From sequence record PV615261: DNA of 53,672 bases; one strand, 5' to 3'. This DNA comes from Shigella phage vB_Shi_2KOFFS. The number at the start of each line of letters is the position of its first letter. Positions within the stretch are counted from its first letter, which is position 1. Positions 1 through 53,672 of this stretch are shown here, piece after piece. Under the pieces are notes generated by a model. It was given only the letters and a program-made list of their open reading frames with translations, ran no database searches and was not told the origin of the DNA. The position numbers and the translations under genes are program-made.

Positions 1-236
1 TTACCAAGCCCAGCCCGTTCGCAGACAATTGTTAATATCTGCATAACGGCTCTGGGCTATTTTAATAGCCGCAACACTGGAGTCCTTATGGATTTTGATG
101 CACTTGATAACTTAGACTTCGGTGCTGCCGAAGAAGCAATTGAAGAACTTAAGAAGAAGCAGGACGAAGAAGCAATCGTTCCTGGTGCTGGCGATAACGA
201 CTGCTCAAGTGGTGCGTGCGCCATCTAAGGACGTAT

Positions 237-443
237 ATGTTTTCAGAGTGGGTAAATGACCCAGGAAGCTCTAAACAAGCATACTTGAAGTTTTCACTAA
301 ATCCAGACAAAACAGTTGGTCATGTATATAATGGTGATTGGGATTTCAAAGTTGTCGAATTCAAGCCACCATATATGAAGGTTATCGTACTTCACCCGCG
401 CAAAGAGTTTGAAGTGGAGTTTAACTATGTTAGACCAGCTTAA
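237..443 (+). CDS. hypothetical protein (68 aa)
   Basis: ORF with ATG at 237 preceded by AAGGA Shine-Dalgarno; no recognisable motif. Confidence 0.4.
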   Translation: MFSEWVNDPGSSKQAYLKFSLNPDKTVGHVYNGDWDFKVVEFKPPYMKVIVLHPRKEFEVEFNYVRPA

Positions 444-666
444 GTCAATCTTTCTTGGCGTCTTGACTGCATTGGGCATTCTCCTTGCAGTGTTCCTCAA
501 AGGCAAAAGCTCGGGCAAAGCCGAGGAGCGCCAGGAAGCCAAAGAGAAGCAATTCGATTCCATTAAAGAATCTATCGAGATTAAAACGCATGTTCAGAAA
601 GAAGTGTCTAGCAGTTCTGATAGCAATGTCGATAGTGAGTTGCTCTCAAAGTGGGTTCGTAAGTGA
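427..666 (+). CDS. small membrane protein, one predicted TM helix
   Basis: ATG 427 after GGAG; hydrophobic segment IFLGVLTALGILLAVFL followed by charged Ser-rich tail. Confidence 0.4.
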   Translation: MLDQLKSIFLGVLTALGILLAVFLKGKSSGKAEERQEAKEKQFDSIKESIEIKTHVQKEVSSSSDSNVDSELLSKWVRK

Positions 667-762
667 TTACTGCATGATTGCACAACCAATCTATTTGGAT
701 GTTGCAGAAGTGAAAGTTTTATCACGCGAAACCAAAACACAGATTTTAGTCCACAATGAAAC

Positions 763-1233
763 GTGGGCACAAAAGTGTTCGAAACAATGAAACTATCAAA
801 GCAGTATATTTACGACAGAGTTTCTAAACGTCAGGAACCTACTTGGCAAGTAGACACAGATGGGTATTTATCTGCTTCGATTACTTTGCCGGAAGGCACC
901 TTCAACGTAAGAAAACATATTCTTGTGTTCTACAAAACGAACGGATACATTCCAGATTTTGTAGACCATAAAGATAACAACAAATTAAACAATGCTCCGG
1001 ACAACTTGCGAGAAGCAAGCAAATGCCAGAACCAGCAGAACTCCAAGAAGCCAAAGAATAACTCCTCTGGCGTGAAGGGAGTGTCACGAACCAAACATGG
1101 CAAGTGGCAAGTTAATGTTATGGCATTTGGTGTGAAGCATTATGGTGGATTGTTTGACTCTCTAGAAGATGCCAAGCAACACGTAGAATCATTGCGAATG
1201 AAGTTGCATCGTGACTTTGCTCGTAGTGTGTAG
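763..1233 (+). CDS. HNH homing endonuclease with AP2-type DNA-binding domain
   Basis: HNH motif VDHKDNNKLNNAPDNLR and AP2-like block SSGVKGVSRTKHGKWQV...HYGGLF; start uncertain (GTG 763 or ATG 787). Confidence 0.8.
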   Translation: MGTKVFETMKLSKQYIYDRVSKRQEPTWQVDTDGYLSASITLPEGTFNVRKHILVFYKTNGYIPDFVDHKDNNKLNNAPDNLREASKCQNQQNSKKPKNNSSGVKGVSRTKHGKWQVNVMAFGVKHYGGLFDSLEDAKQHVESLRMKLHRDFARSV

Positions 1234-2377
1234 ATTTACTTACCCGACAGTGAGTGAACAAGACGGACGTCTATAACTTCCCACATGGCCTAGCTAGTTG
1301 GTGGTGTAAAAGACTGACCAAGGTGACGACAGCCAAACAAATGCTCGCCATCGCATTTCATTTGGCAGTCCGGTACGGGACTTTAAATACACGTATATCA
1401 TAGTCGAGGGAGTGCGCGACTTTAAATAACGAGACTCTAGCCACTTGTGGTATGGCAGGTGTAATTCCTGCAAGTTGCTCTGGGCATAACAATTAAATTG
1501 CTGCCTCCTAGGATTGGAACGTCCCGCTACACATCGTTAGTGTGAGAAGGTTAGTCCACCGAGACAAAGGCTTGCGGCTTGACTCCAGCCAAAGAAGAAA
1601 ACGGCGTGCTTGAGAACGAAGCTCCGATGACTCCGTAAAGTCAACGTAATGAACACGAGACGTTCAGGTGGATACTTCCTAAAACAGTGTCCGAGAACAC
1701 CCCTCGCCAAAGTGCTTGAGAACGTTAGCTCTGTCTTGCCAGCATTAATGGCACGTTGGCCGCGTAAAGGCCACAGCGTCTGACCAACGTATCGGTCACC
1801 AAATTCAATGGATTCGTAGAGTTAATTAAACCTGCACGATGGGATAGGGATGAAGCATCCGAGGCCGACTGTGTAATTGCTGGCTTACTATAAACCAGCC
1901 GAATCCACCAATCGGGAGAAAGTGCTGTGGACGATATTGTATCGTAGGTGGTCGCATTCCACCCTCCCAACTTCTACCAAACAGTTATGCCTCTGTTCAA
2001 AAGGCTCAAGAGAGCGTCTGGCATACCGTAGCGATACGGCTTAGTTGCGCTGATTGTGTTGTGCAGAAAGAAAGTTCAGGCTTTCGTTTGGGTTACTCCT
2101 CATCCCGAAGTTAGCTGGATTCAAAATCCAGACTATGTTCCTATACACATGAAATATGCAAGTCGAGGGTTCTTAATGTTCAAACATGATGCGAGCATTA
2201 AGCGGGTTTATACTTTTCCCCGATGGTCCCCATAAACAAGGCTGATTCACTTGGGCGGTTCGAATCAAATTTAATAAGTGTCTTGGCCGCAGTGGAAACA
2301 TCATCTAAGCCAATGTATTGTAATGTTCGTAATAGTCCACGTCAGGACACTTACTTAAATTTTAACTGGAGAGAAAC

Positions 2378-2608
2378 ATGAAAACTGCTGAAATTGCCGA
2401 AGAGATTTATAAGGCCGTAATAGCCAACCAAATCACAAGTGAAGTCCTGCACATGGATATTGAAGAAGTTCGCAATGCCTTTGGTGGTTTTGCAATCTTG
2501 TCAATAGAAGCTGCGGAAGCACTGACAAACACGTACAATCAACGCGAATATGAAAAGCGTTCTGTACTAAATGCGTCGCTAAAAGAAATTCAGGCGTCAT
2601 TAAAATAA
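2378..2608 (+). CDS. hypothetical protein (76 aa)
   Basis: ATG 2378 preceded by GGAGAG; no motif recognised. Confidence 0.5.
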   Translation: MKTAEIAEEIYKAVIANQITSEVLHMDIEEVRNAFGGFAILSIEAAEALTNTYNQREYEKRSVLNASLKEIQASLK

Positions 2609-2664
2609 TACCATTATCATGGTGCGGAGCTAATTTATCTCCCACCATATGAACCGGAGAGCAA

Positions 2665-3315
2665 ATGATTACTGCCACATTGGTCGACCACATGGGTAGC
2701 GACCTCACAACTGTTAATGCTGCACGAGCTTCTTATGGTGCAGAGTCACACGAAATGACTTTACGTGACGAGAAGCTGATTGAGTTTCTTGCAAAGCATA
2801 AGCACAATACACCTTTTGCCCATGCGTATGTGACATTACGCTGCACTGCGCCAATCTTTGTTGCACGCCAACTGGGCAAGCACCAGGTGGGCTTTCGTTG
2901 GAACGAAGTTAGCCGTCGTTACAAAGATGGCGAAGCAATCGAAATTGAATGCTTTGTACCTGATGTGATGTTTGGTCGTCCTGAAAAGTTGATGACTCAG
3001 ACTGCACAACCATTGCCACAAGATTTTGCTGACGATATTCACTATCGCATGGAAATCCACAACAAGGCTTGCATTGCAGAGTATGAAACGTTAATTGGTT
3101 TGGGGATTGCTCCAGAGCAAGCCCGAATGGTGTTGCCACAATCCATGATGACTACATGGATTTGGACTGGCTCTTTACTGGGCTGGGCTAATATGTACAA
3201 GCAACGCTCTACAGAGCACGCCCAATATGAGGCACGTTTGTTTGCAAAAGAAGTCAATAAAATTATGTCAGAGTTGTTTCCTGTTTGCTGGGAGGCACTC
3301 ATTAAACAGGAATAA
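2665..3315 (+). CDS. thyX: ThyX-family (flavin-dependent thymidylate synthase-like) protein
   Basis: Translation ARQLGKHQVGFRWNEVSRRY aligns to the ThyX RHR-x7-S region but reads KHQ instead of RHR; good RBS; position in nucleotide-metabolism block. Confidence 0.6.
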   Translation: MITATLVDHMGSDLTTVNAARASYGAESHEMTLRDEKLIEFLAKHKHNTPFAHAYVTLRCTAPIFVARQLGKHQVGFRWNEVSRRYKDGEAIEIECFVPDVMFGRPEKLMTQTAQPLPQDFADDIHYRMEIHNKACIAEYETLIGLGIAPEQARMVLPQSMMTTWIWTGSLLGWANMYKQRSTEHAQYEARLFAKEVNKIMSELFPVCWEALIKQE

Positions 3316-5082
3316 ATGATGAACGTTAAGCAATGTGTGGCTAAGATTAAGCACGATGTACCAGACTGTAAATCCACATCTGGCAAGTCTTTACAGGTTT
3401 GGTTGAATGTCGATGAAGCTGGTAATAAGAATTTTTCTGGTTACTGTTTTGCATGTGGCGTTCTAGTACCAAATCCTTACGGAAATAATCCGGAGAACAT
3501 TCCAGAGATTAAAGTCAAAACTCCAGAAGAAATTCAGGAAGAAGTTGATGAAATCACTGCTTGTCCTCCGTTTGATTTAACCCATCGCAGCATTGAGCCA
3601 GAATTTTGGAAAGCTGCTGGTGTTCGACTTCTATATTCAGAGTATGATGGAAAGACTCCAAATGCTCTGGCACATGGCTACACCAAAAATGGTAAACTTG
3701 TTCGTTGGAAGATTAAACTTCTGAACAAGAAAGTTATGTGGTCAGTTGGCGACACTCAGGGTAACGACCCTTACAACTGGATGGCTGCAAAAGCAATTGG
3801 CGGTAAGACACTGTTCATCACAGAAGGTGAAGAAGACTGTATCGCATTGCGTCAAATCCTCAAAACTATGAACCGTGGTGGTGCATATGAAGATTTGGAT
3901 TTTGCTGTAATTAGTTTGAGCGACGGAAGTGATTCCGTACACAAATGTTTGTCACCAGTTGCAGAAGAAATTAAGCAACGTTGGGAGCAGGTTGTTATCG
4001 TATTTGATGATGACGAACCTGGACGTAAAGCTGCAAAAGAAGCGTGCCGATTGTTGCCTGGTGCAATGATTGCAACACTTCCAGCTAACGATGCCAACGA
4101 TTGTTTGAAGCGTGGCTTGCTCAAAGCTACTCAATCTGCTGTTGTGTTCCGTGCTGCTCGTCCTCTGCCTACAGCACTTGTCAACAAAGAACTTCTTATG
4201 GAAGAGCTTGATGACGAGGTTGAACAGGGTGTGGATTATCCTTGGCCCAAATTAACCGACTTAATGTTTGGTCAACGTCGAGCCGAAGTTATTACAATCG
4301 GTGGTGCAGAAGGTGGTGGTAAAACTACACTGTCCCGTCAGATTGTGCATCACAACATTACCAAGCACGATTGGGGAGTGTTTACTGCATACATGGAGGA
4401 AACTCCTACAGAAACACTGCGCCGTATGGCTGGCCTTAATGACAACTTGCCATATTGGGAACCCGCGTTCACTCGTGAAGACCCTCGATATGATGAAGCT
4501 AAGTTCCGTCAAACTGCTGCGAAGATGCTTCGTAACATGGAGATTTGGGACCGCAAGCAAGCTGGAGAAGACCCTTATGAAACCTGGGATGGGTTAAAGA
4601 CGATTCTTCGTCAGATTGGACCAGACATTGATATGTTTGTCCTTGATAACTTAACCTACTTATCGGAAGGGATTTCTGCCTCAGAGAAGAACGACTTCTT
4701 AGGTAAGCTGTATGCAGATATTACTAAGCTGGCAGACCAATATCAGTTCCATGTAAATATCTTGTCGCACCTTAACCCTGTGGCAAAAGGTCAACGACCT
4801 CATGAGGATGGTGGACGTATCAAGAAGTCAGACTTTACTGGCTCACGTGCTGCTGCTAAATATTCTCATGGTATGTTTGGCTTTGAGCGTAATAGCCAGG
4901 CAGTTGACCCAAACTGTTCTATCATTCGTTCCATTAAGGCTCGTAAGAGTGGTAAAACAGAAGGCTTCAAGACGTACTATGACACCGAATCCGGTCGAAT
5001 CATTCAACGTTCTTGGGATGACTCGCTGTTCGAAACCAAAGAGATTGTTCAACTCACTAAGAAGAACGGTCCACACCAATAA
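3316..5082 (+). CDS. bifunctional DNA primase-helicase (TOPRIM plus RecA/DnaB-like ATPase)
   Basis: N-terminal Cys cluster; TOPRIM motifs FITEGEEDCIAL and VVIVFDDDEPGRKAA; Walker A ITIGGAEGGGKTT; 588 aa. Confidence 0.85.
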   Translation: MMNVKQCVAKIKHDVPDCKSTSGKSLQVWLNVDEAGNKNFSGYCFACGVLVPNPYGNNPENIPEIKVKTPEEIQEEVDEITACPPFDLTHRSIEPEFWKAAGVRLLYSEYDGKTPNALAHGYTKNGKLVRWKIKLLNKKVMWSVGDTQGNDPYNWMAAKAIGGKTLFITEGEEDCIALRQILKTMNRGGAYEDLDFAVISLSDGSDSVHKCLSPVAEEIKQRWEQVVIVFDDDEPGRKAAKEACRLLPGAMIATLPANDANDCLKRGLLKATQSAVVFRAARPLPTALVNKELLMEELDDEVEQGVDYPWPKLTDLMFGQRRAEVITIGGAEGGGKTTLSRQIVHHNITKHDWGVFTAYMEETPTETLRRMAGLNDNLPYWEPAFTREDPRYDEAKFRQTAAKMLRNMEIWDRKQAGEDPYETWDGLKTILRQIGPDIDMFVLDNLTYLSEGISASEKNDFLGKLYADITKLADQYQFHVNILSHLNPVAKGQRPHEDGGRIKKSDFTGSRAAAKYSHGMFGFERNSQAVDPNCSIIRSIKARKSGKTEGFKTYYDTESGRIIQRSWDDSLFETKEIVQLTKKNGPHQ

Positions 5083-5143
5083 CAGAGTTGCTGCGCTGCA
5101 TGGTTCGCCCACCAGCGCGGCCCTCACTTTACAATAGTTGGAA

Positions 5144-5527
5144 ATGATGAAAATTTGTTCTAAGTGCAAAGTACCTCAAGATGAAGCAAACTTTCACAAG
5201 AGTTCATCTTGGTGTAAGCTTTGCAAGAAATTGAAGTATCGCGCAGAGTACAAATCTGCACCATTACCAGAGAAGCCTGTTCGTAATATTGAACGAGAGC
5301 GGGAACTAAATAAGGCAAGGTCTAAGAAACATGCAGAGTTAAATCCTAAGAAGCGTGCTGCCAGAGTCGCGGTACGTGGGATGATTCCTCCTGCACGTTG
5401 TATGGGGTGTTGCCAAGATAAGAAACTTGAAGCACATCACGACGACTACAATAAGCCAAAGGTTGTTCGTTGGCTTTGCAAAGAATGTCACACCCTGTGG
5501 CATATGAATAATACACCTATTGAATAG
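5144..5527 (+). CDS. HNH endonuclease (zinc-ribbon plus HNH)
   Basis: CSKCKV...CKLCKK zinc ribbon and C-terminal EAHHDDYNKPKVVRWLCKECHTLWH; paralogue of 46603..46995. Confidence 0.7.
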   Translation: MMKICSKCKVPQDEANFHKSSSWCKLCKKLKYRAEYKSAPLPEKPVRNIERERELNKARSKKHAELNPKKRAARVAVRGMIPPARCMGCCQDKKLEAHHDDYNKPKVVRWLCKECHTLWHMNNTPIE

Positions 5528-5540
5528 TTCGGAGCCTGAA

Positions 5541-7466
5541 ATGTTGTATCCTTACTCCAATATGTATGCTATGGATATTGAAACCACTGGCTTACTGGAC
5601 CAAATGAAGAAGCAAGAAGCACCGCGCTTGCACAACATGGGAATCATTGATGTTGTTTCTCGTGAAGAGAAGTGGACCGACAGAAAGTCTATCCAGGCAT
5701 TTCTGGATACAGGCCCAACATTAATCATGCACAACGGCGCAACCTTTGACTTTGAAGCACTGAGGTTCCTTGGCTACGACGTTTCAAAATGTACCTTAAT
5801 TGATACTTTGTTTATCAGTTGGTATCTGCAACCTCGTCGTGTTAAGCACGGCTTAGAAGGTTACGGCGAAGAGTTTGGTGTGCCAAAACCAGTCATTGAT
5901 GATTGGGAAAATCAAACTCAAGAAGAATACAACCATCGTGTGATGGAAGACTGCAAGATTCAGTTGAAGCTGTGGGAACAGCAATACATTCAACTCTTGA
6001 AGATTTATAAATCTCCTAGCGAAGTTAAGCGCTTCATTGAATACCTGATGACAAAAGCTCGTCAACAGGTTATTCAACAACGTACTCGCTGGAAGCTGAA
6101 CATTGAGAAGGCATTGGCATTTAAGGCCAAGCTGGAGCCAATGATTAAAGAGAAGACGGACGCATTGGAAGCATCAATGCCACGTATTCCAGAATATGTT
6201 ATCAAAACCCGTCCAGCTAAATGCCACAAGTTGAACGGACAATTATCTTCCGCTGGCATCAAGTGGAAAGCTATTTGTGATGCAAACGGTTTGGACTGGA
6301 AAGACCCAGACCTGGCTATCAAGGTTCTTAAAGGTTATAAGAATCCTAACGCTGGTTCTCATGTGCAAATTAAAGACTGGTTGTTCAGCTTAGGTTGGGA
6401 ACCGGAAACCTTTAAGTTTGACCGTAACAAGGAAACAGGTGAAACTCGCCAGATTCCACAAATCACTGTGAAGGATGAAGATGGCAATCCTGAAATATGT
6501 CCGAGCTTGCATAAGCTGGCGGAAAGAAACCCCGACTCTGGTATTCAACATCTTATTGGGATGGGCGTGTATAAACACCGTCTGTCTGTTGTTAATGGCT
6601 TCCTTCGCGACGTCGATGAAGATGGGTTCCTTACTGCACGATGCGGTGGCCTTACCAATACTTTACGCCTTAAACATCGCGAACTTGTTAACCTCCCTTC
6701 TATTCGTGTATTTGGCGGTGAAGAACTGCGTTCAATGTTGGAAGCGTGGCGCGAAGACTACGAACAGCTAGGCTCTGACTTGTGTTCTCTGGAAGACCGT
6801 TGTAAACACCACTTCCAGTGGATGTATGACCCTGAATACGTTAAGAAGCAGTTGGCACCAGACTATGATGCTCACCTTGCAATCGGCGTAATTGGTGGAT
6901 TTATTACTGAACAAGAGTCTCAGGACCACAAGGACGGAATTAAGAAGTGTAAACAACGTCCAATGTTTAAGACTACAAACTATGCTTGTCAGTATGGTGC
7001 TGGTGTGCCGACTGTAGCTCGTTCTGCTGGCTGTGACCAGACTACTGCTGCACGACTGCATAAAGCATATTGGGACTTGAACTGGTCTATTAAAGAGATT
7101 GCTGCAAACACCAAAGTTATCACAGTCGACGGTCAGATGTGGCAACAGAATCCAGTAAACAAATTCTGGTATTCATTGCGTACAGAGAAAGACCGCTTCT
7201 CCACATTGTGTCAGGGTACTGGTGCATATGTGTTTGATGTTTGGTGTAACAACATCATTGCAATTTGTAATGAACGTTGGGGCTGTGACCCACTTCTGTC
7301 CGGGCAATTCCACGATGAATTGATTCTCCAAGTTAAGAAAGGTTTCCGCGATTTGTGGACGGACTTGCTTAATGAGGCAATGGACCGAACCAACAAAGAA
7401 CTTAAACTTAACCGCGATTGTGCATGTGATGTACAGTTCGGTGATAACTACGCGGAGATTCACTAA
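5541..7466 (+). CDS. family A DNA polymerase with 3'-5' exonuclease domain
   Basis: Exo motifs MDIETTGL and HNGATFDFEAL; pol motif B KQRPMFKTTNYACQYGAG; motif C QFHDELIL; ATG 5541 after GGAG. Confidence 0.85.
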   Translation: MLYPYSNMYAMDIETTGLLDQMKKQEAPRLHNMGIIDVVSREEKWTDRKSIQAFLDTGPTLIMHNGATFDFEALRFLGYDVSKCTLIDTLFISWYLQPRRVKHGLEGYGEEFGVPKPVIDDWENQTQEEYNHRVMEDCKIQLKLWEQQYIQLLKIYKSPSEVKRFIEYLMTKARQQVIQQRTRWKLNIEKALAFKAKLEPMIKEKTDALEASMPRIPEYVIKTRPAKCHKLNGQLSSAGIKWKAICDANGLDWKDPDLAIKVLKGYKNPNAGSHVQIKDWLFSLGWEPETFKFDRNKETGETRQIPQITVKDEDGNPEICPSLHKLAERNPDSGIQHLIGMGVYKHRLSVVNGFLRDVDEDGFLTARCGGLTNTLRLKHRELVNLPSIRVFGGEELRSMLEAWREDYEQLGSDLCSLEDRCKHHFQWMYDPEYVKKQLAPDYDAHLAIGVIGGFITEQESQDHKDGIKKCKQRPMFKTTNYACQYGAGVPTVARSAGCDQTTAARLHKAYWDLNWSIKEIAANTKVITVDGQMWQQNPVNKFWYSLRTEKDRFSTLCQGTGAYVFDVWCNNIIAICNERWGCDPLLSGQFHDELILQVKKGFRDLWTDLLNEAMDRTNKELKLNRDCACDVQFGDNYAEIH

Positions 7467-7711
7467 TGCGTGTTTTAGCCTTGTACGACAAACAACAAAT
7501 GGAACTTTACCAGGCGGCTGGAGATATTCCGGCCACAGAACTGGCGGTGTCTGCAATTGAGATGCACGCCTCGGCATTATTTGGAAGTGATTATCAGGGC
7601 GATATTACCTATGAAGGTGCCCTGAAAGCACTAAAGGAATCGAAAGATTTCGCAGTAACACAATCTATCCTGTCCGACCTGGACATTGACTCTCACATTA
7701 TTGAAATTTAA
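7466..7711 (+). CDS. hypothetical acidic protein (81 aa)
   Basis: ATGA overlap with polymerase stop; acidic composition; no motif. Confidence 0.5.
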   Translation: MRVLALYDKQQMELYQAAGDIPATELAVSAIEMHASALFGSDYQGDITYEGALKALKESKDFAVTQSILSDLDIDSHIIEI

Positions 7712-7722
7712 AGGTACTCAAA

Positions 7723-8586
7723 ATGGCATTTGCTGCTCCTACCCTGGCCTCGAACAAGACTCCTTCTGCTGCACCATTACTGGAAGCGGGTGGTTATCCT
7801 GCTCGTGTTTGCCGTATTATCGACCTGGGCTTACAGCCTGGTTCTGCTAAATATCCTACTCCGTCTCTGAAACTTCTGGTTACTTTCGAACTGCTCGATG
7901 AGTACATGAAAGAAGTTGACAGTGAAGGTAAAATGGTCATGGTTCAAGACCCAGACGAAGATGACGGCATCATGATGGCGAAGAATCTTGAAGACAAGCC
8001 ACGTTGGTTTGACTTTGAGTTTACCTATAATGCTGACGGCTTCATGGGTGAGAACTCCCACATCTACAAATTCGCTAAGGCGATTGATGCACTGGAAGTT
8101 AAACCTAATCTGGAACAAGGCATTCAGGGCCATCCTGCCAAGAACCTGCCAGACTGGTTGGGCGAACCTCTGATTGTTGGCATTGTTCAATATACCAAGC
8201 AGTCAGGCAAGAATGCTGGCCAGGTTGCGAACAAAGTTGCTACCTTCTCCCCGATGAAGTCTAAGGAGAAGAAAGAGGCTAAAGCTCTGGTTAACCCGAC
8301 TGTCTTCTTCGACATGTCTGAGCCGGACCTGGAAGTATTCAACAAACTGCCAGGTGGCGAATCCCCGTATGCAATCAAGAACCGTATCACTTCTGGTGTT
8401 GATTTCTACAAGACTAAGCTGTCTGCACTGTTAGGCGGTAAACCTGCTGATGAAGGTACTGTACCTAATCAGGCTTCTGATGAAGAAGTTGATGCAGCCA
8501 TGAAAGCTGAACTGGAAGCACAGGCTGCTGCAAAAGCACAGCGTGAAGCCGAAGGTGGTGCAAGCACGTCTGCTATGCCGTTCTAA
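7723..8586 (+). CDS. hypothetical protein, possible ssDNA-binding or annealing protein
   Basis: Optimised codon usage; sits between polymerase and 5'-3' exonuclease; Ala/Glu-rich C-terminus ending MPF; function is inference. Confidence 0.55.
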   Translation: MAFAAPTLASNKTPSAAPLLEAGGYPARVCRIIDLGLQPGSAKYPTPSLKLLVTFELLDEYMKEVDSEGKMVMVQDPDEDDGIMMAKNLEDKPRWFDFEFTYNADGFMGENSHIYKFAKAIDALEVKPNLEQGIQGHPAKNLPDWLGEPLIVGIVQYTKQSGKNAGQVANKVATFSPMKSKEKKEAKALVNPTVFFDMSEPDLEVFNKLPGGESPYAIKNRITSGVDFYKTKLSALLGGKPADEGTVPNQASDEEVDAAMKAELEAQAAAKAQREAEGGASTSAMPF

Positions 8587-8594
8587 TTATAAAT

Positions 8595-9656
8595 ATGGCT
8601 CCTTCGGGAGCCTTTAATTTGGAGCTTACCAAAGTGAGTAAGAAACGAGTTTTGTTGCTGGTTGACGGCGACATGGTTGCATTCAGTCACTGTGCTGCTG
8701 AGGAATACGGCAAAGATTCAGAAGATATTAACTTTGCTAAGATTCAAATGTCAATGGATTCCAAGATGGAATTCCTTGCGAAACGCGTGGGAGCTACAGA
8801 AGTAGTCACCTGCATTTCACCATCCAAAACATTCCGTAATGTTCTTGCCGAGAATTACAAAGGCAATCGTGATGACGTGTGGCGACCAGAAAACTTAAAG
8901 AATGCGAAAGCACATCTTATGGTTGCCTGGAATGGTGTATGGATGAAGGGTCTGGAAGCAGATGACCTTCTTGCTGTATTCGCACGTCATGAATACGAAA
9001 TGACAATGGGCAAACGTAATGAGATTAAGAGCCTCAAGCGCATTGGTCCTTGCACATATGATGAAGTCTGGATTGCGTCGCTGGACAAAGACTTGCGACA
9101 AATCGGGCAGAATGGTGGTGCTGGTCCGGTAATTAAACATTACCAATGGGAACGAGAAACCCAGGGTATTGGTGAGAAGGTTGTAACTCCGCAGGATTAC
9201 GGCGAACTCAAATTAATCATCAAGGACAATGGCAAATCGAAGAAGAAAGAAGTTAAAGGCAATGGCCCTAAATTCTTCTTGCATCAATTGCTTATTGGCG
9301 ACTCAACGGATAACGTTATGGGTTGCGGAGTTCTTGAAGAAAGAATCTACAAAACTGGTGCCAAAGCTGGAGAAACTTATTTCCGTCGTGATGGTATTGG
9401 TGCAGTTGCTTCATTCGAAATGCTGGATGGTACAACCTCCTATGCAGAAGGTTTGAAGAAAGTTATTGGTGCATACATTATGCGCTTCGGAGATGGTTGG
9501 GAACAAGAGCTACTCAAAGTGGGCCGTCTTGTTTACATGCACCATCAAATTGAAAAGGGTAATTGTGTTCGCTTGTGGCATTACAAGAACATTAACGAAT
9601 ACTTTGACCTTAAAGAGAATCGTATCCTCACTCAAGAAGAGTACCTCCAGAAATAA
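8595..9656 (+). CDS. 5'-3' exonuclease / flap endonuclease (FEN, PIN-like)
   Basis: Motifs LLLVDGDMVAF, GLEADDLLAV and SLDKDLRQI matching the Pol I 5'-nuclease / T5 D15 family. Confidence 0.8.
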   Translation: MAPSGAFNLELTKVSKKRVLLLVDGDMVAFSHCAAEEYGKDSEDINFAKIQMSMDSKMEFLAKRVGATEVVTCISPSKTFRNVLAENYKGNRDDVWRPENLKNAKAHLMVAWNGVWMKGLEADDLLAVFARHEYEMTMGKRNEIKSLKRIGPCTYDEVWIASLDKDLRQIGQNGGAGPVIKHYQWERETQGIGEKVVTPQDYGELKLIIKDNGKSKKKEVKGNGPKFFLHQLLIGDSTDNVMGCGVLEERIYKTGAKAGETYFRRDGIGAVASFEMLDGTTSYAEGLKKVIGAYIMRFGDGWEQELLKVGRLVYMHHQIEKGNCVRLWHYKNINEYFDLKENRILTQEEYLQK

Positions 9657-9667
9657 TTGGAGTTGGA

Positions 9668-10192
9668 ATGGCTTACGGTTATTGTGGAACGGAAGCCAAG
9701 TTTGTATCTTGGCTCCAATCTGCTATTCGAAGTGTTTGGTCTAAACACCCAAGCAAACTCGCGCTGATACAATCTCGACGCATTGCATTGAAGGTCGGTG
9801 ACTCAAAGAAACCAATCTTCCACATTCAATGCTACCATTGCAAGAAGTTGTATAAGCTCAAAGAGATTGAAGTAAACCACAAAGTTCAGGTTGGTGGCCT
9901 TCTTAAGTTGGAAGACCTGCACCGCTTTGTGGACAACCTTCTACTGGTTCAGCCAGAAGATTTGGAATTGCTGTGTAAAGATTGTCACGGCATTATTACA
10001 TACATGGAACGATATGGTGTATCACGACGTGATGCAGTCATTGAGAAGAAGTGTATTGCATTTGCCAAATTGTCTGACGAAGAGCAAATTGCCAAGTGCA
10101 ATCTTGCTAAAATAGAACCAGTTCCTAAAACCAAAATCGGACGTAAGAATGCTGTTCGAGAATACCTGAGAAAGAATCTTAATGTCTATTAA
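9668..10192 (+). CDS. HNH-like endonuclease
   Basis: CYHCKK...EVNHKVQVGG...LCKDCH pattern; ATG after GGAG. Confidence 0.5.
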   Translation: MAYGYCGTEAKFVSWLQSAIRSVWSKHPSKLALIQSRRIALKVGDSKKPIFHIQCYHCKKLYKLKEIEVNHKVQVGGLLKLEDLHRFVDNLLLVQPEDLELLCKDCHGIITYMERYGVSRRDAVIEKKCIAFAKLSDEEQIAKCNLAKIEPVPKTKIGRKNAVREYLRKNLNVY

Positions 10193-10937
10193 GCTCCTCG
10201 ATGATGGTACAAAATATACAAAGGCTCACGCACATGATTGGGAAGACCCAGACTGCCGTATCAAAGGGCGCTGTGAACTCTTCATCAAGATTGACGGAAT
10301 TCGAGCTATCCGTAATAAATCAGGTAGTGTCTGGAGTCGTAATTCCAAACCCCTACCTCATTTGGACCACTTACAGTTCAGAGATGCTGAAATATTCCGT
10401 AATAGTTGGAATGAGACTTCTAGCATCCTCGGACGTATTGACCCGCCAAGCATTCCTCTAACCCAGGACAATGTGTATGAGTTGAGCGATGGTGCTGTTG
10501 ACCCACGCTTGTACATCGGCTGGTGCAAAGACCCAAGCAATGAAAACCTTAAGGCATTGATGGATAAATATCTGGCGCTTGGTCATGAAGGTATCATTGT
10601 CCGTGATGCAAAAGGTAAATGGTGGAAGATTGTACCATATAAATATGCCGATGTGAAGATTACTGGTATGAAAGAAGGTACTGGTGCTCTTAAAGGTATG
10701 TGTGGCTCTATCTCCTCGAACTACGGCAGTGCTGGCTCAATGGTGAAAGATTGTCTGGCAGACCACGGTATTCCAGAATCTAACACATTGATTCGTAAGT
10801 GGTTGTGGGAACATCGCCACGAGCTAATTGGTTCGATTATGCAAGTTCGATATCGTGAGAAGACAGAAGCTGGTAAGTTCCGGTTCCCGTCACTCGTTCG
10901 TTTACGTGCAGACAAAAGTGAGGAAAGTTTTGATTAA
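10182..10937 (+). CDS. ATP-dependent DNA ligase (minimal type)
   Basis: Motif I FIKIDGIRAI (KxDGxR), motif IV HEGIIVRD, motif V WWKIVPYKYADVKITG. Confidence 0.8.
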   Translation: MSIKLLDDGTKYTKAHAHDWEDPDCRIKGRCELFIKIDGIRAIRNKSGSVWSRNSKPLPHLDHLQFRDAEIFRNSWNETSSILGRIDPPSIPLTQDNVYELSDGAVDPRLYIGWCKDPSNENLKALMDKYLALGHEGIIVRDAKGKWWKIVPYKYADVKITGMKEGTGALKGMCGSISSNYGSAGSMVKDCLADHGIPESNTLIRKWLWEHRHELIGSIMQVRYREKTEAGKFRFPSLVRLRADKSEESFD

Positions 10938-11555
10938 GCGATTAGCTGTTATTCTCAATGGACCTCCAGGCTGCGGTAAAGACACCATTGCAAATAAGAT
11001 TGTTGCTGCCGAGGAACCATACTTTCTCGGTAAGCGCAAGTTCATTAAACACCAGTTTAAGGATGCACTGTATGAGCATACTGCCAAACACTTTCAAGTT
11101 GATGTGGACAAGTTTATTCACTACGCTTCGGACCGTGACCTCAAAGACTCTATCTCCCTTGCAGGTCTTGGTGGCAGAACACCTCGTCAGGCTCTTATTC
11201 ACGTTAGCGAAGATGTGTATAAACCTCGCACGGACAAGACTACTTCGGTAAGGTTGAAGCTGCTCGTGTTGAAGAACTCGCGGGGCGTATGGGTGGCATT
11301 ATTAATGTCATTTATCCCGATGGCGGTTTTGGTGATGAAGTCGTTGCCATTGAGTCTGCTTATGATTTTGTCCTCATTGTGCGTTTGCATCGTGATGGTT
11401 TTGATTTCACGGGCGATTCTCGCAGATACATCAACCTCCCAGACACACCTACCCGCGTAACAGTGGACGAACATTTAGTTGATGGTAAAGTGGGTGATTC
11501 TGTATTCAAAGTGTTCAACTGGATTGAACGCGTAACTTATCAAGTAGAGAAATAA
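10930..11555 (+). CDS. P-loop nucleotide kinase (dNMP kinase-like), reading frame broken by a -1 frame change near 11223-11250
   Basis: Walker A LNGPPGCGKDT after TTG 10930 with GAGGA RBS; frame 1 stays protein-like to about 11240, then frame 3 (DYFGKVEAARVEELAGRMGG...) runs to stop 11555; no slippery heptamer. Confidence 0.5.
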
Positions 11556-11557
11556 TC

Positions 11558-12052
11558 ATGTCTTGTATGACCCAAGTTGTTGCTGTAAAGCGAGTGCATC
11601 CTAATGCGAAATTACCTGTGTACGCTACTGTTGGCGCTGCTGCTGCTGACGTTTGCACTATCTCCGATAGCACTGTTGTTATCAATCCCGGCTGCTCTGC
11701 TGTTTTCGATACTGGCCTCCAGTTCGAGGTTCCAGTTGGATACGAACTCAAAGTATATAGCCGTTCTGGTCATGGCTTTAAGTCTGGCATTCGCCTGGCA
11801 AACTGCACAGGAATTCTGGACTCCGATTATCGTGGCAATCTTATGGTTAAGTTGCACAATGACTCGGACACAGCCTTTGTGGTTCAGCCAGGTGAACGTA
11901 TTTGTCAAGTGCAAGTTAGTAAAGCTACTCAACACCATTTCGTTGAAGTTGACCGCTTGAATGCAACTGGTCGTGGTGAAGGTGGATTTGGCTCAACTGG
12001 TCGTGTGATGAGTGTAGTATTCGACATTAGTAACCGATTGGAACCTATCTGA
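11558..12052 (+). CDS. dut: dUTP pyrophosphatase
   Basis: dUTPase motifs AAADV, YSRSGHGFKSG, GILDSDYRGNL, RGEGGFGSTGR. Confidence 0.9.
   Translation: MSCMTQVVAVKRVHPNAKLPVYATVGAAAADVCTISDSTVVINPGCSAVFDTGLQFEVPVGYELKVYSRSGHGFKSGIRLANCTGILDSDYRGNLMVKLHNDSDTAFVVQPGERICQVQVSKATQHHFVEVDRLNATGRGEGGFGSTGRVMSVVFDISNRLEPI
12034..12051 (+). promoter_or_regulatory. degenerate copy of promoter-like motif inside the 3' end of dut
   Basis: TATTCGACATTAGTaaccgATTGG shares TATTCGACATTAGT with copy at 41894; immediately upstream of 12054 ORF and packaging genes. Confidence 0.3.
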
Positions 12053-12053
12053 A

Positions 12054-12383
12054 ATGAAACTGTCCTCACCTGTTGTAGTAAATAACCGCAAAGTTAAATT
12101 TGCATATCTCAAGTCTAATGTCACCTCAACTGGTGGCGGGACTTATCTCACCCGTGCACTTGCAGTTCGCAACGAAACAGGTGCGGATGTTATCGTTTTC
12201 ATGCTTCCTCATGGTGAAAACACAATCAAGAACGTCGAACGTATCAAGCGTGGGCGCGAAGATTTAATGTCGGCTGTCAAGCCGCTGATACTGCCATTTA
12301 AGATTGTGGTGGTTGTTGGTTCTACCCAAGCATATCTTGAAGATTTCTATAAAGATATGGCCTGGAGCGATATTAAATATTAA
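12054..12383 (+). CDS. hypothetical protein (possible small terminase subunit)
   Basis: 109-aa ORF directly upstream of the packaging genes; function by position only. Confidence 0.45.
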   Translation: MKLSSPVVVNNRKVKFAYLKSNVTSTGGGTYLTRALAVRNETGADVIVFMLPHGENTIKNVERIKRGREDLMSAVKPLILPFKIVVVVGSTQAYLEDFYKDMAWSDIKY

Positions 12384-12399
12384 GCGACACGCATAATTA

Positions 12400-12430
12400 G
12401 GGAGGCTATCTGGCCTCCTATCTTATTCGG
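12400..12430 (+). terminator. stem-loop with downstream T-rich tract (intrinsic terminator-like)
   Basis: GGAGGC-tatctg-GCCTCC hairpin followed by tatcttattcgg. Confidence 0.4.
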
Positions 12431-12438
12431 AGTCGCTT

Positions 12439-12624
12439 ATGCGCACAATACAATGCCCCAACTGCCATTATGAAATTGCAGAAGATGATTTCATAACGCA
12501 GCAATGCCCTATCTGTGATTCATACATGCCACTAAACCGCCTGTACTTAAAGGCCGATTCTGGTTTAGGCAGCATCATTCGCATCAATCCCGTGCAAACT
12601 CAGCCATTAGTGGATTGTGATTAA
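12439..12624 (+). CDS. small zinc-ribbon protein
   Basis: CPNCHYE...CPICDSY paired CxxC motifs in 61 aa. Confidence 0.45.
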   Translation: MRTIQCPNCHYEIAEDDFITQQCPICDSYMPLNRLYLKADSGLGSIIRINPVQTQPLVDCD

Positions 12625-12643
12625 AAACAAAGAGAACGAATCA

Positions 12644-14662
12644 ATGTCAAAGACTGATGACCTCGGACCGGAGTTTAATGATACAGTAGCCTCGTATCTT
12701 GCCAAGCACTACGGTGACGTATTAAAAGTCTCAAGAGAAAGATTCTGTATTCTATCTTTGCCATTGCTCCGTCGATATATTTCAGAAAATACTGCAATAG
12801 TTGACAGCTATGAAGAACAAATTCAAGCAGAGTTAGAAGGCCAGGGTCTTGAAAACGATGCTGTATTGCGTTCCGTTTTCAGAGCACAACTTGAGCGTCT
12901 TCGCTCTGGCGACAAGAAAGACTCGACTGCCTATGCAGATGAGTTGAAGAAAGGTATTCAAGCAGGTGTTACTGACCGTGTTGCAGGTTCCACATTAGAG
13001 GAGCCAAACTCGGAGCATGATAACACCGACGAACTTGTAGACAAGATTCTGCATGACCCACACAATGTGGACCCAACTGTAATCCCTGCCAAGGTTGCAG
13101 AACGTGTTCGCAAAATCTTGATGAAAAGTTTCGAAGCCTTTGGTAAATGGCAGTTCCATATTCAGATGGGATTTCCATTTCAAGCACAGGACTTTCACGA
13201 TGTAATATTCAGTGTTGGTCAAAAGGTTGTTGATGGCGAGATTGACCGCTTAATAGTGACCATTCCTCCACGACACTCTAAGACTCAGCTCATGAGTATT
13301 GCATTGCCCTTGTATTCATTTTGCCACAATGAATCAAGCCATAACATTATCACTTCGTATGCAGAAGACGTTGTTCTTGAATCGAGTGGTTACATCCGTG
13401 CTGTAATGATGGACCCACTGTTCCAACGCATATTCCCGAAGGTGAGAATCGACCCCAACAAACGTTCTCTTGAACGCTGGGGTACAACCAAAGCTGGAGT
13501 TATGCACGCAGTGCCTACTGGTGGTAAGCTAACTGGTAAAGGTGCTGGACTTCTTGTTGCAAAATACTCCGGCTGTTTCGTGGTGGATGACGTTATCAAG
13601 CCGAAAGATGCCTACTCTGACACAGTTCGAGCAGAAATCAACGACCGATTTGATAACACCTTCATGTCACGTCTCGCCAACGATGGTTGCATAACTGATT
13701 CGTACGGAAACCAAATTAAGTGTGCCCGTACACCAATGGTTATCATCATGCAGCGAGTTCATGACCAGGATTTAGTTGGTTATATACTCCGTGGTGGCTC
13801 TTCTGATAAATACCATTATCTCAATATCCCAGCGATTATTGAGAAAGGTGTCGGAAGTGCTGAATGGTATGATAAGTTAATCAAGAAGCAGAACTACACT
13901 CATGCTATTCCCATTCTGTATAATTTGAACAGGAAGGAAGAGAAGTCTGCATTATGGCCTTCACGTAAGAGCTTAGAATCTCTGGAGGCAATGAAAGAGT
14001 CTAACCCATACACATACAATTCACAGTATGCTGGCGACCCATCTGCACAAGGCCATGGCCTTATCAAAGAAGATTGGTGGCAAGAGTATGAGCCAGACGT
14101 TTTCGACAGAAGTCGCATAGTCAGAAGTTTTATTACAGCGGATACGGCATCAACTGCCAAATCCTATTCTGATTATTCGGTCCTTAAGCATTGGGGCGTG
14201 ACTAAAGAGCGTGACGTTTATTGTTTAGATATTATGCTCGGTAAGTTTGAAACTCCAGAACTCAAGACTGCTATCATCGACTTCTGGAACAAATGCAACA
14301 AGTTGGACTTGAAATGCGTAGGTTGTATTCCTCGTGCATTGTACATGGAAGACAAGTCTGCCGGACAATTCTTGAACCAACAATTTATCAGAGATGGGAG
14401 TGTCCGAGTTTTACCATTGCCTCGTGATGGGATTAATGGTAATGACAAGGTAACTCGATTCCTTAACGCAATCCCATATTTCTCGCAAAAGAGAATATTC
14501 TTCCCTGCTGGTCATGAACACATTGACCACGTTAGACGTGAAATACTTGGATTCACTTCTTTGGGTAGTGGTACTGGACACGACGATTGTGTCGATAACG
14601 TTTCAGATATGGTTGCAATCGAATTCTCAGGCCCAAGTGCCAACTACTCCGCATGGATGTAA
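12644..14662 (+). CDS. terminase large subunit
   Basis: Deviant Walker A IPPRHSKTQ, Walker B-like CFVVDDVIKP, C-terminal acidic nuclease-like region; position before portal. Confidence 0.8.
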   Translation: MSKTDDLGPEFNDTVASYLAKHYGDVLKVSRERFCILSLPLLRRYISENTAIVDSYEEQIQAELEGQGLENDAVLRSVFRAQLERLRSGDKKDSTAYADELKKGIQAGVTDRVAGSTLEEPNSEHDNTDELVDKILHDPHNVDPTVIPAKVAERVRKILMKSFEAFGKWQFHIQMGFPFQAQDFHDVIFSVGQKVVDGEIDRLIVTIPPRHSKTQLMSIALPLYSFCHNESSHNIITSYAEDVVLESSGYIRAVMMDPLFQRIFPKVRIDPNKRSLERWGTTKAGVMHAVPTGGKLTGKGAGLLVAKYSGCFVVDDVIKPKDAYSDTVRAEINDRFDNTFMSRLANDGCITDSYGNQIKCARTPMVIIMQRVHDQDLVGYILRGGSSDKYHYLNIPAIIEKGVGSAEWYDKLIKKQNYTHAIPILYNLNRKEEKSALWPSRKSLESLEAMKESNPYTYNSQYAGDPSAQGHGLIKEDWWQEYEPDVFDRSRIVRSFITADTASTAKSYSDYSVLKHWGVTKERDVYCLDIMLGKFETPELKTAIIDFWNKCNKLDLKCVGCIPRALYMEDKSAGQFLNQQFIRDGSVRVLPLPRDGINGNDKVTRFLNAIPYFSQKRIFFPAGHEHIDHVRREILGFTSLGSGTGHDDCVDNVSDMVAIEFSGPSANYSAWM

Positions 14663-14664
14663 AT

Positions 14665-14877
14665 ATGGCGGTTATCACTCGTTTAGATGCCCGCTCACGC
14701 AAGAACAACTCCTTCCAGATTCAAGATTTGGAAGGAAACATTTTGTGTGTGATTGAGGCAGTTTCTACCACAGAGAGCGACTGTGTTAAGTTAAAGCACG
14801 AGTCAAATCTGCGACTCCACACCTCCGACAACATTCAAATTGTTAAGGGTAATGGAACTATTCTAAGGAAGAAATAA
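14665..14877 (+). CDS. hypothetical protein (70 aa)
   Basis: Small ORF between terminase and portal; ATG 14665. Confidence 0.4.
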   Translation: MAVITRLDARSRKNNSFQIQDLEGNILCVIEAVSTTESDCVKLKHESNLRLHTSDNIQIVKGNGTILRKK

Positions 14878-16193
14878 TGACTTCCAAGAAGAAAAACAAT
14901 CTTTCTGTTAAAGTTGCAGATGGGTTAGAAAACCTTGTAACGGGGTTGGGCGGTCAGGCAGATAAGTCCACTTTTAACCAGTGGACTTTCTCAAACAAGA
15001 ACGCGAACTATCGCGAACTTATGAACCGCTTCCGTGAGGATTGGGTTGCACAGAAAGTGTGCACCGTCATTCCTCAAGACATGACGCGCAAGTGGCGACA
15101 TATTGATAGTGAAGAAGGACGCAAAGCGGATAAGAAACTTCGTATTCGTAAGCTGTTCCGTGAGGCATATCAATGGGCCAGATTGTATGGTACTTCATTT
15201 GTTCTGCTCGACCTGAAAGGTACGGGCAAACTTGATACACCATTGCGACTGGATAACTTGAAGACTGGATGTATTAAATCCATGAGAGTTATTGACCGCT
15301 CACGCTTATTTGCCGCAGGGACTATGGTTCTGGACCCTTTGAGTCCTCACTATGGTTTGCCAGAGTATTATACTTTGGCTGGGTATCCCGGCTATATCCA
15401 CTACACTCGTTTCCTTCGGTTCGAGGGTACTGAACTACCGCTGTTCGAATTCCAACGCAACATGTGGTATTCCGATTCGGTACTTATTCCACTGCTGAAA
15501 ACGATTGACCAATTCTACACAACTGCTGCCGCTGCCGCCAGCCTCGCCCAAGAAGCCACCATTGATGTGGTAACTGTCGAAGGCTTACAATCTTTGCTTA
15601 CATCACCGGAAGGTGAAGCTGCTGTGATGAAGCGCTTCAAACTTATGAAGCTGGCAAAGAGTATTTATAATGTCTTAATTCTCGACAATACTGAGAAGTA
15701 TGACACCAAGTCAATTGCACTATCTGGTGTGAAAGACTTGATTTGGGAATACTTGAAGATAGTTGCTGCCGCAGTTGGTATTCCGGCTACACGTTTCCTT
15801 TCTGCATCTCCAGACGGTATGAATGCTACGGGCGAATCTGACCTCGTAAACTATATCGACTTGTTGACAGGCTTGCAGACTTCTGTGTTCGACCCTCGTT
15901 TAGATGTGGTAGACAAGATTGTCCAAGCGCACTTTGGCATTGAAGAGTATAGCTACGAATGGCTAGACATCTTCCCTGAATCCAACGTTGAGAAAGCGAA
16001 GCGAGCTAAAGATTTGGCATTTGCTGTTGACCTGCTGGTTAACAACGGTACTATTACTACCGAAGTTGCAAACGAAGTCATGTTCCATTCGGGCGTGTTC
16101 GGAACTTGTGACCTTGGCAAGCCAAATCCTAATCCTCCTAACATCCAAAAGGGTAACGCAAGTGAAGCAAAGCCAAAACCTGGTTCAGCTTAA
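14877..16193 (+). CDS. portal protein
   Basis: 438-aa ORF between terminase and scaffold genes; assignment by synteny and size. Confidence 0.6.
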   Translation: MTSKKKNNLSVKVADGLENLVTGLGGQADKSTFNQWTFSNKNANYRELMNRFREDWVAQKVCTVIPQDMTRKWRHIDSEEGRKADKKLRIRKLFREAYQWARLYGTSFVLLDLKGTGKLDTPLRLDNLKTGCIKSMRVIDRSRLFAAGTMVLDPLSPHYGLPEYYTLAGYPGYIHYTRFLRFEGTELPLFEFQRNMWYSDSVLIPLLKTIDQFYTTAAAAASLAQEATIDVVTVEGLQSLLTSPEGEAAVMKRFKLMKLAKSIYNVLILDNTEKYDTKSIALSGVKDLIWEYLKIVAAAVGIPATRFLSASPDGMNATGESDLVNYIDLLTGLQTSVFDPRLDVVDKIVQAHFGIEEYSYEWLDIFPESNVEKAKRAKDLAFAVDLLVNNGTITTEVANEVMFHSGVFGTCDLGKPNPNPPNIQKGNASEAKPKPGSA

Positions 16194-16206
16194 CGACGAA
16201 GATACC

Positions 16207-17226
16207 GTGAATGAAGTAGTTTTGTTGAACGACAAGGCTACTTTGACGACCCGTCGTTTACGTGACTCTGGCGAAATGATTGCAGAATGCACCATCGCTC
16301 GTACTGGCATCATGCTGTATAAAGCAAAAGAACTTGGTGAAATCGCAAAACATCTGGACCCAGAATCTATTTGCCGTGTTCGTACCAAGCCGGAAGTATT
16401 ATTTGACGAAGCAACCATTGAAGGTTGTCGCTCAATTCCGGTTACTATCGGCCATCCGAAAAATGATGTTAACATCAAGAACAACAAAGAACTCCAGAAA
16501 GGGTTCATCGAAGGGCGTCCAGTTGCAGACGGTTCTTTCTTGGCTGCATCAATCGTTTTGAATGACGAGCAAGCTATTCGATTAGTTGATTCTGGTGTTG
16601 ACCAAATCTCCTTGGGCCATAATGCTGAACTGGCTGTATCAGAAGATGATGAAGCCGACTTCGATAAAGTTCGCATTATTCCTAATCATGCTGCAATTGT
16701 TGTTCGTGGTCGCGCTCAGACTACGCGCATTGGCGACTCTGGCGAAGAGATTGCCATTGTTGATAAGGCAACCTTTGACGTTGTTGAAGCAGAGCGTGAT
16801 GCAGCGCTTGACAAGATTAGTGTCCTTGAACAGAAACTTGCTGATGCAGAAACTGCACGACTATCCGATGAAGCTATTCAGGCTGAGGTAGACAAACGTG
16901 TAGTTGCTCGTACAGCATTGCTTGTTGATGTGGCCCGTCTTGGCGACGAGTTCTCCAACCTCGATTTCTCCGGCAAGACCGATGCAGAAATTAAGTTGGC
17001 TGTAGTTAATAAATTGCATGACAAGGATTTCAGCGATAAGAGCGAAGACTATATCTCCGCCCGTTTCGATGCAGCTCTTGAAGATTGCGATTCCATTACT
17101 TTGGGAGATGCCCTGAATCAGTCTATGCAATTCTCTGCTAAGAAAGATTCAGAAGCTCGTAAACCTAAAGTTTCTATTTCCGAAGAAGCTAACAAACGTC
17201 GTTTAGAACGCTTCAACTCTTTATAA
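16207..17226 (+). CDS. capsid scaffolding (or scaffold/protease) protein
   Basis: Acidic coiled-coil-like segment DVVEAERDAALDKISVLEQKLADAETARLSDEAIQAEV; position between portal and capsid genes; start uncertain (GTG 16207 or ATG 16276). Confidence 0.5.
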   Translation: MNEVVLLNDKATLTTRRLRDSGEMIAECTIARTGIMLYKAKELGEIAKHLDPESICRVRTKPEVLFDEATIEGCRSIPVTIGHPKNDVNIKNNKELQKGFIEGRPVADGSFLAASIVLNDEQAIRLVDSGVDQISLGHNAELAVSEDDEADFDKVRIIPNHAAIVVRGRAQTTRIGDSGEEIAIVDKATFDVVEAERDAALDKISVLEQKLADAETARLSDEAIQAEVDKRVVARTALLVDVARLGDEFSNLDFSGKTDAEIKLAVVNKLHDKDFSDKSEDYISARFDAALEDCDSITLGDALNQSMQFSAKKDSEARKPKVSISEEANKRRLERFNSL

Positions 17227-17235
17227 GGTAAGACA

Positions 17236-17709
17236 ATGCCAAAGCAAGATTGGTCTATTAATACTGGTGAAGCATATGCAGGTGAACAATATGGCCTGGC
17301 TACCACCAACTCCCAGCGCCTGACCTACGTTGCCGAAGAAGAAATGGCAAACTTTGGTCTGGCTGTTGTTCAAGGCACAGCTTCTAATCAGGTTAAACCT
17401 GGTATTGGGGAAGACGGCACTGTTCTGGGCATTACTATGCGCCAGATTAACATCGAATCTGCTACTCGTCCTGGCGACGGCACTGTTGCAATTAAAGTTG
17501 GCTGGCCTCTGGGTGTTATGCTGTCTGGCCCAATCATGGTCAAACTGAAAACTGCAATCACCGACAAGAACATTGGTGTATCCACTAAAGGCGAATTTGG
17601 TGGTGTTGGTGCTGGGTATACTAAAGCAACCAACCTGACTGCCCTGCGTTATCCGGCTTCCGCTGGCGATGTTGTCCCGGTCATGATTAACGTAGTCCCA
17701 AAGCCGTAA
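17236..17709 (+). CDS. capsid-associated decoration-like protein, 0-frame product (157 aa)
   Basis: Optimised codon usage; beta-rich Gly/Val composition; located between scaffold and major capsid gene. Confidence 0.65.
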   Translation: MPKQDWSINTGEAYAGEQYGLATTNSQRLTYVAEEEMANFGLAVVQGTASNQVKPGIGEDGTVLGITMRQINIESATRPGDGTVAIKVGWPLGVMLSGPIMVKLKTAITDKNIGVSTKGEFGGVGAGYTKATNLTALRYPASAGDVVPVMINVVPKP

Positions 17710-18002
17710 CGCCACCCCCAGCCCCTACAGTATCTGCTGTAGCTGGAGTTGTAACGGTTGATGCGTCTTCTACTGATGCCACTGTAACTGTAGACAAGCT
17801 GTTCAAGTTTGAGAACTCTACAGCAACAGATTATAACTTCGCTGTTACACCTCCTGTGACTGGTGTTTCTGTGGCGGCAAACGGCACTGTGACTGTCTTG
17901 AATGAGACGACCACAGAGACTTCTGCTACAATTAAGGCAACAAACAAAACAACCTCTAGCGTAACTGCGACCAAAGAAATTACCATTACGCCGAAGGCTT
18001 AA
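17236..18002 (+). CDS. -1 frameshift fusion product: decoration-like protein plus C-terminal Ig-like domain
   Basis: After slipping at 17697-17703 the -1 frame reads AVTPPPAPTVSAVAGVVTVDASSTDATVTVDKLFKFENSTATDYNFAVTPPVTGVSVAANGTVTVLNETTTETSATIKATNKTTSSVTATKEITITPKA, ending TAA 18000-18002. Confidence 0.55.
17697..17703 (+). promoter_or_regulatory. -1 programmed ribosomal frameshift slippery heptamer C CCA AAG
   Basis: X XXY YYZ heptamer in the 0 frame, 3 nt before the TAA stop of 17236..17709; the -1 frame is open for 99 codons downstream. Confidence 0.6.
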
Positions 18003-18024
18003 GTTGCAATGGCGCAATTAATGG

Positions 18025-19064
18025 TTGCGCCTCATCAAACAAAACGGATTAATTTACATGCCTAAGATGATTAAACTGGCGGACGGTTCTGAATTTGAAC
18101 TGAACGACGCTATCACCCGTATTCAGGATTCTGGCACTGTTGTCCTGAATGACGACGATGCAGTATTCTTTCAACGCCAGCTTGAGTTCATTGAAGCTCA
18201 AACTTATGACACCCTGTATCCAGAACTGGAAGCGCGTGCTGCTTTCGGTGTGGACACCACTGGTGGCGCTGGCGTAAACACTCTGACCTACCGTTCCTAC
18301 AACCATGTAGGTAAAGCTCAGGTAATTAACGCCCGTGCAACCGACCTGCCGAAGTCCAGCATTTCTGGTAAAGAATACAGCATCCCTGTTAAATCAGTTG
18401 GTACTGCATTCGACTACGATATTGACGAAGTAGCGTCTGCTGCTGTTACTGGCCTCCCGCTGGAAACTCGTAAAGCGAATGCTGCTATTCGTGGTTACGA
18501 GCAGTATGTTAACTCTGCTGCATGGTACGGCGATAAAGCTAACGGCTTTGTTGGCTTCTTCGAAAACCCAGACATTACCAAAGCAACTGTTGCTCAGGGT
18601 GCTGGTGGTTCTACCAAGTGGGCCGAGAAGACCCGACCGAAGTTATTGCCGACCTGACTGCTGCTGTGTCTGCAATGTATGCTTCTACTCTGAAAATTAT
18701 GCGCCCAGATGAAATCTGGATGCCTGTTGAGCATGAGCAGTACATCTTCAACACTGCACGTTCTGAACAGTCTGATAAGACGATTGGTCAGTTCTTCATT
18801 GACAACAACCAGTTCATCAACTCCCGCGATAAAATCAAGGGTCTGAACGCAATCAAAGGTCACGGCGATTCTGGCTCCGATTGCTTCGTTGTTGTTTGCC
18901 GCAATGCAATGGGCAACCGTACTTTCCGTCTGCGTGAGCCTCTGCCACTGACCTGGCAACCGGTACAGCTTCATGGTCTGGTTTATGAAGTTCCTGGCCG
19001 TGGTCGTTTCGCTGGCTTCCAAGCGATGTATCCGGCAGCAATCTCCATCAACTCCGGCATCTGA
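18025..19064 (+). CDS. major capsid protein; reading frame changes (-1) near 18628-18640 in this sequence
   Basis: Strongly optimised codons; frame 1 (18025..18657) and frame 3 (18618..19064) are each protein-like and together about 350 aa; no slippery heptamer at the junction. Confidence 0.65.
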
Positions 19065-19070
19065 TAAATA

Positions 19071-19090
19071 GGGCGGGACTGTTCTCGCCC
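19071..19090 (+). other. stem-loop after capsid gene (possible terminator or RNA processing site)
   Basis: GGGCGGGA-ctgt-TCTCGCCC, 8-bp stem with one G-U pair; no strong U-tract. Confidence 0.35.
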
Positions 19091-19110
19091 ATAACTTAAG
19101 AGAAATAGTA

Positions 19111-19551
19111 ATGCAGATTAAGAACAACGAATCACGCAACCTTCAATTCTTCTTCTATAAGAAGGGAAAGTCTGGCAAATCTGAGCTGGACTTTGTTCAC
19201 ATTCCTGGTGGCGCAACTGTAGAAATCGATGACGAAATCTACAAATCTCTTACGGCATCTCTGACGGAAGTTGAAGAACTGCGCGAAGAAGTGGTTCCGC
19301 TTGATGACGAGAATATCGGTGCTTCTGTTAATACTGGTAAAGAAGCTCTTGTCATTAAAGAGTATTACAGCACTGGCAAAACTCGCAAAGTCAACCTGGT
19401 TAAAGAAGCAATCAAAGCTGGTTCTCTTACCATTGTTGAACGTGTGAAAGTTGGTATGCCTGACATTGATGCTATTCTGACTAAGAATGGTATTGATATC
19501 AAAGGTATGCCGGAAGACGTTAAACTGGCACTCTACGATAAGTTGGCGTAA
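19111..19551 (+). CDS. hypothetical virion/head-completion protein
   Basis: 146-aa ORF in structural block; ATG after AGAGAAATAG. Confidence 0.5.
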   Translation: MQIKNNESRNLQFFFYKKGKSGKSELDFVHIPGGATVEIDDEIYKSLTASLTEVEELREEVVPLDDENIGASVNTGKEALVIKEYYSTGKTRKVNLVKEAIKAGSLTIVERVKVGMPDIDAILTKNGIDIKGMPEDVKLALYDKLA

Positions 19552-19941
19552 ATGATAACACTAACCGATTTGGTGAAACGTTATCCGGCTATGGCTGACA
19601 TGACCCAAGCACGTTTTGACATTTTAGTTGAAGATGCAAAACTTGTGATGGGAACAATCGAATCGCGTTGGTGTGGGTTTTATGACCCAGCTATGGCATC
19701 ACTTGTCGCGCACTGGTCTTCAACAATTGATGACTTAATGCCTGGTGATGCCGCAATGCCAGCTATGCCTGTAAGTCGTACTGATGTGGACGATGTGCAG
19801 GTAGAGTTCAGCGACCGAATCATTTCGACTATCCCATATATCGAAGCTGATTTCATGTCAACCGTGTACGGTCAACGTTATTTACAATGGCGGCGTATGG
19901 CATTTGCTGGGCCGAGGGTAAGCCCTGGGTCACAGTTTTGA
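19552..19941 (+). CDS. hypothetical head-tail connector protein
   Basis: 129-aa ORF, ATGA overlap with upstream stop; function by position. Confidence 0.45.
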   Translation: MITLTDLVKRYPAMADMTQARFDILVEDAKLVMGTIESRWCGFYDPAMASLVAHWSSTIDDLMPGDAAMPAMPVSRTDVDDVQVEFSDRIISTIPYIEADFMSTVYGQRYLQWRRMAFAGPRVSPGSQF

Positions 19942-30243: not shown

Positions 30244-30614
30244 TGGCTGGAAACTTACTGTTAGATTCTAACCACGATATTATTATTGGTCGTGGTGCAA
30301 CCAGGGTCGGTGGTGTAGAAGAGGTTGCTCAAATAGTTAAGTGCAGATTATTAACAGTGTTCGGAGAATGGAAACATGACACGACCACTGGCCTCCCTTG
30401 GTTCGAGGGAATCTTCACTAAGACTGTCAGAACTGCTGATATTGAAGCAGCCATCGCCAACGTCATTCGAAGCACCCCAGGTGTTCAACAACTTATCTCT
30501 ATAAATATTGATGCTGACTTCCGTGAGCGTGAAGTAAGAGTTTCATTCATTGCTATCTCAGATTATGGAAGTCTTGAGGATTACTTAACATGGCAACAAT
30601 CCAGTACGGCGTGA
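30243..30614 (+). CDS. baseplate wedge protein (GPW/gp25-like)
   Basis: 123 aa with LLDSNHDIIIGRGATRVGG...GEWKHDTTTGLPWFEGIF typical of GPW/gp25 family. Confidence 0.6.
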   Translation: MAGNLLLDSNHDIIIGRGATRVGGVEEVAQIVKCRLLTVFGEWKHDTTTGLPWFEGIFTKTVRTADIEAAIANVIRSTPGVQQLISINIDADFREREVRVSFIAISDYGSLEDYLTWQQSSTA

Positions 30615-31744
30615 CTGAAAACGGGTTCGTACAGAAGCCTGTTCAAGAAATCGTGTCGCACATTAATAGCAGATTCCGTAGCGTGTTCGGTGCCAACTTC
30701 GACATTAGTCCAGAAGGCCCAGATGGACAGGTTATTGGAATTATTTCAGAAGAAATTTCTAAGTGCTGGCAACAGGCTGAAATGGTATTCAATGCCTATC
30801 GTCCTGGTGCAATGCAGAAGGTTGGTCTGGACAACATCTGCGAACTAACCTTCACAAAGCGATTGGTCAATTGGCCGTCTCGTGTTGGTGTTCGTTGTGC
30901 TGGTCAGGCTGGCACTCTTGTCCCTGCTGGCTCTATTGTCAGTGACGGGACAATGAACTTCAAAACACAGTATGATTGTATTATTCCAGGAACTGTTACG
31001 GCAGTAGCAACTGAGTCTGGCGAATATTACATTGCTGCTAACACTGTTAATAAAATTGTTACCACAGTCGCAGGTTGGGAATCAGTTAACAACCCAGAGA
31101 TTGGGCAAACAGGTGTGGATTATGAGTCTGACCCAGCACTTCGTATCCGCCGTGACAGAACTACTGCGCACAGCGGTTCAGCATTTGTTGAAGCTATTTA
31201 CGCTGCACTCGCTGACCTTAATCTTTCTTACATTCGTATTCGTGATAATGATACCGGCGCTCCTATTGGGACTCAGCCTTCGGGTACAGTATTTGTTGTC
31301 GTAGAGGGTGGAACAGAAGACGAAATTGCTCGTCGAATTTATTCCTCCAAAACAGGCGGTGTTCCTACCCATGGTACTACATCCGTATCTATCTACGATA
31401 GTAAAGGCTATCCGCACGAAATTAAGTTCAGTCGTCCAGAAGATGCAACCATTTATGTAACTGGTACATTCAAGCGTCGCCCTGGTTCTAATATTAGTTC
31501 CAACGATGCGGCACGCCAGTTGCAAACGGCTATGATGGAGTATATCAACTCCCTGAACCCAGGTGATTCTGTTATCTGGTCAGAATGTTTCAAGCCTATC
31601 ATGGACGCTACTAACGGTGTTCAGGTTGATTCATTATTCATTGGTACTTCTGCGAGTCCAACTGGAATTGCTACAATCGAACTGGACATTGACAAGAAGG
31701 CTGTAGCCACATCTGCGTCTGTAGTTTTCACTGAAACACCATAA
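30590..31744 (+). CDS. baseplate J-like protein
   Basis: 384 aa directly after the GPW-like gene; order matches Mu gp46-gp47 / P2 W-J. Confidence 0.55.
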   Translation: MATIQYGVTENGFVQKPVQEIVSHINSRFRSVFGANFDISPEGPDGQVIGIISEEISKCWQQAEMVFNAYRPGAMQKVGLDNICELTFTKRLVNWPSRVGVRCAGQAGTLVPAGSIVSDGTMNFKTQYDCIIPGTVTAVATESGEYYIAANTVNKIVTTVAGWESVNNPEIGQTGVDYESDPALRIRRDRTTAHSGSAFVEAIYAALADLNLSYIRIRDNDTGAPIGTQPSGTVFVVVEGGTEDEIARRIYSSKTGGVPTHGTTSVSIYDSKGYPHEIKFSRPEDATIYVTGTFKRRPGSNISSNDAARQLQTAMMEYINSLNPGDSVIWSECFKPIMDATNGVQVDSLFIGTSASPTGIATIELDIDKKAVATSASVVFTETP

Positions 31745-31752
31745 GGTTAATA

Positions 31753-32397
31753 ATGGCTGGTAAATCTGGTTTAGATATGCTGCTAATGCAGTATAGCGAT
31801 TCTCCAAACTTACGGGCGTACATTCAGATTTTCTTGGACGAGTTAAAGCTCGTCCAGAATGCTCAAGAAGAGTCTGTTAAATACCGATACCTTGCCGATT
31901 CATTTGGCGTTATGGTTGATGATATTGCATACCTCGTTGGTGCCAGCCGTACTATCTATGGTGCTGCACCACTTGGGTACTTCGGCTTCTATTCTGACCC
32001 AAGTGCATTCCCTGCCGGAGATGACAATAATCCTGGCGTTGGTGGCATTTTGAAGTCAGATGGTGACCGGGACTCTGGTGACTTTGTTCGTACCGATACT
32101 CAACTTAAAGATGCAATACGTGCACGTATCCGCAAGGTTGTAGGAAGCTGCACAATCGAAGAACTGATTGTTTATGTGGACCTTGTTCTTGGTCGTAGCC
32201 TGAATCTTGAAATCATTGAAGGATTCCAGACTCTACATTACCAAGTACATAACACACTGTCAGTTGCAGAGAAAGTGTTGTTGGCTTACATGCTTCCAGA
32301 CTTTAAGCCTGTTGGCATCTCCATAACTCTTTCGGACAATGGTGGTGCTATTGAACTCCCATATGTTTCTAAAGTTTATCCACCGGAGAACCGATGA
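31753..32397 (+). CDS. baseplate/tail protein (gpI-like position)
   Basis: 214-aa ORF between J-like gene and fibre genes. Confidence 0.45.
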   Translation: MAGKSGLDMLLMQYSDSPNLRAYIQIFLDELKLVQNAQEESVKYRYLADSFGVMVDDIAYLVGASRTIYGAAPLGYFGFYSDPSAFPAGDDNNPGVGGILKSDGDRDSGDFVRTDTQLKDAIRARIRKVVGSCTIEELIVYVDLVLGRSLNLEIIEGFQTLHYQVHNTLSVAEKVLLAYMLPDFKPVGISITLSDNGGAIELPYVSKVYPPENR

Positions 32398-33593
32398 CAA
32401 ATCGTTTGAATTACCCAGAATATTGGGCGCAGGATGGCGAAGCACTTGACCCCGATTTGGATACGACTGCACCATCCTATATCCCAGACCGATACGAAAA
32501 TGTCGGCTGGGAAGCTGAAAAGCCTCCCGAACAATGGCAGAACTTCTTAACTCAAATCACTGACGTTAAGATTCGAGATATGTTGGTTGGTGGGATATTG
32601 CAATGGTGTGATACCGTAACATATTCGCTTGGCGCTTTTGCAATAGTTGATGGTAAGATTTATCAGAAGCGGGAAGAGATTCCTGGCAATATAAGTCCTC
32701 CAACCTCCGGAAGTGGTTGGCAAGAGGTTCTTGAGACAAACCTTGTTAAGTTTAATGAAAAGGTTCAATATCTCAAGAATGTGTTCAATGCTCATATGGC
32801 AGAACAGAACCCTCATAAAGATACTGTAGACACAATTGTTGATGGGACATACCTTCAAGAATATGTGTACGACAGATTCGCCAGCGACGAACGAGTTACA
32901 ACAATCCCATATCACATCTCCAGAACCGGCGCATCTGTCCACAGAGTAACTCCAGAACAGCTTGGAACACTTCCAACATCTGGTGGGACTTTCACAGGAC
33001 CGATAACTTTCACCGAAGAAGCATATGCTGGTGGCGGTGTTTCACAATATGTACACCGAAATGATTCGACTGGCATATTCGAATTGGTTAATGGGACTAC
33101 TGCAATTGGTGTGGACAGTAGTGGTCATGCGTGGTTCATAAACTCCGCCGGTGCTTTTGAAATCATTACGGAAGCAAACTACAACAAGTTCAACATTAAG
33201 TATGGGAACCAGTTTGCACTCCCTGTTCCAATGCTTCGTGCTGACTTTCATGAAGACATTAATGACGCAGGGTCTGTTGGTCTGTGGACCGTTGAGACAA
33301 CCACTGCCCCAGAATTTTGGTATGGCGGATTTAACATCTCCAACAATGGGTTGAAGTTCTTTGGACCAACCTTCAATATCCCGACCACTGTGGTTGTTGT
33401 AGTTACTACCGATGAAGTTGATGTAGTTATGCGAACTTCTAATGAAGATTCTTTCAGCTTTCCAGACGGACTTGACCTGAAAGACTACATTGATAACAAA
33501 CTCTTTGCAGATAAGAATGTAATGGCTCTAAGATTCTTTGAGGTATATCCAAGACTTTCTGCTAACCAAATCTCTATGCTTGCGAGACGATAA
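32394..33593 (+). CDS. tail fibre protein
   Basis: Fibre motif NPHKDT...QLGTLPTSGGTFTGPITFT shared with the next gene. Confidence 0.6.
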   Translation: MTNRLNYPEYWAQDGEALDPDLDTTAPSYIPDRYENVGWEAEKPPEQWQNFLTQITDVKIRDMLVGGILQWCDTVTYSLGAFAIVDGKIYQKREEIPGNISPPTSGSGWQEVLETNLVKFNEKVQYLKNVFNAHMAEQNPHKDTVDTIVDGTYLQEYVYDRFASDERVTTIPYHISRTGASVHRVTPEQLGTLPTSGGTFTGPITFTEEAYAGGGVSQYVHRNDSTGIFELVNGTTAIGVDSSGHAWFINSAGAFEIITEANYNKFNIKYGNQFALPVPMLRADFHEDINDAGSVGLWTVETTTAPEFWYGGFNISNNGLKFFGPTFNIPTTVVVVVTTDEVDVVMRTSNEDSFSFPDGLDLKDYIDNKLFADKNVMALRFFEVYPRLSANQISMLARR

Positions 33594-34984
33594 TGTTAAG
33601 ACCAAAACTTAATAGAGTCTGGACTTCAAACAATGCCAACCTACGGCGTGACCCTGGGGATGCCAAATATCTCCAAGGGTGGATTGCAGAAATCCCAACC
33701 TTCCAGGTTCTTAACTATTTGCAGTATAAGGTTGACACTACTCTCCTAGCACTGGCTGAGCGTGGTGTCTTCGAATGGGGAACCGATGTTCAGTATGGAC
33801 TTGGTTCCCTCGTGTGGGATGATGCAACTCGAACTGTTTATGTTGCAACTGTTGGTTCTCCTAGCCGTACTTTACGTCCTAGTGAGAACTTGGGGCAGTG
33901 GGCTGCAAGTGCTATTCAAGTATCTCGTTACGACTACGATGATATTGTTAGCAAGATTTCTGCACACATCGCAGATACCACTTCCAACCCACATCGACTG
34001 ACAGCCAATATGATTGGTGCATACAACAAAGCACAAATCGATTCGCTGATTTCTCAGTACAATGCCCTTGTTGCGAGTCATGCCAATGACCGGAACAATC
34101 CTCATAAAGTAACTGCTGCCCAGGCAGGTGCTGTTCCTGTCGCTGGAGGTACTTACACCGGACCTGTTACATTCCAGCAAGGTATGCTGTTCGATGTAAG
34201 CGGTACTTCTAAGTTATCGTTTGGTCCTGCTGGCCTTTATATGCAGTCAGGTGACGAACGTATTGGGCTGGATGCCAGTGGTGTTCCGGTTGTTGGTAAG
34301 GCATCAACAAACACCAACTCTCGAATTATTACTGATGCAATATTTGCAGAAGTTAAGGCGCGAGAAGAGCCAAAGTATGCAGTACCTGCACCAAATTTCT
34401 GTCAGCACTTGATTGGCGATTTTAATATCAACTCTGGCAAGGGTGCAATCAATGCCTCCGACAGTCTATATTTTAACAACGATTATGGTGGCGCTCTGTA
34501 CAGAACTGCTGGGCAGGATGTTCGAGAAACTCTTTACGAAGGTGCGGGATACGGATTTACAGACTGCACAATCTGTGTGGATGTTCTTTCCAACTCACCT
34601 CGTGCGCCGAGCAGTGACGATTCTGTTGGCGTATTCTTCTCCCTAAATGGATTGAATAGTGAGAACATAGACTTCTATTTGCAGAACAAGGGGCAGCTCA
34701 ACCTTAACCGAAATGCCTCTGGTGCTAGTGACTGGATTTACTATAATCTCCCTAACCGAGTGAATCGCTGGTATCGTATTGCTGCAACCCTAAGCACGAC
34801 CACTGGACTTGAAATATACGTTGATGGTGTTCGTGTGGCTTCTGATGCCTCGCAGAATGGTGCGGCTGCATGTGTTGGCAGGTATCCTCAGATTCATTTC
34901 CAGCCAACATCAAGAAACTATGCTGTTCGCAACTTCCGAGTTTGGGATTTCAAAATGACACCAAACCAAATCTCTACTTTATAA
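33593..34984 (+). CDS. tail fibre protein with C-terminal lectin (LamG/ConA-like) domain
   Basis: NPHKVTAAQAGAVPVAGGTYTGPVTF fibre repeat; C-terminal ...WYRIAATLSTTTGLEIYVDGVRVASD lectin-fold-like block. Confidence 0.6.
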   Translation: MLRPKLNRVWTSNNANLRRDPGDAKYLQGWIAEIPTFQVLNYLQYKVDTTLLALAERGVFEWGTDVQYGLGSLVWDDATRTVYVATVGSPSRTLRPSENLGQWAASAIQVSRYDYDDIVSKISAHIADTTSNPHRLTANMIGAYNKAQIDSLISQYNALVASHANDRNNPHKVTAAQAGAVPVAGGTYTGPVTFQQGMLFDVSGTSKLSFGPAGLYMQSGDERIGLDASGVPVVGKASTNTNSRIITDAIFAEVKAREEPKYAVPAPNFCQHLIGDFNINSGKGAINASDSLYFNNDYGGALYRTAGQDVRETLYEGAGYGFTDCTICVDVLSNSPRAPSSDDSVGVFFSLNGLNSENIDFYLQNKGQLNLNRNASGASDWIYYNLPNRVNRWYRIAATLSTTTGLEIYVDGVRVASDASQNGAAACVGRYPQIHFQPTSRNYAVRNFRVWDFKMTPNQISTL

Positions 34985-34993
34985 GGTAATGTA

Positions 34994-36346
34994 ATGGCTA
35001 AAGGTTGGTCATTTGGCGGCTTAATTGCCGCCTTAAAGTCTGCTGCATTCTTAAATGCAGGTACTGCTCGTGGTGAAGTAATCACTGTTGGACAAAAGAA
35101 TGCCCAGATTCCAACCACAGCATTTGTAACAAACTTCAATTTCAATACATACACATTCACCAATGGTGAAGTTCTATATGTTGAGATGAACTCTGCTGTA
35201 AACGTTCCACCAGAGTTACAGAAGTGGGACCTTGGGAAGTTCAGCGGAGCATATGTAATCATAACTGTGCTTGGAATTTCTGATAACAGCAATGCCTCCA
35301 TCCTCGTAACGCATGGTGAGGCAGCACGACCTCCAATCATGTACTATTCTCGCGGACCGTCTGGTAGCAGGTCGTACACAGCGCAACCCCTAATGTCTTG
35401 CAAGGATGCCGGAAGCGCGAACATTAACCTGTTTACAGGTGCGTCAGATGTTGGTGTTTATTATCAAGAGTCTGATGCTGTTGCTGGTTCTGCTGGCGGC
35501 TATCCAGCAGCACATGCTGGCACACTGGAAGTTTTGCCAACTGCATATGGTGTACAGCAACGCTATACATCCATATATGGTAACGTTTGGGTTCGTAGTC
35601 GTACGCTTGATTCCTCGCAGAATTGGGCTGATTGGAGGGAGCTTGCGCGAGTAAATCAGCGCGACCGCATCACAGAAGTTGGTGCAATGGAGTTGTATAA
35701 CGATATTCCATACATCGACTTCCACTATGCAAACTCTGGTTTAGACTACACTGCACGTATTATCGCAGAAGGATACAATCAGTTAGCTTTACGTGGAACT
35801 GGTCAAGACTTCAAGCTGTTCCTGAGTGGGCAGTATCGCGGTATAACTTGGGGCCGTGGTTGGGGCCAAGAGACAGATGGGAACGTCCCTTATGGAGTGT
35901 ACAACTGTGAAGTTGGTCCAGATGCCTGGGTCCCAATCTTGACGCTACAAACTGTAACAACTGGTCAAGGGTATGGAACCCATATTTCGTTTGGCGCATA
36001 CAGCAGAAATAATGATTTCTCAAATCCTGTAATCTCACGACGTGGTGATAATGGTGCTGTACACAACTGGACATTCCAGAATGACGGCAACATTGACTAC
36101 ACTGGCAATGGTGGTCCATTCCGTTTTGCACGGGAGAATTGGGTAAACTCTTCTTTCATGAGCGATATTCGCCTGGCCTCCTACCAAGAGACTACCACAT
36201 GGCGTGGCTACGGGTATCGAGATGAATCTGGTTGGGTAATCACTGCTGTAATCAACCAAACTGCTGACGAATTCATCGACTACGTTGGTCGTCGTAAACT
36301 CCAGAAATATATGAATGGAACATGGTATGACAGCTATTCTGTGTAA
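34994..36346 (+). CDS. tail fibre / receptor-binding protein
   Basis: 450-aa Gly/Tyr/Asn-rich ORF in fibre block. Confidence 0.5.
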   Translation: MAKGWSFGGLIAALKSAAFLNAGTARGEVITVGQKNAQIPTTAFVTNFNFNTYTFTNGEVLYVEMNSAVNVPPELQKWDLGKFSGAYVIITVLGISDNSNASILVTHGEAARPPIMYYSRGPSGSRSYTAQPLMSCKDAGSANINLFTGASDVGVYYQESDAVAGSAGGYPAAHAGTLEVLPTAYGVQQRYTSIYGNVWVRSRTLDSSQNWADWRELARVNQRDRITEVGAMELYNDIPYIDFHYANSGLDYTARIIAEGYNQLALRGTGQDFKLFLSGQYRGITWGRGWGQETDGNVPYGVYNCEVGPDAWVPILTLQTVTTGQGYGTHISFGAYSRNNDFSNPVISRRGDNGAVHNWTFQNDGNIDYTGNGGPFRFARENWVNSSFMSDIRLASYQETTTWRGYGYRDESGWVITAVINQTADEFIDYVGRRKLQKYMNGTWYDSYSV

Positions 36347-36857
36347 GTATGAAGGGTTTGTTGAGAATACAAGCCTGACTGAAAGCCAACAAGTGCTCAG
36401 GGACGAGCACAAGATTCTATTCGGATGCGATAAGAATGGAACATGTTGGTATAAAATTCGTGAGTCTTTAAAGGACGGTACAGCCAAAGTTGTGTACGAA
36501 AATGATGGGACTATTCGACACATTGACTTTGGTCCTGGTGATACTGTGGCCACACCGCTGGGTGGGAACATAGTTGAGCTGGAGTCGCTGCCAGAGGGTG
36601 TTGAAGAAAACAGACACTTTTGGAAGTTTGATGGTGAGAAGTTTGTCGAGCATAAAGAAAACCGTGTGAAATACAACGAGTTTATGCGTAAGAAGAAACT
36701 TGCACCATTGACGGAAGAAATTGGCATTCTCACTGACATGGTTGAGCTTGGCATGGCCAAGAAGTCTGACAACGAACTGCTTATTAAACTCAAGAAGAAG
36801 CGTATCAAACTGTCTCAACTCGACCTAACCGAAACAATCGACTGGAATGAATTCTAA
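36327..36857 (+). CDS. tail fibre assembly chaperone (Tfa-like)
   Basis: C-terminal LTDMVELGMAKKSDNELLIKLKKKRIKLSQLDL resembles the conserved C-terminal region of Mu/P2-type tail fibre assembly proteins. Confidence 0.6.
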   Translation: MTAILCKYEGFVENTSLTESQQVLRDEHKILFGCDKNGTCWYKIRESLKDGTAKVVYENDGTIRHIDFGPGDTVATPLGGNIVELESLPEGVEENRHFWKFDGEKFVEHKENRVKYNEFMRKKKLAPLTEEIGILTDMVELGMAKKSDNELLIKLKKKRIKLSQLDLTETIDWNEF

Positions 36858-37198
36858 TGGATAGACAAACTTTCCAGATGATTTGGGAAGCAATGCACCA
36901 ATACGGCGTTTGGCATGGACTGTTGGCTGGACTGACAGCCTTAATCCGTGGTGCATATGAGAGTGAGGGTTTAAGCAAAGCGTTGCTGGATGCGACGCTA
37001 TGCAGCTTAATCGGCCTGTTTGCATTTCAGGTCGCAGGTACATTTGAAACTTTCACAACTAACGTTACTATGCAGTTGGTGTTAGCTATTGTGATTGGTG
37101 TCATTGGTGCCAACCTCATTATCACAACTGTCAGAGAAAGTTTCTCTGGCGCAATCAAACAACTTAATCCTTTGACGTGGTTCAAGAAGGCACGATGA
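36857..37198 (+). CDS. holin (three predicted transmembrane segments)
   Basis: 113 aa with three hydrophobic helices; immediately upstream of the hydrolase. Confidence 0.6.
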   Translation: MDRQTFQMIWEAMHQYGVWHGLLAGLTALIRGAYESEGLSKALLDATLCSLIGLFAFQVAGTFETFTTNVTMQLVLAIVIGVIGANLIITTVRESFSGAIKQLNPLTWFKKAR

Positions 37199-37215
37199 AA
37201 TGGTAAGGAACCCGA

Positions 37216-37770
37216 ATGTTATCATTCAAAGTCCTTGCACTTCTGACAGCTTTAGTTCACATCAACGCCCCAGCTTCGGTTGGGGCAGTGAATTCTGCTA
37301 TTACAGATTTTGCAAGTCACTCTTATTTAAATGGAAGTCTGAAACTATCTTCTTCACAACGCAAAGAGCTAGAATGCTACACTAAAGTTATCTGGTATGA
37401 AGCTCGCGGAGAAGACAAACATGGAAAGATTCTGGTAGCTAATGTCGTCCGTAATAGAACTAAGTTCGGGAAGCCATTCGCTAACACCGTTTGTGATGTT
37501 GTCTATCAACGCAACCAATTTGCATGGACACGAGAAGCAAAGAAGAAGAATGCTCAATGGAAGCATGTAGCAAAGGTTAATTATGCCACAGAACAACAAC
37601 AAGTTCTGGACACCATTAATGTTGCAATCTCTTTTGTATTATTTAATCAACCCTCTGTCACCAAAGCAACCCACTTTTGTACAGCATCGGAGAAGTGCAA
37701 CTTCAAGAATGTTAAAGGTTTGGGACGTTATGGTGGCCATAAATTCTATGAGTATCTAGGAAATCTGTAA
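37216..37770 (+). CDS. SleB-type cell wall hydrolase with N-terminal signal peptide (endolysin)
   Basis: Signal-like [24 protein letters not shown]; SleB-family block [28 protein letters not shown]...[13 protein letters not shown]. Confidence 0.7.
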
Positions 37771-38870
37771 TGGCTTACACTACCTTTTCACAAACCAAGA
37801 ATAACCAACTATTAGAACCAATGTTCTTTGGTCAGAACGTTAACGTTGCTCGATATGACCAACAGAAGTACAGCATCTTCGAGAAGTTAATCGAGAAGCA
37901 GTTATCTTTCTTTTGGCGACCTGAGGAGGTTGATGTTAGCCAGGACCGAATTGACTATGCTGGTCTTCCTGAGTGTGAGAAACACATTTTCACCAGCAAT
38001 TTACGATACCAAATCCTGCTTGATTCCATTCAGGGACGCGGACCAACCACAGTTTTACTACCAATTGTGAGCATTCCTGAGCTGGAAACTTGGATTGAAA
38101 CTTGGTCATTTTCGGAGACAATTCACTCTCGCTCTTACACGCATATTATTCGTAATATCGTGACAGACCCAAGTGTCATTTTCGATGAAATTGTGGAGAA
38201 TGAGCACATTAAAATGCGTGCAATCGGCATCTCCCAATATTATGACGAGCTTCAACATCTGACTTCCATGTGGCATCTGCATGAAGATAAAGTTTCTCTT
38301 CGTGAGCTTAAGAAGAAGCTGTATTTATGCCTCATGTCCATTAATGCACTGGAAGCAATTCGCTTTTATGTCAGTTTTGCTTGCTCATTTGCCTTCGCTG
38401 AACGTAAGTTAATGGAAGGAAATGCCAAGATTATTCGCTTAATTGCTCGTGATGAAGCACTCCATTTGACCGGAACTCAGCACATGCTGAACCTTCTTGC
38501 AAGCGGTGTTGATGACCCAGAAATGGCCGAAATTGCTAAAGAATGCCGTCAAGAATGCCAAGAAATGTTCGAAAATGTGGCCCAACAAGAGAAAGATTGG
38601 GCTGATTATTTGTTCAAAGATGGCTCAATGATTGGCTTAAATAAGCAAATTCTGTGCGGATATGTGGAATATATCACGAATATTCGTATGCAAGCAGTTG
38701 GATTGGATGCTCCATTCAAAGGTGCTACTAACCCGATTCCTTGGATTAACGCATGGCTAAATTCGGATGCTGTACAAGTTGCTCCACAAGAAACGGAGAT
38801 TAGTTCGTACCTTGTCGGGCAGATTGATTCCGAAGTGGACACCAATGCTCTGGGCGGATTTGAGCTGTAA
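37770..38870 (+). CDS. nrdB: ribonucleotide reductase small subunit (class Ia R2-like)
   Basis: [20 protein letters not shown] and [30 protein letters not shown] match iron-ligand and tyrosyl-radical regions of class Ia NrdB. Confidence 0.75.
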
Positions 38871-39015
38871 CGATTATATGCGAGAAGAGATTCGATGCGT
38901 TAGCATCGTTTCTCTTTGAGCTAGAATAAAACAAGTAAATTAAATATTTATTTATTCCCAATATTGCTACAATATTAAGAGTAATATTAGGAATGCGTAA
39001 AGTTAAAACCAAATG

Positions 39016-39050
39016 GTACATGGTCGGTCAACTGTACCTGCTTCAATCTT
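39016..39050 (+). repeat. 35-40 nt intergenic repeat element, copy 1
   Basis: GTACATGGTCGGTCAACTGTACCTGCTTCAATCTT; second copy at 42611-42650. Confidence 0.6.
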
Positions 39051-39419
39051 CGTTCACGGTCGGTCAGCTGTATCTCGCCGAAATTTGTTCGAACAGTTGT
39101 CTGACTATGAAATAATTTTTTTTTTATAATTTTTTTTTATTCTTAATATTGTTACAGAATTAATGAGACTAAAATTCGTAACAAAGCTACGAGACTCGAC
39201 TTGTTACAATATTAATGAGACTCGAATTGTGGCAATATTAATTTTTTATTTTTAGGGGCCGGGGAGCAGAAGCCCAACGTCCTATCGGACTTAAATACGG
39301 TCCCTACTCCAACTTTTTCCTACAGCCTATCGGCTTTCAAACAACACCAAGTTAGGCGCTTCGCTTATAAGTCAAGGTCAAAGGCAATCAGAGTACGCTG
39401 TTGTAATGTGCTAATCTCA

Positions 39420-39436
39420 CCATTAGTTGGTTGTGA
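39420..39436 (+). promoter_or_regulatory. conserved promoter-like motif (CATTAGTTGG family), upstream of RNA polymerase gene
   Basis: cCATTAGTTGGtTGTGA; one of at least 9 copies of consensus ACATTAGTTGGATGTGAA. Confidence 0.45.
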
Positions 39437-39498
39437 TTATGAATAGGCTACGCAAGTCTAATCCGTTTCAGTTAAATCATAATCAATTGGAGACTATC

Positions 39499-41613
39499 AT
39501 GACTAACGAAGAATACCGTGCACTGGCTGCTGATGGCGCTCGCTTGAAAGAAGAAGGCCAAGGTTGGAAAGACGTGCTCGATACGATGGACCGTTGCAAT
39601 CAGATGGTAGATGAAATCACCTCCGCTACACAATCCGAAACTAAAACCGAAACTAAATTGGAGACTCGCAAAATGACAACTATCTCAACTCAAACTATCA
39701 AATCCGTTGTCCCTGCTATCACTGCTCTGGTATATCGTGCCAAAGAGAAACAGAACTACATGCAACCTCAGACCTGTGCTATTGCTGCTCTTGCAATCTT
39801 TAAGATGATGACCTCATTCACTCGTGATGATGTTGTTCCTGCAATTGCAATGGTTGAGCTGGCTTCTGCTTCAATTGCTGATGCCAACCGCTACAACAAC
39901 GATTTGAAAGCAATGCACTATGTTGACCCAGCTATCAACCTCATTGGTCTGGCTAAACACTTTGGCTTCATCACCATGAACGAAGATAAGTCATTCCAAC
40001 AAACTGACACATGGGTTGAACTGGTTACAACCAAAGACACAGCAGTGCCATTCACTGAGCGTGTTACATCTGAATCTCGTCGCAAGCCTTTCGTTAAAGG
40101 TGGCAAAGTTAAGCCATCCAAGACTCTGAAAGCTGCAATCGAATTCCTGCAAGATACTGAGTACCATGTGGAGACTGAGATGGTTCGCATCATTCAGTCC
40201 ATGCTTGAGCAACGTACTTATGGTGGCTTGCAGATGCCAGAAGCAATCCAGACTGAACTCCATGTTTGGAACAATGCTGTAGCAATGATGAATCAGGACA
40301 CACTGTATTCTGACTACTTTGCTGATAACCGTGGCCGTCTGTATCATGTAGCATGTGCTGGCCCTAACCCACAATCCTCTGACTTTGCTCGTTGCTTGTA
40401 TTCTCACAATGTTGAGAACATCGTTAAGAAGTTTAACGAAGATGGTTCTACTACCATTGCATACAACATGTTCATGGCAGAGCTGGAAGATATTTCTGGT
40501 GGTGAATGGTGCAGTGCTAAACGTTTAACTTATGTTGCTCAGAATCCGGCTGGTTCACTTGCTCGCATGATGAACATGCCTAAAGCTGAACGTCCTTCCA
40601 AGCCATTCACTTATGTTCGTCTGGCTCTGGATTGGTTCAAGTTTGAGACTATAGGTGAATGCGATTCTCGTGTAGGCTTTGGCTTAGATGCTAAATGTTC
40701 TGGTACTCAATATCTGGCATTCATTGCTGGTAACATGGAAATGGCTCGTGCTACAGGTCTGGTTGATTCTGAGACTAAAGCATCTGACCCATACCAGTTG
40801 AGTCTCCGTGAACTGTTGAAGTTACTCGACCGCTCTTCAATGAAGCCATCTCCTGAAATCATGGACGAATTCTTGAATCCGAAATCTGGTCGTAAGTTTA
40901 TCAAAACTCCGTACATGGCTATCCAATATGGTGGTGGTAAAGCTGCATTAACTGGTTCTTCTGACTTTATCTCCTACATGACAGAAGCGCTCCAGATTCC
41001 TATGGAGAAAGCTGAGGCATTTGCTGAACTGTGTGTAGAAGCAATCCATAACGCATTGGGTGCTAAGATTAACATGTTCATTGAGAAAGCTGCTGATGCT
41101 GCATACAACCGTTGTGTTGAACTTGGTAAAGAGTACATCACATACCGTCACACAGACGGTCAGGTTGTAATGAAGCCTTGCTTCCCATCTCGTGAAATCT
41201 GTGAGGCATTCAGCATTCGTGTTGACTCTCAAACTCGTGTCATCTTTGGCCAGATTCAGGAGAATAAGCCTTGGACCATTCGTGAATCCAACCCAACTAA
41301 AGAAGAATTCAAGCGTACTTTCGTTGTTAACTACATTCAAGGTATTGACGCATTGGTTGCTCGTACTGTTGCAGTTAAAGCTAAAGAAGCTGGTCTTCGT
41401 GGTTTTACTTCAATCCATGATTGTTTCCGTTGCTGTCTGGCAGATGCTCCACGTATGATGGAAGTTATTCGTGCAGCATATGTTGAAATCTTCGTAACCA
41501 ACAATCAATTCGAGAATCTGTCTAAGCAACTTGGTGGCATTCAGATGTATCATGAGAACATCGTAACCGAAGAGCTTCTGATGAGCGAACACGCTTACTA
41601 CTTCTGTCAATAA
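39499..41613 (+). CDS. T7-like single-subunit DNA-dependent RNA polymerase
   Basis: Motif A GLDAKCSGTQYLAFIAG (T7 DGSCSGIQH), motif B RKFIKTPYMAIQYGGGK, motif C FTSIHDCFRC (T7 IHDSFGT); ATG 39499 after GGAG; about 704 aa. Confidence 0.8.
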   Translation: MTNEEYRALAADGARLKEEGQGWKDVLDTMDRCNQMVDEITSATQSETKTETKLETRKMTTISTQTIKSVVPAITALVYRAKEKQNYMQPQTCAIAALAIFKMMTSFTRDDVVPAIAMVELASASIADANRYNNDLKAMHYVDPAINLIGLAKHFGFITMNEDKSFQQTDTWVELVTTKDTAVPFTERVTSESRRKPFVKGGKVKPSKTLKAAIEFLQDTEYHVETEMVRIIQSMLEQRTYGGLQMPEAIQTELHVWNNAVAMMNQDTLYSDYFADNRGRLYHVACAGPNPQSSDFARCLYSHNVENIVKKFNEDGSTTIAYNMFMAELEDISGGEWCSAKRLTYVAQNPAGSLARMMNMPKAERPSKPFTYVRLALDWFKFETIGECDSRVGFGLDAKCSGTQYLAFIAGNMEMARATGLVDSETKASDPYQLSLRELLKLLDRSSMKPSPEIMDEFLNPKSGRKFIKTPYMAIQYGGGKAALTGSSDFISYMTEALQIPMEKAEAFAELCVEAIHNALGAKINMFIEKAADAAYNRCVELGKEYITYRHTDGQVVMKPCFPSREICEAFSIRVDSQTRVIFGQIQENKPWTIRESNPTKEEFKRTFVVNYIQGIDALVARTVAVKAKEAGLRGFTSIHDCFRCCLADAPRMMEVIRAAYVEIFVTNNQFENLSKQLGGIQMYHENIVTEELLMSEHAYYFCQ

Positions 41614-41632
41614 CAACTAAGCGCCAAGGATG

Positions 41633-41650
41633 GCATTAGTTGCATGTGAA
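41633..41650 (+). promoter_or_regulatory. conserved promoter-like motif copy
   Basis: gCATTAGTTGcATGTGAA, 26 nt upstream of ORF start 41676. Confidence 0.45.
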
Positions 41651-41675
41651 TCTAATAAACAATTTGGAGCATATC

Positions 41676-41843
41676 ATGTTTACAGTGACCCTAGTAACCT
41701 ATTACGGCAAACAAGTTTGTGAGAAGTTTGAGACTTTAGAAGAAGCAAGAGCTTTTGCAGCACTTGAAGAGAACATTTATGTAGAGTGTGAAATCACTGA
41801 TGGTGATAAGCAATACGAAATAGTTAAGCCTACACTCAACTGA
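41676..41843 (+). CDS. hypothetical small protein (55 aa)
   Basis: ATG after GGAGCATATC; downstream of promoter-like motif. Confidence 0.45.
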   Translation: MFTVTLVTYYGKQVCEKFETLEEARAFAALEENIYVECEITDGDKQYEIVKPTLN

Positions 41844-41893
41844 TTCCCAATATTCAGACAATATTGCTGCATGTAATATTGTCTCGATATTCG

Positions 41894-41911
41894 ACATTAG
41901 TTGGATGTGAA
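41894..41911 (+). promoter_or_regulatory. conserved promoter-like motif copy
   Basis: ACATTAGTTGGATGTGAA exact consensus; no ORF follows for about 1.1 kb. Confidence 0.45.
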
Positions 41912-42610
41912 GTAAAAGAATACGGAGAAATATTACTCACGTTGTTCGTGGGTTTCCGCATGTCATGTTGAATCATTCTAGAAACATTCAGCATGTCAGC
42001 TTTGAGTTACAGTGTTGTAATGATGTGGCAATCATTGAACTCCCTAGGTAGGCCACCTACAGTTCCAGCAACCATGACTTAGAGTAGGAATATCTATCCG
42101 AAACTTGTACTTCACCTATAGCATGTTCAATTGCGACAATATTGCTCCATCTCCTATTATAAAGGCCCACCCACAAGCCGGGAGATAACTTTGGTAATAT
42201 TGGAACTTTTGGACATGCTTCTTTCTTTCAATCAGAATTCGAAAGAAGAGAAGAGTCGGAGCAAAGCCTCTCGTTTTCACGCAGAAGCCGCCCCGATTTT
42301 GAGCAACAAATATTGTGACAATTTTGTCGCAGTATGGCATGTAAATATTGCTACAAATTGGCATGTTAGAATGTGGCAGAATTGTTAGAGGACTAATCAC
42401 CTCGAAGATACAATCGTCTACCAATCTGGCATGTTAATTTTGTAACAGTATTTGTGCCAATTTCGCATGTAATAGCTGTATCAGTAATGACCCAATATTC
42501 TTGCAACCCGCATGAATACTGGCTTCCAGCCAAGCGAAGGCTTTATCATCGCATGTAATATTGTGACAATATTGGGATAAAACCCTTTATTTAATTTGTT
42601 TTATTATGCT

Positions 42611-42650
42611 GTACATGGTCGGTTTTCCGTACCTGCTTGCTCCAATCTTA
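42611..42650 (+). repeat. 35-40 nt intergenic repeat element, copy 2
   Basis: GTACATGGTCGGTTTTCCGTACCTGCTTGCTCCAATCTTA; matches 39016-39050. Confidence 0.6.
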
Positions 42651-42765
42651 ATGTGCCAAATACGTTAAGTATGGGAGTAAACCTGTAATTAATGGTGCAT
42701 GTTTAATTGTGACAAAATTCGTCTATTTGGCAGATGAATTAGTTGCAATTAAGCATGTTCATTTA

Positions 42766-42783
42766 TCATTAGTTGCATGTGAA
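42766..42783 (+). promoter_or_regulatory. conserved promoter-like motif copy
   Basis: tCATTAGTTGcATGTGAA. Confidence 0.45.
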
Positions 42784-43076
42784 TAAGACCAAATCTCTGT
42801 AAATTCTGCTGAAATTGTGTGACAGATTTTAGAGAGATTATGTCTCCAAGCTAATCATTGTAGTTTTTAGACACTTTGTGTGTCACATATATAGCCTGTG
42901 AAAAACGTGTGGTTTATTGCCGGATTGCAACGCGCCCACCAGACTAGGAAGTCCCTGATGGCGGCACACACAGGAATACTATATAACTCCCTACAACTTT
43001 AAGGTGGATTGAGGTAAGACAAGACCTCCACAATCGTTCTGTAGGGAGTTCTTTTAACTTAGGAGAATAAGCAGAA

Positions 43077-43307
43077 ATGAATTACGCACTGTATTGCTAT
43101 TTAAACAAACAAGGCTTTGTTAAGCACGCTTTGGTTAACATTAAAACTAAGGAAGTATTGTTGGCCGACCAATCAATTGTTGACTTTAGATTGGTATGGA
43201 AGAAAGCAATGCACCCTGAACATGTTTGGGAAACAATTCAGTTAGATAAGCACCACAAAATTGTGGCAACTGCTACTCGTCCAGACCACATTCTACCAAG
43301 AGGTTAA
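43077..43307 (+). CDS. hypothetical early protein (76 aa)
   Basis: ATG after AGGAG; first ORF after the 1.2 kb non-coding region. Confidence 0.55.
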   Translation: MNYALYCYLNKQGFVKHALVNIKTKEVLLADQSIVDFRLVWKKAMHPEHVWETIQLDKHHKIVATATRPDHILPRG

Positions 43308-43309
43308 TC

Positions 43310-43498
43310 ATGGACTTCATCGTCTACTTTAAGTTAAATGGTGTGGAGCAAAGATTGTACTTCAATTCTTTACTTCGTTTGCAACAGTGGGCGGAGAAGT
43401 TTGTTGGGTATGACTTTGAATACATCAACGCATGTACACCCGACGAACACGAGGAAATCGTGTTCAGCTCTTTAAATCAAATTCTGGAGGCCAAATGA
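43310..43498 (+). CDS. hypothetical early protein (62 aa)
   Basis: Tightly packed ORF. Confidence 0.45.
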   Translation: MDFIVYFKLNGVEQRLYFNSLLRLQQWAEKFVGYDFEYINACTPDEHEEIVFSSLNQILEAK

Positions 43499-43743
43499 GC
43501 CAGTTTAAGTTAAAAGCAGATTTAATCGAATTGGCCTCTTATGAAGAGAAGGTTGAATTCATCCAGGAGCGTCTTGTTGTCAACTTTAATAATTGGATAC
43601 ACCTTCCAGTAAGTGATGTAGTTAAAGAAGTTAAAAATGATTTCGGCATTGAAATCACAAAAAGACAATTCAATAAAGATGTTATGACTGACCGAATCAT
43701 GGATAGTTTAGTTAATAACTTTATGTCCTACAAAGGTGTGTGA
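43495..43743 (+). CDS. hypothetical early protein (82 aa)
   Basis: ATGA overlap with upstream stop. Confidence 0.45.
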   Translation: MSQFKLKADLIELASYEEKVEFIQERLVVNFNNWIHLPVSDVVKEVKNDFGIEITKRQFNKDVMTDRIMDSLVNNFMSYKGV

Positions 43744-43745
43744 TA

Positions 43746-43919
43746 ATGAACGACCAGCAATTCAACACATTCATGCAGCAAATTAATCATCAAGAATTGA
43801 TAGACACTCTCAAAGGCAAGAAGCCAGTTGAACGTAAATATCGTAAAATTGATAATTATATGCCAACAATCATTGCATGTGTTGGTGTTGCTATTGTTCT
43901 CTACTTCCTGGTGAGATAA
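43746..43919 (+). CDS. small protein with C-terminal transmembrane helix (57 aa)
   Basis: ATG 43746; C-terminal hydrophobic IIACVGVAIVLYFLV; below the ORF-track size cut-off. Confidence 0.35.
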   Translation: MNDQQFNTFMQQINHQELIDTLKGKKPVERKYRKIDNYMPTIIACVGVAIVLYFLVR

Positions 43920-44005
43920 TGGACATTGTTAAGAAATTAGTATTCTGTATCGTAATGTTCCCTCTGGTGCTGCTCGTTGTGGGCAGCTTCATGTACTTAA
44001 ACTAA
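43919..44005 (+). CDS. tiny hydrophobic peptide (28 aa)
   Basis: MDIVKKLVFCIVMFPLVLLVVGSFMYLN; ATG overlaps upstream stop (TAATG). Confidence 0.25.
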   Translation: MDIVKKLVFCIVMFPLVLLVVGSFMYLN

Positions 44006-44014
44006 GGTAATTAA

Positions 44015-44314
44015 ATGGCTTCTTTACTTGAATTCTCAAATATTGCAAATGTTGCTAAGAATTCCATTCCGGAAAACGCTGATGTAATTGCATATATGCG
44101 TGTTGATGTGAGTCTGTTGGCTTTTGTAATGGACCACATCAATCTTGTTGAAGAGCAGTTGTCTCAAGCCAATGAAACAATTGATAATCTTCGTGAGCTT
44201 CGTACAGCGGAGCAAAATTCTTATGCCGAACTGATGGAGCAGAAGAACAAGCTCCAAGAGCAATTGGCAGATGCACTTCAACAAATTGAAGAGCTGACTC
44301 CAGCATCTAAATAA
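44015..44314 (+). CDS. hypothetical coiled-coil protein (99 aa)
   Basis: ATG after AAGGT; heptad-like ELRTAEQNSYAELMEQKNKLQEQLADALQQIEEL. Confidence 0.5.
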   Translation: MASLLEFSNIANVAKNSIPENADVIAYMRVDVSLLAFVMDHINLVEEQLSQANETIDNLRELRTAEQNSYAELMEQKNKLQEQLADALQQIEELTPASK

Positions 44315-44332
44315 TCAAACTTAGGAGTTATT

Positions 44333-44593
44333 ATGGCTACCAAAACAGGCATGATGATTGTCCCGAGCCGTAATAACTCTTTAAGCGGCTTTACACCATA
44401 TCGCATCTACCGTGTAATCTCAGGGACTGGTGAAGCAAACCTGTCAGAAGTTGCTTTGAAGTTGGGCCGTATGGTCCACTCCGAAATATCCTGTAACGTA
44501 GTTGATGACGAAGGTAAAATCCGTTTTGTAACAATGGATTTCTTTCGTGAATTTAACCTCAAATCTGAATTAGGAGTTCTGTACCATGAATGA
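44333..44593 (+). CDS. hypothetical protein (86 aa)
   Basis: ATG after AGGAG. Confidence 0.5.
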   Translation: MATKTGMMIVPSRNNSLSGFTPYRIYRVISGTGEANLSEVALKLGRMVHSEISCNVVDDEGKIRFVTMDFFREFNLKSELGVLYHE

Positions 44594-44768
44594 GGATGAT
44601 GTTGTTTGCCCAAAGTGTGGCAGCAATAACGTAGACCATGTAACACACGAAGCAGTGGGAATGTATGGTCCCGTAGTTCTGGACAGTGCATTCTGTGTAG
44701 ATTGTGGTTTAAACATTTATCGTGGAAAACTTATAGACAACAGTGGGAATATCCCTCCAAAAGGATAA
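44586..44768 (+). CDS. small zinc-ribbon protein
   Basis: CPKCGSN...CVDCG paired CxxC in 60 aa. Confidence 0.45.
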   Translation: MNEDDVVCPKCGSNNVDHVTHEAVGMYGPVVLDSAFCVDCGLNIYRGKLIDNSGNIPPKG

Positions 44769-44770
44769 TC

Positions 44771-44998
44771 ATGAAATTTAAATGTGTTGCTTCGACCAAA
44801 GATTATGTTCCAGTTGGCTTCATCGTTGAAGGTGAAGCTATCTCACCTTTGGAATTTAAAGTGACCAAATCGGCTGAGAATGTTTCTCCAGCATTTCGTA
44901 AAGGTGCTGTAGTTCCTATGAATGGTGCGTTCTGGACATGGCAGCGTGACCATGAAGCAGAATTTGCAGATATTTGTGAACAAGGCTTATTACAATGA
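44771..44998 (+). CDS. hypothetical small protein, paralogue A
   Basis: MKFKCVASTKDYVPVGFIVEGEAISP...FWTWQRDHE; similar to next ORF. Confidence 0.5.
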   Translation: MKFKCVASTKDYVPVGFIVEGEAISPLEFKVTKSAENVSPAFRKGAVVPMNGAFWTWQRDHEAEFADICEQGLLQ

Positions 44999-45225
44999 CA
45001 AAGTTTAAATGTGTGAAATCAACCTCTTCATCTGAGTATTCTCCAAAAGTTGGAGATGTGATTGAGGGAGAACTTATCCAAGTACACGGAGGTCGTGGAT
45101 TCCGCCACAGAGTGCTTATTTCTAAAGATAGTGACCGAAAAATGCCAGACGGTAAGCCATACTTTTCACTTGGTGAAACAGTTCCCTTAGAAGGCAGTGT
45201 TTGGACTTGGAAAGAAGTTAAATAA
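44995..45225 (+). CDS. hypothetical small protein, paralogue B
   Basis: MTKFKCVKSTSSSEYSPKVGDVIEGELIQ...VWTWKEVK; tandem duplicate of 44771..44998. Confidence 0.5.
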   Translation: MTKFKCVKSTSSSEYSPKVGDVIEGELIQVHGGRGFRHRVLISKDSDRKMPDGKPYFSLGETVPLEGSVWTWKEVK

Positions 45226-45288
45226 TTTCCTCAACCACTTTTGTAATGAGAGTGGTTGCTGAATATTATTAATCAACTTGGAGCATTT

Positions 45289-45579
45289 ATGAAACAGCGT
45301 ACTCGTTTACAACGTGACCCAGCCACAGGTCGCTTGTTACCAGCATATTTGAAAGTTGGTGACTTAGTTTACACTCGCGACTTTGCTTTTGATATTTGTC
45401 CAAGCAAAGCGTATGAAGTTCTTGCCACCAGCTTGTCTGGTCCTAAAGTGATATTCGGTGCACTTGAGCCAATTCAGTTAACCGGAACTCAGTTTGTCAT
45501 TAAAGACGAATCTGGTTGCAATCGTATCTTCAATCTCGAAGGTGGATTATCCAAATGGGAGAAGGTGAAGCGTGGGTAA
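45289..45579 (+). CDS. hypothetical protein (96 aa)
   Basis: ATG after GGAGCATTT. Confidence 0.5.
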   Translation: MKQRTRLQRDPATGRLLPAYLKVGDLVYTRDFAFDICPSKAYEVLATSLSGPKVIFGALEPIQLTGTQFVIKDESGCNRIFNLEGGLSKWEKVKRG

Positions 45580-45805
45580 GAATTATATCGAAATGTTTAA
45601 GCAACTGTCCATCAATGGGCAGGAGTTCTTGCTAAACGATGCAAGGCAAGATGTAGAGCTGTCTGATAAGTATAGCTCCTTATATCAGAGAACCATTGTA
45701 AAATGGACGTTCTCTTATATATCTTACAATCTTCCAGAAGAGACGCTTGTAATTAGCGGTTCTGGAAATTCAGTTTTAGCAGCTTTGGAGAAACTAAAGC
45801 AATGA
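45572..45805 (+). CDS. hypothetical protein (77 aa)
   Basis: GTG start overlapping upstream gene end. Confidence 0.4.
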   Translation: MGKNYIEMFKQLSINGQEFLLNDARQDVELSDKYSSLYQRTIVKWTFSYISYNLPEETLVISGSGNSVLAALEKLKQ

Positions 45806-46089
45806 ACAAGAATTCAATCGTTAAATATGTTGGTGAAACTAATTCCAGCTTTACCAAAGGAAAGAAGTACAAAATCGTCGCAGGTCGTGGTGACGGGGTT
45901 CCTCGCAACAACGGTACACTCGGTGCGTATATTCAATCTCCTTTGGGTTTTGTCGTTGTTGATGATAACAACGTTCTACTCTATCGTACATTCACCAATT
46001 TGTGGGAGTTGGTAAAAGATTCTGGCGAAGTTAGTTGGTATAAACCTGAATCAAACATCGACCCAATTCCTATTTCCAAATCTATGTGA
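45802..46089 (+). CDS. hypothetical protein (95 aa)
   Basis: ATGA overlap. Confidence 0.45.
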   Translation: MNKNSIVKYVGETNSSFTKGKKYKIVAGRGDGVPRNNGTLGAYIQSPLGFVVVDDNNVLLYRTFTNLWELVKDSGEVSWYKPESNIDPIPISKSM

Positions 46090-46130
46090 TTAACAATGGG
46101 CATCTCCTGTAGGTGTCCATGATTAATCTA

Positions 46131-46148
46131 ACATTAGTTGGATTTGAA
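46131..46148 (+). promoter_or_regulatory. conserved promoter-like motif copy
   Basis: ACATTAGTTGGATtTGAA, 75 nt upstream of 46223. Confidence 0.45.
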
Positions 46149-46222
46149 GAGGGACAAAGCTATTCCGTGGTTAGCAATGTCACTGAAACTTAAACTGTAA
46201 TTAACTTAAGAGAATCTTAATC

Positions 46223-46603
46223 ATGGCACAATATTCAGATGTAAACACTGGCATCATCGGTCCTAACGGCTTCAAGAAAGACCCAAAACATCCTGACATT
46301 CGTGGACGTATTAACGTTGACGGAATCTGGTATTGGGTGTCTGGTTGGAACAAGCAAGCCAATGGTAATGAATTTACCTCACTTGCATTAACCATCATGA
46401 CCCAAGAACAGGTTGATGAAATGATGCGTAAGCGTGAAGAGAAGGCTAAAGCCAAAGCTCAACCTCAAGCTGCCGCTCAACAGCAACAGCAACGCCAGCA
46501 ACCTTCTGCACAACAGCAAGCACCTGCTCAACAGCAAGCTCCGCAGTCATCTGGATACAACCCAAATGAGCCGCAGGACTTTGATAGCGACATACCATTC
46601 TGA
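46223..46603 (+). CDS. small protein with Gln-rich linker and SSB-type acidic C-terminal tail (DFDSDIPF)
   Basis: 126 aa; about 60-aa beta-rich N-terminus, Lys/Ala helix, QQQ-rich linker, terminal PQDFDSDIPF resembling the bacterial SSB C-terminal peptide. Confidence 0.6.
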   Translation: MAQYSDVNTGIIGPNGFKKDPKHPDIRGRINVDGIWYWVSGWNKQANGNEFTSLALTIMTQEQVDEMMRKREEKAKAKAQPQAAAQQQQQRQQPSAQQQAPAQQQAPQSSGYNPNEPQDFDSDIPF

Positions 46604-46995
46604 TGAATAAGGTCTGTAAAATCTGTGGGAGTTTAAAAGCTCCTACAGACTTCTATCGGAATGACAGGACATGTAAAGTTTGCCGTTGCGCCAAAGTACG
46701 TGCAAACCGTGCAGCAAAGATTGACCATTATCGCAAGTATGAACGAAAACGCGGTTATCATGGTAACGGCCTTAATGATGCCAGGAAGAAATATCCAAAT
46801 CAATATAAGGCCCAAACTGCTGTAAACAATGCTATTCGAGATGGACGATTACAGGCAAAACCTTGTCAAGTGTGCGGTTGCATTATATCTCATGCCCACC
46901 ATGATGATTACAACAAGCCTCTTGATGTTCGCTGGTTGTGTCCTCGCCACCACAATGAGTGGCACGCCGAAAACGGAGAGGGACTTAATCGATGA
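46603..46995 (+). CDS. HNH endonuclease (zinc-ribbon plus HNH)
   Basis: CKICGS...CKVCRC and HAHHDDYNKPLDVRWLCPRHHNEWH; paralogue of 5144..5527. Confidence 0.7.
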   Translation: MNKVCKICGSLKAPTDFYRNDRTCKVCRCAKVRANRAAKIDHYRKYERKRGYHGNGLNDARKKYPNQYKAQTAVNNAIRDGRLQAKPCQVCGCIISHAHHDDYNKPLDVRWLCPRHHNEWHAENGEGLNR

Positions 46996-47100
46996 AAATT
47001 TTATGTTTTATAGGGCTACATAATTGGGAGATTTCTCATACAAACGATTATGTAACCCTTTGGGTGTGTAAGCACTGTTCAGAAATGCGTGAGGAATATC

Positions 47101-47790
47101 ATGGCAAATAACTTTGTCGAAATACCTGCCAATTTGGTCAAACCTGGTGATGTATTGGTTTACGGCAACAGGGAATACCGGATTGAAAACATTCTACGGT
47201 TTAGTGATGCAGTTCAGTTGCAATATTCTGGTGGGTACTACAATTTTGAATTTGGCCGCATAGTCAAAGTGCTCGACAGGCCACCAGCTTTGGAAACTCC
47301 AACAGCAACATTCAACACCCAGATAACACCAGTATTTCTCCCCTATGGTGAAGCAGTGAAGCCATTCTCAGACGAAGAGGATGTTAAGGGTGCTGATGTA
47401 GAAGTTGGTGATGTTATTTGGTACAAGGGAAATTGGGCAACTGTTACAAATACGTACAAGCATCCGTACTCACCATACAATAAAGTCAATATTGACCATG
47501 ATGGTGTAAAAGGTCTGCAAGTACGCCTGACATTATCTGGAACTTATTCAAGAAAGGTAAGAGCAATAATGGAAACATTAAATATTCAAAATGCAATCGA
47601 AGCGCAACGTATTCTTCTGCAAAAGCTAGAGCAAATGCTGGACTTACAGCAACTTGCACCAACAGAAGATGGCAAGATTGCAATCGGCAACTGTAACATT
47701 CGCGTGGACAAGGCATCAATCACTAAAGCCGCACGCGATGAAATGAAAGCTGCTGCAAGCAAATCAGCAGAGCTTATTAAGAAGCTGTAA
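47101..47790 (+). CDS. hypothetical protein (229 aa)
   Basis: ATG after GAGGAATATC; no motif recognised. Confidence 0.55.
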   Translation: MANNFVEIPANLVKPGDVLVYGNREYRIENILRFSDAVQLQYSGGYYNFEFGRIVKVLDRPPALETPTATFNTQITPVFLPYGEAVKPFSDEEDVKGADVEVGDVIWYKGNWATVTNTYKHPYSPYNKVNIDHDGVKGLQVRLTLSGTYSRKVRAIMETLNIQNAIEAQRILLQKLEQMLDLQQLAPTEDGKIAIGNCNIRVDKASITKAARDEMKAAASKSAELIKKL

Positions 47791-47842
47791 TTAACAGAGG
47801 TCATTCCACTTCGAGTGGCCTCGATTAATTATTGGAGGAATT

Positions 47843-48202
47843 ATGAAACTTAAGTACATCATTATTTATACTTTAGCATTAATTGTTTTGGCGTTCTTCA
47901 GCTTTGAGTCTAAAGCGTCAACAAAGAACTTCAAATGTGGAGCATATGCTCTTGTAATTGATAACATCGGAGACAGCCAACCTCTGATTGCGTCAATAAT
48001 TCCTGAAGCTGGTGTTTGGATAGAGGTTCCAAGTGATGAACCCAATCCTGCAACAGTTTTGTTTTACAACATTAAAGATAGCAGGTTTGCTGCACTGTTT
48101 ATAAATCATGAAGATAAACTTGTACTTCAGATTTTCCGTGACGGAGACTTCCTCAAAGCAAACTACCCTATCTTATCCACCAGCTGTACGGAGAAGAAAT
48201 GA
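47843..48202 (+). CDS. secreted/periplasmic protein with N-terminal signal peptide
   Basis: MKLKYIIIYTLALIVLAFFSFESKAS signal-like N-terminus; ATG after GGAGGAATT. Confidence 0.5.
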   Translation: MKLKYIIIYTLALIVLAFFSFESKASTKNFKCGAYALVIDNIGDSQPLIASIIPEAGVWIEVPSDEPNPATVLFYNIKDSRFAALFINHEDKLVLQIFRDGDFLKANYPILSTSCTEKK

Positions 48203-48432
48203 CTTCAACCGAATTTACCATTGATGGAGTTCAATACCTGCTGGAATCTGATTGCGAATATCGCCATTGGACAGTAGTTCACGACCGAGTTGTAAAATAC
48301 TTGGAACGTGTAGGGAAGGAAACTGCTAAATCTATGTTGTTTGAGGCAACAGTTCTTGGAACAACCTCAATCAATAAAGAATTAGTGTCTTTCAAATTAA
48401 CCATTCACCCTAGCGGGAATAGCTTTCAATGA
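48199..48432 (+). CDS. hypothetical protein (77 aa)
   Basis: ATGA overlap. Confidence 0.45.
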   Translation: MTSTEFTIDGVQYLLESDCEYRHWTVVHDRVVKYLERVGKETAKSMLFEATVLGTTSINKELVSFKLTIHPSGNSFQ

Positions 48433-48704
48433 TTTCGATAGACCAAGTTCCAGTTGAACTAAGTAAGGCAAAAGGTAAGCTAGATGATGCCAAATCTGAC
48501 TTATCTACCTTTGATTTAAATGCTCCGGCCGATAAAGTTAAAGTTTTCATCGACTGTATTGACGGATGGGTGCTTGTTGAGCACGCAGTCCTTCGAGCAT
48601 TACTTGTTGATGAAGTTACCAAGGCTCAGGCATCATTTGATGAACTTGATAACCTCAACACACTGTTAAACAATACTTTAAACGATGCGTTAAAGGGTAA
48701 ATAA
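48429..48704 (+). CDS. hypothetical protein (91 aa)
   Basis: ATGA overlap. Confidence 0.45.
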   Translation: MISIDQVPVELSKAKGKLDDAKSDLSTFDLNAPADKVKVFIDCIDGWVLVEHAVLRALLVDEVTKAQASFDELDNLNTLLNNTLNDALKGK

Positions 48705-49117
48705 TGAATGTTAAGCTCGGTCAACGTTCTTTAGACCGACTTAAGGGAGTAAATCCTTCATTAGTTGCAGTTTTCAAACGAGCATGTGAAACCATGCCTT
48801 TTGATGTAACTGTTTTGGAAGGTTTACGCTCTTATGAACGTCAACAAGAACTGTTAAAACAAGGTGCAACCAAAGTTTCAGTAAGCCGACACATGTCTGG
48901 TAACGCTTTGGACATTGCACCATATCCAATTGACTGGAATGACCTCGAACGATTCAAAGTTTTAGCTCATCACATGTTCAAAGCTGCAAAAGAGCTTGGA
49001 ATTACCATTCGTTGGGGCGGGAACTGGAGCCGTATTGATGAAAATCAGCCGTATCCACCACTTGCACCAGGTAAGAAGAAGCTGATTGATATGCCCCACT
49101 TCGAACTTCCAGCATAA
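48704..49117 (+). CDS. peptidase M15 family cell-wall peptidase (zinc D,D- or L-Ala-D-Glu peptidase fold)
   Basis: Zinc-ligand pattern [13 protein letters not shown] plus C-terminal MPHFEL; 137 aa, no signal peptide. Confidence 0.65.
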
Positions 49118-49137
49118 CTTCATCAATGGAGAATCCG

Positions 49138-49404
49138 ATGAATTATCAAGACATACCAGCAGAGATTCAGCATCACTATGCCCGTATAGATAAGGCAAAG
49201 AAAGAATTGCATCAAATGTCTGCGCTGAATCTAAGCGATGAAGTTCGATTAAATGCTTATATGGAGGTTGGAGAAACTTCCATGAAAATTAGCTTCAATG
49301 AGAAAGAAGCTATTATGCGGACGCTTATTAAAAATAGCGAGGAAAGATTAGTAAAACTTCGTAAAATACATAGTGCACTAACTGACACAATGGAGAGCAT
49401 ATGA
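49138..49404 (+). CDS. hypothetical protein (88 aa)
   Basis: ATG 49138. Confidence 0.45.
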
Positions 49405-49943
49405 GCACCATTATCCAAGCAATAGAAAATCTTAAGTCCTGGCGTAGAGATGAAACCTTATTGGTTCGTTTCTACACAGGCGAAACTAATTCTGAATTTG
49501 TAGATGCGTGGATTGATGGCCTATCTTGGCGTCATTATGATTTCAACATGCGAGATTATTTGCATGAAGAATACGGCATTGAATATCCAGAAGACGGTAC
49601 ATACGACGTAATTGAATCAAACGAAGAAGATGTTACCGAAGTTTGCTTTGCCAACGGCCTATTCAGCATTCGTAAGTACGATAAGTTCAATGAGCTGCTT
49701 GTTGATACTGATTTGGATGTAATTCTTGCAGCATTCCGCAGTGGTGATATTGATATTTTCACTGTGGATGATTTGAACGATATGTTCATTACACGTTGTG
49801 ACTCAATTACAGAATACTTGAAGCAAAGTGAGTCACTGGATATTCCAGACCGCCTTGCACCATATATTGATTGGGATGCAATCACCAAAGATTATGGAAG
49901 TGACTACATCTTCTCTGAGGGAGTATTGTTCTTAAATGTCTGA
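49401..49943 (+). CDS. hypothetical strongly acidic protein (180 aa)
   Basis: Very high Asp/Glu content throughout. Confidence 0.5.
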
Positions 49944-50172
49944 CTTAAATATCAACTCAATAAAGCCAGAAGATATTCTCTTCCACCAGCCTCGTGGACA
50001 CTACTATCGAATTCTGTTTGCTACAAAAATTAAAACCCACTGCGGCAATTGGGTAGATGGGTTTGCTTACCAGGAAGTTAAGAAGTATGGAAATCATACT
50101 TTCTTGGGAATTAATTCGATAATTTATACAAGACCGAAGGAACTGTTTGATTCAGATTGGAAAGCAGTATAG
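49936..50172 (+). CDS. hypothetical protein (78 aa)
   Basis: ATG overlapping upstream gene end. Confidence 0.45.
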   Translation: MSDLNINSIKPEDILFHQPRGHYYRILFATKIKTHCGNWVDGFAYQEVKKYGNHTFLGINSIIYTRPKELFDSDWKAV

Positions 50173-50240
50173 TTCCAGGCTGTTCCGTCGAAGTGCCAAG
50201 CGGGTTTTGTACTCGCATTGGCCTTCGGCTTAATTCTGGG

Positions 50241-50258
50241 ACATTAGTAGAATTTGAT
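50241..50258 (+). promoter_or_regulatory. conserved promoter-like motif copy (degenerate)
   Basis: ACATTAGTaGaATTTGAt, preceded by TTAATTCTG shared with copy at 50381. Confidence 0.35.
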
Positions 50259-50380
50259 TCTGACCTCTTAGGGAAGAACTGCATTATACATCTATCGCCA
50301 AATGGGTGTCAAGCACTTTCTTAATTTATTTTATTTATTCTTATTATTCGTGCGGTTTGGAATAATGGAATAATTCTGAA

Positions 50381-50398
50381 ACATTAATTGGAATTGAC
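50381..50398 (+). promoter_or_regulatory. conserved promoter-like motif copy
   Basis: ACATTAaTTGGAaTTGAc, preceded by TTCTGAAACATTA as at 52345; 10 nt upstream of the structured element. Confidence 0.4.
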
Positions 50399-50408
50399 AA
50401 CATCAGAT

Positions 50409-50486
50409 AAGAGCTTTGTAACTAGGTAGTCCGTCTGGTACCAAGACGTGTGAGAACGTTCGATTCGTTCTACAAAGCTCTTTTCG
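50409..50486 (+). ncRNA. candidate small structured RNA with tRNA-like T-arm and acceptor-like stem, ending in a U-tract
   Basis: 12-bp closing stem 50409-50420/50471-50482; internal hairpins 50432-50448 (5-bp stem, 7-nt loop) and 50454-50470 GAACG-TTCGATT-CGTTC (canonical T-arm shape); no D-arm; followed by CTTTTC. Confidence 0.35.
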
Positions 50487-51031
50487 ATGGAATGTTTCCA
50501 TCATATACATTTATCTTTTAACATAGGCCAAAAGGCCGGAATACTTATTCGCAGAAAAGCTATTCACTTGTTATAGGCGATGTATTGGGATGAATTGGAA
50601 CTAAATAAGCAAGCTGTTAGGGCTGAATAATTAGAGGGTTATGCCTCATGCTTATGTTAGTCGTTCGAAAATAGGTTTGTGCCACAAGCTGCTGGTGCTC
50701 TGAGGAAGTCGGACAAACAGGGCTTAGAGTGGCATAATCCTCACAAAACCGCGCCACCAGCTATGCCAAAGCAGGTAGGTTGGGTGAATGTATTGGGAAG
50801 GGTTACAAAGCCTCTGTGACCTCCGTAGCTTGCCAGGCTGCGGTGCAGTTATGATACGCAGGTCGCACCCTAACGGGAGTAACCCTTCGCCAATGCAGTC
50901 ATCCAGAATTGACACAAACGGTAGGCAGTGGCCCGATTTTCGGCCTTCCTGCGCTGCCCTGTGGCCTGTTTCATGGGCCAAAAGATGAGAAGAGAAGTCA
51001 CAAACACTGAATCGAAAATTGGAGAGTTCCT

Positions 51032-51352
51032 ATGATTCGCAAGCATTCTGCTAAAGTTTTGACATTAAGAAATGTACTAATGTCTTCGCCAAGTGGGGAA
51101 GAGGAGGAAGAAACAATCCACTTCGTTCTCGTTGGCGGGCGTTGGTATTACAACGGGACCAATAACTTCACCGTAGGAATTTCGGAGAAAGATGGGTTCT
51201 GGAAGCACACTTTCAAAGACATACTCGAATGTAGTGCTAAATACACCCTTGCAGAAGTTAAGAAATATTTCTACTGCGGCCCAAACAAGTCCATGCAAAT
51301 CGCAACTCGCAATTGGACAACAAACCAACCAGTTTACGGAGTTCCATTTTGA
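51032..51352 (+). CDS. hypothetical protein (106 aa)
   Basis: ATG after GGAGAG. Confidence 0.5.
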   Translation: MIRKHSAKVLTLRNVLMSSPSGEEEEETIHFVLVGGRWYYNGTNNFTVGISEKDGFWKHTFKDILECSAKYTLAEVKKYFYCGPNKSMQIATRNWTTNQPVYGVPF

Positions 51353-51639
51353 ACTTACAAGACAAATCCAAAGAAGAGTTGATTGAGATTATCCAGAAGG
51401 AGCACGAACTCGCTGGCATCACAATCAACTATGAACTCCGGGCAATGCAAGCTGTTGCTTTGGGTCATGGTCTAATGGCTACACTCATTCATGCCAAGAA
51501 TGTGTTAGGCATTGACAACGAAAAATACCAAATTCTGGAGAAAGCTGCGCAAGAGCGGATTTCGCAGTGCTTGGTGACATTAGTTGATTTGGGAATCGAC
51601 GCAGAAACTGCGAACAAACGTATCCTACAAGGCCACTAA
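51313..51639 (+). CDS. hypothetical protein (about 96-108 aa)
   Basis: Start uncertain (TTG 51313 or TTG 51349 overlapping upstream stop). Confidence 0.4.
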   Translation: MDNKPTSLRSSILNLQDKSKEELIEIIQKEHELAGITINYELRAMQAVALGHGLMATLIHAKNVLGIDNEKYQILEKAAQERISQCLVTLVDLGIDAETANKRILQGH

Positions 51640-51640
51640 A

Positions 51641-52315
51641 ATGTCTTATCATGATGATGACAAAGAGATTGCACTATCAACGTGTAAGCAATGGCTCAAT
51701 GATAATGATGCCGTCTATCTTGCCAAGGAAGATGTTATCATTATGTGGGTCCATTTTAATCCAGAATCGAAGCGCGGTGAGTGGCAACGCTACAAGATGA
51801 AAGAGGCTTGTCGCATAATTAAAGCCACACGCGCTGGCTTCTCTGCTATGAAATACATCAAGCCAGAGATGCTAATGCTTGCTGCACAAGAAGAAGAACG
51901 TGCATATAAGCAAGCTGTTAAATCTCGTTCAACTGTTCCTCCAGAGTTCTTTAATTTGGAGCGCGCTGGACACTTCAACAATTTAGAAATGTTGACACTG
52001 TGCCTGTTGCAAGAATTAGTTGGAAGAGGACAAAACATTGAAGCTGTTTGTCTTGGAGAACTCATGAAAGAGTTGTTCTCGGCAAAGGGCTTTGCTGTGC
52101 CAAATCGAACTTTACGCTGGAAATTGTTGCGAGCAGTCGCACAAGAAGCTGGTGTAGTTGTTCGTGACAGAACAAACCGACTCACTGTAACTGGAGTTGG
52201 GCGTTTTGTAGCAATCCAGATTGAGGGTTATGACGAATCAATCATCACTGAACTCACTGTCGATGAGACAAAGGATTTAGTAAATAAAACACTAGAACGA
52301 TTCAATAGATATTGA
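51641..52315 (+). CDS. hypothetical protein (224 aa)
   Basis: ATG 51641 immediately after upstream stop. Confidence 0.5.
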   Translation: MSYHDDDKEIALSTCKQWLNDNDAVYLAKEDVIIMWVHFNPESKRGEWQRYKMKEACRIIKATRAGFSAMKYIKPEMLMLAAQEEERAYKQAVKSRSTVPPEFFNLERAGHFNNLEMLTLCLLQELVGRGQNIEAVCLGELMKELFSAKGFAVPNRTLRWKLLRAVAQEAGVVVRDRTNRLTVTGVGRFVAIQIEGYDESIITELTVDETKDLVNKTLERFNRY

Positions 52316-52344
52316 GTCGTTTGACGAATCAGAGCAGTTCTGAA

Positions 52345-52362
52345 ACATTAGTTGGATGTGGA
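52345..52362 (+). promoter_or_regulatory. conserved promoter-like motif copy
   Basis: ACATTAGTTGGATGTGgA, 77 nt upstream of 52439. Confidence 0.45.
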
Positions 52363-52438
52363 AAGAGAAAGGCTCTTTAATTTTATCTAAGTCACGTCAC
52401 CGTGGCGTGCAAAACTATTCAATATAAGGTATATACAA

Positions 52439-52777
52439 ATGGCTAAGATTGTAACCGTAACTCAGTACGAAGCTAACGATGGTTCCCTGTTCCTGACCGA
52501 AGCAGAGTGTAATGCACATGACTTCAAACTGGAAAACGGTGCTAAAATTGAGAAAGCTGCCGAAGCGTACCTGAACACCGTTGGCGCTATCGACCGTTCT
52601 CGCTCCATGCAGAAGAACACCATCGAGCAGTTCCTGGCATTCTACCTGCCGTGGGTTGAAGCTGGTGAGCCGGAAGTTGAGCGTACTAAGTTCGATACTC
52701 CGAAAGAAGCTAAAGTTGCTGATGCAGCTGTTTCCGAAGCTGCCGAAGCTGCTGTTGAAGAAGCTCCGGTATTCTAA
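52439..52777 (+). CDS. small acidic protein with highly optimised codon usage (112 aa)
   Basis: ATG after AAGGT; net charge about -11; codon usage like the capsid genes; flanked by promoter-like motif and downstream hairpin. Confidence 0.6.
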   Translation: MAKIVTVTQYEANDGSLFLTEAECNAHDFKLENGAKIEKAAEAYLNTVGAIDRSRSMQKNTIEQFLAFYLPWVEAGEPEVERTKFDTPKEAKVADAAVSEAAEAAVEEAPVF

Positions 52778-53672
52778 GTTGCCGATGGCAAACTTGAGAG
52801 ACTAGGCTAAATCGATCTGGCGTGCACTGGAAGTTTTCCGGTGCTGCCTTGAACCCATTCCAGAGTGAGTGGGCTTCAATGAGCATTCTTGTGATTAGAG
52901 TTGGGAGGTAGGCCGATGCCCAAGCTCATGGCCCAGACAAGAGTGTTCATTGAAGTAGTTTTCTGAGTCTTACGACGGGCCTAAACTGCCTGGAGTTATT
53001 GCGACTGTTTTATTCATTTAAAATAAATGCAAATGATTCTGAAATGCGAGTTGCGGCTTAATTAAATTTAAGTCCTCTCCGTGGTCTTCCAATCCCACGT
53101 AACCAAATTTGGCGCATTGTGGCTTCGAGATGTGATTAATAAATCGGAGCATTAATTAATTTGTATTCTGCGATGCAAAGCAGGCTTAAGTCCTCCAGTG
53201 CGCGTGGGGATGTGACAGAGTACAAACTTAATTATGCAGTTGGATATTTCTAGAGGACGGACGAGCACACTGGAATGTCTTCAATTGGTTTAGTGTGAGA
53301 AGCTATGCCAATTTGAAACGTAACTCCTTGAGGAAGTGCTCCTCTGGACTTCCCTCCACACAGGAATCTCAAGCCTGTGGCAGCGACTTCGAAGCTGCAC
53401 TGCGTAACCTAATTCACCCTAAAGTGAGTTGCCCTGAGCATGGAAATAAACTGCTCATAACCGATGGTATCTACAAAGGTAGATTAAATCAGGTTGCCTG
53501 TTGGTACTTGGGTTCAACACCTGCTTGCACTCGCAAAGTAGTGCCTCGTACCTGAGATGAAGTGAGTCGGGACCATCAATCCCACGTTATGTCAAAACAC
53601 AGTAGGCGACTCACAGATTCTACAAGCCTCGCAGTTCGGGAAAACCTGCGTTATCAAAACCCCCCCCCCACC

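Follow-up and report, generated by a model that had tools for sequence, protein, structure and literature searches.

The open reading frame (ORF) at positions 39499 to 41613 of Shigella phage vB_Shi_2KOFFS (PV615261) encodes a T7-family single-subunit DNA-dependent RNA polymerase (RNAP). It is very probably the Carltongylesvirus ortholog of phiEcoM-GJ1 gp01, that is, the first gene of the genome, lying inside a direct terminal repeat of ~3 kb and displaced in the sequence record by a permuted assembly. The whole stretch of DNA that was analyzed (53,672 bp) is referred to below as the window.

39499-41613, + strand: RNA polymerase coding sequence, long form (704 aa plus stop), homolog of phiEcoM-GJ1 gp01

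The ORF begins with an ATG at 39499 preceded by a GGAG box, and its stop codon ends at 41613, giving a product of 704 aa; the reading frame is open from a TTG at 39427 and holds a further in-frame ATG at 39439. The first-pass annotation had described a short T7-like RNAP with motifs A, B, and C and a length of ~704 aa, compared with 883 aa for the T7 enzyme. Both lengths were confirmed, and profile searches, which it had named as a possible source of refutation, upheld the assignment. The ORF matched Pfam family PF00940 (RNA_pol) with 67.7 bits (E = 1.1e-18), above the curated cutoff of 22 bits, and PHROG 414 (phrog_414; "RNA polymerase") with an E value of 5.3e-97. When a profile built from 48 homologs was aligned using hhalign, query residues 211 to 665 corresponded to residues 317 to 836 of T7 gene 1 (probability, 98.4%). 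The key residues of motif A (D397, equivalent to T7 D537), motif B (R465/K469/Y477, equivalent to T7 R627/K631/Y639), and motif C (H640-D641, equivalent to T7 H811-D812) are invariant in the 48 homologs. The catalytic core is a complete T7-type palm, fingers, and thumb, in which the ribonucleotide-selecting Tyr of T7 motif B is conserved, as is the Lys. An AF2 model of the protein (pLDDT, 87) has a right-hand polymerase fold whose closest relatives are the T7 and mitochondrial RNAPs, with T7 RNAP being the top Foldseek match (E = 1e-19). Beta-strands predicted by AF2 at residues 564 to 595 fall at the position that hhalign would give to T7 residues 739 to 770 and may represent the specificity loop, the promoter-reading beta-hairpin of the fingers. 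A single-protein sequence search of the PDB recovered T7 RNAP only marginally (E = 0.004), so that recognition depended on profile and fold comparisons.

Compared with T7 RNAP, the protein is shorter chiefly at its N terminus, with query residue 211 corresponding to T7 residue 317; hhalign also indicated deletions in the thumb and fingers. The N-terminal domain of ~150 aa is roughly half the size of its T7 counterpart (316 aa) and looks winged-helix-like; a hairpin at residues 158 to 168 may be either a wing or a counterpart of the T7 intercalating hairpin. A profile search of the PDB with the alignment of this domain returned nothing significant. The homologs, grouped into 113 clusters, have a median length of 643 aa, with 87 of the clusters in the range of 625 to 649 aa. 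An exhaustive search yielded 611 cluster representatives at an E value of ≤0.001 and 114 at an E value of ≤1e-10; many of these homologs are 630 to 730 aa long, and short PF00940 polymerases are therefore not rare. The window differs from phiEcoM-GJ1, ST32, and PO103-1, whose RNAPs have 646 to 648 aa, by an insert near the start of the gene, which divides the coding sequence as follows.

39499-39672, + strand: N-terminal insert of 58 codons, found in ~10 Carltongylesvirus genomes only, with a duplicated TTGGAGACT box on its flanks
39673-41613, + strand: putative short form of the RNAP (646 aa), starting at an internal ATG (M59) with its own TTGGAGACT box

The insert comprises 174 nt, in frame, after the start codon. 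The 646 aa of the form lacking it correspond to the RNAP length given in the annotations of most family members. A tblastn search for its origin found matches only in the ~10 Carltongylesvirus genomes that share it, and the 704-aa length is, judging from these sequences, a peculiarity of one lineage. The TTGGAGACT box resembles a ribosome-binding site, and its two copies bracket the insert; given this duplication, the putative ancestral start at M59 (39673) would retain a ribosome-binding site. Residues 1 to 60 were modeled at low confidence (AF2 pLDDT, 34 to 65). Within the insert, the substitutions among three relatives show a synonymous-to-nonsynonymous ratio of 10:3, an excess that would weakly favor translation of the insert.

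The first-pass annotation had also remarked that the RNAP gene follows the late and lysis genes. This is accurate in window coordinates, where the holin, endolysin, and nrdB genes lie directly upstream of the gene and a block of small early genes lies directly downstream, but it does not hold as an odd position. In phiEcoM-GJ1 (gp01), ST32 (ORF1), Mangalitsa (Mangalitsa_001), PM1 (PM1_001), 4HA13 (gp02), and PYps23T, no more than one ORF separates the RNAP gene from the left end of the genome. In Mangalitsa, 4HA13, PM1, JL1, and PYps23T, it is located inside a long direct terminal repeat. The repeats were predicted by PhageTerm in Mangalitsa (3,234 bp) and 4HA13 (3,120 bp), are present as two copies in the records of JL1 (2,995 bp) and PM1 (2,665 bp), and were experimentally determined in PYps23T (2,339 bp). 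Both border sequences of the JL1, Mangalitsa, and 4HA13 repeats are conserved in the window, in which a collapsed assembly would hide the duplication. Homology to the borders in JL1, Mangalitsa, 4HA13, and PM1 delimits the following feature.

39286-42257, no strand assigned: putative direct terminal repeat of ~2.97 kb

By homology, the left border (~39286) falls between …cctat and CGGACTTAAATACGG, and the right border (~42257) falls between …gaagagtc and ggagc. The segment enclosed holds the entire RNAP gene and three copies of the motif described below. Because the putative repeat spans the RNAP gene, virion DNA would be expected to contain two copies of this gene, one at the left end, where it should begin the early region, and one past nrdB at the right end. 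The window is a permuted, arbitrarily linearized, and circularly collapsed assembly of the whole genome, and the gene appears "after the late genes" because of the point of linearization and the terminal repeat. Once the genome is rotated, the position of the RNAP gene is the norm for the family and represents no unusual regulatory placement. Relatives carry a tRNA, and an ARAGORN search for a tRNA spanning the window ends found none.

The promoter-like motif that had been reported ahead of the RNAP gene is indeed present, as CATTAGTTGGTTGTGA at 39421-39436. It is one of nine copies of CATTAGTTGNWTGTGA detected when the whole 53,672-bp window was scanned on both strands with ≤2 mismatches. All nine are on the + strand, compared with a chance expectation of 0.47, and none of 100 shuffled sequences reached nine copies; a weight-matrix scan of the minus strand found zero copies. 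The copies, listed in the order of the rotated genome, are as follows.

39421-39436, + strand: motif copy CATTAGTTGGTTGTGA, 63 to 78 nt 5' of the RNAP ATG
41634-41649, + strand: motif copy 21 nt past the RNAP stop and 27 nt ahead of a small ORF (41676-41843)
41895-41910, + strand: motif copy, "putative phage promoter 1" of phiEcoM-GJ1
42767-42782, + strand: motif copy preceding the small early genes, "putative phage promoter 2" of phiEcoM-GJ1
46132-46147, + strand: motif copy, phiEcoM-GJ1 promoter 3, ahead of the gene block of the single-stranded DNA-binding protein
50242-50257, + strand: motif copy, putative promoter 4 of phiEcoM-GJ1 (2 mismatches)
52346-52361, + strand: motif copy, phiEcoM-GJ1 promoter 7
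7575-7590, + strand: motif copy past the DNA polymerase gene, putative promoter 8 of phiEcoM-GJ1 (2 mismatches)
12605-12620, + strand: motif copy 24 nt ahead of the ATG of the terminase large-subunit gene (12644)

Seven of the nine copies are outside any ATG-initiated ORF of at least 50 aa, and the remaining two are at the 3' ends of small ORFs, with the next gene just beyond. The phiEcoM-GJ1 record annotates six of the nine as "putative phage promoters" and has no annotation for the other three (i.e., the copies before the RNAP gene, just after it, and before the terminase gene). The motif also occurs 5' of the RNAP gene, at varying distances, in Mangalitsa, Bp10, JL1, phiEcoM-GJ1 (as a variant), PYps23T, PM1, and 4HA13. 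It is thus kept in PM1 and 4HA13 (RNAP identity to that of the window, 71 to 76%), and copies are also found past the RNAP gene in a Hafnia prophage, for which this identity is only 52%. The 16- to 17-bp motif is accordingly shared across genera and by an integrated relative as well. Similar promoter predictions have been published for PP101. Taken as a whole, the motif is a well-supported candidate promoter for the phage RNAP. A point against this reading is that the 26-kb structural module has only one strong copy in front of it (12605), so that either weaker sites or long transcripts would have to serve it.

An alternative with a rather low probability accepts the protein as a phage RNAP and regards the motif as bound by some other regulator, as a place of processing or pausing, or as part of the machinery that forms the terminal repeat. 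It agrees with the statement in the ICTV profile that chasevirus promoters "have not yet been identified" and with stretches of ~300 nt without ORFs after the copies at 41895 and 42767. A role in repeat formation is further suggested by PYps23T, in which the 2,339-bp repeat starts and ends exactly within two motif copies, between ATTAGTTGGA and YGTGAA; these borders may be real or may reflect a PCR template switch. The coincidence of repeat borders with motif copies was dropped as a general rule because four other genomes (JL1, PM1, Mangalitsa, and 4HA13) place their borders at another conserved site, CGGAC/TTAAATACGG. The copies are, moreover, strictly on the coding strand and are found genome-wide ahead of gene blocks rather than just at repeat borders, and their length of 16 to 17 bp and their layout, including the copy just past the RNAP gene, are like those of T7-type promoters. 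The reading of the motif as an RNAP promoter is preferred.

Two further features lie between nrdB and the RNAP gene.

38893-38908, + strand: terminator-like hairpin and T-run after nrdB, between the late/lysis block and the RNAP region
39101-39239, + strand: sigma-70-like promoter candidates and AATGAGACTNGAATTGT repeats, consensus-level matches only

The counterpart of 39101-39239 in phiEcoM-GJ1 is annotated as a "putative host sigma70 promoter." A sigma-70 scan around the RNAP gene gave matches no more frequent than those in shuffled sequence, and an Rfam scan of 38800-43200 gave only subthreshold miRNA matches, which we regard as noise. The sigma-70-like cluster is located upstream of, and outside, the putative terminal repeat, so that the left-end copy of the RNAP gene would lack it. 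These sites would then serve the right-end copy only, unless the genome circularizes or forms concatemers.

We propose that the host RNA polymerase would first transcribe the RNAP gene from the sigma-70-type sites at 39101-39239. The remainder of the unidirectional genome would then be left to the phage RNAP, starting at 16- to 17-bp promoters with the consensus CATTAGTTGGATGTGAA, which are presumed to act on the coding strand, both in front of gene blocks and directly past the RNAP stop, in the manner of T7 phi1.1A. The motif copy before the RNAP gene may exert positive feedback on RNAP, and translation may start from 39499 (704 aa), from 39673 (646 aa), or from both. The compact ~646-aa RNAP and its candidate promoter would lend themselves readily to in vitro transcription, and the enzyme might serve as a small orthogonal polymerase. 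A bolder reading, which we consider possible though doubtful, is that the 646-aa RNAPs of Chaseviridae form a minimized promoter-specific class, in which a winged-helix-like module of ~150 residues reads the 17-bp CATTAGTTGGATGTGAA, expression is autocatalytic, and the 704-aa lineage has two isoforms. If this were true, the T7 promoter-binding domain would have been reduced to, or replaced by, the winged-helix-like module; the promoter copy in front of the RNAP gene, inside the terminal repeat, would drive the autocatalytic expression; and the duplicated ribosome-binding sites would be the means by which the 704-aa lineage makes its two isoforms.

By genome comparison, the phage is a member of Carltongylesvirus (Chaseviridae, Cleopatravirinae). 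A megablast search with the RNAP gene matched 52 phage records with identities of up to 96.9%, and homologs are labeled "RNA polymerase" in >30 records; the close matches are all classified in this genus. The protein shares 99.0% identity with its counterpart in Escherichia phage vB_EcoM_Bp10 and 92% with the phiEcoM-GJ1 RNAP. The Carltongylesvirus RNAPs (i.e., those of phiEcoM-GJ1 [gp01], Bp10, SKA49, Mangalitsa, ST32, and PO103-1) are orthologous to that of the window, with amino acid identities of 92 to 99%, and share the upstream nrdB, the small early genes downstream, the motif, and the location in the terminal repeat. The whole-genome comparison with known families that the first-pass annotation had called for was performed: 92.7% of the window aligned with PO103-1 at 95.8% identity (product, 88.7%), where the thresholds are ~70% genome-wide similarity for a genus and 95% for a species. 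Collinearity extends to dozens of Carltongylesvirus genomes (nucleotide identity, 88 to 97%); the gene content of the window agrees with the annotations of phiEcoM-GJ1 and PO103-1, and its gene order agrees with that of phiEcoM-GJ1. These genes include those for a Toprim/DnaB-type primase-helicase and a family A DNA polymerase; terminase, portal, sheath-like, and tube proteins, an SLT-domain tape-measure protein, and P2/Mu-type baseplate proteins; and holin, endolysin, and nrdB among the lysis and further genes. According to the ICTV profile, chaseviruses are myoviruses whose genomes of 52 to 56 kb bear ~3-kb terminal repeats and encode a single-subunit relative of the Autographiviridae RNAP. 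The window, with 53,672 bp and its signature genes on one strand, fits this size range.

That the genome is an unplaced mosaic with an unusually positioned RNAP gene, in need of new taxonomic placement, is therefore a very improbable reading. The components on which it was based are real, since the phage combines a sheath-like protein and a P2/Mu-type baseplate with a family A polymerase replisome. The unplaced status is not, since a family, a subfamily, and a genus already exist for it, and the position of the RNAP gene is normal after rotation. At the species level, the value of 88.7% to PO103-1, the nearest genome checked in full, is below the 95% species line, and by this comparison alone the phage may represent a species of its own. 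At the family and genus levels, the mosaic reading is refuted by the RNAP matches, the collinearity, and the PO103-1 alignment. With a phiEcoM-GJ1-like arrangement and a family already placed, the phage is thus an ordinary representative of a well-described family, the very outcome that the first-pass annotation had given as refuting its reading, and both the RNAP gene and its phage setting are already known. According to its GenBank annotation and to later papers, the type phage phiEcoM-GJ1 was described in 2008 (Jamalludeen et al.) as a myovirus with a podovirus-like RNA polymerase. A T7-like RNAP in a myovirus was a surprise in 2008; it is now the defining trait of a ratified family from which dozens of members have been sequenced. 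The finding of the gene as first stated carries little weight, given that its product is 99% identical to deposited ones.

Beyond the family, the RNAP resembles that of T7 (gene 1, 883 aa; Autographiviridae) in its fold and in motifs A, B, and C. It also has a conserved aromatic C terminus, in a region outside the T7 alignment. The two systems are further alike in having phi1.1A 26 nt past gene 1 in T7 and a motif copy 21 nt past the RNAP stop in the window. However, the proteins are only ~15% identical, the N-terminal domain has no detectable sequence similarity to that of T7, and the motif is unrelated to the T7 promoter consensus TAATACGACTCACTATAG. The gene also differs in being the first gene, within a 3-kb terminal repeat, in a myovirus; whereas Autographiviridae have a podovirus structural module, the window carries sheath-like, tube, tape-measure, and baseplate genes. 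The mitochondrial RNAPs (yeast Rpo41 and human POLRMT) are 12 to 17% identical to the RNAP of the window. They are much larger, have N-terminal extensions, and require accessory initiation factors. The structural scores of N4 mini-vRNAP and N4 RNAPII were below those of the T7 and mitochondrial enzymes. N4 vRNAP, one domain within a giant virion protein (~3,500 aa), recognizes hairpin promoters; neither feature was seen for the RNAP of the window, with its ORF of 704 aa. The genome encodes a separate DNA polymerase and primase-helicase, so the product of ORF 39499-41613 is a transcriptase, and there is next to no chance that it is instead a DNA polymerase, a primase-polymerase, or a fragment of an N4-type virion RNAP. 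The nearest tblastn matches outside Chaseviridae were from the Xanthomonas siphophages OP1 and Xp10 (22 to 25% identity over 57 to 70% of the query). They provide a precedent for a PF00940 RNAP outside podoviruses, although virion type, genome layout, and gene position differ.

Two minor observations concern other genomes. Positions 3 to 63 of the window match Stx phages, and integrated relatives are present in Hafnia and Pseudomonas chromosomes.

The RNA polymerase (RNAP) gene (39499-41613, + strand; 704 aa) begins with a stretch that is absent from the short-form polymerases, and the region around its start contains the following features.

39499-39672: in-frame N-terminal insert of 174 nt
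39652-39675: second box region
39439: additional in-frame ATG, 3 nt past the promoter-like motif and 60 nt upstream of the annotated RNAP start

A TTGGAGACT ribosome-binding-site box occurs in duplicate, one copy at each boundary of the insert, so that ATG 39499 and ATG 39673 share an identical upstream box. Because the box precedes both ATGs, two RNAP isoforms, starting at 39499 and 39673, are possible. The insert was confined to about 10 Carltongylesvirus genomes; among 50,697 phage records, no homolog was found outside them. The ATG at 39439 is probably unused as a start, because no obvious ribosome-binding site was seen upstream of it and the short-form phages do not preserve the sequence at this position.

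The RNAP gene is enclosed by a long direct terminal repeat, inferred by homology to span 39286-42257. In four genomes (i.e., JL1, PM1, Mangalitsa, and 4HA13), the repeat borders fall at two sites, CGGAC/TTAAATACGG, which is conserved, and ...GTCGGA. In contrast, the 2,339-bp repeat reported experimentally for PYps23T has each of its two ends exactly inside a copy of the promoter-like motif (ATTAGTTGGA|YGTGAA). This placement reflects either a genuine difference or PCR template switching at the promoter-like motif.

Chaseviridae-type RNAP genes also occur in bacterial chromosomes, where they adjoin an integrase and host genes.

Hafnia alvei, GCA_002206365.2 (4.8-Mb contig), locus L011: RNAP 52% identical
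Pseudomonas brenneri, CP122540.1, loci L013/L014: RNAP 38% identical

The gene order in Hafnia is yccA-side host genes, integrase, holin, endolysin, RNAP, and ArdA, and that in Pseudomonas is baseplate, fibers, lysozyme, RNAP, early genes, integrase, and AhpC. A CATTAGTTG..GTGA motif is common to the Hafnia element and the window phage. The family is described as lytic, and both elements appear to be temperate relatives of it that have integrated.

The non-coding flanks of the RNAP gene (38950-39240 and 41845-43070) are rich in repeats, including a 17-bp palindrome-like sequence (AATATTGTGACAATATT) that recurs about 10 times, about 14 GCATGT repeats, and a third repeat present in three copies.

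39016, 39052, and 42611: GTACATGGTCGGT..GTACCTGCTT repeat, in the RNAP-gene flanks

No convincing open reading frame was found over approximately 1.2 kb downstream of the RNAP gene. Candidate roles for these regions are as operators, as early promoters, or as a replication origin, by analogy with the origin that T7 has downstream of gene 1.

At the window ends, positions 3-63 match Stx2a-converting lambdoid phages at 98.4% (61 nt), with no match found in Chaseviridae genomes, and a C-run (…aaaaccccccccccacc; 53655-53672) closes the sequence. These ends could reflect an artifact of the assembly junction at the linearization point or, alternatively, a short patch of foreign DNA. No tRNA was found across their junction or elsewhere in the window, whereas the corresponding region includes a tRNA-Arg/Leu in phiEcoM-GJ1 and in some PYps phages. 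Several HNH endonuclease genes are present in relatives and are variable in the window, as illustrated by stretches without a match in PO103-1 (e.g., 231-435, 786-1237, and 5128-5541). The tape-measure or tail-lysin-like protein (23377-27048; 1,223 aa) contains an internal YqaJ-like recombinase/exonuclease domain match (residues 459-595; E = 2e-12) and a C-terminal SLT transglycosylase domain.

What the first reader, a model, noticed from the sequence alone, without database searches (positions are those of the whole stretch)
41847..43076. 1.2 kb gene-free region after the RNA polymerase gene packed with a second family of repeats built on the palindrome CAATATTG
Between 41847 and 42783 at least eight irregularly spaced copies of an element resembling GCATGTAATATTGTGACAATATTG occur; many contain TGTGACA or TTGACA-like hexamers and the perfect palindrome CAATATTG. 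No ORF here has a ribosome-binding site. Such an array could be a bank of strong host-polymerase early promoters, an operator array for a DNA-binding regulator, or a replication origin. Related CAATATT units also occur at 38955-39240.
Basis: seen in the sequence. Interest (0 to 1): 0.55.

Follow-up and report, generated by a model that had tools for sequence, protein, structure and literature searches.

The report
Oriented repeat array at phage terminal-repeat junction
The gene-free 1.2 kb after the phage's RNA polymerase gene really holds a conserved, one-directional array of GCATGT-plus-palindrome sites. It spans the edge of the genome's 3-kb terminal repeat and is most likely a set of protein-binding sites for replication start or genome-end handling, not a bank of host promoters.

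Summary
The window is a phiEcoM-GJ1-like coliphage (Chaseviridae, Carltongylesvirus).

- **The repeat.** Region 41847-43076 has no conserved ORF. GCATGT is its commonest hexamer: 12 copies on the + strand plus one GCATGA, against one on the - strand and 0.6 expected. Seven copies are directly followed by a match to the 17-bp palindrome AATATTGTGACAATATT. Further palindromes lie at 38960-39239.
- **Conservation.** The array keeps its order and orientation in seven Cleopatravirinae genera.
- **Position.** Terminal-repeat ends known for five relatives place the repeat's right boundary at 42256-42260, inside this region.
- **What it is not.** Classical -35/-10 sigma-70 promoter-like sites are not enriched. 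It is also not the genome-wide promoter candidate CATTAGTTGGATGTGA, which has 10 sites.
- **Conserved module.** In all 12 relatives where it was measured, the best palindrome is followed by 37-42 nt of AT-rich DNA and a TGGTC-containing box. A paralogous copy sits before the repeat's left boundary. The replication proteins are T7-like.

My best reading (about 0.35) is an iteron-like binding-site array of a replication origin region. Rivals are terminal-repeat processing or a DNA-entry stop as in phage T5, operators, promoters, or an RNA-level role. The function is untested. I found no published description in the papers I could search.

The parts
41847..43076 (.). Gene-free region after the RNA polymerase gene and a 55-aa ORF. 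Part I (41847-42255) lies inside the direct terminal repeat; part II (42261-43076) lies in unique DNA.
   Evidence: no conserved ORF. (terminal-repeat boundaries of relatives map here).
41869..41891 (+). Unit 1: GCATGT + dyad AATATTGTCTCGATATT (14/17). It ends 3 nt before a P motif.
41958..41963 (+). Unit 2: GCATGT without a dyad. The hexamer is conserved across genera (0.89).
41991..41996 (+). Unit 3: GCATGT without a dyad (hexamer conservation 0.86).
42121..42143 (+). Unit 4: GCATGT + TCAATTGCGACAATATT (13/17).
42337..42360 (+). Unit 5: GCATGT-A-AATATTGCTACAAATTG (12/17). The hexamer is invariant in all genera compared.
42361..42383 (+). Unit 6: GCATGT + TAGAATGTGGCAGAATT (11/17). The hexamer is invariant. 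It reads TGTTAGAAT (extended -10-like) and opens a 60-nt highly conserved block.
42429..42452 (+). Unit 7: GCATGT-T-AATTTTGTAACAGTATT (14/17). The hexamer is invariant.
42465..42488 (+). Unit 8: GCATGT + a degenerate dyad (9/17). This copy is not conserved outside the genus.
42510..42515 (+). Unit 9: GCATGA variant, with no dyad.
42551..42573 (+). Unit 10: the perfect copy, GCATGT + AATATTGTGACAATATT (17/17), followed by GGGA. In the exact-match scan of viral contigs, the 21-mer AATATTGTGACAATATTGGGA was found in phages of 3 genera (Carltongylesvirus, Sabourvirus, Faunusvirus); Aeromonas phage phiA050 also carries it.
42574..42616 (.). AT-rich spacer after the best dyad. It is 37-42 nt long and 73-87% A+T in 12 relatives; its sequence is not conserved but its length is. 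It lies in the fifth least stable 50-nt window of the genome.
42612..42650 (+). Conserved box GTACATGGTCGGTTTTCCGTACCTGCTTGCTCCAATCTT. GGTC is invariant, and the pentamer reads TGGTC in 11 of the 12 relatives measured (TTGTC in 4HA13).
   Evidence: T7 primase site 5'-(G/T)2GTC-3' from PMC12839067.
42697..42719 (+). Unit 11: GCATGT + TTAATTGTGACAAAATT (13/17).
42753..42780 (+). Units 12 and 13: two GCATGT copies 22 nt apart. The second lies inside the P motif at 42767-42783.
41849..41865 (.). Stand-alone dyad AATATTCAGACAATATT (15/17).
42309..42325 (.). Stand-alone dyad AATATTGTGACAATTTT (16/17), 48 nt outside the right terminal-repeat boundary.
42256..42260 (.). Inferred right boundary of the direct terminal repeat (TCGGA, also present at the left boundary).
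   Evidence: Mapped from Mangalitsa, 4HA13 and Myduc (PhageTerm annotations), from Y2 and PM1 (both repeat copies present in the record) and from the start of the Faunus record.
39285..39289 (.). Inferred left boundary of the direct terminal repeat (TCGGA). The repeat is about 2971 bp in this window.
38955..39239 (.). Region A, just before the left terminal-repeat boundary. It holds four dyad-type sites (38960, 39145, 39197, 39223) without GCATGT, and the most AT-rich and least stable DNA of the genome (39105-39154).
38960..39050 (+). Module A, a paralogue of 42557-42650: dyad, 44 nt of AT-rich DNA, then GTACATGGTCGGTCAACTGTACCTGCTTCAATCTT.
   Evidence: pairwise alignment.
41895..41911 (+). 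P motif CATTAGTTGGATGTGAA, annotated as 'putative phage promoter 1' in the GJ1 record. It belongs to a different repeat family interleaved with the array.
42767..42783 (+). P motif CATTAGTTGCATGTGAA ('putative phage promoter 2' in the GJ1 record), 310 nt upstream of the next gene.

Best explanation
**Claim.** The repeats are a conserved, co-oriented array of composite protein-binding sites. Each full unit is an asymmetric GCATGT hexamer followed at 0-1 nt by a 17-bp dyad (AATATTG-N3-CAATATT). The array sits in the family-wide non-coding control region that follows the RNA polymerase gene and spans the junction between the terminal repeat and unique DNA. I think it most likely works as the iteron-like part of a replication origin region.

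**Proposed mechanism.**
1. A sequence-specific protein, probably phage-encoded and dimeric on the dyad, occupies the sites.
2. This helps open the adjacent AT-rich tract after the best site (42574-42616).
3. The T7-gp4-like primase-helicase loads and primes at the conserved TGGTC box.
4. Transcription from the interleaved P promoters possibly assists, as in T7.
5. A second, paralogous module (38960-39050) before the other terminal-repeat boundary would be a secondary origin.

**Shown:** the array, its orientation, its conservation, the module architecture, the position of the terminal-repeat boundary and the T7-like replisome.

**Inferred:** protein binding, the identity of the binder, and origin activity.
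For: - **Real, oriented array.** 12 GCATGT copies on the + strand against 1 on the - strand and 0.6 expected. The dyad matches 8 sites against 0.45 expected. All 7 composite units lie in the region.
- **Selection.** The same oriented array occurs in the seven Cleopatravirinae genera sampled, with 8-14 forward and 0-3 reverse GCATG per region. The hexamers are more conserved than the rest of the region across genera (0.76 against 0.54; permutation p = 0.0003).
- **Local, not genome-wide.** The 16-mer repeat graph finds the dyad family only in 38960-39240 and 41849-42720. The P motif, in contrast, is spread over 10 sites.
- **Origin-like module.** In all 12 relatives measured, the dyad is followed by 37-42 nt of AT-rich DNA of conserved length and then a GGTC-containing box that reads TGGTC in 11 of them. 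The window holds a paralogous module A.
- **Unwinding.** The least stable DNA of the genome lies next to the dyads in both regions.
- **T7-like replication genes.** The primase-helicase matches T7 gp4 at E = 1e-30. Pol A and a 5'-3' exonuclease are present.
- **T7 precedent.** Every T7 origin contains a T7 RNA polymerase promoter, the primary origins are phi1.1A and phi1.1B, and phiOR is a secondary origin (PMC8373140). The T7 primase site is (G/T)2GTC (PMC12839067). From my own knowledge of the T7 map, phi1.1A/B lie directly after the RNA polymerase gene and phiOR lies just before the right terminal repeat. Those are the same relative positions as module B and module A.
- **Family-wide architecture.** The other subfamily (Nefertitivirinae) also has a 1.1-1.3 kb gene-free region after the RNA polymerase gene, with other local oriented repeats and an AT-rich tract.
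Against: - No origin has been mapped in any Chaseviridae phage, and GC skew is uninformative.
- No candidate initiator or DNA-binding protein was found among the neighbouring small early proteins.
- Unit spacing is irregular (22-216 nt), unlike classical iterons.
- T7-type origins need a phage promoter directly upstream of the AT-rich tract. Here the nearest upstream P motif is 680 nt away, and the element that abuts the tract is the dyad itself.
- GCATGT is absent from module A, so the hexamer is not needed for whatever the two modules share.
- The position astride the terminal-repeat boundary fits a role in end processing or DNA entry equally well.
Confidence: 0.35

Rival explanations
1. **Terminal-repeat junction signal.** The array acts in genome-end formation and packaging, or as a DNA-entry stop. 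The sites would bind terminase or accessory proteins that position the cuts at both terminal-repeat boundaries. Alternatively they would halt or organise DNA entry after the repeat, which carries only the RNA polymerase gene. The T5 injection-stop region is the model for the second option.
For: - The region straddles the right terminal-repeat boundary, with 409 nt inside and 816 nt outside.
- Dyad sites also precede the left boundary.
- The nearest dyads lie 45-51 nt outside each boundary in the window, 4HA13 and Y2. I counted this by hand.
- T5 has a 1.2-kb untranslated 'Repeat Region 3', mostly inside its left terminal repeat and overrunning into unique DNA by 270 bp. It is full of direct and inverted repeats in conserved order and is proposed as the injection stop signal (bioRxiv 10.1101/866236).
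- From my own knowledge, the T7 terminal repeat is also flanked by short-repeat arrays and by phiOL and phiOR.
Against: - GCATGT units are absent from the left boundary region.
- The dyad-to-boundary distance is 60 nt in PM1 and differs in Myduc.
- Units extend about 500 nt from the cut site, further than known terminase-binding sites do.
- The paired DnaA boxes that define the T5 model are absent: the genome has only 3 DnaA boxes.
- Two-step entry has never been reported for this family.
Confidence: 0.25
2. **Operator array.** A phage early or middle regulator binds the dyads and controls the interleaved P promoters. This could switch transcription of the RNA polymerase gene and early region on or off.
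For: - A 17-bp dyad is typical of an operator for a dimeric protein.
- Dyad 41875-41891 ends 3 nt before the P motif at 41895, and a GCATGT unit sits 14 nt before the P motif at 42767. Both arrangements are conserved across genera.
Against: - Most units are far from any P motif.
- The dyads in region A have no promoter or gene to control.
- No helix-turn-helix or other DNA-binding family was detected in the neighbouring early proteins.
- Strict co-orientation is not required for dyad operators.
Confidence: 0.15
3. **Promoters.** The units are either host sigma-70 promoters of the extended -10 type (TGT + nAnnnT inside GCATGTnAnntT) or a second class of phage RNA polymerase promoter. For the phage option, the best copy AATATTGTGACAATATT|GGGA resembles the SP6 promoter ATTTAGGTGACACTATA|GAAG at 12 of 21 positions by my own comparison, including the GTGACA core.
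For: - Units are strictly co-oriented with all genes.
- Unit 42361 reads TGTTAGAAT and is invariant across genera.
- The best copy is followed by GGGA, like T7-type start sites.
- The ICTV profile says Chaseviridae promoters are not yet identified (PMC12842549).
Against: - Sigma-70 -35/-10 sites are not enriched, and most units lack A at position 2 or a good hexamer.
- The conserved GCA and the dyad symmetry are not explained.
- The motif is absent upstream of genes elsewhere. The unrelated P motif is the one with a promoter-like distribution.
- One single-subunit polymerase is unlikely to read both motifs.
Confidence: 0.15
4. **RNA-level element.** The region is transcribed from the P motif at 41895 as a long leader or non-coding RNA, and the GCAUGU repeats act in the RNA, for example as protein-binding or processing sites.
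For: - A one-strand bias is expected for RNA motifs.
- A conserved hairpin with compensatory changes (42037-42066) and a stable 5'-UTR hairpin show that parts of the region are probably structured RNA.
Against: - The dyads recur in region A, which lies downstream of the last gene.
- Conservation is at the level of primary sequence, with no covariation around the units.
- There is no Rfam match.
Confidence: 0.07

Closest known systems
Phage T7 origins of replication: primary origin phi1.1A/phi1.1B plus an AT-rich region directly after gene 1, and secondary origin phiOR before the right terminal repeat
   Same: - Same position relative to the RNA polymerase gene and to the terminal repeat.
- T7-like primase-helicase, Pol A and exonuclease.
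- An AT-rich tract with a conserved TGGTC, which matches the T7 primase pentamer.
- Phage-promoter-like motifs within the region.
   Different: - T7 origins have no array of dyad sites.
- In T7 the promoter directly abuts the AT-rich tract, whereas here the dyad does.
- The RNA polymerase is only remotely related to that of T7.
- Origin activity is untested.
Phage T5 'Repeat Region 3' / injection stop signal region (bioRxiv 10.1101/866236)
   Same: - About 1.2 kb of untranslated DNA at the right edge of a long terminal repeat that carries the first-expressed genes, overrunning into unique DNA.
[quoted passage not shown]
   Different: - The sequences are unrelated.
- The paired DnaA boxes are absent.
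- T5 uses host RNA polymerase only.
- Two-step injection is not known for Chaseviridae.
Iteron-type origins (lambda ori: four dyad-symmetric 19-bp iterons, a roughly 40-bp AT-rich region, then a palindrome; phage P4 ori + crr). From my own knowledge.
   Same: - Repeated binding sites of about 17-24 bp in one orientation, each with internal dyad symmetry.
- The sites lie next to an AT-rich tract of about 40 nt.
- There are two separated clusters, as with P4 ori and crr.
   Different: - Spacing is irregular and the copies are degenerate.
- There is an extra asymmetric GCATGT hexamer.
- No initiator gene has been identified.
'Putative phage promoters' annotated in phiEcoM-GJ1 (EF460875) and SA91KD
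   Same: - They lie in the same non-coding region.
- Two of them contain GCATGT.
   Different: - They are a different motif (CATTAGTTGGATGTGAA), spread over the early and middle genome.
- The GCATGT + dyad array itself is not annotated in the five annotated relatives' records inspected over this region (GJ1, Mangalitsa, SA91KD, 4HA13, Myduc).

Membership tests
Sigma-70 (host) promoter bank | -35 and -10 hexamers at 16-18 nt spacing, enriched over chance | tested here: not met
   11 sites found against 11.2 +/- 2.8 in shuffles over 38800-43300. None coincides systematically with the units.
Sigma-70 (host) promoter bank | Extended -10 (TGnTATAAT) able to work without a -35 | tested here: inconclusive
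   By my reading, unit 42361 gives TGTTAGAAT (5/6). The other units score 2-4/6. Position weights after GCATGT show A at +2 and T at +6 only weakly.
T7-type single-subunit RNA polymerase promoter | One conserved motif of about 17-23 bp, found upstream of many genes across the genome and co-oriented with them | tested here: not met
   The units are co-oriented but confined to two non-coding regions. The P motif meets this criterion instead.
T7-type origin of replication | T7-like replisome (gp4-type primase-helicase, Pol A) | tested here: met
   (E = 1e-30 to T7 gp4 structures).
T7-type origin of replication | AT-rich tract with a primase recognition pentamer (G/T)2GTC | tested here: met
   An AT-rich tract of 37-42 nt is followed by a GGTC-containing pentamer in 12 genomes, reading TGGTC in 11 and TTGTC in 4HA13. 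The pentamer definition comes from PMC12839067. Whether this phage's primase reads it is unknown.
T7-type origin of replication | Phage RNA polymerase promoter immediately upstream of the AT-rich tract | tested here: not met
   The nearest upstream P motif (41895) is about 680 nt away, and the P motif at 42767 lies downstream of the tract.
T7-type origin of replication | Initiation of DNA synthesis at the site | not testable with these tools
   This needs replication-intermediate mapping.
Iteron-type origin | Several same-orientation copies of a binding site next to an AT-rich unwinding element | tested here: met
   Spacing is irregular, however.
Iteron-type origin | Cognate initiator protein | tested here: inconclusive
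   No DNA-binding family was detected in 9 neighbouring small proteins. Most of them have no known function.
T5-type injection-stop / terminal-repeat-edge repeat region | Long untranslated repeat-rich region at the right edge of the terminal repeat, overrunning into unique DNA, with repeat order conserved among relatives | tested here: met
   compared with 10.1101/866236.
T5-type injection-stop / terminal-repeat-edge repeat region | Pairs of DnaA boxes in large inverted repeats | tested here: not met
   TTWTNCACA occurs only 3 times in the genome (8.2 expected). Two copies lie in the region, and they are not paired.
T5-type injection-stop / terminal-repeat-edge repeat region | Two-step DNA transfer | not testable with these tools
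   No report was found for Chaseviridae.
Known RNA families / CRISPR-like array | Match to a curated RNA model, or identical repeats at regular spacing | tested here: not met
   There is no Rfam hit at gathering score, and only two sub-threshold miRNA-model hits. Spacing ranges from 22 to 216 nt and the copies are degenerate.

The most novel reading that the evidence does not exclude
The GCATGT + dyad array is the cis-acting core of a combined 'entry stop, origin and end-processing' station that is specific to Chaseviridae.

1. The terminal repeat, which carries essentially only the RNA polymerase gene, enters or is expressed first.
2. A protein bound to the oriented array marks the junction between the terminal repeat and unique DNA.
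3. The newly made phage polymerase starts from the adjacent P promoters.
4. The same sites, which flank both terminal-repeat boundaries, later define where the repeat is duplicated and cut.

This would be a hybrid of the T5 and T7 strategies that has not been described.
Probability: 0.1. Interest if true: 0.75.

Novelty: new variant of a known kind. Interest (0 to 1): 0.45.

Why it matters
Chaseviridae are myoviruses with a T7-like RNA polymerase and roughly 3-kb terminal repeats. According to the ICTV profile their promoters are still unidentified, and I found no mapped origin or packaging signals in the papers I could search.

This analysis adds four things:
- It pins the terminal-repeat boundaries of this genome to TCGGA at 39285-39289 and 42256-42260.
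- It separates two motif families. The P motif is promoter-like and spread over the genome. The GCATGT + dyad family is local and strictly oriented.
- It defines a conserved tripartite module: dyad, AT-rich tract of about 40 nt, TGGTC box.
- Together these give concrete, mutable targets for finding the origin, the end-processing signals, and the protein that reads a 17-bp palindrome conserved across seven Cleopatravirinae genera whose isolates came from Escherichia, Yersinia, Erwinia, Pantoea, Pectobacterium, Proteus and Aeromonas.

The result is also practical. Several of these phages are being developed for biocontrol, and engineering them requires knowing which non-coding DNA is essential.

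Tried and rejected
- **Host sigma-70 promoter bank.** The consensus scan shows no enrichment.
- **CRP, DnaA, Tus/Ter, matS, Fur and sigma-54 sites.** I compared the unit with these consensus sequences from memory and none fits at the required spacing. The DnaA box count is below chance.
- **Known RNA families.** None was found.
- **Coding potential.** There is no conserved ORF.
- **GC-skew origin signal.** The skew is flat and positive, as expected for a one-strand genome.
- **Reading promoter specificity from the polymerase.** The protein matches T7 RNA polymerase only weakly (E = 0.004), so the specificity loop cannot be aligned.
- **Finding a DNA-binding protein next to the array.** Pfam and PHROGs give only families of unknown function.
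- **Collecting more relatives from IMG/VR.** The conserved 21-mer returned only 7 loci, mostly the same isolates.
- **Checking whether the array motif is the general promoter in the other subfamily.** In Shewanella phage Spp001 the TGTGAC-type repeats are again local, and no genome-wide motif emerged.
- **A supposedly window-specific 97-nt insertion.** It is a common polymorphism.
- **The GJ1 (2008) and Y2 (2011) genome papers.** They are not in the held library, so I cannot exclude that they mention these repeats.
Full report
**Identity of the window.** The region and the RNA polymerase gene match phiEcoM-GJ1-like coliphages at 85-96% DNA identity (family Chaseviridae, subfamily Cleopatravirinae, genus Carltongylesvirus). 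Weaker DNA similarity extends to Erwinia, Pectobacterium, Pantoea, Proteus and Aeromonas phages of the same subfamily. The ICTV profile states that these phages have linear genomes with terminal repeats of about 3 kbp. It also says they encode a single-subunit RNA polymerase whose promoters 'have not yet been identified' (PMC12842549).

**Checking the observation.**
- The stretch 41847-43076 lies between a 55-aa ORF that follows the polymerase gene (39499-41613) and the next gene at 43077.
- No ATG-ORF of 40 aa or more is shared among ten relatives, and GJ1 has none.
- GCATGT is the commonest hexamer in the region. There are 12 copies on the + strand and one on the - strand, against 0.59 expected and never more than 6 in 5000 Markov simulations. 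A thirteenth unit reads GCATGA.
- The 17-mer AATATTGTGACAATATT is an 8-1-8 palindrome. With up to three mismatches it matches eight sites, against 0.45 expected. Seven of them lie in 38960-39161 or 41849-42573.
- Seven GCATGT copies are followed within 0-1 nt by at least 10/17 of the palindrome. All seven are in the region and on the + strand.
- So the repeat family is real. Its invariant, oriented core is GCATGT.

**Two motif families, not one.**
- A genome-wide search for 16-mers repeated with up to two mismatches finds CATTAGTTGGATGTGA ('P') as the top family. It has ten sites, all on the + strand, spread over the early and middle genome and mostly just upstream of genes.
- P is the 'putative phage promoter' annotated in the GJ1 and SA91KD records. 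It is conserved in all Cleopatravirinae genera checked.
- The dyad family is the next largest and is confined to the two non-coding regions.
- P and the dyad do not align with each other by my own comparison. P is therefore the better candidate for the phage polymerase promoter, and the array is something else.

**Conservation.**
- In regions sampled from seven genera, the gene-free stretch carries 8-14 forward and 0-3 reverse GCATG.
- A nine-genome alignment shows that individual units are orthologous.
- GCATGN hexamers are 0.76 identical to the window across other genera, against 0.54 for the rest of the region (permutation p = 0.0003). Three hexamers are invariant.
- The other subfamily, Nefertitivirinae, has polymerases only about 33% identical. 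It also has a 1.1-1.3 kb gene-free stretch after the polymerase gene, but with other local oriented repeats: GTATGAYTATG in an Aeromonas phage and GTGTGACTTTGTAGC-type in Shewanella phage Spp001. An AT-rich tract is present there too.
- The architecture is thus family-wide, while the motif is specific to the subfamily.

**The region straddles the terminal-repeat boundary.**
- PhageTerm-based annotations give repeats of 3234 bp (Mangalitsa), 3120 bp (4HA13) and 3202 bp (Myduc).
- The Y2 and PM1 records carry both copies, of 2608 and 2665 bp.
- The Faunus record starts exactly at the base after the Mangalitsa boundary.
- All left ends fall within a few bases of each other at the conserved CCAACGTCCTATCGGAC. 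The right ends fall within about 10 bases of each other at the aligned (A)GTCGGA.
- In the window both boundaries carry TCGGA, at 39285-39289 and 42256-42260. This gives a repeat of about 2971 bp.
- Hence 409 nt of the gene-free region (four GCATGT units) lie inside the repeat, and 816 nt (nine units) lie in unique DNA.
- The second cluster of dyads (38960-39239) lies just outside the left boundary.
- The published PYps23T repeat of 2339 bp (PMC8762354) runs from one P motif to another and is the outlier.

**A conserved tripartite module.**
- The perfect unit at 42551-42573 is followed by GGGA, then an AT-rich stretch, then the box GTACATGGTCGGTTTTCCGTAC.
- Across 12 genomes the stretch between dyad and box is always 37-42 nt and 73-87% A+T. 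Its sequence is not conserved. The box keeps GGTC in all 12 and reads TGGTC in 11 of them.
- A paralogous module (dyad, 44 nt, GTACATGGTCGGTCAACTGTACCTGCTTCAATCTT) sits at 38960-39050.
- The least stable 50-nt windows of the whole genome are 39105-39154 and 38939-38988. Window 42556-42605 ranks fifth.

**Context for a mechanism.**
- The replication genes are T7-like. The primase-helicase matches T7 gp4 structures at E = 1e-30, and there is a family A polymerase and a 5'-3' exonuclease.
- In T7, every origin contains a T7 polymerase promoter. The primary origins are phi1.1A and phi1.1B, and phiOR is a secondary origin (PMC8373140). The primase reads 5'-(G/T)2GTC-3' (PMC12839067).
- From my own knowledge of the T7 map, phi1.1A/B and their AT-rich region lie directly after the polymerase gene, and phiOR lies just before the right terminal repeat. 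Modules B and A occupy the same relative positions.
- This is the basis for my preferred reading: an origin region in which the dyad units act as iteron-like binding sites next to an unwinding element and a priming box.
- Its weaknesses are that no initiator was found, the spacing is irregular, GCATGT is missing from module A, and no P motif abuts the AT-rich tract.

**Rival explanations.**
- The strongest rival is a role at the terminal-repeat junction itself. T5 has a 1.2-kb untranslated 'Repeat Region 3', mostly inside its left terminal repeat and overrunning into unique DNA. It is packed with repeats in conserved order and is proposed as the injection stop signal (10.1101/866236). The architectural match is close, but the paired DnaA boxes of the T5 model are absent here.
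- The dyads nearest to each boundary lie 45-51 nt outside it in the window, 4HA13 and Y2, but 60 nt outside it in PM1. I counted these distances by hand.
- Operators for the interleaved P promoters remain possible.
- Promoters also remain possible. Classical -35/-10 sigma-70 sites are not enriched, one unit reads as a good extended -10, and the best copy loosely resembles the SP6 promoter.
- An RNA-level role is possible but less likely.

**Literature.** Searches of the held library found no description of this array. The original GJ1 and Y2 genome papers could not be read.

**Verdict.** The array is a new variant of the known class of repeat-rich control regions at phage terminal-repeat edges and origins. 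Its function is untested, and the origin reading carries about 0.35 confidence.

Noticed in passing
window 7575, 12605, 39421, 41634, 41895, 42767, 46132, 50242, 50382, 52346 (+ strand): The motif CATTAGTTGGATGTGA(A) is the most repeated 16-mer family of the genome. It lies mostly in intergenic DNA 18-150 nt upstream of genes and is conserved in the Cleopatravirinae genera checked. It is the best candidate for the still-unidentified Chaseviridae polymerase promoter.
   Followed up: partly
window 39285-39289 and 42256-42260: Both inferred terminal-repeat boundaries carry the same pentamer, TCGGA. Five relatives from five genera have their boundaries at the aligned positions, which suggests a shared cut-site motif.
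   Followed up: partly
window 42147-42186: The box CCTATTATAAAGGCCCACCCACAAGCCGGGAG lies about 90 nt inside the right terminal-repeat boundary. It is among the most conserved non-coding stretches across the genera compared and is near-identical even in Proteus phage Myduc. Its function is unknown. Nefertitivirinae have hairpin + CCACAAG repeats that may be related.
   Followed up: no
window 42037-42066: A conserved hairpin (GAACT...AGTTC with an inner stem) shows three base pairs with compensatory changes among seven genomes. It is probably a structured RNA or DNA element downstream of the P motif at 41895.
   Followed up: partly
window 42353-42414: A 60-nt block (…GCATGTTAGAATGTGGCAGAATTGTTAGAGGACTAATCACCTCGAAGATACAAT) is highly conserved across genera, less so in Myduc. 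It starts with an extended -10-like TGTTAGAAT and could mark a small host-transcribed RNA.
   Followed up: no
window 42889-42985: A 97-nt segment with inverted ends is absent from GJ1 and from all other genera aligned, but present in 25 Escherichia and Yersinia phage records. It is an insertion/deletion polymorphism just upstream of the first early gene.
   Followed up: partly
window 42986-43049: A stable stem-loop (ACTCCCTACAAC…GTTCTGTAGGGAGT) lies directly before the ribosome-binding site of gene 43077. Related hairpins occur in other genera. It may be a processing or translational control element.
   Followed up: no
window 41832-41908: A 34-nt-arm inverted repeat (76% complementary) is centred on GCATGT unit 1. 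It pairs the end of the 55-aa ORF with the P motif at 41895.
   Followed up: no
L005 (Proteus phage Myduc) 2766-3202: A 219-bp segment that includes the conserved CCACCCACAAG box is tandemly duplicated and ends exactly at the annotated terminal-repeat boundary. This could be real or an assembly artefact at the repeat edge.
   Followed up: no
L007/L008 (Yersinia phage PYps23T): The published 2339-bp terminal repeat is bounded on both sides by ATTAGTTGGA of the P motif. This differs from the boundaries in five other phages. It may reflect recombination or template switching at the repeated motif in the ligation-PCR assay.
   Followed up: partly
record PP952070.1 (hits H11, H90): 'Staphylococcus phage Pel53' (host given as Staphylococcus hyicus) is about 89% identical in DNA to these coliphages, and its RNA polymerase is 92.7% identical. 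The host label looks doubtful.
   Followed up: no
window 39499-39700 (polymerase N-terminus): The first 61-67 residues of the RNA polymerase have no match in many close relatives, whose matches start at residue 62 or 68. The N-terminus is therefore variable or differently annotated.
   Followed up: no

What the first reader, a model, noticed from the sequence alone, without database searches (positions are those of the whole stretch)
46223..46603. Small early protein ending in the SSB C-terminal tail motif (...PQDFDSDIPF)
The 126-aa protein has a short beta-rich N-terminal region (too short for a standard SSB OB-fold), a Lys/Ala-rich helix, a Gln-rich flexible linker, and a C-terminus DFDSDIPF that closely resembles the conserved acidic tip of bacterial SSB (DDDIPF). 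That tip is the docking peptide for many host replication and repair proteins. The protein could be a minimal phage SSB or a decoy that competes for SSB-interacting partners. It has its own promoter-like motif at 46131.
Basis: partly seen in the sequence, partly recalled or inferred. Interest (0 to 1): 0.6.

Follow-up and report, generated by a model that had tools for sequence, protein, structure and literature searches.

The report
Non-OB mini SSB-like phage protein
A real, conserved 126-residue phage gene joins a tiny all-beta domain that is not the usual SSB fold to an almost exact copy of the host SSB's partner-docking tail; databases already call it an SSB, but nobody has tested this, and the phage carries a second SSB-like gene.

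Summary
ORF 46223..46603 (+) encodes 126 aa ending NEPQDFDSDIPF, with an exact copy of the phage-RNAP promoter at 46131-46147. The window is a phiEcoM-GJ1-like Chaseviridae genome. This gene has been annotated "putative SSB" since the GJ1 record and falls in PHROG 7364.

- **Family.** At least 1,957 clusters (50% identity) of mostly 80-170-aa proteins. Most combine this roughly 55-residue beta unit, a variable linker and a [DE]-rich xPF tip.
- **Relatives.** Some reach the Pfam threshold for DUF736 (function unknown).
- **Tandem members.** These are predicted to form an 8-stranded beta-barrel, which suggests that single-domain members dimerise.
- **Context.** Members sit beside PolA, helicases or exo-ERF modules.

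The "only SSB in the genome" argument fails. ORF 7723..8586, between PolA and the 5'-3' exonuclease, also ends in xPF, and its Zobellviridae homologues end in DDDIPW.

Best reading (about 0.5): a non-OB mini-SSB that binds ssDNA and recruits SSB-interacting proteins. Decoy and adaptor readings remain open. ssDNA binding is inferred, not shown.

The parts
46131..46147 (+). Phage-RNAP promoter motif ACATTAGTTGGATTTGA, 76 nt upstream of the start codon
   Evidence: Exact match to the consensus. Nine copies in the window, all on the + strand, against 0.05 expected. Homologous to 'putative phage promoter 3' of phiEcoM-GJ1.
46223..46603 (+). CDS of 126 aa (stop included), the SSB-like protein
   Evidence: ORF list. 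PHROG 7364 'single strand DNA binding protein' at E 1e-44. Annotated as SSB in GJ1, flopper, ST32 and others.
46223..46402 (+). Residues 1-60: four-stranded beta unit, the conserved family core (G10, N15, K18, H23-P24-D25, G28, G34, Y37, W38, S40, W42, K44, G48, F51, S53, L54)
   Evidence: AF2 pLDDT about 90. Family column statistics. Relatives match the DUF736 profile at positions 26-73. No OB-fold signal.
46403..46477 (+). Residues 61-85: helix (MTQEQVDEMMRKREEKAKAKA...). It is conserved in the Chaseviridae subfamily and absent from many short relatives.
   Evidence: AF2 helices 61-79 and 81-85. T57, M59, T60, Q61, V64 and D65 are invariant in A1. The helix is missing in P0091, P0097, P0103, P0108 and others.
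46478..46573 (+). Residues 86-117: Gln/Pro/Ala-rich disordered linker
   Evidence: pLDDT below 50. Length and sequence vary among relatives. Compositionally aligned to the E. coli SSB linker by tblastn with composition correction switched off.
46574..46600 (+). Residues 118-126: QDFDSDIPF, the counterpart of the 9-residue E. coli SSB acidic tip MDFDDDIPF
   Evidence: Alignment to PDB SSB chains 7f2n and 1eqq. Invariant F-D-x-x-I-P-F in relatives. Tail census.

Best explanation
The gene encodes the Chaseviridae member of a large, experimentally uncharacterised family of phage and mobile-element 'mini-SSB' proteins.

A roughly 55-residue, net-basic, aromatic-rich four-stranded beta unit (related to the core of DUF736, not to the OB fold) is inferred to pair with a second copy into an 8-stranded barrel and to bind single-stranded DNA. 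A disordered Gln-rich linker then presents a C-terminal tip that copies the host SSB tip (QDFDSDIPF against MDFDDDIPF).

The gene is transcribed from its own phage-RNAP promoter. The protein would coat phage replication and recombination intermediates. Through the tip it would recruit proteins that dock on SSB-Ct: host SSB-interacting proteins, or phage replisome and recombination proteins.

Shown:
- the gene, its promoter motif and the conservation of the tip;
- the architecture and the non-OB prediction;
- the family size and the replication/recombination neighbourhoods.

Inferred: dimerisation, ssDNA binding and partner recruitment.
For: Architecture:
- A basic domain, a disordered linker and an acidic xPF tip occur family-wide. 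Domain net charge has mean +1.6 and is positive in 76% of members. The C-terminal remainder has mean -2.2.
- K18 is K/R in 98% of members and K44 in 89%. Y37, W38, W42 and F51 are aromatic in 85-100%.
- The tip is conserved across at least 1,957 clusters.

Context. The gene fills the position where an SSB gene usually sits in replication and recombination modules:
- directly beside PolA in three Z-genome phage lineages;
- near a PolA/UvrD/primase module;
- two genes after YqaJ exonuclease and ERF;
- in the early replication region of a temperate phage.

In this genome the gene has a consensus phage promoter. No canonical SSB OB domain is detectable in the window.

Precedent: the last six residues of the phage HK620 SSB are needed to load its partner Sak4 (PMC5928155).
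Against: - No member has been tested for DNA binding, as far as the searchable literature shows.
- The 'SSB' annotation may derive only from tail similarity.
- The phage has a second candidate SSB in the PolA-exonuclease slot, at 7723..8586, whose Zobellviridae homologues carry DDDIPW tips. The small protein is therefore not needed to explain phage SSB function.
- Some family members lack the tip.
- A natural variant extends the ORF 13 codons beyond the terminal Phe.
Confidence: 0.5

Rival explanations
1. SSB-Ct decoy or competitor. The beta domain does not bind DNA. The abundant early/middle protein displays the host SSB tip in solution and titrates SSB-interacting proteins (ExoI, RecQ, RecJ, PriA, the chi subunit and others) away from host SSB. 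This would shut down host replication restart or repair, or blunt defences that depend on them.
For: The tip is nearly identical to the host's, and fully identical (PMDFDDDIPF) in 25 of 121 relatives. No known DNA-binding fold was detected. A separate SSB-like protein exists in the replication module. The gene lies among early host-takeover-type small genes rather than in the replication cluster.
Against: - A decoy needs no conserved basic and aromatic beta domain, yet that domain is the most conserved part of a family of about 2,000 clusters.
- Tail-less members keep the domain.
- In other lineages the gene sits immediately beside PolA or after exo/ERF.
- It also occurs in temperate phages and integrated elements, where host shut-off is not expected.
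Confidence: 0.15
2. Tip-donating adaptor. The beta domain binds another phage protein or a DNA structure other than ssDNA, for example the 287-aa PolA-adjacent protein whose own tip has lost its acidic residues in Chaseviridae. It would supply the SSB-Ct in trans and so link the phage replisome to host SSB-interacting proteins.
For: All Chaseviridae examined carry both genes. Their 287-aa proteins end in non-acidic xPF (MPF, QPF, VPF, IPF). In Zobellviridae, where no small-family hit appeared among the listed matches of the phage-record search, the homologues end in DDDIPW or FDDDLPW.
Against: - This rests purely on correlation. The co-occurrence table comes from partial hit lists.
- phiVC8-like and other Z-genome phages have the small family beside PolA, with no 287-aa family gene in the flanking 8-10 kb examined.
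- There is no interaction evidence.
Confidence: 0.12
3. Ordinary OB-fold SSB: a divergent but canonical member of the bacterial/phage SSB family, with nothing unusual about it.
For: Database annotation as SSB. Canonical linker and tip.
Against: - No PF00436 hit, or any other SSB Pfam hit, even at E up to 10.
- hhalign probability of 0.3% against the E. coli SSB OB domain.
- tblastn with E. coli SSB matches only the linker and tip.
- AF2 gives four strands and a helix in 60-80 residues.
Confidence: 0.03

Closest known systems
Bacterial SSB (E. coli SSB, PF00436; PDB 1eqq, 7f2n)
   Same: Modular plan of a DNA-binding domain, a Gln/Pro/Gly-rich disordered linker and an acidic tip. The tip QDFDSDIPF differs from MDFDDDIPF at two positions, and many relatives are identical over 10-14 residues.
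   Different: The N-terminal domain is about 60 residues and is not an OB fold. It has no sequence or profile similarity to the SSB OB domain. It is predicted to pair as a half-barrel rather than form an OB tetramer. No DNA-level similarity to E. coli genomes was found.
DUF736 (PF05284), a backbone gene of conjugative elements such as msi110 of ICEMlSymR7A
   Same: The core beta unit is homologous. 29 of 143 family representatives hit the model (best E 3.5e-7). Three that were tested individually exceed the gathering score, matching profile positions 26-73. A DUF736 phage protein also appears among the BFVD structural matches.
   Different: The window protein itself does not hit the model. Only the central half of DUF736 is shared. 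From my own recollection, which I did not test here, DUF736 proteins lack the linker and SSB-Ct tip. The function of DUF736 is unknown (PMC8627217).
PC4-like ssDNA-binding fold (human PC4 1pcf, phage T5 PC4 homologue 4bg7, Pur-alpha, YdbC)
Phage T7 gp2.5 and phage HK620 SSB
   Same: Both are phage SSBs whose acidic C-terminal tail ends in an aromatic residue that is required for partner loading. For HK620, deleting the last 6 residues abolishes Sak4 loading (PMC5928155). For gp2.5 this is established knowledge.
   Different: gp2.5 is a 232-aa OB-fold protein (established knowledge). The HK620 SSB is described as a distant SSB homologue with a 21-kDa monomer that elutes as an apparent tetramer. 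The present protein is half that size, with an unrelated predicted domain.

Membership tests
Bacterial/phage OB-fold SSB (PF00436) | N-terminal OB-fold domain recognisable by the family profile | tested here: not met
   [not shown]
Bacterial/phage OB-fold SSB (PF00436) | Disordered linker followed by an acidic tip ending in IPF | tested here: met
   pLDDT is below 50 for most of 85-126. The tip DFDSDIPF aligns to PDB SSB tips and is invariant in relatives.
Bacterial/phage OB-fold SSB (PF00436) | Preferential, cooperative binding to ssDNA | not testable with these tools
   Only indirect evidence: the domain is net basic and has conserved aromatic and Lys positions.
DUF736 (PF05284) | Score above the Pfam gathering threshold (22.1 bits) | tested here: not met
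   The window protein gives no hit. Relatives P0144, P0156 and P0168 score 22.6-24.7 bits, and 29 of 143 representatives hit at E up to 1. The protein is related to the family but is not itself a recognisable member.
DUF736 (PF05284) | Coverage of the whole 99-position domain | tested here: not met
   Matches cover profile positions 26-73 only.
PC4-like fold (beta-beta-beta-beta-alpha, dimeric ssDNA binders) | Four antiparallel strands followed by a helix | tested here: met
   AF2: strands 9-14, 26-32, 35-46 and 49-60, then helix 61-79.
PC4-like fold (beta-beta-beta-beta-alpha, dimeric ssDNA binders) | Significant structural or profile similarity to family members | tested here: inconclusive
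   [not shown]
PC4-like fold (beta-beta-beta-beta-alpha, dimeric ssDNA binders) | The helix is an integral, conserved part of the fold | tested here: not met
   Many family members go straight from strand 4 into the linker. The tandem member is predicted to be all-beta.
PHROG 7364 ('single strand DNA binding protein') | Significant match to the PHROG profile | tested here: met
   E 1e-44, residues 1-91. The functional label of the PHROG is an annotation, not a tested function.

The most novel reading that the evidence does not exclude
This is the type example, in a cultivable E. coli phage, of a previously unrecognised structural class of SSB. The class is a DUF736-related four-stranded half-barrel that dimerises, or is duplicated in tandem, into an 8-stranded barrel and is fused to a host-type SSB-Ct tip. 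It spans about 2,000 protein clusters in phages and mobile elements and is the polymerase-adjacent SSB of several Z-genome (PurZ) phage lineages. If so, DUF736 of conjugative elements would also be an ssDNA-handling domain.
Probability: 0.4. Interest if true: 0.7.

Novelty: new variant of a known kind. Interest (0 to 1): 0.55.

Why it matters
SSBs are the hubs of bacterial replication, recombination and repair. Their C-terminal tip is the docking peptide for nearly twenty host proteins (at least 17 in E. coli; PMC7145534, listed).

If this family binds ssDNA, then phages have rebuilt the hub on an unrelated 55-residue scaffold, the smallest such design I know of.

- It would assign a function to DUF736, a core gene of many conjugative elements.
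- It would identify the SSB partner of the DpoZ polymerases of diaminopurine-genome phages.

If the protein is instead a decoy or adaptor, it would be a way of hijacking the SSB interactome for which I found no precedent in the literature searched here.

Either outcome bears on recombineering portability, because annealase function depends on the SSB tip. It also bears on defence systems that sense phage SSBs (from my own knowledge; not checked here). The protein is small, soluble-looking and encoded by a phage of E. coli K-12, so the tests are easy.

Tried and rejected
1. **Canonical OB-fold SSB.** Rejected.
3. **Shiga toxin B subunit.** There is a local match at VDGKEYWTSRWN (E 0.04-0.15; Pfam SLT_beta in 3 of 143 members). 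I judged it to be chance.
4. **Recent capture of the tail from the host ssb gene.** blastn of the gene against 5,426 E. coli genomes found nothing. The protein-level linker match used uncorrected composition.
5. **'Sole SSB in the genome' argument.** Abandoned after finding ORF 7723..8586.
6. **Is the 287-aa protein gp2.5-like?** There is no Pfam hit and no PDB sequence or profile hit. 
7. **P0122.** This 1,158-aa hit with 21 'domains' in the exhaustive search is a spurious low-complexity repeat, GYWYSSWLQQ.
8. **afdb50 fold library.** It was unavailable.
9. **Literature searches.** Searches on experimental work on this family, DUF736 function, Chaseviridae SSB, phiVC8 SSB and SSB-Ct mimicry by phages found nothing specific.

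The human PC4 sequence was verified as identical to 1pcf. The C-terminus of the typed E. coli SSB sequence agrees with PDB chains.

Full report
**1. Observation**

ORF 46223..46603 (+) is present exactly as described and encodes 126 aa ending GYNPNEPQDFDSDIPF.

An AlphaFold2 model built on 17 relatives gives four beta strands (9-14, 26-32, 35-46, 49-60). It also gives a helix at 61-79/81-85 that contains the Lys/Ala-rich stretch. Most of residues 85-126, the Gln-rich linker and tip, are low-confidence. pLDDT is about 90 for residues 10-65.

The promoter-like motif is real. ACATTAGTTGGATTTGA at 46131-46147 is an exact copy of a 17-mer found nine times in the window with up to 2 mismatches. All copies are on the + strand, against 0.05 expected. 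It matches the 'putative phage promoter 3' annotated upstream of the same gene in phiEcoM-GJ1.

**2. What the window is**

The region is 86-91% identical to phiEcoM-GJ1-like myophages (Chaseviridae, Carltongylesvirus) of E. coli and Yersinia. These phages encode a single-subunit RNA polymerase, a T7-type primase/helicase, PolA, a 5'-3' exonuclease and a ligase.

The gene is annotated '(putative) single-stranded DNA-binding protein' in nearly all annotated relatives. It matches PHROG 7364, labelled SSB, at E 1e-44. At the level of database labels the finding is therefore not new.

**3. The tail**

F120, D121, I124, P125 and F126 are invariant in relatives of 59-99% identity, whereas the linker has indels and substitutions.

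The tail aligns to the C-termini of solved enterobacterial SSBs (7f2n ...NEPPMDFDDDIPF; 1eqq) and to nothing else in those proteins.

| Set | End in [ILVMP]P[FWY] | Other |
|---|---|---|
| 121 word-search relatives | 105 | 25 end in PMDFDDDIPF |
| 142 distant cluster representatives | 86 | 109 end in an aromatic residue |

I found no DNA similarity to any of 5,426 E. coli genomes, so there is no sign of recent capture from the host.

**4. The N-terminal domain is not an OB fold**

- There is no Pfam hit for the protein or for 30 diverse relatives, other than low-complexity noise.
- There is no PDB sequence or profile hit to the domain.
- hhalign of a 45-sequence domain profile against the E. 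coli SSB OB domain gives 0.3%.
- tblastn with E. coli SSB finds only the linker and tip of this ORF in the whole window.

**5. What the domain is related to**

An exhaustive profile search found 1,957 cluster representatives at E up to 1e-3. Their median length is 102 aa.

Scanning 143 of them against Pfam gave DUF736 (PF05284) for 29, with a best E of 3.5e-7. Three that I tested individually exceed the gathering score, matching profile positions 26-73 of 99.

DUF736 is a universally present backbone gene of Mesorhizobium conjugative elements, and its function is unknown (PMC8627217).

The family core is about 55 residues. The following positions are nearly invariant: G10, N15, K18, H23-P24-D25, G28, G34, Y37, W38, S40, W42, K44, G48, F51, S53 and L54. 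The domain is net basic and the remainder of the protein is net acidic.

**6. Fold class**

hhalign against human PC4 gave 67-75%, above all 300 shuffles. The PC4 sequence was verified as identical to 1pcf. The signal vanishes with MoSub1 (0.1%) and ScSub1 (2%) and falls to 37% with a three-sequence profile.

Many family members lack the helix altogether.

I conclude that the unit is a half-barrel that needs a partner copy. Its relationship to PC4-like proteins is unresolved. No solved structure is a close match.

**7. Genomic context of relatives**

- P0112: UvrD helicase, then the gene, two small genes and PolA, followed by PurZ, MazZ and DatZ.
- P0138: the gene, then PolA, PrimPol and PurZ.
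- P0274: UvrD, PolA, then the gene, PurZ, MazZ and DatZ.
- P0108: close to a divergently transcribed PolA/UvrD/AEP-primase module.
- P0121: YqaJ exonuclease and ERF, two small genes, then the gene.
- P0103: the early replication region of a temperate phage.
- P0091: an integrated element with a DEAD-box helicase.
- Tail-less P0120: beside a T7-like RNA polymerase.

This is where SSB genes usually sit. It is the strongest indirect evidence for an ssDNA-related role.

**8. A complication: a second SSB-like gene**

ORF 7723..8586 (287 aa) lies between PolA (5520..7466) and the 5'-3' exonuclease (8595..9656). It ends ...AEGGASTSAMPF.

It is 'hypothetical' in all 172 phage records that carry it. 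It has no Pfam hit and no PDB hit. It belongs to PHROGs of unknown function. One of these, phrog_2544, also weakly matched the linker and tail of the 126-aa protein.

In Zobellviridae its homologues occupy the same slot between PolA and the exonuclease. They end in DDDIPW, FDDDLPW or DDIPW (CVT22 ends in NQNPW). Chaseviridae homologues end in a non-acidic xPF, or ...DDPFA in Aeromonas phage LA93P1.

The phage therefore has two proteins with SSB-like architecture. The argument 'this is the only SSB, so it must be the SSB' is not available.

**9. Interpretation**

I favour a non-OB mini-SSB that binds ssDNA as a dimer and uses a host-type tip to recruit SSB-Ct-binding proteins (confidence about 0.5). 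The reasons are:

- the domain, not only the tip, is under strong family-wide conservation;
- tail-less members exist;
- the basic domain with an acidic tail matches the SSB design;
- the gene sits beside polymerases and annealases.

A soluble decoy (0.15) and a tip-donating adaptor for another phage protein (0.12) are not excluded. A canonical OB-fold SSB is essentially excluded (0.03).

ssDNA binding, dimerisation and partner recruitment are inferences. I found no experimental work on the family.

**10. Novelty**

The label 'SSB' is old. The following appear not to be described in the literature I could search:

- the non-OB, DUF736-related half-barrel domain;
- the size of the family;
- its link to polymerase-adjacent genes of Z-genome phages;
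- the coexistence with a second tip-bearing protein.

I rate it a new variant of a known kind, with moderate interest (0.55).

Noticed in passing
window 7723..8586 (+): A 287-aa 'hypothetical' protein between PolA and the 5'-3' exonuclease has a roughly 230-aa conserved domain, an acidic/Ala-rich linker and a C-terminal ...AMPF. Zobellviridae homologues in the same slot end in DDDIPW or FDDDLPW. It is probably an unrecognised phage SSB or annealase family (phrog_862/6599/2544). It has no Pfam or PDB match.
   Followed up: partly
window 46603..46995 (+); L030:2790-3375: An HNH endonuclease gene (phrog_2340) starts on the last base of the SSB stop codon (TGATG) and is absent from phiEcoM-GJ1. 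In another genome (L030; proteins P0013 and P0014) a different HNH-type insertion at the same point replaces the stop codon. This extends the SSB-like ORF by 13 codons (…IPFAPIGLQEGRRYLHCI) and buries the terminal Phe.
   Followed up: partly
window 5138..5527 (+) and 763..1233 (+): Two more HNH endonuclease ORFs. The first is a paralogue of the one next to the SSB gene (the same phrog_2340). It sits just upstream of the DNA polymerase and has a degenerate promoter-like motif at 5131. The second matches phrog_99.
   Followed up: no
window 5131, 39420, 41633, 41894, 42766, 46131, 50241, 50381, 52345 (+): Nine copies of the phage promoter motif ACATTAGTTGGATNTGA with up to 2 mismatches, all on the + strand, against 0.05 expected by chance. 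They cluster in the early/middle region downstream of the RNA polymerase gene.
   Followed up: partly
L006:10001-10477, L032:4228-4536, contig, and phage records phiVC8/VP5/JSF9 and Acinetobacter phages: The small SSB-like family sits next to, or two small genes from, PolA in at least three lineages of phages that carry PurZ, DatZ and MazZ (diaminopurine 'Z' genomes). It may be the SSB partner of DpoZ.
   Followed up: partly
[not shown]
   Followed up: yes
L031:4173-4457 (P0120) and P0094, P0099, P0101, P0107, P0141: This subfamily has an N-terminal extension and the helix but no linker or acidic tip (it ends ...TEMTAEDIEKYVK). One example lies next to a T7-like RNA polymerase gene.
   Followed up: no
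window 51032..51352 (+): A third ORF in the window ends in xPF (…NQPVYGVPF), without an acidic or disordered-looking tail. This is probably coincidental.
   Followed up: no
P0122: The second-best hit of the exhaustive search is a 1,158-aa protein made of 21 near-identical 52-residue repeats containing GYWYSSW. It is a spurious match to the WYWVSGW motif and not a relative.
   Followed up: yes

Follow-up and report, generated by a model that had tools for sequence, protein, structure and literature searches.

Why should a phage carry two unrelated peptidoglycan hydrolases in different transcription blocks, and what is a secreted protein doing in the same run of genes as one of them? Both questions are raised by positions 47,843–49,117 of the window, that is, the whole 53,672-nt stretch of DNA that we analysed, which comes from a phiEcoM-GJ1-like phage of the family Chaseviridae. 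The initial annotation described a cytoplasmic M15 peptidase here, in addition to a holin-linked hydrolase, and offered lysis versus entry, exclusion, or a hydrolase/inhibitor pair as possible reasons for the presence of both. We examined the genes of the run, the other wall-degrading functions of the window and their counterparts in related phages (Table 1).

Table 1 Features of the window relevant to lysis and to the four-gene run
Feature	Position	Strand	Description
Overlapping Rz/Rz1-like spanin genes	409–790 (ORFs 409–666, 485–790)	+	PHROG 1026 and PHROG 1275 'Rz-like spanin'
Tape-measure-like virion protein	23377–27048		1223 aa; carries the SLT domain
SLT lytic-transglycosylase domain	26548–26778	+	aa 1058–1134 of the 1223-aa tape-measure-like protein; Pfam SLT 28.5 bits
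Lambda-S-family holin	36857–37198	+	113 aa; Pfam Phage_holin_3_1, 34.9 bits; PHROG 126
SleB-like (Hydrolase_2) cell-wall hydrolase	37216–37770	+	184 aa; Pfam Hydrolase_2/SleB 58.6 bits; predicted Sec export
Phage-RNA-polymerase-type promoter motif	46131–46147	+	ACATTAGTTGGATTTGA; 1 mismatch to the consensus from annotated GJ1 promoters
Long RNA hairpin	47787–47832	+	From terminator scan; flanked upstream by the stop codon of gp17 and downstream by the ribosome-binding site of the 47843 gene
Secreted-protein ORF	47843–48202	+	119 aa; first gene of the run; gp18-like
gp19-like ORF	48199–48432	+	77 aa; small, cytoplasmic; predicted beta-beta-alpha-beta-beta fold
gp20-like ORF	48429–48704	+	91 aa; acidic, helical
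M15C peptidase ORF	48704–49117	+	137 aa; last gene of the run; orthologue of phiEcoM-GJ1 gp21
92-aa helical protein	49126–49404	+	Downstream of M15

The four-gene run lies in a middle transcription unit

The initial annotation saw a tight run of four genes that starts with a signal-peptide protein, and this description holds: the first product has a predicted N-terminal signal, and successive genes overlap at ATGA, ATGA and TAATG junctions, because of which we consider the run probably translationally coupled. Its assignment to an early region fared less well. Promoter motifs of the phage-RNA-polymerase type occur ten times in the whole window, against 0.3 expected, and the motif at 46131 heads a unit composed of SSB, HNH, gp17, the four-gene run and ArdA, the following motif being found at 50241. 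The unit, with SSB and ArdA inside it, is of the middle, DNA-metabolism class rather than early. The hairpin just ahead of the run has a minimum free energy of −21.2 kcal/mol (z −4.1) and is identical across all Carltongylesvirus genomes examined, so that it gives no covariation signal; it might serve in transcript processing or attenuation.

Two small proteins separate the secreted protein from the peptidase. The fold predicted for the gp19-like product comes from a 30-sequence alignment and a structure model (pLDDT 79). The gp20-like product belongs to PHROG 31001, and a Pfam-type profile search with it returned no family matches. TH53 and ST32 lack it or have another gene in its place, and in PM1 a 36% identical homologue directly precedes a CHAP enzyme; where present, gp20 is the immediate upstream neighbour of whichever signal-less hydrolase occupies the slot held here by M15. 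The 92-aa protein encoded downstream of the peptidase, which has a counterpart of about 90 aa at the equivalent place in relatives, shows weak N-terminal similarity to gp20 (E 0.001 in a single comparison) and is possibly its distant paralogue.

The last gene of the run encodes a T5-type M15C peptidase

Three kinds of match agree on the M15 assignment made initially. The 137-aa protein matches Pfam Peptidase_M15_4 (PF13539; 35.7 bits against a cut-off of 25 bits, E 1.3e-8) and PHROG 465 'endolysin' (E 1.5e-54), with an additional PHROG 1768 match to a large protein. Its relatives in the PDB, with E values ranging from 1e-18 to 1e-24, include the solved L-Ala-D-Glu peptidases 23ri and 8q2g (both E ~1e-24), EndoT5 of phage T5 (2mxz, 1e-19) and ChiX (5opz). 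When aligned with the T5-type enzyme, H63-x6-D70 and D130/H132 coincide with its zinc ligands and catalytic Asp, so that the HxxxxxxD...H ligand pattern read from the sequence at the outset (H63, D70 and H132) survives alignment. W108, invariant in the alignment, corresponds to the conserved Trp beside the active site (T5 W114, RB49 W109). The zinc ligands, the Trp and a catalytic Asp two positions before the last His have these roles in M15C enzymes (PMC10487532). The highest Kyte–Doolittle hydropathy over 15 residues is 0.74; the protein accordingly has no hydrophobic segment, signal peptide or SAR domain, as expected of the signal-less enzyme first described. By family and active-site residues, it is an M15C zinc L-alanyl-D-glutamate endopeptidase of the EndoT5 type.

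The resemblance to EndoT5 and to EndoRB49/RB43 covers length class, Pfam/PHROG family, the His-x6-Asp...His pattern, the catalytic Asp, the Trp and the lack of a signal peptide, and extends to a gene location outside the late structural block. The window enzyme differs in being only ~38% identical to the T5-type enzyme, in the replacement of the regulatory-calcium loop of EndoT5 by an insert of different sequence that varies between alleles, and in the position of its gene, which is not beside the holin. From its direct orthologues phiEcoM-GJ1 gp21, ST32 ORF24 and BSBP01, which are 81–100% identical and found in the same four-gene context, it shows no substantial difference. The window carries the BSBP01/TH25 allele, with a longer C-terminal loop, and its product is 100% identical to that of TH25 and to the BSBP01 'endolysin'. 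With GJ1 gp21 annotated as "endolysin" since 2008, the gene is ordinary in itself, being already annotated as the T5-type endolysin of phiEcoM-GJ1-like coliphages.

A secreted SleB-like enzyme adjoins the holin, and a third activity resides in the tape-measure protein

The cassette of a holin and a signal-peptide SleB-type hydrolase, proposed earlier for 36857–37770, is supported by Pfam matches to both genes and by the predicted N-terminal signal of the hydrolase. The holin gene directly follows a tail-fibre assembly gene, and its product, with several hydrophobic segments, would, as a member of the lambda S family, form large holes. The SleB-like protein scores well above its Pfam cut-off (27 bits) and matches the SleB structure 4f55. 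Chaseviridae homologues and the SleB protein of T5 alike retain the signal peptide, Cys54/Cys93 and an invariant Glu62. Glu62 falls within an E-[AS]-R-G-E motif and is presumably the catalytic Glu of SleB. The signals look cleavable, with a short hydrophobic region and AxA sites that five divergent homologues retain, which makes a SAR endolysin the less likely reading; because they do not resemble SAR anchors, nothing obvious would restrain the enzyme. The window also contains spanin genes, whose annotated equivalent in GJ1 is gp31.

The M15 gene lies ~11.5 kb from the holin, whose neighbour is the SleB-like gene. The two hydrolases are confirmed as unrelated enzymes from different transcription blocks. 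They very probably differ in role: we predict from sequence a peptide-stem cutter released from the cytoplasm in the case of M15, and a lysozyme-like, Sec-exported enzyme in the case of the SleB-like protein.

The count of two hydrolases proved too low. Three activities are predicted, since the tape-measure-like protein adds an SLT domain (Pfam cut-off 21.3 bits), an assignment that agrees with the annotation of GJ1 gp62. The tape-measure protein is found in 4HA13 virions in a published proteome, and its SLT domain is the likely entry enzyme. That proteome table gives only the top 15 proteins, those with sequence coverage of 50% or more; neither the M15 nor the SleB-like protein is among them, which is weak evidence. 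Together, the SLT domain and the missing hydrolases make the entry role once considered for one of the pair unlikely.

The pairing is family-wide, while the peptidase itself is exchanged

The layout recurs in GJ1, Y2, Aeromonas phiA050 and also in two metagenomic contigs, where the gp18-like first-gene product is only 23–29% identical to that of the window. Spp001 and BUCT696, of the sister subfamily, have the gene for a signal-less M15-clan peptidase immediately before the SleB-like gene, within the late cassette. The peptidase slot is filled by an M15A enzyme in Proteus phage Myduc and by a CHAP enzyme in Pectobacterium phage PM1. That different genera fill this slot with non-orthologous enzymes (M15C, M15A and CHAP) points to selection for a cytoplasmic enzyme that hydrolyses peptide stems, whatever its fold, and argues for a real muralytic role.

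Two hydrolases per genome are already on record and are not new. Both GJ1 gp21 and gp74, the M15 and SleB-like proteins, are annotated 'endolysin', and so are ORF24 and ORF78 of ST32, in a paper without proteomics (PMC6266442); an M15C and SleB duo was likewise noted in T5-like phages (PMC11180984). The new point is that, as read from these genomes, the pairing of a signal-less peptide cutter with a Sec-exported SleB-like enzyme is family-wide in Chaseviridae and is also present in T5. Our literature search found no experimental work on any Chaseviridae lysis gene. T5 resembles the window phage in combining an M15C enzyme without a signal and a SleB protein with a cleavable signal in one genome, but the linkage is reversed: the holin goes with M15C in T5 and with the SleB-like gene in the window. 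In the T5-like phage AKFV33, the M15C gene adjoins the holin, and in T5 the signal-peptide SleB gene is located elsewhere, beside annotated early promoters.

The secreted protein is predicted to adopt a lysozyme-inhibitor fold

The 47843 product has one N-terminal hydrophobic segment (residues 2–22) followed by SKA/S, a predicted signal peptide. Its model is an eight-stranded antiparallel beta-barrel (AF2 pLDDT 92.9), and the best structural matches to this model are lysozyme inhibitors of the PliC, PhiA and ACP type. C32 (strand 26–32) and C115 (strand 111–117), invariant in 16 family members, sit on the first and last strands of the model as a predicted disulfide pair; a disulfide joining strand 1 to strand 8 is a hallmark of the lysozyme-inhibitor fold (PMC5507604, PMC8334348). 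The near-invariant W59/E61/P63 map to strand 4/loop 4; inhibitors of the PliC/MliC fold insert this loop into lysozyme. MliC/PliC, Neisseria ACP and Brucella PhiA thus share with the 47843 product a signal peptide, a barrel of ~90 residues and eight strands, Cys on strands 1 and 8 and best-conserved residues at strand 4/loop 4.

This likeness does not extend to sequence. A Pfam scan of all 16 family members at E values up to 10 returned nothing, and profile searches with the family found no link to MliC/PliC among 5.8 billion proteins and no match among PDB sequences. The motifs SxSGAxY (loop 4) and YxxxTKG (strand 6) are absent from the family alignment, as they are from ACP and PhiA (PMC8334348 for PhiA). 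We therefore rejected a sequence-level link to MliC/PliC; the 47843 product also differs from these proteins in being encoded by a virulent phage. The family is small and restricted to Chaseviridae: phmmer, run exhaustively against 1.8 billion representatives, recovered only 17 small phage-type proteins, and a Foldseek search of the model against viral models recovered Chaseviridae orthologues only.

On the strength of the model, the 47843 product is predicted to be a separate periplasmic player, a disulfide-bonded barrel of the PliC/MliC/ACP type, and such a predicted fold has not been described before for a phage protein. Could it be the partner of the M15 peptidase? The two genes share one coupled operon that persists even where the first gene is only 23% identical, and this, like the inhibitor-type fold, would suit a specific M15 inhibitor or immunity protein. 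Yet the two proteins would be kept in separate compartments until lysis, and the known inhibitors of the fold act on lysozyme-fold enzymes, not on metallopeptidases (PMC5507604). Moreover, the first gene occurs as two alleles that share only 44% identity in genomes otherwise >90% identical, and these assort independently of M15: TH37 joins a first gene of the window type to the other M15 allele, and the reverse is true of TH25. In a per-gene identity table of the window and 10 related genomes, the first-gene allele tracked none of M15, SleB, holin and tape-measure protein, a comparison of low power given only two allele classes. The first gene is also retained in PM1, where a CHAP enzyme replaces M15. 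With no co-variation, a different compartment and persistence where M15 is replaced, the 47843 product is probably not an M15 inhibitor, and a dedicated inhibitor or immunity function against this enzyme is improbable. Of the hydrolase/inhibitor pair suggested initially, the predicted inhibitor-type fold stands, and M15 is an unlikely target.

A lysozyme-fold hydrolase is, from the model, the most likely binding partner of the 47843 product, either the tail transglycosylase of a superinfecting phage or the phage's own SleB-like enzyme, and the barrel may inhibit it. PhiA, among the top structural matches, failed in vitro to inhibit its proposed target (PMC8334348). We tentatively suggest, as a possibility that we hold well short of even odds, that the family represents the first phage-encoded inhibitors of the PliC/MliC/ACP class, which would either block the tail transglycosylase of superinfecting relatives or restrain the phage's own SleB-like enzyme until the holin fires. 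Under this inhibitor reading, the protein would be made before the late genes. T4 Spackle (gp61.3) is likewise a small disulfide-bonded protein of the periplasm, produced ahead of the late genes; it blocks the tail lysozyme of superinfecting phages but leaves the cytoplasmic endolysin free to act, a possible parallel by analogy (PMC7677548). Spackle is, however, an evolutionarily unrelated, allosteric alpha-helical bundle (PMC7677548), in contrast to the all-beta model of the 47843 product; we rejected membership of the Spackle family, leaving a functional analogy at most. The exclusion version would amount to a Spackle-like system on a different fold and would suit the two divergent alleles.

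A model for lysis and its alternatives

From gene structure, family, catalytic residues, signals present or absent, synteny, the replacement pattern and predicted fold, we infer the activity, timing and holin dependence of M15 and any inhibitor function of the 47843 product. Our preferred reading, to which we assign a probability of about 0.6, is that M15 is a working T5-type L-Ala-D-Glu endopeptidase and the soluble, holin-dependent endolysin of a two-enzyme system, with the 47843 product as a separate periplasmic barrel of the inhibitor type. The M15 gene would be transcribed by the phage RNA polymerase within the middle unit, together with SSB and ArdA, and the enzyme would build up harmlessly in the cytoplasm, gaining access to the wall only once the lambda-S-family holin opens the inner membrane. 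Glycan strands would be attacked by the Sec-exported enzyme encoded beside the holin, and the Rz/Rz1 spanins would finish the outer membrane. The barrel would act in the periplasm on a lysozyme-fold hydrolase and not on M15. In support of the endolysin reading, all four ligand and catalytic residues and the Trp are present in M15, a hydrophobic segment is lacking, an S-family holin and spanins are encoded in the window, and its subfamily includes the proven endolysins of T5 and RB49/RB43 (PMC10487532).

Against the preferred reading count the altered calcium loop of M15, the missing sequence link between the barrel and MliC/PliC, the failure of PhiA in vitro, and the position of the SleB-like gene, which as the holin's neighbour would by the usual adjacency rule be 'the' endolysin; M15 departs from this adjacency, which is common but not obligatory. 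The SleB-like protein might then be the real endolysin and M15, dispensable for lysis, might have another middle-phase task, such as cleaving the same L-Ala-D-Glu bond in cytoplasmic peptidoglycan precursors to stop wall synthesis. Labels of 'endolysin' or 'SAR endolysin' given to the SleB-like protein in relatives, and co-transcription of M15 with DNA-metabolism genes, agree with this. T5, however, has its signal-peptide SleB gene under early promoters without lysing early, and its proven endolysin is the M15C enzyme; the predicted AxA cleavage sites speak against SAR anchoring, and the exchange of M15 for CHAP or M15A suits a wall-degrading role. We regard this arrangement as unlikely, though as the most serious competitor.

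Two further roles for M15 are much less credible. In T7, lysozyme 3.5 belongs to class II, holin 17.5 follows the tail fibre and the spanins are 18.5/18.7. The window phage resembles T7 in having a hydrolase near SSB in a polymerase-dependent middle block, the holin after the fibre genes and the spanins apart; it differs in having M15 rather than an amidase, and an additional SleB-like enzyme. Given this order (RNA polymerase, SSB, hydrolase) and a single-subunit RNA polymerase with promoters of its own, M15 could be pictured as an analogue of T7 lysozyme gp3.5 that mainly binds and down-regulates the T7-like polymerase. Its fold is unrelated to that of T7 lysozyme, however, and three unrelated enzymes occupy the slot although the polymerases are 66–76% identical, a poor fit with a conserved binding surface; with non-orthologous enzymes in the slot, we rejected this reading as very improbable. 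More remote still is a virion-associated or entry function. M15 domains do occur in tail proteins of some phages, as the match to the large PHROG 1768 protein illustrates, but here the peptidase is a stand-alone protein of 137 aa from a non-structural unit, an SLT domain is already available in the tape-measure protein, and M15 does not figure among the 4HA13 virion proteins listed at a coverage of 50% or more.

Implications

The M15 peptidase itself adds little: it is one more representative of a well-studied family of endolysins and had been annotated in this phage group before. For endolysin antimicrobials, it nevertheless supplies an M15C variant with a regulatory loop unlike that of EndoT5, and its two natural alleles form a ready comparison set. 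Of wider interest is the consistency with which Chaseviridae and T5-like phages pair a cytoplasmic peptide cutter with a secreted SleB-like enzyme, whose role and restraint pose a concrete question in the lysis of Gram-negative hosts by phages. Should the 47843 barrel be a hydrolase inhibitor, it would be the second independent phage-encoded periplasmic control of a wall hydrolase, after T4 Spackle, and could serve superinfection exclusion or lysis timing.

The M15 peptidase and its gene run

Database searches bore out the initial annotation of a peptidase with zinc ligands, no export signal and a place in a tight gene run. The M15 product scored above the Pfam cut-off for Peptidase_M15_4 (35.7 bits vs 25) and matched PHROG 465, "endolysin" (E 1.5e-54). 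Its four structure matches were the phage L-Ala-D-Glu peptidases 23ri and 8q2g, EndoT5 (2mxz/8p3a), and Serratia ChiX. Alignment with the T5-type enzyme and with gp21 of phage phiEcoM-GJ1 (GJ1) revealed that H63, D70, D130, H132, and W108 are kept; the equivalent M15C residues are the zinc ligands, the catalytic aspartate, and a conserved tryptophan (PMC10487532). A search for a hydrophobic segment in M15 found none. The junctions of the run read ATGA, ATGA, and TAATG; it is therefore tight and probably translationally coupled. As first described, it opens with a secreted protein (the 47843 protein, gp18-like), in which a single N-terminal hydrophobic stretch (residues 2-22) precedes SKA|S.

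M15 occurs as two alleles, whose difference is almost confined to the loop before the catalytic Asp/His (residues ~106-131; a 21-residue stretch in the window vs "ERSFTKPVKWAKFLD" in GJ1). The counterpart of this region in EndoT5 binds a regulatory calcium (PMC10487532).

Between the 47843 gene and M15 lie gp19, conserved from coliphages to Aeromonas phages, and gp20, which is acidic and helical. The gp19 model (beta-beta-alpha-beta-beta, pLDDT 79) gave no informative structural match. The gp20 gene is found directly upstream of the hydrolase even in Pectobacterium phage PM1, where that hydrolase is a CHAP enzyme (gp20 homologue: 36% identity, E 7e-11); TH53 and ST32 lack it or have another gene in its place. 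The 92-aa protein encoded after M15 may be a distant relative of gp20. That gp19 and gp20 chaperone or restrain M15 in the cytoplasm is only a guess.

Features of the window bearing on the hydrolases and their setting (all real genes are on the + strand)
Feature	Coordinates	Remarks
47843 protein gene (gp18-like)	47843-48202	119 aa
gp19-like gene	48199-48432	77 aa
gp20-like gene	48429-48704	91 aa
M15 peptidase gene	48704-49117	137 aa
Holin	36857-37198	lambda-S family
SleB-like gene	37216-37770	Hydrolase_2/SleB-like; N-terminal signal; directly after holin
Tape-measure-like protein	23377-27048	1223 aa; SLT transglycosylase domain, residues 1058-1134
YqaJ-like domain	about 24751-25161	tape-measure aa 459-595
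RNA polymerase gene	39427-41613	single-subunit
Promoter motif	39420, 41633, 41894, 42766, 46131, 50241, 50381, 52345
Promoter motif, weaker	5131, 7574
HNH endonuclease genes	46603-46995; 763-1233	free-standing
Interrupted hairpin	47787-47832	18 bp; -21 kcal/mol; z -4.1
Ribonucleotide reductase small-subunit gene	37770-38870	directly after holin and SleB-like genes
Rz/Rz1 spanins	409-790

A phage-polymerase transcription unit

The region 47000-50000 aligned over its full length with Escherichia phage BSBP01 (92.6% identity) and was 86-92% identical to ~45 further GJ1-like phages (Chaseviridae, subfamily Cleopatravirinae). The run had been assigned to an early region, a placement that does not hold in the host-polymerase sense. 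Its block lies downstream of the phage RNA polymerase gene. The promoter motif annotated in GJ1 (ACATTAGTTGGATGTGA) is present in 10 copies, vs 0.3 expected; the copies cluster in this block, and one stands directly upstream of the polymerase ORF itself. Because the copy just 5' of the SSB gene (46131) is followed next by that at 50241, M15 shares its phage-polymerase unit, one of the middle, DNA-metabolism class, with SSB, an HNH endonuclease, gp17, and ArdA.

The HNH gene between SSB and gp17 is missing from GJ1, BSBP01, and most relatives, is 88% identical in TH29, and looks like a mobile insertion. The hairpin between gp17 and the first gene is identical in sequence in all Carltongylesvirus genomes checked, regardless of the downstream allele. 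Possible readings are RNase III-type processing, attenuation, or a recombination boundary.

Further wall-degrading enzymes and an unlikely entry role

The reported cassette of a holin and a signal-peptide SleB-type hydrolase was recovered. The SleB-like proteins of the window, Y2, BUCT696, Spp001, and T5 all carry an N-terminal signal with an AxA-type site and share an invariant Glu and two invariant cysteines. Both proposed hydrolases are thus real, yet they are not the only two, as the tape-measure SLT domain, already noted in the GJ1 annotation, adds a third wall-degrading activity. Since the tape-measure protein bears its own transglycosylase, the suggested entry role is unlikely. In the published 4HA13 virion list, the 15 proteins that reach 50% sequence coverage or more include the tape-measure protein and neither stand-alone hydrolase, which is weak evidence in the same direction.

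The tape-measure protein also contains a YqaJ-like viral recombinase/exonuclease domain (PF09588, 47.9 bits vs a cut-off of 22), and a nuclease fold is unusual in such a protein. The ribonucleotide reductase small-subunit gene closes the late block, and no gene for the large subunit was seen in its vicinity in the window; in Nefertitivirinae, both subunits are encoded at another place in the genome.

A recurrent pair with a swappable peptidase

The core of the finding is already annotated in public records, and the initial annotation was correct in its observation and mostly so in its interpretation. M15 and the SleB-like gene are orthologues of GJ1 gp21 and gp74, both annotated "endolysin"; in ST32, ORF24 and ORF78 are both endolysins and ORF77 the holin (PMC6266442), and a published M15C alignment includes GJ1 gp21 (PMC10487532). 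Literature searches turned up no experimental work on lysis genes of Chaseviridae.

Using the RNA polymerase as query, we matched 108 Chaseviridae records. The order of four-gene run, ~90-aa gene, and ArdA is kept in GJ1 (gp18-gp23) and in Aeromonas phage phiA050 (106-bp gap after the second gene), and Erwinia phage Y2 has the same gene set (gp23-gp28, 181-bp gap after gp23). On two metagenomic contigs, whose first-gene products are only 29% and 23% identical, the series ends with Peptidase_M15_4, a ~90-aa ORF, and an ArdA-sized ORF; L020 has two small ORFs ahead of the peptidase, and L021 one, after a 229-bp gap. In the sister subfamily Nefertitivirinae (Shewanella Spp001, Aeromonas BUCT696), the gene directly upstream of the SleB-like one, in a late cassette after tail fibres and small membrane proteins, encodes an M15-clan peptidase without a signal. 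The non-late slot of Proteus phage Myduc holds an M15A enzyme (Peptidase_M15_3, 105 bits), and that of PM1 a CHAP-domain enzyme, with first-gene and gp20 homologues still ahead of it. In T5, sleb is among early promoters and the M15C endolysin adjoins the holin. T5-like Salmonella phages likewise have M15C adjoining the holin and a SleB-domain protein far off, a layout already remarked on in a paper whose authors call it unknown which of the two is used (PMC11180984).

From the Cleopatravirinae, Nefertitivirinae, Myduc, PM1, and T5 comparisons, the recurrent unit is a cytoplasmic peptide-stem hydrolase with a secreted SleB-like enzyme, the peptidase partner being swapped for non-orthologous enzymes across phages. 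This replacement pattern argues for a genuinely muralytic M15 and against moonlighting, for instance as a polymerase regulator like T7 gp3.5.

A mis-annotation seems likely for the 158-aa PM1 protein (L019, 3427-3903), labelled "baseplate hub subunit and tail lysozyme", because Pfam gives only a CHAP domain (28.7 bits) and the gene occupies the endolysin slot.

The secreted neighbour

The 47843 family is tiny: its 72 phage records are all of Chaseviridae type, and the 1.8 billion representatives searched contained 17 clusters. A 16-member alignment showed an export signal, four invariant residues (C32, G57, A83, and C115), and three near-invariant ones (W59, E61, and P63). The confident AlphaFold2 model from this alignment (pLDDT 92.9) has an N-terminal helix and then eight strands, with C32 and C115 on the first and last; a strand-1/strand-8 disulfide is reported to be conserved throughout MliC/PliC/ACP and in PhiA (PMC5507604, PMC8334348). 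The most conserved non-cysteine residues lie on strand 4 and at the start of loop 4, the loop with which MliC/PliC and ACP enter the lysozyme cleft. Pfam and profile searches at any sensitivity gave no sequence similarity to MliC/PliC, and the family lacks the SxSGAxY and YxxxTKG motifs, as does ACP, an inhibitor of the same fold. PhiA illustrates that a protein of this fold need not inhibit directly (PMC8334348).

The gene has two highly different alleles: 97-98% identical in BSBP01, TH37, PO103-1, and PYps23T, about 44% in GJ1, ST32, and most others, and 34% in Mangalitsa. Since the 44% alleles sit among flanking genes of mostly about 90% identity or more (gp17, 54-96%), their divergence suggests diversifying exchange, as in exclusion and host-interaction proteins. 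The PO103-1 and PYps3T records label this barrel protein "endolysin".

The hydrolase/inhibitor pair originally envisaged stands in one half, the neighbour having a predicted lysozyme-inhibitor-like fold, and is improbable in the other. M15 is an unlikely target because it is cytoplasmic until lysis and a metallopeptidase, not a lysozyme-fold enzyme. Moreover, the alleles of the two genes assort independently among relatives: in TH37, a first gene of the window type (97%) is paired with the other M15 allele (81%), and in TH25 an identical M15 with the other first-gene allele (44%). PM1 retains the first gene but has no M15. Nor did the first gene co-vary with the SleB-like gene, holin, or tape-measure protein, a weak test given only two allele classes. 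Two readings are attractive: restraint of the SleB-like enzyme that the phage itself exports, and superinfection exclusion. For the latter, T4 Spackle offers a precedent by analogy: pre-late, periplasmic, and disulfide-bonded, it blocks the tail lysozyme of superinfecting phages and spares the endolysin, although, as a helical bundle, it has no relation to the beta-sheet inhibitors of bacteria (PMC7677548). As a whole, hydrolase inhibition by the 47843 protein is a tentative, model-based idea to which we give roughly three chances in ten.

Proposed lysis mechanism and implications

From the observed gene structure, family membership, catalytic residues, signals, synteny, and replacement pattern, we infer activity, timing, holin dependence, and a division of labour. 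In the likeliest mechanism, M15 would be made from the middle unit and build up in the cytoplasm; the S-family holin would open the membrane, and the spanins would disrupt the outer membrane. The gene order is like that of T7, with the hydrolase near SSB in a polymerase-dependent block, the holin after the fibre genes, and the spanins elsewhere.

What the analysis adds is a family-wide two-enzyme pattern with a swappable peptidase, and a lead of modest novelty that can be tested, the predicted lysozyme-inhibitor-like fold of the secreted protein.

What the first reader, a model, noticed from the sequence alone, without database searches (positions are those of the whole stretch)
50381..50486. 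Compact promoter / tRNA-like hairpin / U-tract unit in an 860-bp gene-free spacer
A copy of the conserved promoter-like motif (50381-50398) is followed 10 nt later by a perfect 12-bp stem (50409-50420 with 50471-50482) enclosing two hairpins. One is GAACG-TTCGATT-CGTTC, which has the exact shape and loop sequence of a tRNA T-arm; the other is an anticodon-arm-like 5-bp stem with a 7-nt loop GGTACCA. The 3' strand runs into CTTTTC. The spacing fits an acceptor/anticodon/variable/T-arm layout but there is no D-arm, so it is not a canonical tRNA. It could be a small RNA that mimics tRNA, for example as an RNase P or tRNA-enzyme substrate or decoy.
Basis: seen in the sequence. Interest (0 to 1): 0.65.

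Follow-up and report, generated by a model that had tools for sequence, protein, structure and literature searches.

The report
Swappable tRNA-like cap on phage leader RNA
The hairpin is a real, evolutionarily conserved tRNA-shaped RNA fold lacking the D stem, but it is not a tRNA or a stand-alone small-RNA gene: it is an exchangeable module at the 5' end of a roughly 640-base, highly conserved, undescribed structured non-coding RNA in phiEcoM-GJ1-like (Chaseviridae) phages.

Summary
The 12-bp stem, the T-arm (GAACG-UUCGAUU-CGUUC) and the 5-bp/7-nt arm sit at the stated coordinates. Covariation in 13 relatives supports the fold: 95% of cells paired against 35-50% when slid, and 11 pairs changed on both sides.

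The window is a Carltongylesvirus (Chaseviridae) genome. The upstream motif is the putative phage-RNA-polymerase promoter annotated in phiEcoM-GJ1 and SA91KD.

The interpretation needs revision:
- **Not a tRNA.** It has no D stem, U33, CCA or G3:U70, and ARAGORN and Rfam are negative.
- **Not a terminator-bounded unit.** The U-tract is absent in relatives.
- **The tRNA elbow is kept.** The T-loop and a GGUAG D-loop remnant survive across five strongly diverged versions.
- **It is one of several cassettes.** Others are a pseudoknot-like module, unrelated hairpins and a 28-nt minimal hairpin. All sit between invariant flanks (ACAACAUC ... GAUGGAAUGUUUCCAUC) and all close with a long stem.

Downstream lies about 550 nt of non-coding sequence, more conserved than the flanking genes. 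It is + strand specific, supported by covariation, and has no Rfam match.

Most likely role (inferred): a tRNA-derived module that processes or protects the 5' end of this long leader RNA.

Seen in passing: a second conserved non-coding region carries a cryptic tmRNA-like tag frame (ANDSEMRVAA*).

The parts
50381..50398 (+). Putative phage (T7-type single-subunit) RNA-polymerase promoter, corresponding to 'promoter 5' of phiEcoM-GJ1. This is a deviant copy: one core mismatch, and 5 nt missing before ACAACATC.
   Evidence: Motif enrichment, + strand only. Annotated promoters in SA91KD and GJ1. Alignment.
50401..50489 (+). The whole closed module. The basal pairs CAUC/GAUG plus GA/UC plus the 12-bp stem give about 18 bp with one bulge and one U:U mismatch. 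This encloses the tRNA-like three-way junction.
   Evidence: Covariance model R1 scores 111 bits and finds a single copy in the window.
50409..50420 (+). 5' strand of the perfect 12-bp stem. Its inner 7 nt, CUUUGUA, occupy the acceptor-stem position.
   Evidence: Six of 17 outer-helix pairs changed on both sides. 4HA13 has a 20-bp perfect helix of a different sequence.
50421..50431 (+). Linker ACUAGGUAGUC, a D-loop remnant (GGUAG matching G18 G19 U20 A21 G22) without a D stem.
   Evidence: GGTAG is invariant in classes A, B, 4HA13 and BSBP01. It is absent from cassettes that lack a T-arm.
50432..50448 (+). Arm in the anticodon-arm position: a 5-bp stem with loop GGUACCA, which is a 6-nt palindrome plus A.
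   Evidence: The stem covaries at 2 pairs. The apex stays self-complementary through double changes: GGUACC, CGGCCG, GCGGCCGC, GGCGCC, GUGCAC. GGTACC occurs once in the window.
50449..50453 (+). 5-nt variable-region equivalent, UGUGA.
50454..50470 (+). Canonical T-arm GAACG-UUCGAUU-CGUUC, abutting the 3' strand of the closing stem.
   Evidence: It is the only canonical T-arm in the whole window. The same 17-mer occurs in genuine phage tRNAs. It covaries: GAAUG/CAUUC, GAAGG/CCUUC, ACAGG/CCUGU.
50471..50482 (+). 3' strand of the 12-bp stem. The 'U-tract' is part of this pairing strand and of the next 2 bp.
   Evidence: No terminator is called.
50486..50502 (+). Invariant hairpin GAUGGAA-UGU-UUCCAUC. 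Its GAUG can alternatively close the module by pairing with CAUC at 50401-50404.
   Evidence: Invariant even in Aeromonas phage phiA050, apart from one G:U change.
50503..51031 (+). The rest of the structured, non-coding leader RNA, forming about 8 hairpin domains. The core at 50580-50760 is 95-98% conserved. The hypervariable stem apices lie at 50820-50866 and 50925-50960.
   Evidence: Conservation profile. RNAalifold gives 178 pairs, 33 of them compensated. z = -4.2. Strand asymmetry and G:U versus A:C counts. No Rfam hit.
50601..50673 (+). Core helix ACUAAAUAAGCA/UGCUUAUGUUAGU, with two internal hairpins and the invariant single-stranded GGGCUGAAUAAUUAGAG.
   Evidence: Nine of 12 pairs changed on both sides across the window, TH26/GJ1, phiA050, L061, 4HA13 and Faunus. 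88% of cells pair against about 40% when slid.
51009..51038 (+). Hairpin GAAUC...GAUUC that sequesters the Shine-Dalgarno sequence (GGAGAG) and the AUG of the downstream gene.
   Evidence: RNAalifold pairs at columns 668-699 and 681-690. ORF at 51032.
50241..50258 (+). Upstream second promoter-like copy ('promoter 4'), preceded by a terminator-like hairpin at about 50175-50225 and followed by an AT-rich stretch at 50300-50345.
   Evidence: SA91KD and GJ1 annotations mapped onto the window.

Best explanation
The element is a tRNA-derived RNA module. It has an acceptor-like helix stacked on a canonical T-arm, a D-loop remnant that can still form the tRNA elbow, and a short arm in the anticodon position.

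It forms the exchangeable apical part of a conserved, promoter-proximal long hairpin. That hairpin is the first domain of a roughly 640-nt structured non-coding leader RNA (50400-51031). The RNA is transcribed on the + strand, probably by the phage's T7-type RNA polymerase.

It does not decode and is not a separate gene.

Its most likely job is to define and protect the 5' end. The 18-25-bp closing helix and the tRNA-like elbow make a compact substrate or recognition site for host RNA-processing enzymes: RNase III on the long helix and/or RNase P on the acceptor/T stack. Processing there would trim the triphosphate leader and leave a stable structured end on the long RNA. It may also release the tRNA-like piece.

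What is shown: the fold, its conservation, its strand, its modular replacement and its position in a long structured RNA. What is inferred: transcription from this promoter, the enzymes involved, and the consequence of processing.
For: **Fold and covariation.**

**The tRNA elbow is preserved.** Five versions (window type, SA91KD type, 4HA13, BSBP01, MLP1) are so diverged that BLAST loses them. All keep UUCGANN with G53-C61, and four keep GGUAG, while the stems change by compensation.

**The layout follows tRNA spacing.** ARAGORN in mitochondrial mode reads one variant (TH24) as a 71-nt mtRNA-Gly with anticodon GCC taken from this loop.

**All cassette types share a closing helix.** The tRNA-like form, module X in phiA050, Faunus/Pel53, L061 and the 28-nt minimal hairpin in four metagenome contigs all have a long closing helix of about 11-24 bp between the invariant flanks. 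This points to a function that mainly needs a stable closed structure at this spot.

**Position.** The module starts 3-10 nt after the promoter motif in all close relatives.

**It is embedded in a long conserved RNA.**
- The non-coding core is more conserved than the flanking genes.
- It carries 1-nt indels.
- RNAalifold and the distant-homologue alignment show covariation.
- Both controls give about 40% of cells paired against 88% observed.
- The + strand folds better: alifold -161 against -122 kcal/mol, with 364 G:U against 20 A:C cells.
- z = -4.2.

**A parallel at the second non-coding region.** Its 3' end carries an odd 93-95-nt tRNA with CCA in ST32, GJ1 and PYps16N. In the window, a plain hairpin followed by AUUUU stands there instead. 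So tRNA-like modules and simple hairpins are interchangeable at the ends of long non-coding regions in these phages.
Against: - No transcript data exist. ICTV states that Chaseviridae promoters are not yet identified.
- The window's own promoter copy is deviant.
- RNase P normally wants a single-stranded 3' RCCA and a 7-bp acceptor end. Here the helix continues for at least 5 more bp and there is no CCA.
- In BSBP01 the helix below the T-arm is only 4 bp before an internal loop, so no constant 12-bp ruler is kept.
- Other phage promoters in the window are not followed by such stems, so this is not a general promoter/RNase III arrangement.
- If only a stable hairpin were needed, the strict conservation of the T-loop and GGUAG would be unexplained. 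An additional elbow-specific partner is therefore likely but unidentified.
- Natural phages with a 28-nt hairpin show that the tRNA-like part is dispensable.
Confidence: 0.42

Rival explanations
1. A free tRNA mimic or decoy. The module is excised and accumulates as a small RNA of about 60-90 nt. Its elbow and acceptor/T stack titrate or recruit a tRNA-binding factor. Candidates are RNase P, TruB/TrmA, EF-Tu, SmpB or a tRNA-targeting defence nuclease. Cassette diversity would then reflect host-specific arms races.
For: - Selection acts on exactly the elbow nucleotides across diverged cassettes.
- The cassette is hypervariable inside invariant flanks: 76% identity against 95-98% for the neighbouring core.
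- The D-stem-less design resembles the tRNA-like domain of tmRNA. The phage also carries a cryptic tmRNA-like tag frame.
- A tRNA-like-domain-only tmRNA form from mycobacteriophage DS6A is reported to inhibit host tmRNA (PMC11915505).
- D. radiodurans Y RNA Yrn1 has the same arrangement: a long terminal stem, D-loop features without a full D arm, a 5-bp anticodon-like arm and a T-arm (PMC4201824).
Against: - No terminator or defined 3' end.
- No CCA and no G3:U70 (U3-A70).
- The anticodon-position loop has no conserved identity.
- The Ro-binding motif GNCGAAN0-1G is absent by inspection, and there is no Rfam YrlA or tmRNA hit at E up to 10.
- The module is absent from several natural relatives.
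Confidence: 0.2
2. A neutral relic. A tRNA gene was once inserted into the apical loop of a pre-existing functional hairpin and is decaying. Only the closing helix matters, as an RNase III site or 5' stabiliser, and the tRNA-like features have no function.
For: - tRNA genes come and go in these phages (PMC8762354).
- Cassettes without any T-arm, including a 28-nt hairpin, occupy the same site.
- The D stem, U33 and CCA are lost.
- Palindromic apices could arise through template-switch 'quasipalindrome correction' rather than selection. This is established knowledge and was not tested here.
Against: - Between cassette classes most positions have changed, yet UUCGA, G53-C61 and GGUAG are retained and the stems are repaired by compensatory changes. 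That is not expected for a decaying pseudogene.
- No donor tRNA could be identified beyond generic features.
Confidence: 0.18
3. A DNA-level element, namely the phage replication origin. Two tandem phage promoters, an AT-rich block and hairpin-forming DNA would resemble the T7 primary origin (phi1.1A/B plus an AT-rich region). The hairpins would act in DNA or as primer RNA.
For: - Two promoter copies at 50241 and 50381 flank an AT-rich stretch at 50300-50345.
- The region is gene-free and conserved.
- The apex holds perfect palindromes.
Against: - Pairing tolerates G:U far more than A:C (364 against 20), and the + strand folds much better than the - strand. That points to selection on a + strand RNA, not on duplex DNA or cruciforms.
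- The palindrome sequence is not conserved, so it is not a fixed protein site.
Confidence: 0.08
4. An intrinsic terminator or attenuator directly behind the promoter. It would make a short abortive transcript or regulate read-through, using the alternative pairing of GAUG with either CAUC copy.
For: - The stem is followed by UUUUC in the window.
- There is mutually exclusive pairing of GAUG (50486-50489) with CAUC 50401-50404 or within the hairpin 50486-50502.
- A conserved UAUCUUUU lies at about 50511-50518. From memory, it loosely recalls the T7 class II pause signal ATCTGTT.
Against: - The U-tract is not conserved.
- The scan finds no terminator there.
- A branched three-way junction is not a terminator hairpin.
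- The strongly conserved structured RNA continues downstream.
Confidence: 0.06

Closest known systems
tRNA-like domain of tmRNA, including the CDS-less form of mycobacteriophage DS6A that consists of the tRNA-like domain only
   Same: It has an acceptor helix stacked on a canonical T-arm and a D-loop without a D stem, with another helix emerging where the anticodon stem would be. It is phage-encoded. The same genome also carries a tmRNA-like tag frame (PMC11915505).
   Different: It has no G3:U70 (U3-A70) and no ACCA end, and the helix continues past position 1/72. Neither ARAGORN nor the Rfam tmRNA models detect it. It lies 2.5 kb from the tag frame.
Bacterial Y RNAs (D. radiodurans Yrn1; YrlA)
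   Same: They have a long stem formed by the 5' and 3' ends that encloses a tRNA-like module with a T-arm. In Yrn1 there are D-loop features without a full D arm and a 5-bp anticodon-like arm (PMC4201824). Y RNAs also occur in phages.
   Different: No Ro60/Rsr gene is nearby and there is no GNCGAAN0-1G Ro-binding motif (inspection). No Rfam match was found. It is part of a 640-nt RNA rather than a roughly 100-nt RNA.
RNase III processing hairpins of T7-like phages (R sites just downstream of late promoters; from memory, Dunn and Studier 1983)
   Same: The phage has a T7-type RNA polymerase. An irregular stem of about 18-25 bp lies immediately after a phage promoter and before genes. The apex is variable.
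   Different: T7 sites are simple hairpins with an internal loop, not three-way junctions with a T-arm. Only this one promoter in the window is followed by such a stem. Cleavage is untested.
tRNA-like end-forming elements (MALAT1/mascRNA; RNase P substrates such as the P1/P7 C4 RNA precursor; tRNA punctuation). From memory.
   Same: A tRNA-shaped fold embedded in a longer transcript may serve as a processing signal rather than as an adaptor.
   Different: Those elements have a free acceptor end at the cleavage site. Here the acceptor-like helix is extended, and there is no 3' CCA-like tail.
D-armless mitochondrial tRNAs (for example mt-tRNA-Ser(AGY))
   Same: The same cloverleaf without the D stem. 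ARAGORN in mitochondrial mode calls variant TH24 as mtRNA-Gly(GCC).
   Different: The anticodon loop is not conserved in length or sequence and has no U33 (G in the window). There is no acceptor end. It occurs in a bacterial virus and the calls across variants are inconsistent.
Large structured phage-associated ncRNAs (GOLLD, ROOL)
   Same: The surrounding roughly 640-nt RNA is large, highly structured, phage-encoded and associated with tRNA-like elements. Self-complementary loops suggest possible self-association. This comparison is from memory.
   Different: There is no sequence or structure match to any Rfam family, including GOLLD and ROOL. The RNA doubles as the 5' leader of an mRNA.

Membership tests
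Canonical tRNA | D arm with a 3-4-bp stem | tested here: not met
   An 11-nt unpaired linker ACUAGGUAGUC lies between the acceptor-like stem and the next arm.
Canonical tRNA | T-arm: a 5-bp stem with a 7-nt UUCRANY loop and G53-C61 | tested here: met
   GAACG-UUCGAUU-CGUUC. It is kept, with compensatory stem changes, in five cassette classes.
Canonical tRNA | A 7-nt anticodon loop with U33 and a purine at 37, and a conserved anticodon | tested here: not met
   The loop is GGUACCA, with G at position 33. Relatives have CGGCCGA, a 4-nt GGCC loop, or a 9-nt loop.
Canonical tRNA | A 7-bp acceptor stem ending in a discriminator and a free 3' (CCA) end | tested here: not met
   The helix continues for at least 5 more bp. 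The 3' side reads ...UACAAAG-CUCUUUUCGAUG, with no CCA.
Canonical tRNA | Detected by tRNA finders | tested here: not met
   ARAGORN finds nothing in the window or in 24 relatives' loci. Rfam RF00005 gives nothing even at E up to 10. Relaxed or mitochondrial modes give inconsistent calls.
tmRNA tRNA-like domain | G3:U70 alanine identity pair and a 3' ACCA | tested here: not met
   Counted from the T-arm, position 3-70 is U-A. There is no ACCA.
tmRNA tRNA-like domain | T-arm plus a D-loop without a D stem | tested here: met
tmRNA tRNA-like domain | Linked to a tag reading frame in the same RNA | tested here: not met
   The only tag-like frame is at 53029-53061, 2.5 kb downstream and beyond four protein-coding genes.
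Y RNA (YrlA/Yrn1) | Encoded next to a Ro60/Rsr (TROVE) gene | tested here: not met
   The seven neighbouring ORFs have no Pfam hit. PHROGs gives only an anti-restriction family and families of unknown function. The rest of the genome was not scanned.
Y RNA (YrlA/Yrn1) | Ro-binding helix with GNCGAAN0-1G | tested here: not met
   The motif is absent from 50381-50520 by inspection. No Rfam Y RNA hit at E up to 10.
Intrinsic (rho-independent) terminator | A GC-rich unbranched hairpin directly followed by a conserved U-run | tested here: not met
   The scan finds none at 50400-50520. The structure is branched. The U-run is absent in 4HA13, BSBP01 and phiA050.
RNase III processing site (T7 type) | Irregular dsRNA helix of about two turns | tested here: met
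   The window has 18 bp plus a stacked 5-bp T stem. 4HA13 has 20 perfect bp. MLP1 has about 21 bp and BSBP01 has 13+4 bp. The minimal cassettes are shorter, at about 11 bp.
RNase III processing site (T7 type) | Cleaved by RNase III | not testable with these tools
   Needs an rnc mutant or an in vitro assay.
RNase P substrate | Coaxial acceptor/T-stem stack of 12 bp with a T-loop | tested here: met
   A 5-bp T stem directly abuts the closing helix.
RNase P substrate | Single-stranded 3' RCCA and cleavage at -1/+1 | tested here: not met
   There is no RCCA, and position -1/+73 is base-paired. Cleavage itself is not testable here.
Any Rfam 15 family | Covariance-model match | tested here: not met
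   There are no gathering-level hits in the window. Only noise appears at E up to 10 over 50100-51100. Nothing is found at E up to 1 in 10 relatives' loci.

The most novel reading that the evidence does not exclude
The roughly 640-nt leader may be a new class of large phage non-coding RNA. Its 5' domain would be a hypervariable, swappable 'adaptor' slot. In this phage the slot holds a tRNA mimic of the tmRNA tRNA-like-domain type, which would engage an elbow-binding host factor such as SmpB, RNase P or the ribosome.

Its palindromic apical loop would dimerise the RNA by kissing, and it would work together with the phage's cryptic tmRNA-like gene to manipulate ribosome rescue or tRNA-directed host defences.
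Probability: 0.12. Interest if true: 0.88.

Novelty: new variant of a known kind. Interest (0 to 1): 0.62.

Why it matters
Chaseviridae are used as biocontrol and therapy phages, yet their transcription signals and non-coding content are essentially undescribed.

- **Gene-free spacers may be conserved structured RNAs.** This analysis indicates that two of the long 'gene-free spacers' are conserved non-coding regions. One is shown here to be a covariation-supported RNA, more constrained than the neighbouring genes, and several genome records wrongly fill it with tiny ORFs.
- **A natural experiment.** The tRNA-like module is one slot filled by at least six different structures. Five of them preserve a tRNA elbow. 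That makes the question of what a tRNA elbow is for, outside translation, directly testable in an E. coli phage by cassette swaps.
- **A practical warning.** Standard tools (ARAGORN, Rfam gathering thresholds) miss the non-canonical tRNA-like and tmRNA-like genes of this phage family.

Tried and rejected
- **Canonical or relaxed tRNA detection.** ARAGORN default, -ps80 and mitochondrial modes, and Rfam, gave nothing or inconsistent calls.
- **Finding the donor tRNA.** Alignment to the phage tRNAs that share the identical T-arm 17-mer shows no similarity beyond the T-arm and the generic GGUAG.
- **Further copies in the genome.** Model R1 finds only this one. The 18-bit hit at 52875-52955 is a different long hairpin that merely shares stem sequence with 4HA13's cassette.
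- **A pairing partner for the palindromic loop elsewhere in the genome.** GGTACC is unique in the window, so only self-pairing is possible.
- **Host origin.** The 651-nt region has no blastn match in 5,426 E. coli genomes.
- **Protein-coding explanation for the spacer.** ORFs are short and inconsistent between records, and are broken by indels. GJ1's 'SbcC-like' ORF sits in a 584-bp replacement segment that is absent here.
- **Neighbouring genes as RNA-binding partners.** No informative Pfam or PHROGs hits.
- **Collection scans for more variants.** IMG/VR added mainly known isolates. It also gave L061, a distant relative with a simple hairpin at the cassette site. The metagenome scan was mostly chance 17-mer hits but yielded the minimal-hairpin variant.
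- **Literature.** No paper found describes this RNA. One search was wasted on badly chosen terms. Jamalludeen 2008 is not held.
- **A tRNA-like domain for the tmRNA-like region.** ARAGORN's -ps80 assignment is unconvincing: there is no canonical T-loop, and a 12-nt gap lies before the acceptor strand.
Full report
**What the window is.** The 1.2 kb around the finding matches about 50 phage records at 84-91% identity. [quoted passage not shown] The window's length (53,672 nt) and its colinearity with SA91KD (53,673 nt) suggest it is a whole genome in a rotated frame.

**Checking the observation.**
- The 12-bp perfect stem is 50409-50420/50471-50482.
- The 5-bp/7-nt hairpin CGUCU-GGUACCA-AGACG is at 50432-50448.
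- The 5-nt spacer UGUGA follows.
- The hairpin GAACG-UUCGAUU-CGUUC is at 50454-50470 and abuts the 3' strand of the stem.
- An 11-nt unpaired linker stands in place of a D arm.

RNAfold gives this fold with z = -3.5. The helix extends downward (GA/UC and CAUC/GAUG) to about 18 bp with one bulge and one U:U.

The upstream motif is a copy of a repeated + strand motif, ACATTAGTTGGA. It occurs 16 times with up to 2 mismatches against about 6 expected, and never on the - strand. The phiEcoM-GJ1 and SA91KD records annotate the same sites as putative phage promoters. ICTV still regards Chaseviridae promoters as unidentified.

**Homologues and covariation.** I extracted the unit from 24 phage loci and several metagenomic contigs. 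Thirteen distinct colinear versions were aligned (A1).
- 95.4% of cells form standard pairs, against 35-50% when partners are slid.
- Eleven of 30 pairs carry changes on both sides.
- No shuffle out of 500 reaches the observed covariation score.

Examples: AAGAGC/GCUCUU becomes AAUAAC/GUUAUU. GAACG/CGUUC becomes GAAUG/CAUUC. CGUCU/AGACG becomes CGUUA/UAACG. In 4HA13 (Sabourvirus) the closing helix is a perfect 20 bp of largely different sequence.

The fold is therefore real and under selection. Wobble pairs are tolerated while A:C is not, and the + strand folds much better than the - strand. This points to an RNA read from the + strand rather than a DNA structure.

**Why it is tRNA-like but not a tRNA.** The order and spacing match a cloverleaf that has lost only its D stem:
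- a 7-bp acceptor position;
- 2 nt;
- a D-loop remnant;
- a 5-bp arm;
- a 5-nt variable region;
- a 5-bp T stem with a 7-nt UUCGAUU loop and a G-C closing pair;
- the acceptor 3' strand.

ARAGORN in mitochondrial mode reads variant TH24 as a 71-nt mtRNA-Gly(GCC), taking its anticodon from this loop. The T-arm 17-mer is identical to that of genuine phage tRNAs (Phe, Arg, Gln and others). It is the only canonical T-arm in the entire window. GGUAG corresponds to G18 G19 U20 A21 G22 of a D-loop.

Several defining tRNA features were tested and failed:
- There is no D stem.
- The loop has G rather than U at position 33. Its length and sequence are not conserved (7, 4 or 9 nt).
- The helix runs on past position 1/72.
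- There is no CCA and no G3:U70.
- ARAGORN and Rfam are negative in the window and in all relatives.

**The module is one of several cassettes.** The flanks ACAACAUC and (A)GAUGGAAUGUUUCCAUCA are invariant. Between them, different phages carry different inserts:
1. the window type;
2. the SA91KD/ST32 type;
3. the 4HA13 type;
4. the BSBP01 type, with outer stem UUGAAGUUCCUUC/GAGGGAACUUCAA, UGGGUAG, arm CCCU-GUGCACA-AGGG and T-arm GAAGG-UUCGAGU-CCUUC;
5. the MLP1 type, with a 16-bp outer stem, hairpin GUGUAG-AAAU-CUACAC and T-arm ACAGG-UUCGAUG-CCUGU;
6. an unrelated insert without a T-arm in Faunus and Pel53;
7. a pseudoknot-like 'module X' in Aeromonas phage phiA050. The same module sits between duplicated promoters in SA91KD, ST32 and DE15;
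8. a simple long hairpin in IMG/VR contig L061;
9. a 28-nt minimal hairpin in four metagenomic contigs.

All close with a long helix. Versions 1-5 have diverged so far that BLAST loses them. Even so, all keep UUCGA and the G-C closing pair, and four keep GGUAG. This is what selection on a tRNA elbow (the T-loop/D-loop interaction) predicts, and not what a decaying pseudogene predicts. On the other hand, the tRNA-like part is clearly dispensable in nature.

**The U-tract and the 'unit'.** The UUUU after the stem pairs with AGAUAA on the 5' side. It is replaced by CUUCAAG or CCCACAG in relatives. No terminator is scored there. The unit is therefore not a promoter-to-terminator small-RNA gene.

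**What it is part of.** The 859-bp spacer has no conserved ORF. From 50500 to the AUG at 51032 the sequence is more conserved than the flanking genes: 95-98% against 72-89%. Two hypervariable islands behave like stem apices.
- RNAalifold predicts about 8 hairpin domains, with 178 pairs of which 33 are compensated.
- The single-sequence z-score is -4.2.
- I aligned one core helix (50601-50673) across distant relatives: TH26/GJ1, phiA050, L061, 4HA13 and Faunus. Nine of its 12 pairs changed on both sides, and 88% of cells pair against about 40% when slid.
- The last hairpin sequesters the Shine-Dalgarno sequence and the AUG of the next gene.
- Nothing in Rfam 15 matches, in the window or in ten relatives.
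- No E. coli genome contains it.
- No paper I could find mentions it.

**Most likely mechanism (inferred).** Three observations point to an end-defining or end-protecting module:
- the position directly behind the promoter;
- a closing helix of about 11-24 bp in every cassette type;
- the interchangeability of tRNA-like modules with plain hairpins.

The long helix is the kind of substrate RNase III cuts in T7-like phages. The acceptor/T stack with an intact elbow is what RNase P recognises. Either would convert the triphosphate 5' leader into a processed, structured end.

A parallel exists at the second non-coding region. Its 3' end carries an odd 93-95-nt tRNA with CCA in ST32, GJ1 and PYps16N. 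In the window that position is occupied by a hairpin followed by AUUUU.

I put about 0.4 on this explanation. Its weak points are:
- there are no transcript data;
- there is no free RCCA end for RNase P;
- no constant 12-bp ruler is kept, as BSBP01 shows;
- elbow conservation calls for a specific partner that I cannot name.

**Rival explanations.**
- A released tRNA mimic or decoy (0.2).
- A neutral tRNA relic in a functional hairpin (0.18).
- A DNA-level origin resembling the T7 primary origin (0.08, disfavoured by the strand and wobble asymmetry).
- A terminator or attenuator (0.06).

**An unexplained detail.** The apex of the middle arm is always self-complementary: GGUACC, CGGCCG, GCGGCCGC, GGCGCC, GUGCAC. 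It changes by paired substitutions that include the two central bases, which cannot pair within one hairpin. GGTACC occurs only once in the 53.7-kb genome. Two explanations are open: selection for loop-loop (kissing) self-association, or template-switch correction of quasipalindromes during replication.

**Comparison with known systems.** In architecture, the closest are:
- the tRNA-like domain of tmRNA (T-arm, D-loop without a stem);
- D. radiodurans Y RNA Yrn1 (long terminal stem, partial D-loop, 5-bp anticodon-like arm, T-arm);
- D-armless mitochondrial tRNAs;
- T7 RNase III sites;
- tRNA-like processing signals such as mascRNA.

Each membership test fails on at least one defining feature that I could check (see the table). 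I therefore file it as a new variant of the known kind 'tRNA-like structural module in a viral RNA', not as a member of any of these families.

**Noticed in passing.** The second non-coding region (52778-53672) is conserved in 80 phage records across Escherichia, Yersinia, Erwinia, Klebsiella, Pantoea, Pectobacterium and Aeromonas phages. It contains a tmRNA-like tag frame, AAUAAAU-GCA AAU GAU UCU GAA AUG CGA GUU GCG GCU UAA, which reads ANDSEMRVAA*.
- Rfam tmRNA_permuted scores only 20.5 bits.
- ARAGORN finds it only at the relaxed -ps80 setting and calls it a permuted tmRNA.
- The frame is kept with synonymous and conservative changes in PYps16N. In Faunus it reads ANDSEMRMVA*, and in contig L061 it reads ANDNYALAAA*.
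- I could not find a convincing tRNA-like domain for it.
- Faunus also has four canonical T-arms downstream of its tag. Only one lies in something that Rfam accepts as a tRNA.

This phage family appears rich in non-canonical tRNA-like and tmRNA-like RNAs that standard annotation misses.

Noticed in passing
window 53029-53061 (within non-coding region 52778-53672): There is a cryptic tmRNA-like tag reading frame, ANDSEMRVAA*. It is preceded by AAUAAAU, and its stop codon lies in a helix-5-like hairpin. It is sub-threshold for Rfam tmRNA_permuted (20.5 bits) and is called by ARAGORN only at -ps80. The frame is conserved in PYps16N, flopper and Mangalitsa. In Faunus it reads ANDSEMRMVA*, and in IMG/VR contig L061 it reads ANDNYALAAA*. 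No convincing tRNA-like domain was found.
   Followed up: partly
window 52778-53672: This is a second long conserved non-coding region. It matches 80 phage records, including Erwinia, Klebsiella, Pantoea, Pectobacterium and Aeromonas phages, and is 95-99% identical in close relatives. It ends at the window's end in AAAACCCCCCCCCCACC.
   Followed up: partly
window 52875-52955: A 19-bp long-stem hairpin, CUUCAAUGAGCAUUCUUGU.../...ACAAGAGUGUUCAUUGAAG (z = -4.5), has an apex that again contains GGUAG. Its stem sequence resembles the outer stem of 4HA13's tRNA-like cassette, which suggests recombination between the two elements.
   Followed up: partly
window 52852-52873: The hairpin CCCAUUC-CAGAGU-GAGUGGG would give a 7-bp acceptor-like stem with a G3:U70 wobble. 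It is conserved in Faunus with a different loop (CUAAUUG), which is the arrangement expected for a permuted tmRNA acceptor stem. However, there is no encoded CCA and no adjacent T-arm.
   Followed up: partly
window 8-66; L060 (PYps16N) 13088-13180: ST32, GJ1 and PYps16N carry an odd 93-95-nt 'tRNA-Arg/Leu' with CCA. It has a 24-nt D-loop insertion, scores 41.5 bits on the Rfam tRNA model, and is missed by ARAGORN. At the same position the window has the hairpin AGCCCAGCC...GGCUCUGGGCU followed by AUUUU. This is another swappable end module.
   Followed up: partly
L055 (Erwinia phage Faunus) 11779-12532: Four canonical T-arms lie downstream of the tag frame, two of them followed by 7 nt plus N plus CCA. 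Only one reaches the Rfam tRNA threshold (31.1 bits) and ARAGORN calls none. This looks like an array of non-canonical tRNA-like elements.
   Followed up: partly
L001 (SA91KD) ~2005-2123; L062 (phiA050) ~1252-1348: 'Module X' (GGAGUCCACUGCA...UGCAGCC...CAAGUYUGGACARCUUG, with GUCCA/UGGAC pseudoknot potential) fills the cassette slot in the Aeromonas phage. It also fills the roughly 140-bp insert between duplicated promoters in SA91KD, ST32 and DE15. It has no Rfam match.
   Followed up: partly
window 50437-50442: GGTACC occurs only once in the 53.7-kb genome, against roughly 13 expected for a random hexamer. The single copy is in the apical loop of the middle arm. Relatives carry other GC-rich palindromes at the same spot.
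   Followed up: partly
window 50623-50891 versus L027 (phiEcoM-GJ1) 1460-2044: phiEcoM-GJ1 replaces 268 nt of the structured leader with an unrelated 584 bp that carries the ORF annotated 'putative exonuclease SbcC'. TH26 and GJ1 also carry a swapped version of the core hairpin, with five compensated pairs.
   Followed up: partly
window 50381-50404: The spacing between the promoter core and ACAACATC varies among relatives by 0, -3 or -5 nt. The window has the -5 form (ATTG-----ACAACATC), so the presumed start site differs from the consensus GAAGAAAC.
   Followed up: no
L025, L028, L030, L041, L046 (spacer annotations in other records): Several GenBank records (Ecp_YSF, PYps16N, PYps3T, Mangalitsa, BSBP01) annotate 30-70-aa 'hypothetical proteins' across this non-coding RNA. 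They do not correspond between records and are probably over-calls.
   Followed up: partly

What the first reader, a model, noticed from the sequence alone, without database searches (positions are those of the whole stretch)
50690..50990. GC-rich island inside an otherwise AT-rich 860-bp gene-free gap
Between 50173 and 51031 there is no + strand gene. Its 3' part (about 50690-50990) is much more GC-rich than its surroundings, gives spurious ORFs on both strands, and has complementary segments (GCTGGTG 50690-50696 with CACCAGC 50755-50761; GGCCCGATTTTCGGCC at 50930) and a repeated ATGTATTGGGA (50583 and 50789). This composition is what a structured RNA or a recently acquired fragment would look like.
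Basis: seen in the sequence. Interest (0 to 1): 0.4.

Follow-up and report, generated by a model that had tools for sequence, protein, structure and literature searches.

The report
Structured leader RNA of a coliphage
The GC-rich island is not a gene or a piece of host DNA but the folded core of a long untranslated RNA leader. Phages of this family (Chaseviridae, subfamily Cleopatravirinae) keep it in front of a block of genes read by their own RNA polymerase, and its function is not yet known.

Summary
Positions 50690-50990 are 54.5% GC, against 38.7% for the rest of the gap and 44% for the genome. This is the sharpest local GC contrast in the window.

The window is a phiEcoM-GJ1-like phage (Carltongylesvirus, Chaseviridae). 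The island is non-coding: its ORFs are intact in only 8, 3 and 1 of 24 relatives, and its substitutions show no 3-base periodicity. It lies downstream of two copies of the phage-polymerase promoter (50241, 50381) and ends at the ribosome-binding site of the next gene (ATG 51032).

It folds into three domains (D1, D2, D3) that follow a three-way-junction module, M1. All are supported by compensatory base changes across genera: 35 of 46, 15 of 24 and 15 of 118 pairs changed on both sides, and 0 of 500 shuffles reached these values. The helices need G-U pairs on the + strand.

The excess GC sits in the stems (60% GC paired, 41% unpaired). D2 carries a 25-27 bp duplex, the length typical of an RNase III substrate.

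No Rfam family, tRNA, E. coli, plasmid or bacterial-genome match was found.

Best reading: a cis-acting processing and stability leader, comparable to T7 RNase III signals but far larger. The function is inferred, not shown. The RNA family appears undescribed.

The parts
50191..50237 (+). Terminator-like hairpin just after the upstream 78-aa gene.
   Evidence: Homologous position is annotated as a rho-independent terminator in phage SA91KD. Not tested further here.
50231..50257 (+). Phage-RNA-polymerase promoter copy P4 (core ACATTAGTAGAATT at 50241).
   Evidence: The motif ACATTARTNGRAWT occurs 6 times on the + strand against 0.67 expected. It is homologous to 'putative phage promoter 4' of phiEcoM-GJ1. 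It forms a 27-nt direct repeat with P5.
50258..50370 (.). AT-rich spacer between the two promoters (31-37% GC).
   Evidence: Composition profile. Together with P4 and P5 this resembles the T7 primary-origin layout (own knowledge; not tested).
50371..50397 (+). Phage-RNA-polymerase promoter copy P5 (core at 50381). Probable start of the leader transcript.
   Evidence: Homologous to 'promoter 5' of phiEcoM-GJ1.
50406..50485 (+). tRNA-like cassette. It has a long closing stem, a 5-bp arm with a 7-nt loop, and a T-arm-like hairpin at 50453-50471 with loop UUCGAUU.
   Evidence: Folds of 16 variants. The G-UUCGAnn-C hairpin is kept in four unrelated cassette versions. It is not a tRNA by ARAGORN or Rfam.
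50486..50539 (+). Two small invariant hairpins: GAUGGAAUGUUUCCAUC (50486-50502) and GGCC-AAAA-GGCC (50528-50539).
   Evidence: Alignment of 24 relatives and folds.
50597..50662 (+). Module M1, a three-way junction. It consists of closing stem P1, hairpin P2 (AGCU-GUUAG-GGCU), the invariant 9-nt junction GAAUAAUUA, and the variable hairpin P3.
   Evidence: The same fold is obtained independently in 6 lineages. Model R1 finds it in phiA050, 4HA13, GJ1, Faunus, L031, Myduc, PP101, Y2, L053, L057 and L058. 10 of 12 P1 pairs show changes on both sides.
50669..50780 (+). Domain D1. It comprises an irregular hairpin at 50673-50741 that ends in an A-GGAAG-U loop, and hairpin D1b at 50753-50780 with the conserved loop YAYGCCAA. 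This is the 5' part of the GC island.
   Evidence: On alignment A5, every pair of helices 4-8 except one varies, and 95.2% of all cells are paired.
50781..50906 (+). Domain D2, a long hairpin. Its basal duplex is 25 bp with a 1x1 mismatch and a bulged G. Above it are a junction, a small CCC-UAAC-GGG hairpin, and a hypervariable tip at about 50820-50866 that occurs in four alternative cassettes.
   Evidence: Eight variants and genera fold alike, with z from -3.9 to -6.9. The basal helix is 25-27 bp in five of the six lineages walked out (window, MLP1, 4HA13, Faunus, L031), and its distal half fully covaries; the phiA050 helix is interrupted near its base. Model R2 recovers the same loci.
50907..51031 (+). 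Domain D3.
   Evidence: On alignment A9, 15 of 24 pairs are changed on both sides against 4.2 +/- 1.6 in shuffles. D3 abuts the SD and ATG in every lineage examined.
50665..50675 (+). Left copy of the direct repeat TCGAAAATAGG. The right copy, TCGAAAATTGG, is at 51012-51022. Together they bracket the GC island.
   Evidence: family D9. Meaning unresolved.

Best explanation
The island is the core (domains D1, D2 and D3) of a highly folded, untranslated leader RNA of about 640 nt. The leader runs from about 50397 to 51031.

The phage's own T7-like RNA polymerase transcribes it from the tandem promoters P4 and P5. It runs without interruption into the ribosome-binding site of the first gene of the next gene block: small genes first, then thymidylate synthase, primase/helicase and DNA polymerase.

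It is GC-rich because its stems need G-C pairs in an AT-rich genome.

The most likely function is cis-acting RNA processing and protection.
- The 25-27 bp duplex of D2 is cut by host RNase III.
- The hairpins left behind (M1/D1 upstream, D3 downstream) shield the RNA ends and set the 5' end and translation context of the downstream message.
- This is what the RNase III signals of T7 do, but in a much larger modular form.

Shown here: the island is non-coding, it lies downstream of phage promoter copies, it forms conserved + strand RNA structure with covariation, and it always abuts the SD.

Inferred: that it is transcribed, that RNase III cleaves it, and that this stabilises the RNA or affects translation.
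For: Non-coding:
- Island ORFs are intact in only 8/24, 3/24 and 1/24 relatives. Variable columns fall 41/41/47 by codon phase.

Promoters:
- The phage promoter motif occurs 6 times on the + strand against 0.67 expected. Two copies lie at 50241 and 50381, matching the annotated promoters of GJ1 and SA91KD.

Structure and covariation:
- RNAalifold predicts 118 pairs. 99.2% of cells are paired, and 15 pairs changed on both sides against 6.1 +/- 1.5 in shuffles.
- Across genera, M1+D1 has 35 of 46 pairs changed on both sides against 12.7 +/- 2.5, with 7-13 in the slid controls.
- Across genera, D3 has 15 of 24 pairs changed on both sides against 4.2 +/- 1.6.
- The D2 basal duplex is 25-27 bp in five of the six lineages walked out, with completely different distal sequences.

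Strand:
- 11% of paired cells are G-U. The + strand minimum free energy (MFE) is -161.9 kcal/mol, against -137.5 for the - strand.

GC excess sits in the stems:
- Paired positions are 60.5% GC and unpaired positions 40.7%.

Selection:
- Within the genus, M1, D1 and D3 are 97.5%, 94.9% and 93.9% identical. The flanking small genes are 82-83% identical.

Adjacency to translation signals:
- D3 ends at the SD and ATG in the window, phiA050, 4HA13, Faunus, L031, PP101 and GJ1, even where the downstream gene differs.

RNase III substrate features:
- E. coli RNase III substrates typically have two helical turns. Bulges or internal loops limit cleavage to one strand and leave protective 3' hairpins (PMC1540722).

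Gene order:
- The order is RNA polymerase, early genes, this leader, small genes, then primase/helicase and DNA polymerase. This mirrors the T7 region around phi1.1A/B and R1.1 (own knowledge).
Against: - No transcript or cleavage data exist for any phage of this family.
- A T7 RNase III signal is about 60 nt. That does not explain 430+ nt with near-invariant loops and junctions, such as the M1 junction, the GGAAG loop and the YAYGCCAA loop.
- The type phage phiEcoM-GJ1 has lost almost all of D2 to a small HNH-endonuclease-like gene and is viable. D2 is therefore dispensable, at least in the laboratory.
- Phage Myduc has M1 but no D1-D3.
- PP101 has an extra promoter copy between D1 and D2. 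The modules can therefore be transcribed separately and may have separate roles.
- Alignments A5 and A9 were fitted to the models, which favours the tested structure.
Confidence: 0.45

Rival explanations
1. A stable RNA that acts in trans. After processing, M1-D1 (perhaps with D2) would persist as a large non-coding RNA. It could bind a host or phage protein or a small molecule, for example as a host-takeover or anti-defence decoy, or as a ligand-sensing regulator built on the M1 junction.
For: - Loops and junctions are near-invariant while stems covary. This is the pattern of aptamers and protein-binding RNAs.
- M1 is conserved in every Cleopatravirinae genus examined.
- The core is more conserved than the neighbouring proteins.
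- The locus sits beside an anti-restriction gene, in a region with variable accessory cassettes.
- A tRNA-like cassette lies just upstream.
- PP101 has a promoter between D1 and D2, so M1-D1 could be a separate unit.
Against: - No terminator or defined 3' end was found.
- Every module lies in a 5' leader that runs into an SD.
- No partner protein, ligand or target is identifiable.
- There is no Rfam match.
- Neighbouring genes have no recognisable RNA-binding domains.
Confidence: 0.25
2. A replication-origin element. Transcripts from P4 and P5 would open the AT-rich spacer and form a structured primer or R-loop in the island. The analogy is to the T7 primary origin (phi1.1A/B plus an AT-rich region) or to the ColE1 primer RNA II.
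For: - Two tandem phage promoters flank a 31-37% GC stretch.
- The position between the RNA polymerase and the replication genes resembles T7.
- GC skew is positive (+0.18 to +0.29) over 50550-50800.
- The region is a hotspot for recombination and insertion.
Against: - T7-type origins need no structured RNA (own knowledge).
- Cumulative GC skew shows no inflection here.
- The island has no G-runs or iterons.
- GJ1 and Myduc lack parts or all of D1-D3 yet replicate.
- D3 is fixed to the SD, which argues for a role in the message.
Confidence: 0.12
3. A scar of an inserted or acquired DNA segment, such as a miniature mobile element or a fragment from another genome, with no function of its own.
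For: - The island is bracketed by a 10/11 direct repeat, TCGAAAATAGG and TCGAAAATTGG.
- Its ends carry short inverted matches: GTTTGTG at 50675 and CACAAAC at 50999.
- Its composition differs from its surroundings.
- Myduc has M1 directly before the SD, without D1-D3.
Against: - There is a single syntenic copy per genome.
- There is no match in E. coli genomes, plasmids or bacterial and archaeal genomes.
- It is conserved across genera with compensatory changes, and is more conserved than the flanking genes. It is therefore under selection as a structure.
Confidence: 0.05
4. One or more small protein genes, possibly hidden by a frameshift.
For: - ORFs of 46, 66 and 85 aa exist.
- Several GenBank records annotate small ORFs here.
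- The GTG at 50679 is preceded by a weak SD-like AAAATAGG.
Against: - The ORFs are broken in most relatives.
- Annotators chose different ORFs in different records.
- Substitutions show no codon periodicity.
- Double substitutions preserve base pairs but not amino acids.
- In Faunus and 4HA13 the 50679 frame stops after 7 codons (sequences).
Confidence: 0.02

Closest known systems
RNase III processing signals of phage T7 (such as R1.1, next to promoters phi1.1A/B).
   Same: - It lies in an untranslated stretch of a transcript made by a T7-like phage polymerase, just after tandem phage promoters and before small genes that precede the replication genes.
- It contains an irregular duplex of at least two helical turns with a mismatch and a bulge.
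[quoted passage not shown]
   Different: - The T7 signals are single hairpins of about 60 nt. Here there are four ordered domains over 430+ nt, or about 640 nt with the tRNA-like cassette.
- Loops and junctions are invariant, and there is no sequence similarity to the T7 signals.
- Cleavage has not been shown.
- D2 is missing in phiEcoM-GJ1.
Large structured non-coding RNAs of phages and bacteria whose function is unknown (ROOL, GOLLD, HEARO, OLE).
   Same: - Several hundred nucleotides, multi-domain, and supported by covariation.
- Phage-borne and close to a tRNA-like element.
- Function unknown.
   Different: - No match to any of these Rfam models, even at E <= 10.
- Those RNAs are free-standing genes, whereas this one is continuous with a message leader.
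- Its host range is limited to one subfamily of enterobacterial and Aeromonas phages.
Riboswitch-type or protein-binding three-way junctions in 5' leaders.
   Same: M1 has covarying stems around an invariant junction and loop. In Myduc it sits about 15 nt before the SD.
   Different: - No known aptamer family matches.
- No expression platform or terminator was identified.
- In the window, M1 lies 370 nt from the SD.
T7 primary replication origin and the ColE1 primer RNA II.
   Same: - Tandem phage promoters plus an AT-rich segment (T7).
- A long structured transcript near the start of the replication module (ColE1 RNA II, about 550 nt).
   Different: - The AT-rich part lies upstream of the island and is not part of it.
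- There is no evidence of an R-loop, an RNase H site or a replication start.
- The island is dispensable in part (GJ1) or absent (Myduc).

Membership tests
Any Rfam 15 family | Covariance-model score at or above the family's gathering threshold. | tested here: not met
   There were no matches over the whole window at gathering thresholds. At E <= 10 over 50100-51100 there were only two chance-level hits, a plastid 3'UTR and a fly lncRNA.
tRNA / tmRNA (for the cassette at 50406-50485) | Cloverleaf recognised by ARAGORN or by the Rfam tRNA model. | tested here: not met
   ARAGORN finds none in the window or in 24 loci. The Rfam tRNA model does not hit even at E <= 10 in a 141-nt search. Only a T-arm-like hairpin (G-UUCGAUU-C) and a 5-bp/7-nt arm are present.
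T7-type RNase III processing signal | Double helix of about two turns (at least 20 bp), often with an internal loop or bulge. | tested here: met
   The D2 basal helix is 25-27 bp with a 1x1 mismatch and a single bulge in five of the six lineages walked out; the phiA050 helix is interrupted near its base. The criterion is from PMC1540722.
T7-type RNase III processing signal | Lies in a non-coding stretch of a phage-polymerase transcript. | tested here: met
   Phage promoter copies lie at 50241 and 50381, and there is no terminator before ATG 51032. Transcription itself is inferred.
T7-type RNase III processing signal | Site-specific cleavage by host RNase III. | not testable with these tools
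   This needs in vitro cleavage, or end mapping in wild-type versus rnc hosts.
T7-type RNase III processing signal | No excluded base pairs in the proximal and distal boxes. | not tested
   The cleavage site is unknown, so the boxes cannot be placed.
T7-type primary origin | Two tandem phage promoters with an adjacent AT-rich segment. | tested here: met
   P4 and P5 are 140 nt apart and flank 31-37% GC DNA. This concerns the 5' part of the gap, not the island.
T7-type primary origin | DNA synthesis starts there. | not testable with these tools
   GC skew gives no signal. Replication mapping is needed.
Riboswitch / aptamer (module M1) | Conserved junction and loop nucleotides with covarying stems. 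| tested here: met
   AAGCUNUUNGGGCUGA(A)UAAUU is invariant. 10 of 12 P1 pairs are changed on both sides.
Riboswitch / aptamer (module M1) | An expression platform (alternative pairing with a terminator or the SD) and a ligand. | tested here: inconclusive
   No terminator was found. The SD is near M1 only in Myduc. A ligand cannot be tested with these tools.
Protein-coding gene | An ORF conserved among relatives, with codon-phase bias in substitutions. | tested here: not met
   ORFs are intact in 8/24, 3/24 and 1/24 relatives, and the phase counts are 41/41/47.
Miniature mobile element / acquired fragment | Flanking target-site duplication and terminal inverted repeats. | tested here: inconclusive
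   There is a 10/11 direct repeat at 50665 and 51012. The inverted matches are only 7 nt long, and the right-hand one is 6 nt away from the repeat.
Miniature mobile element / acquired fragment | Multiple copies, or a donor sequence elsewhere. | tested here: not met
   There is one syntenic copy per phage. There was no match in E. coli genomes, plasmids or GTDB species genomes.

The most novel reading that the evidence does not exclude
M1-D1-D2-D3 is a previously undescribed class of large modular non-coding RNA of Cleopatravirinae phages, with a function of its own. For example, it could be a ligand- or protein-sensing regulator built on the invariant M1 junction, or an RNA decoy used in host takeover or anti-defence. 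On this reading the swapped hairpin cassettes and the tRNA-like cassette would reflect an arms race rather than neutral drift.
Probability: 0.2. Interest if true: 0.75.

Novelty: new member of a known kind. Interest (0 to 1): 0.5.

Why it matters
Large structured RNAs with strong covariation are rare in phages, and few sit in phages that grow easily on E. coli.

This one is more conserved than the proteins around it. It is found across at least seven lineages of one phage subfamily. It is absent from Rfam and from the papers searched.

Nature has already supplied variants for testing:
- phiEcoM-GJ1 lacks D2.
- Myduc lacks D1-D3.
- PP101 has the element split by a promoter.
- Close relatives carry four alternative hairpin cassettes.

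This makes its function directly testable. The result also corrects the small 'hypothetical protein' ORFs annotated over this region in many GenBank records. It gives a concrete candidate for how phages with T7-like polymerases outside the Autographiviridae process their long transcripts.

Tried and rejected
Known RNA families, tRNA and tmRNA:
- Rfam at gathering and at permissive thresholds, and ARAGORN, found nothing.
- An apparent resemblance of GAGGAAGUCGG...ACAAACAGGGCUUA to the RNase P conserved regions was dropped. Covariation shows the motif is simply the loop and stem of a small hairpin.
- A hammerhead-like reading of CUGAGGA...AAAC was rejected for the same reason.

Coding:
- The ORFs are not conserved and there is no periodicity.
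- Pfam finds nothing in the neighbouring genes or in the GJ1 insert. PHROGs calls the GJ1 insert an endonuclease.

Host or plasmid origin:
- No match was found.

Long-range pairings that were considered but lack covariation:
- GAGGGUUAUGCC (50634) with GGCAUAAUCCUC (50731). The P3 loop varies and the partner does not change with it.
- GGAACU (50597) with AGUUCC (51025). The A/U change is not compensated.
- UUCGA (50663) with UCGAA (51011). This is not kept in phiA050.

Searches with limited yield:
- The metagenome scan for the M1 motif gave only two further Carltongylesvirus contigs.
- Model R2 was too sequence-specific to align distant D2 copies with default filters. With filters off it recovered them only weakly. 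D2 covariation therefore rests on independent folds.
- Genome-wide GC skew was uninformative for an origin.
- Literature searches found no description of this region and no transcriptome for the family.

Full report
WHAT THE WINDOW IS

The window is nearly a whole genome of a phiEcoM-GJ1-like phage (genus Carltongylesvirus, subfamily Cleopatravirinae, family Chaseviridae). The 7.7 kb around the finding match 61 phage records, the best at 93% identity. All large ORFs are on the + strand.

The gene order is as follows:
- T7-like RNA polymerase (39427-41613);
- small early genes, endolysin (48704) and an anti-restriction protein (49401);
- a 78-aa gene, then the gap, then small genes of unknown function;
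- across the window junction, thymidylate synthase, primase/helicase, DNA polymerase, exonuclease, ligase and terminase.

CHECKING THE OBSERVATION

- 50690-50990 is 54.5% GC, 50173-50689 is 38.7%, and the window is 44.0%.
- Only 0.9% of 300-nt windows are as GC-rich.
- No other place in the window has a larger GC contrast to its flanks.
- The ORFs on both strands exist.
- The quoted complementary and repeated words exist, with offsets of 1-3 bases.

THE ISLAND IS NOT CODING AND NOT BORROWED

The three island ORFs are intact in only 8, 3 and 1 of 24 distinct relatives. Variable alignment columns fall 41/41/47 over the three codon phases. GenBank annotators have called different small ORFs here in different phages.

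The island alone matches only the syntenic site of 43 Carltongylesvirus records, at 83-94% identity and almost without indels. It has no match in 5,426 complete E. coli genomes or in 72,556 plasmids. Its most conserved motif is absent from 185,579 bacterial and archaeal species genomes.

WHAT LIES UPSTREAM

The phage-polymerase promoter motif ACATTARTNGRAWT occurs six times, always on the + strand, against 0.67 expected. Two copies lie in the gap, at 50241 (P4) and 50381 (P5). They match the promoters annotated in phiEcoM-GJ1 and SA91KD and flank the AT-rich part of the gap.

No terminator-like site separates P5 from ATG 51032, apart from a weak 5-bp hairpin inside the structure. The island is therefore most simply part of a 5' leader of about 640 nt. 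Transcription is inferred, because no transcript data were found.

ANATOMY

An alignment of 24 distinct relatives shows invariant blocks interrupted by hairpins. These hairpins are exchanged wholesale between otherwise near-identical phages.

In order, the leader contains:
- a tRNA-like cassette (50406-50485);
- two small invariant hairpins;
- module M1 (50597-50662), a three-way junction;
- D1 (50669-50780);
- D2 (50781-50906), a long hairpin;
- D3 (50907-51031), two hairpins followed by GUCACAAAC and the Shine-Dalgarno sequence.

EVIDENCE FOR RNA STRUCTURE

Within the genus:
- RNAalifold predicts 118 pairs.
- 99.2% of cells are standard pairs.
- 15 pairs have changes on both sides, against 6.1 +/- 1.5 in shuffles (0 of 500 reached this) and 2-4 when partners are slid.

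Homologues in other genera were found by nhmmer and motif scans. They are Aeromonas phage phiA050, Sabourvirus 4HA13, Faunusvirus Faunus and an IMG/VR contig (L031). Folded on their own, M1, D1, D2 and D3 of each lineage adopt the same shapes.

Covariance models built from the genus alignments gave these results:
- They recover the distant copies at the expected coordinates.
- For M1+D1, 95.2% of cells are paired and 35 of 46 pairs are changed on both sides, against 12.7 +/- 2.5 in shuffles and 7-13 in slid controls.
- For D3, 95.8% of cells are paired and 15 of 24 pairs are changed on both sides, against 4.2 +/- 1.6 in shuffles and 1-5 in slid controls.
- These alignments are fitted to the models and so lean towards the structure. 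The independent folds argue the same way.

The D2 basal duplex is 25-27 bp in the window, MLP1, 4HA13, Faunus and L031; the phiA050 helix is interrupted near its base. Its proximal half has a conserved sequence and its distal half has unrelated but complementary sequences.

The helices are strand-specific. 11% of paired cells are G-U, which would be C-A mismatches on the other strand. The + strand folds 24 kcal/mol better than the - strand.

The 438-nt core folds with z = -3.6.

The GC excess is in the stems: paired positions are 60.5% GC and unpaired positions 40.7%. This explains the 'island'.

M1, D1 and D3 are 94-97.5% identical within the genus, whereas the flanking small genes are 82-83% identical.

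GGCCCGAUUUUCGGCC is the tip of D3 hairpin A and has compensatory variants.

GCUGGUG/CACCAGC stays complementary. It shows changes on both sides in 4 of 7 pairs once phiA050 and Faunus are included. It competes with the inner D1 helices and with the D1b hairpin, both of which are kept across genera. It may be an alternative conformer, and I cannot decide this.

The second ATGTATTGGGA is the 5' strand of the D2 duplex. The first copy is unexplained.

DISTRIBUTION AND NATURAL VARIANTS

M1 is present in the syntenic gap of every Cleopatravirinae genus examined:
- Carltongylesvirus, Sabourvirus, Faunusvirus, Loessnervirus Y2, Suwonvirus PP101 and Myducvirus;
- phiA050;
- three IMG/VR contigs and Pantoea phage SSEM1.

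It was not found in two Nefertitivirinae loci, which also lack the gap.

D2 and D3 are recognisable by eye in PP101. That phage also has an extra phage-promoter copy between D1 and D2.

Myduc has M1 directly before its SD and no D1-D3.

phiEcoM-GJ1 carries a different M1/D1 allele. Its D1 tail and nearly all of D2 are replaced by a small gene with an HNH-type CxxC...HH...CxxH motif (PHROG 'endonuclease', E = 9e-10). D3 is kept intact.

The modules are therefore separable, and D2 is dispensable in a viable phage.

D3 always abuts the SD and ATG, even where the downstream gene differs: a 69-aa gene in some relatives and the 106-aa gene in others.

MECHANISM

I commit to a cis-acting processing and stability leader.

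A 25-27 bp duplex with a mismatch and a bulge is what E. coli RNase III substrates look like. Such sites leave protective hairpins (PMC1540722). In T7, tandem promoters phi1.1A/B and the RNase III site R1.1 occupy the equivalent map position (own knowledge).

Shown: non-coding, conserved + strand structure, promoter copies upstream, and fixed adjacency to the SD.

Inferred: transcription, cleavage and the effect on the message.

I put about 0.9 on 'selected, structured, non-coding + strand RNA element' and about 0.45 on this particular function. The size of the element, its invariant loops and junctions, and the dispensability of D2 are not well explained by processing alone.

The rivals are:
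- a trans-acting RNA (0.25);
- an origin-associated primer RNA (0.12);
- an insertion scar without function (0.05). This is suggested by the 10/11 direct repeat TCGAAAATAGG/TCGAAAATTGG that brackets the island, but contradicted by single-copy synteny and selection;
- coding (0.02).

COMPARISON WITH KNOWN SYSTEMS

The element works most like T7 RNase III signals, but membership cannot be claimed without cleavage data.

It is not a member of any Rfam family, and the upstream cassette is not a tRNA.

It resembles the large phage RNAs of unknown function (ROOL, GOLLD) only in being large, structured and near a tRNA-like element.

I file it as a new member of a known kind: a structured phage leader or non-coding RNA family that has not been described.

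Noticed in passing
window 50406-50485: A tRNA-like cassette lies right after promoter P5. It has a long closing stem, a 5-bp arm with a 7-nt loop, and a T-arm-like hairpin with loop UUCGAUU. At least four unrelated cassette versions in relatives keep the G-UUCGAnn-C hairpin. ARAGORN and the Rfam tRNA model do not call it.
   Followed up: partly
window 50231-50397: Two phage-polymerase promoter copies lie 140 nt apart and flank a 31-37% GC stretch. This is the same layout as the T7 primary origin. Many relatives carry a third promoter copy plus an extra 120-310 nt cassette between copies, sometimes with a small ORF.
   Followed up: partly
L002 (phiEcoM-GJ1) 4114-4515: The ORF annotated 'putative exonuclease SbcC' is a small HNH-type endonuclease-like gene (PHROG 2340) with its own SD. 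It has replaced most of domain D2. It is probably a homing-endonuclease insertion into the conserved RNA locus.
   Followed up: yes
window 50665-50675 and 51012-51022; 50675-50681, 50913-50919, 50999-51005: The direct repeat TCGAAAATAGG/TCGAAAATTGG brackets the GC island exactly, and the second copy carries the SD. GTTTGTG at the island start is complementary to CACAAAC, which occurs twice in D3. This could be an insertion scar, an alternative pairing or a protein-binding site. It is unresolved.
   Followed up: partly
L021 (PP952070.1): 'Staphylococcus phage Pel53' (host given as S. hyicus) is about 87% identical to E. coli Carltongylesvirus phages across this region. The host assignment looks doubtful.
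   Followed up: no
window 52450-53000: A second GC-rich stretch (50-55% GC) lies here. Part of it is downstream of the 112-aa gene that ends at 52777. It contains a 19-nt inverted repeat (52874-52892 / 52937-52955, 89% complementary). It may be another structured RNA.
   Followed up: no
window start/end; L047 5891-5966 and 6868-7437: The ST32 paper reports a 95-bp tRNA-Arg about 2.8 kb downstream of the island (PMC6266442). ARAGORN and Rfam find no tRNA in this window. Proteus phage Myduc has an annotated tRNA-Arg and a putative CCA-adding nucleotidyl transferase in the same gene block.
   Followed up: partly
window 41832-41998: Long imperfect inverted repeats lie around and just after another phage promoter copy (41894). 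One has 34-nt arms, and the other is a 38-nt palindrome at 41961-41998. They may be further processing or termination hairpins.
   Followed up: no
L046 (PP101) 2101-2120: A phage promoter copy (ACATTAGTTGGAATTGAA) lies between D1 and D2 of the PP101 leader. In that phage, M1-D1 and D2-D3 can therefore be transcribed from different starts.
   Followed up: no
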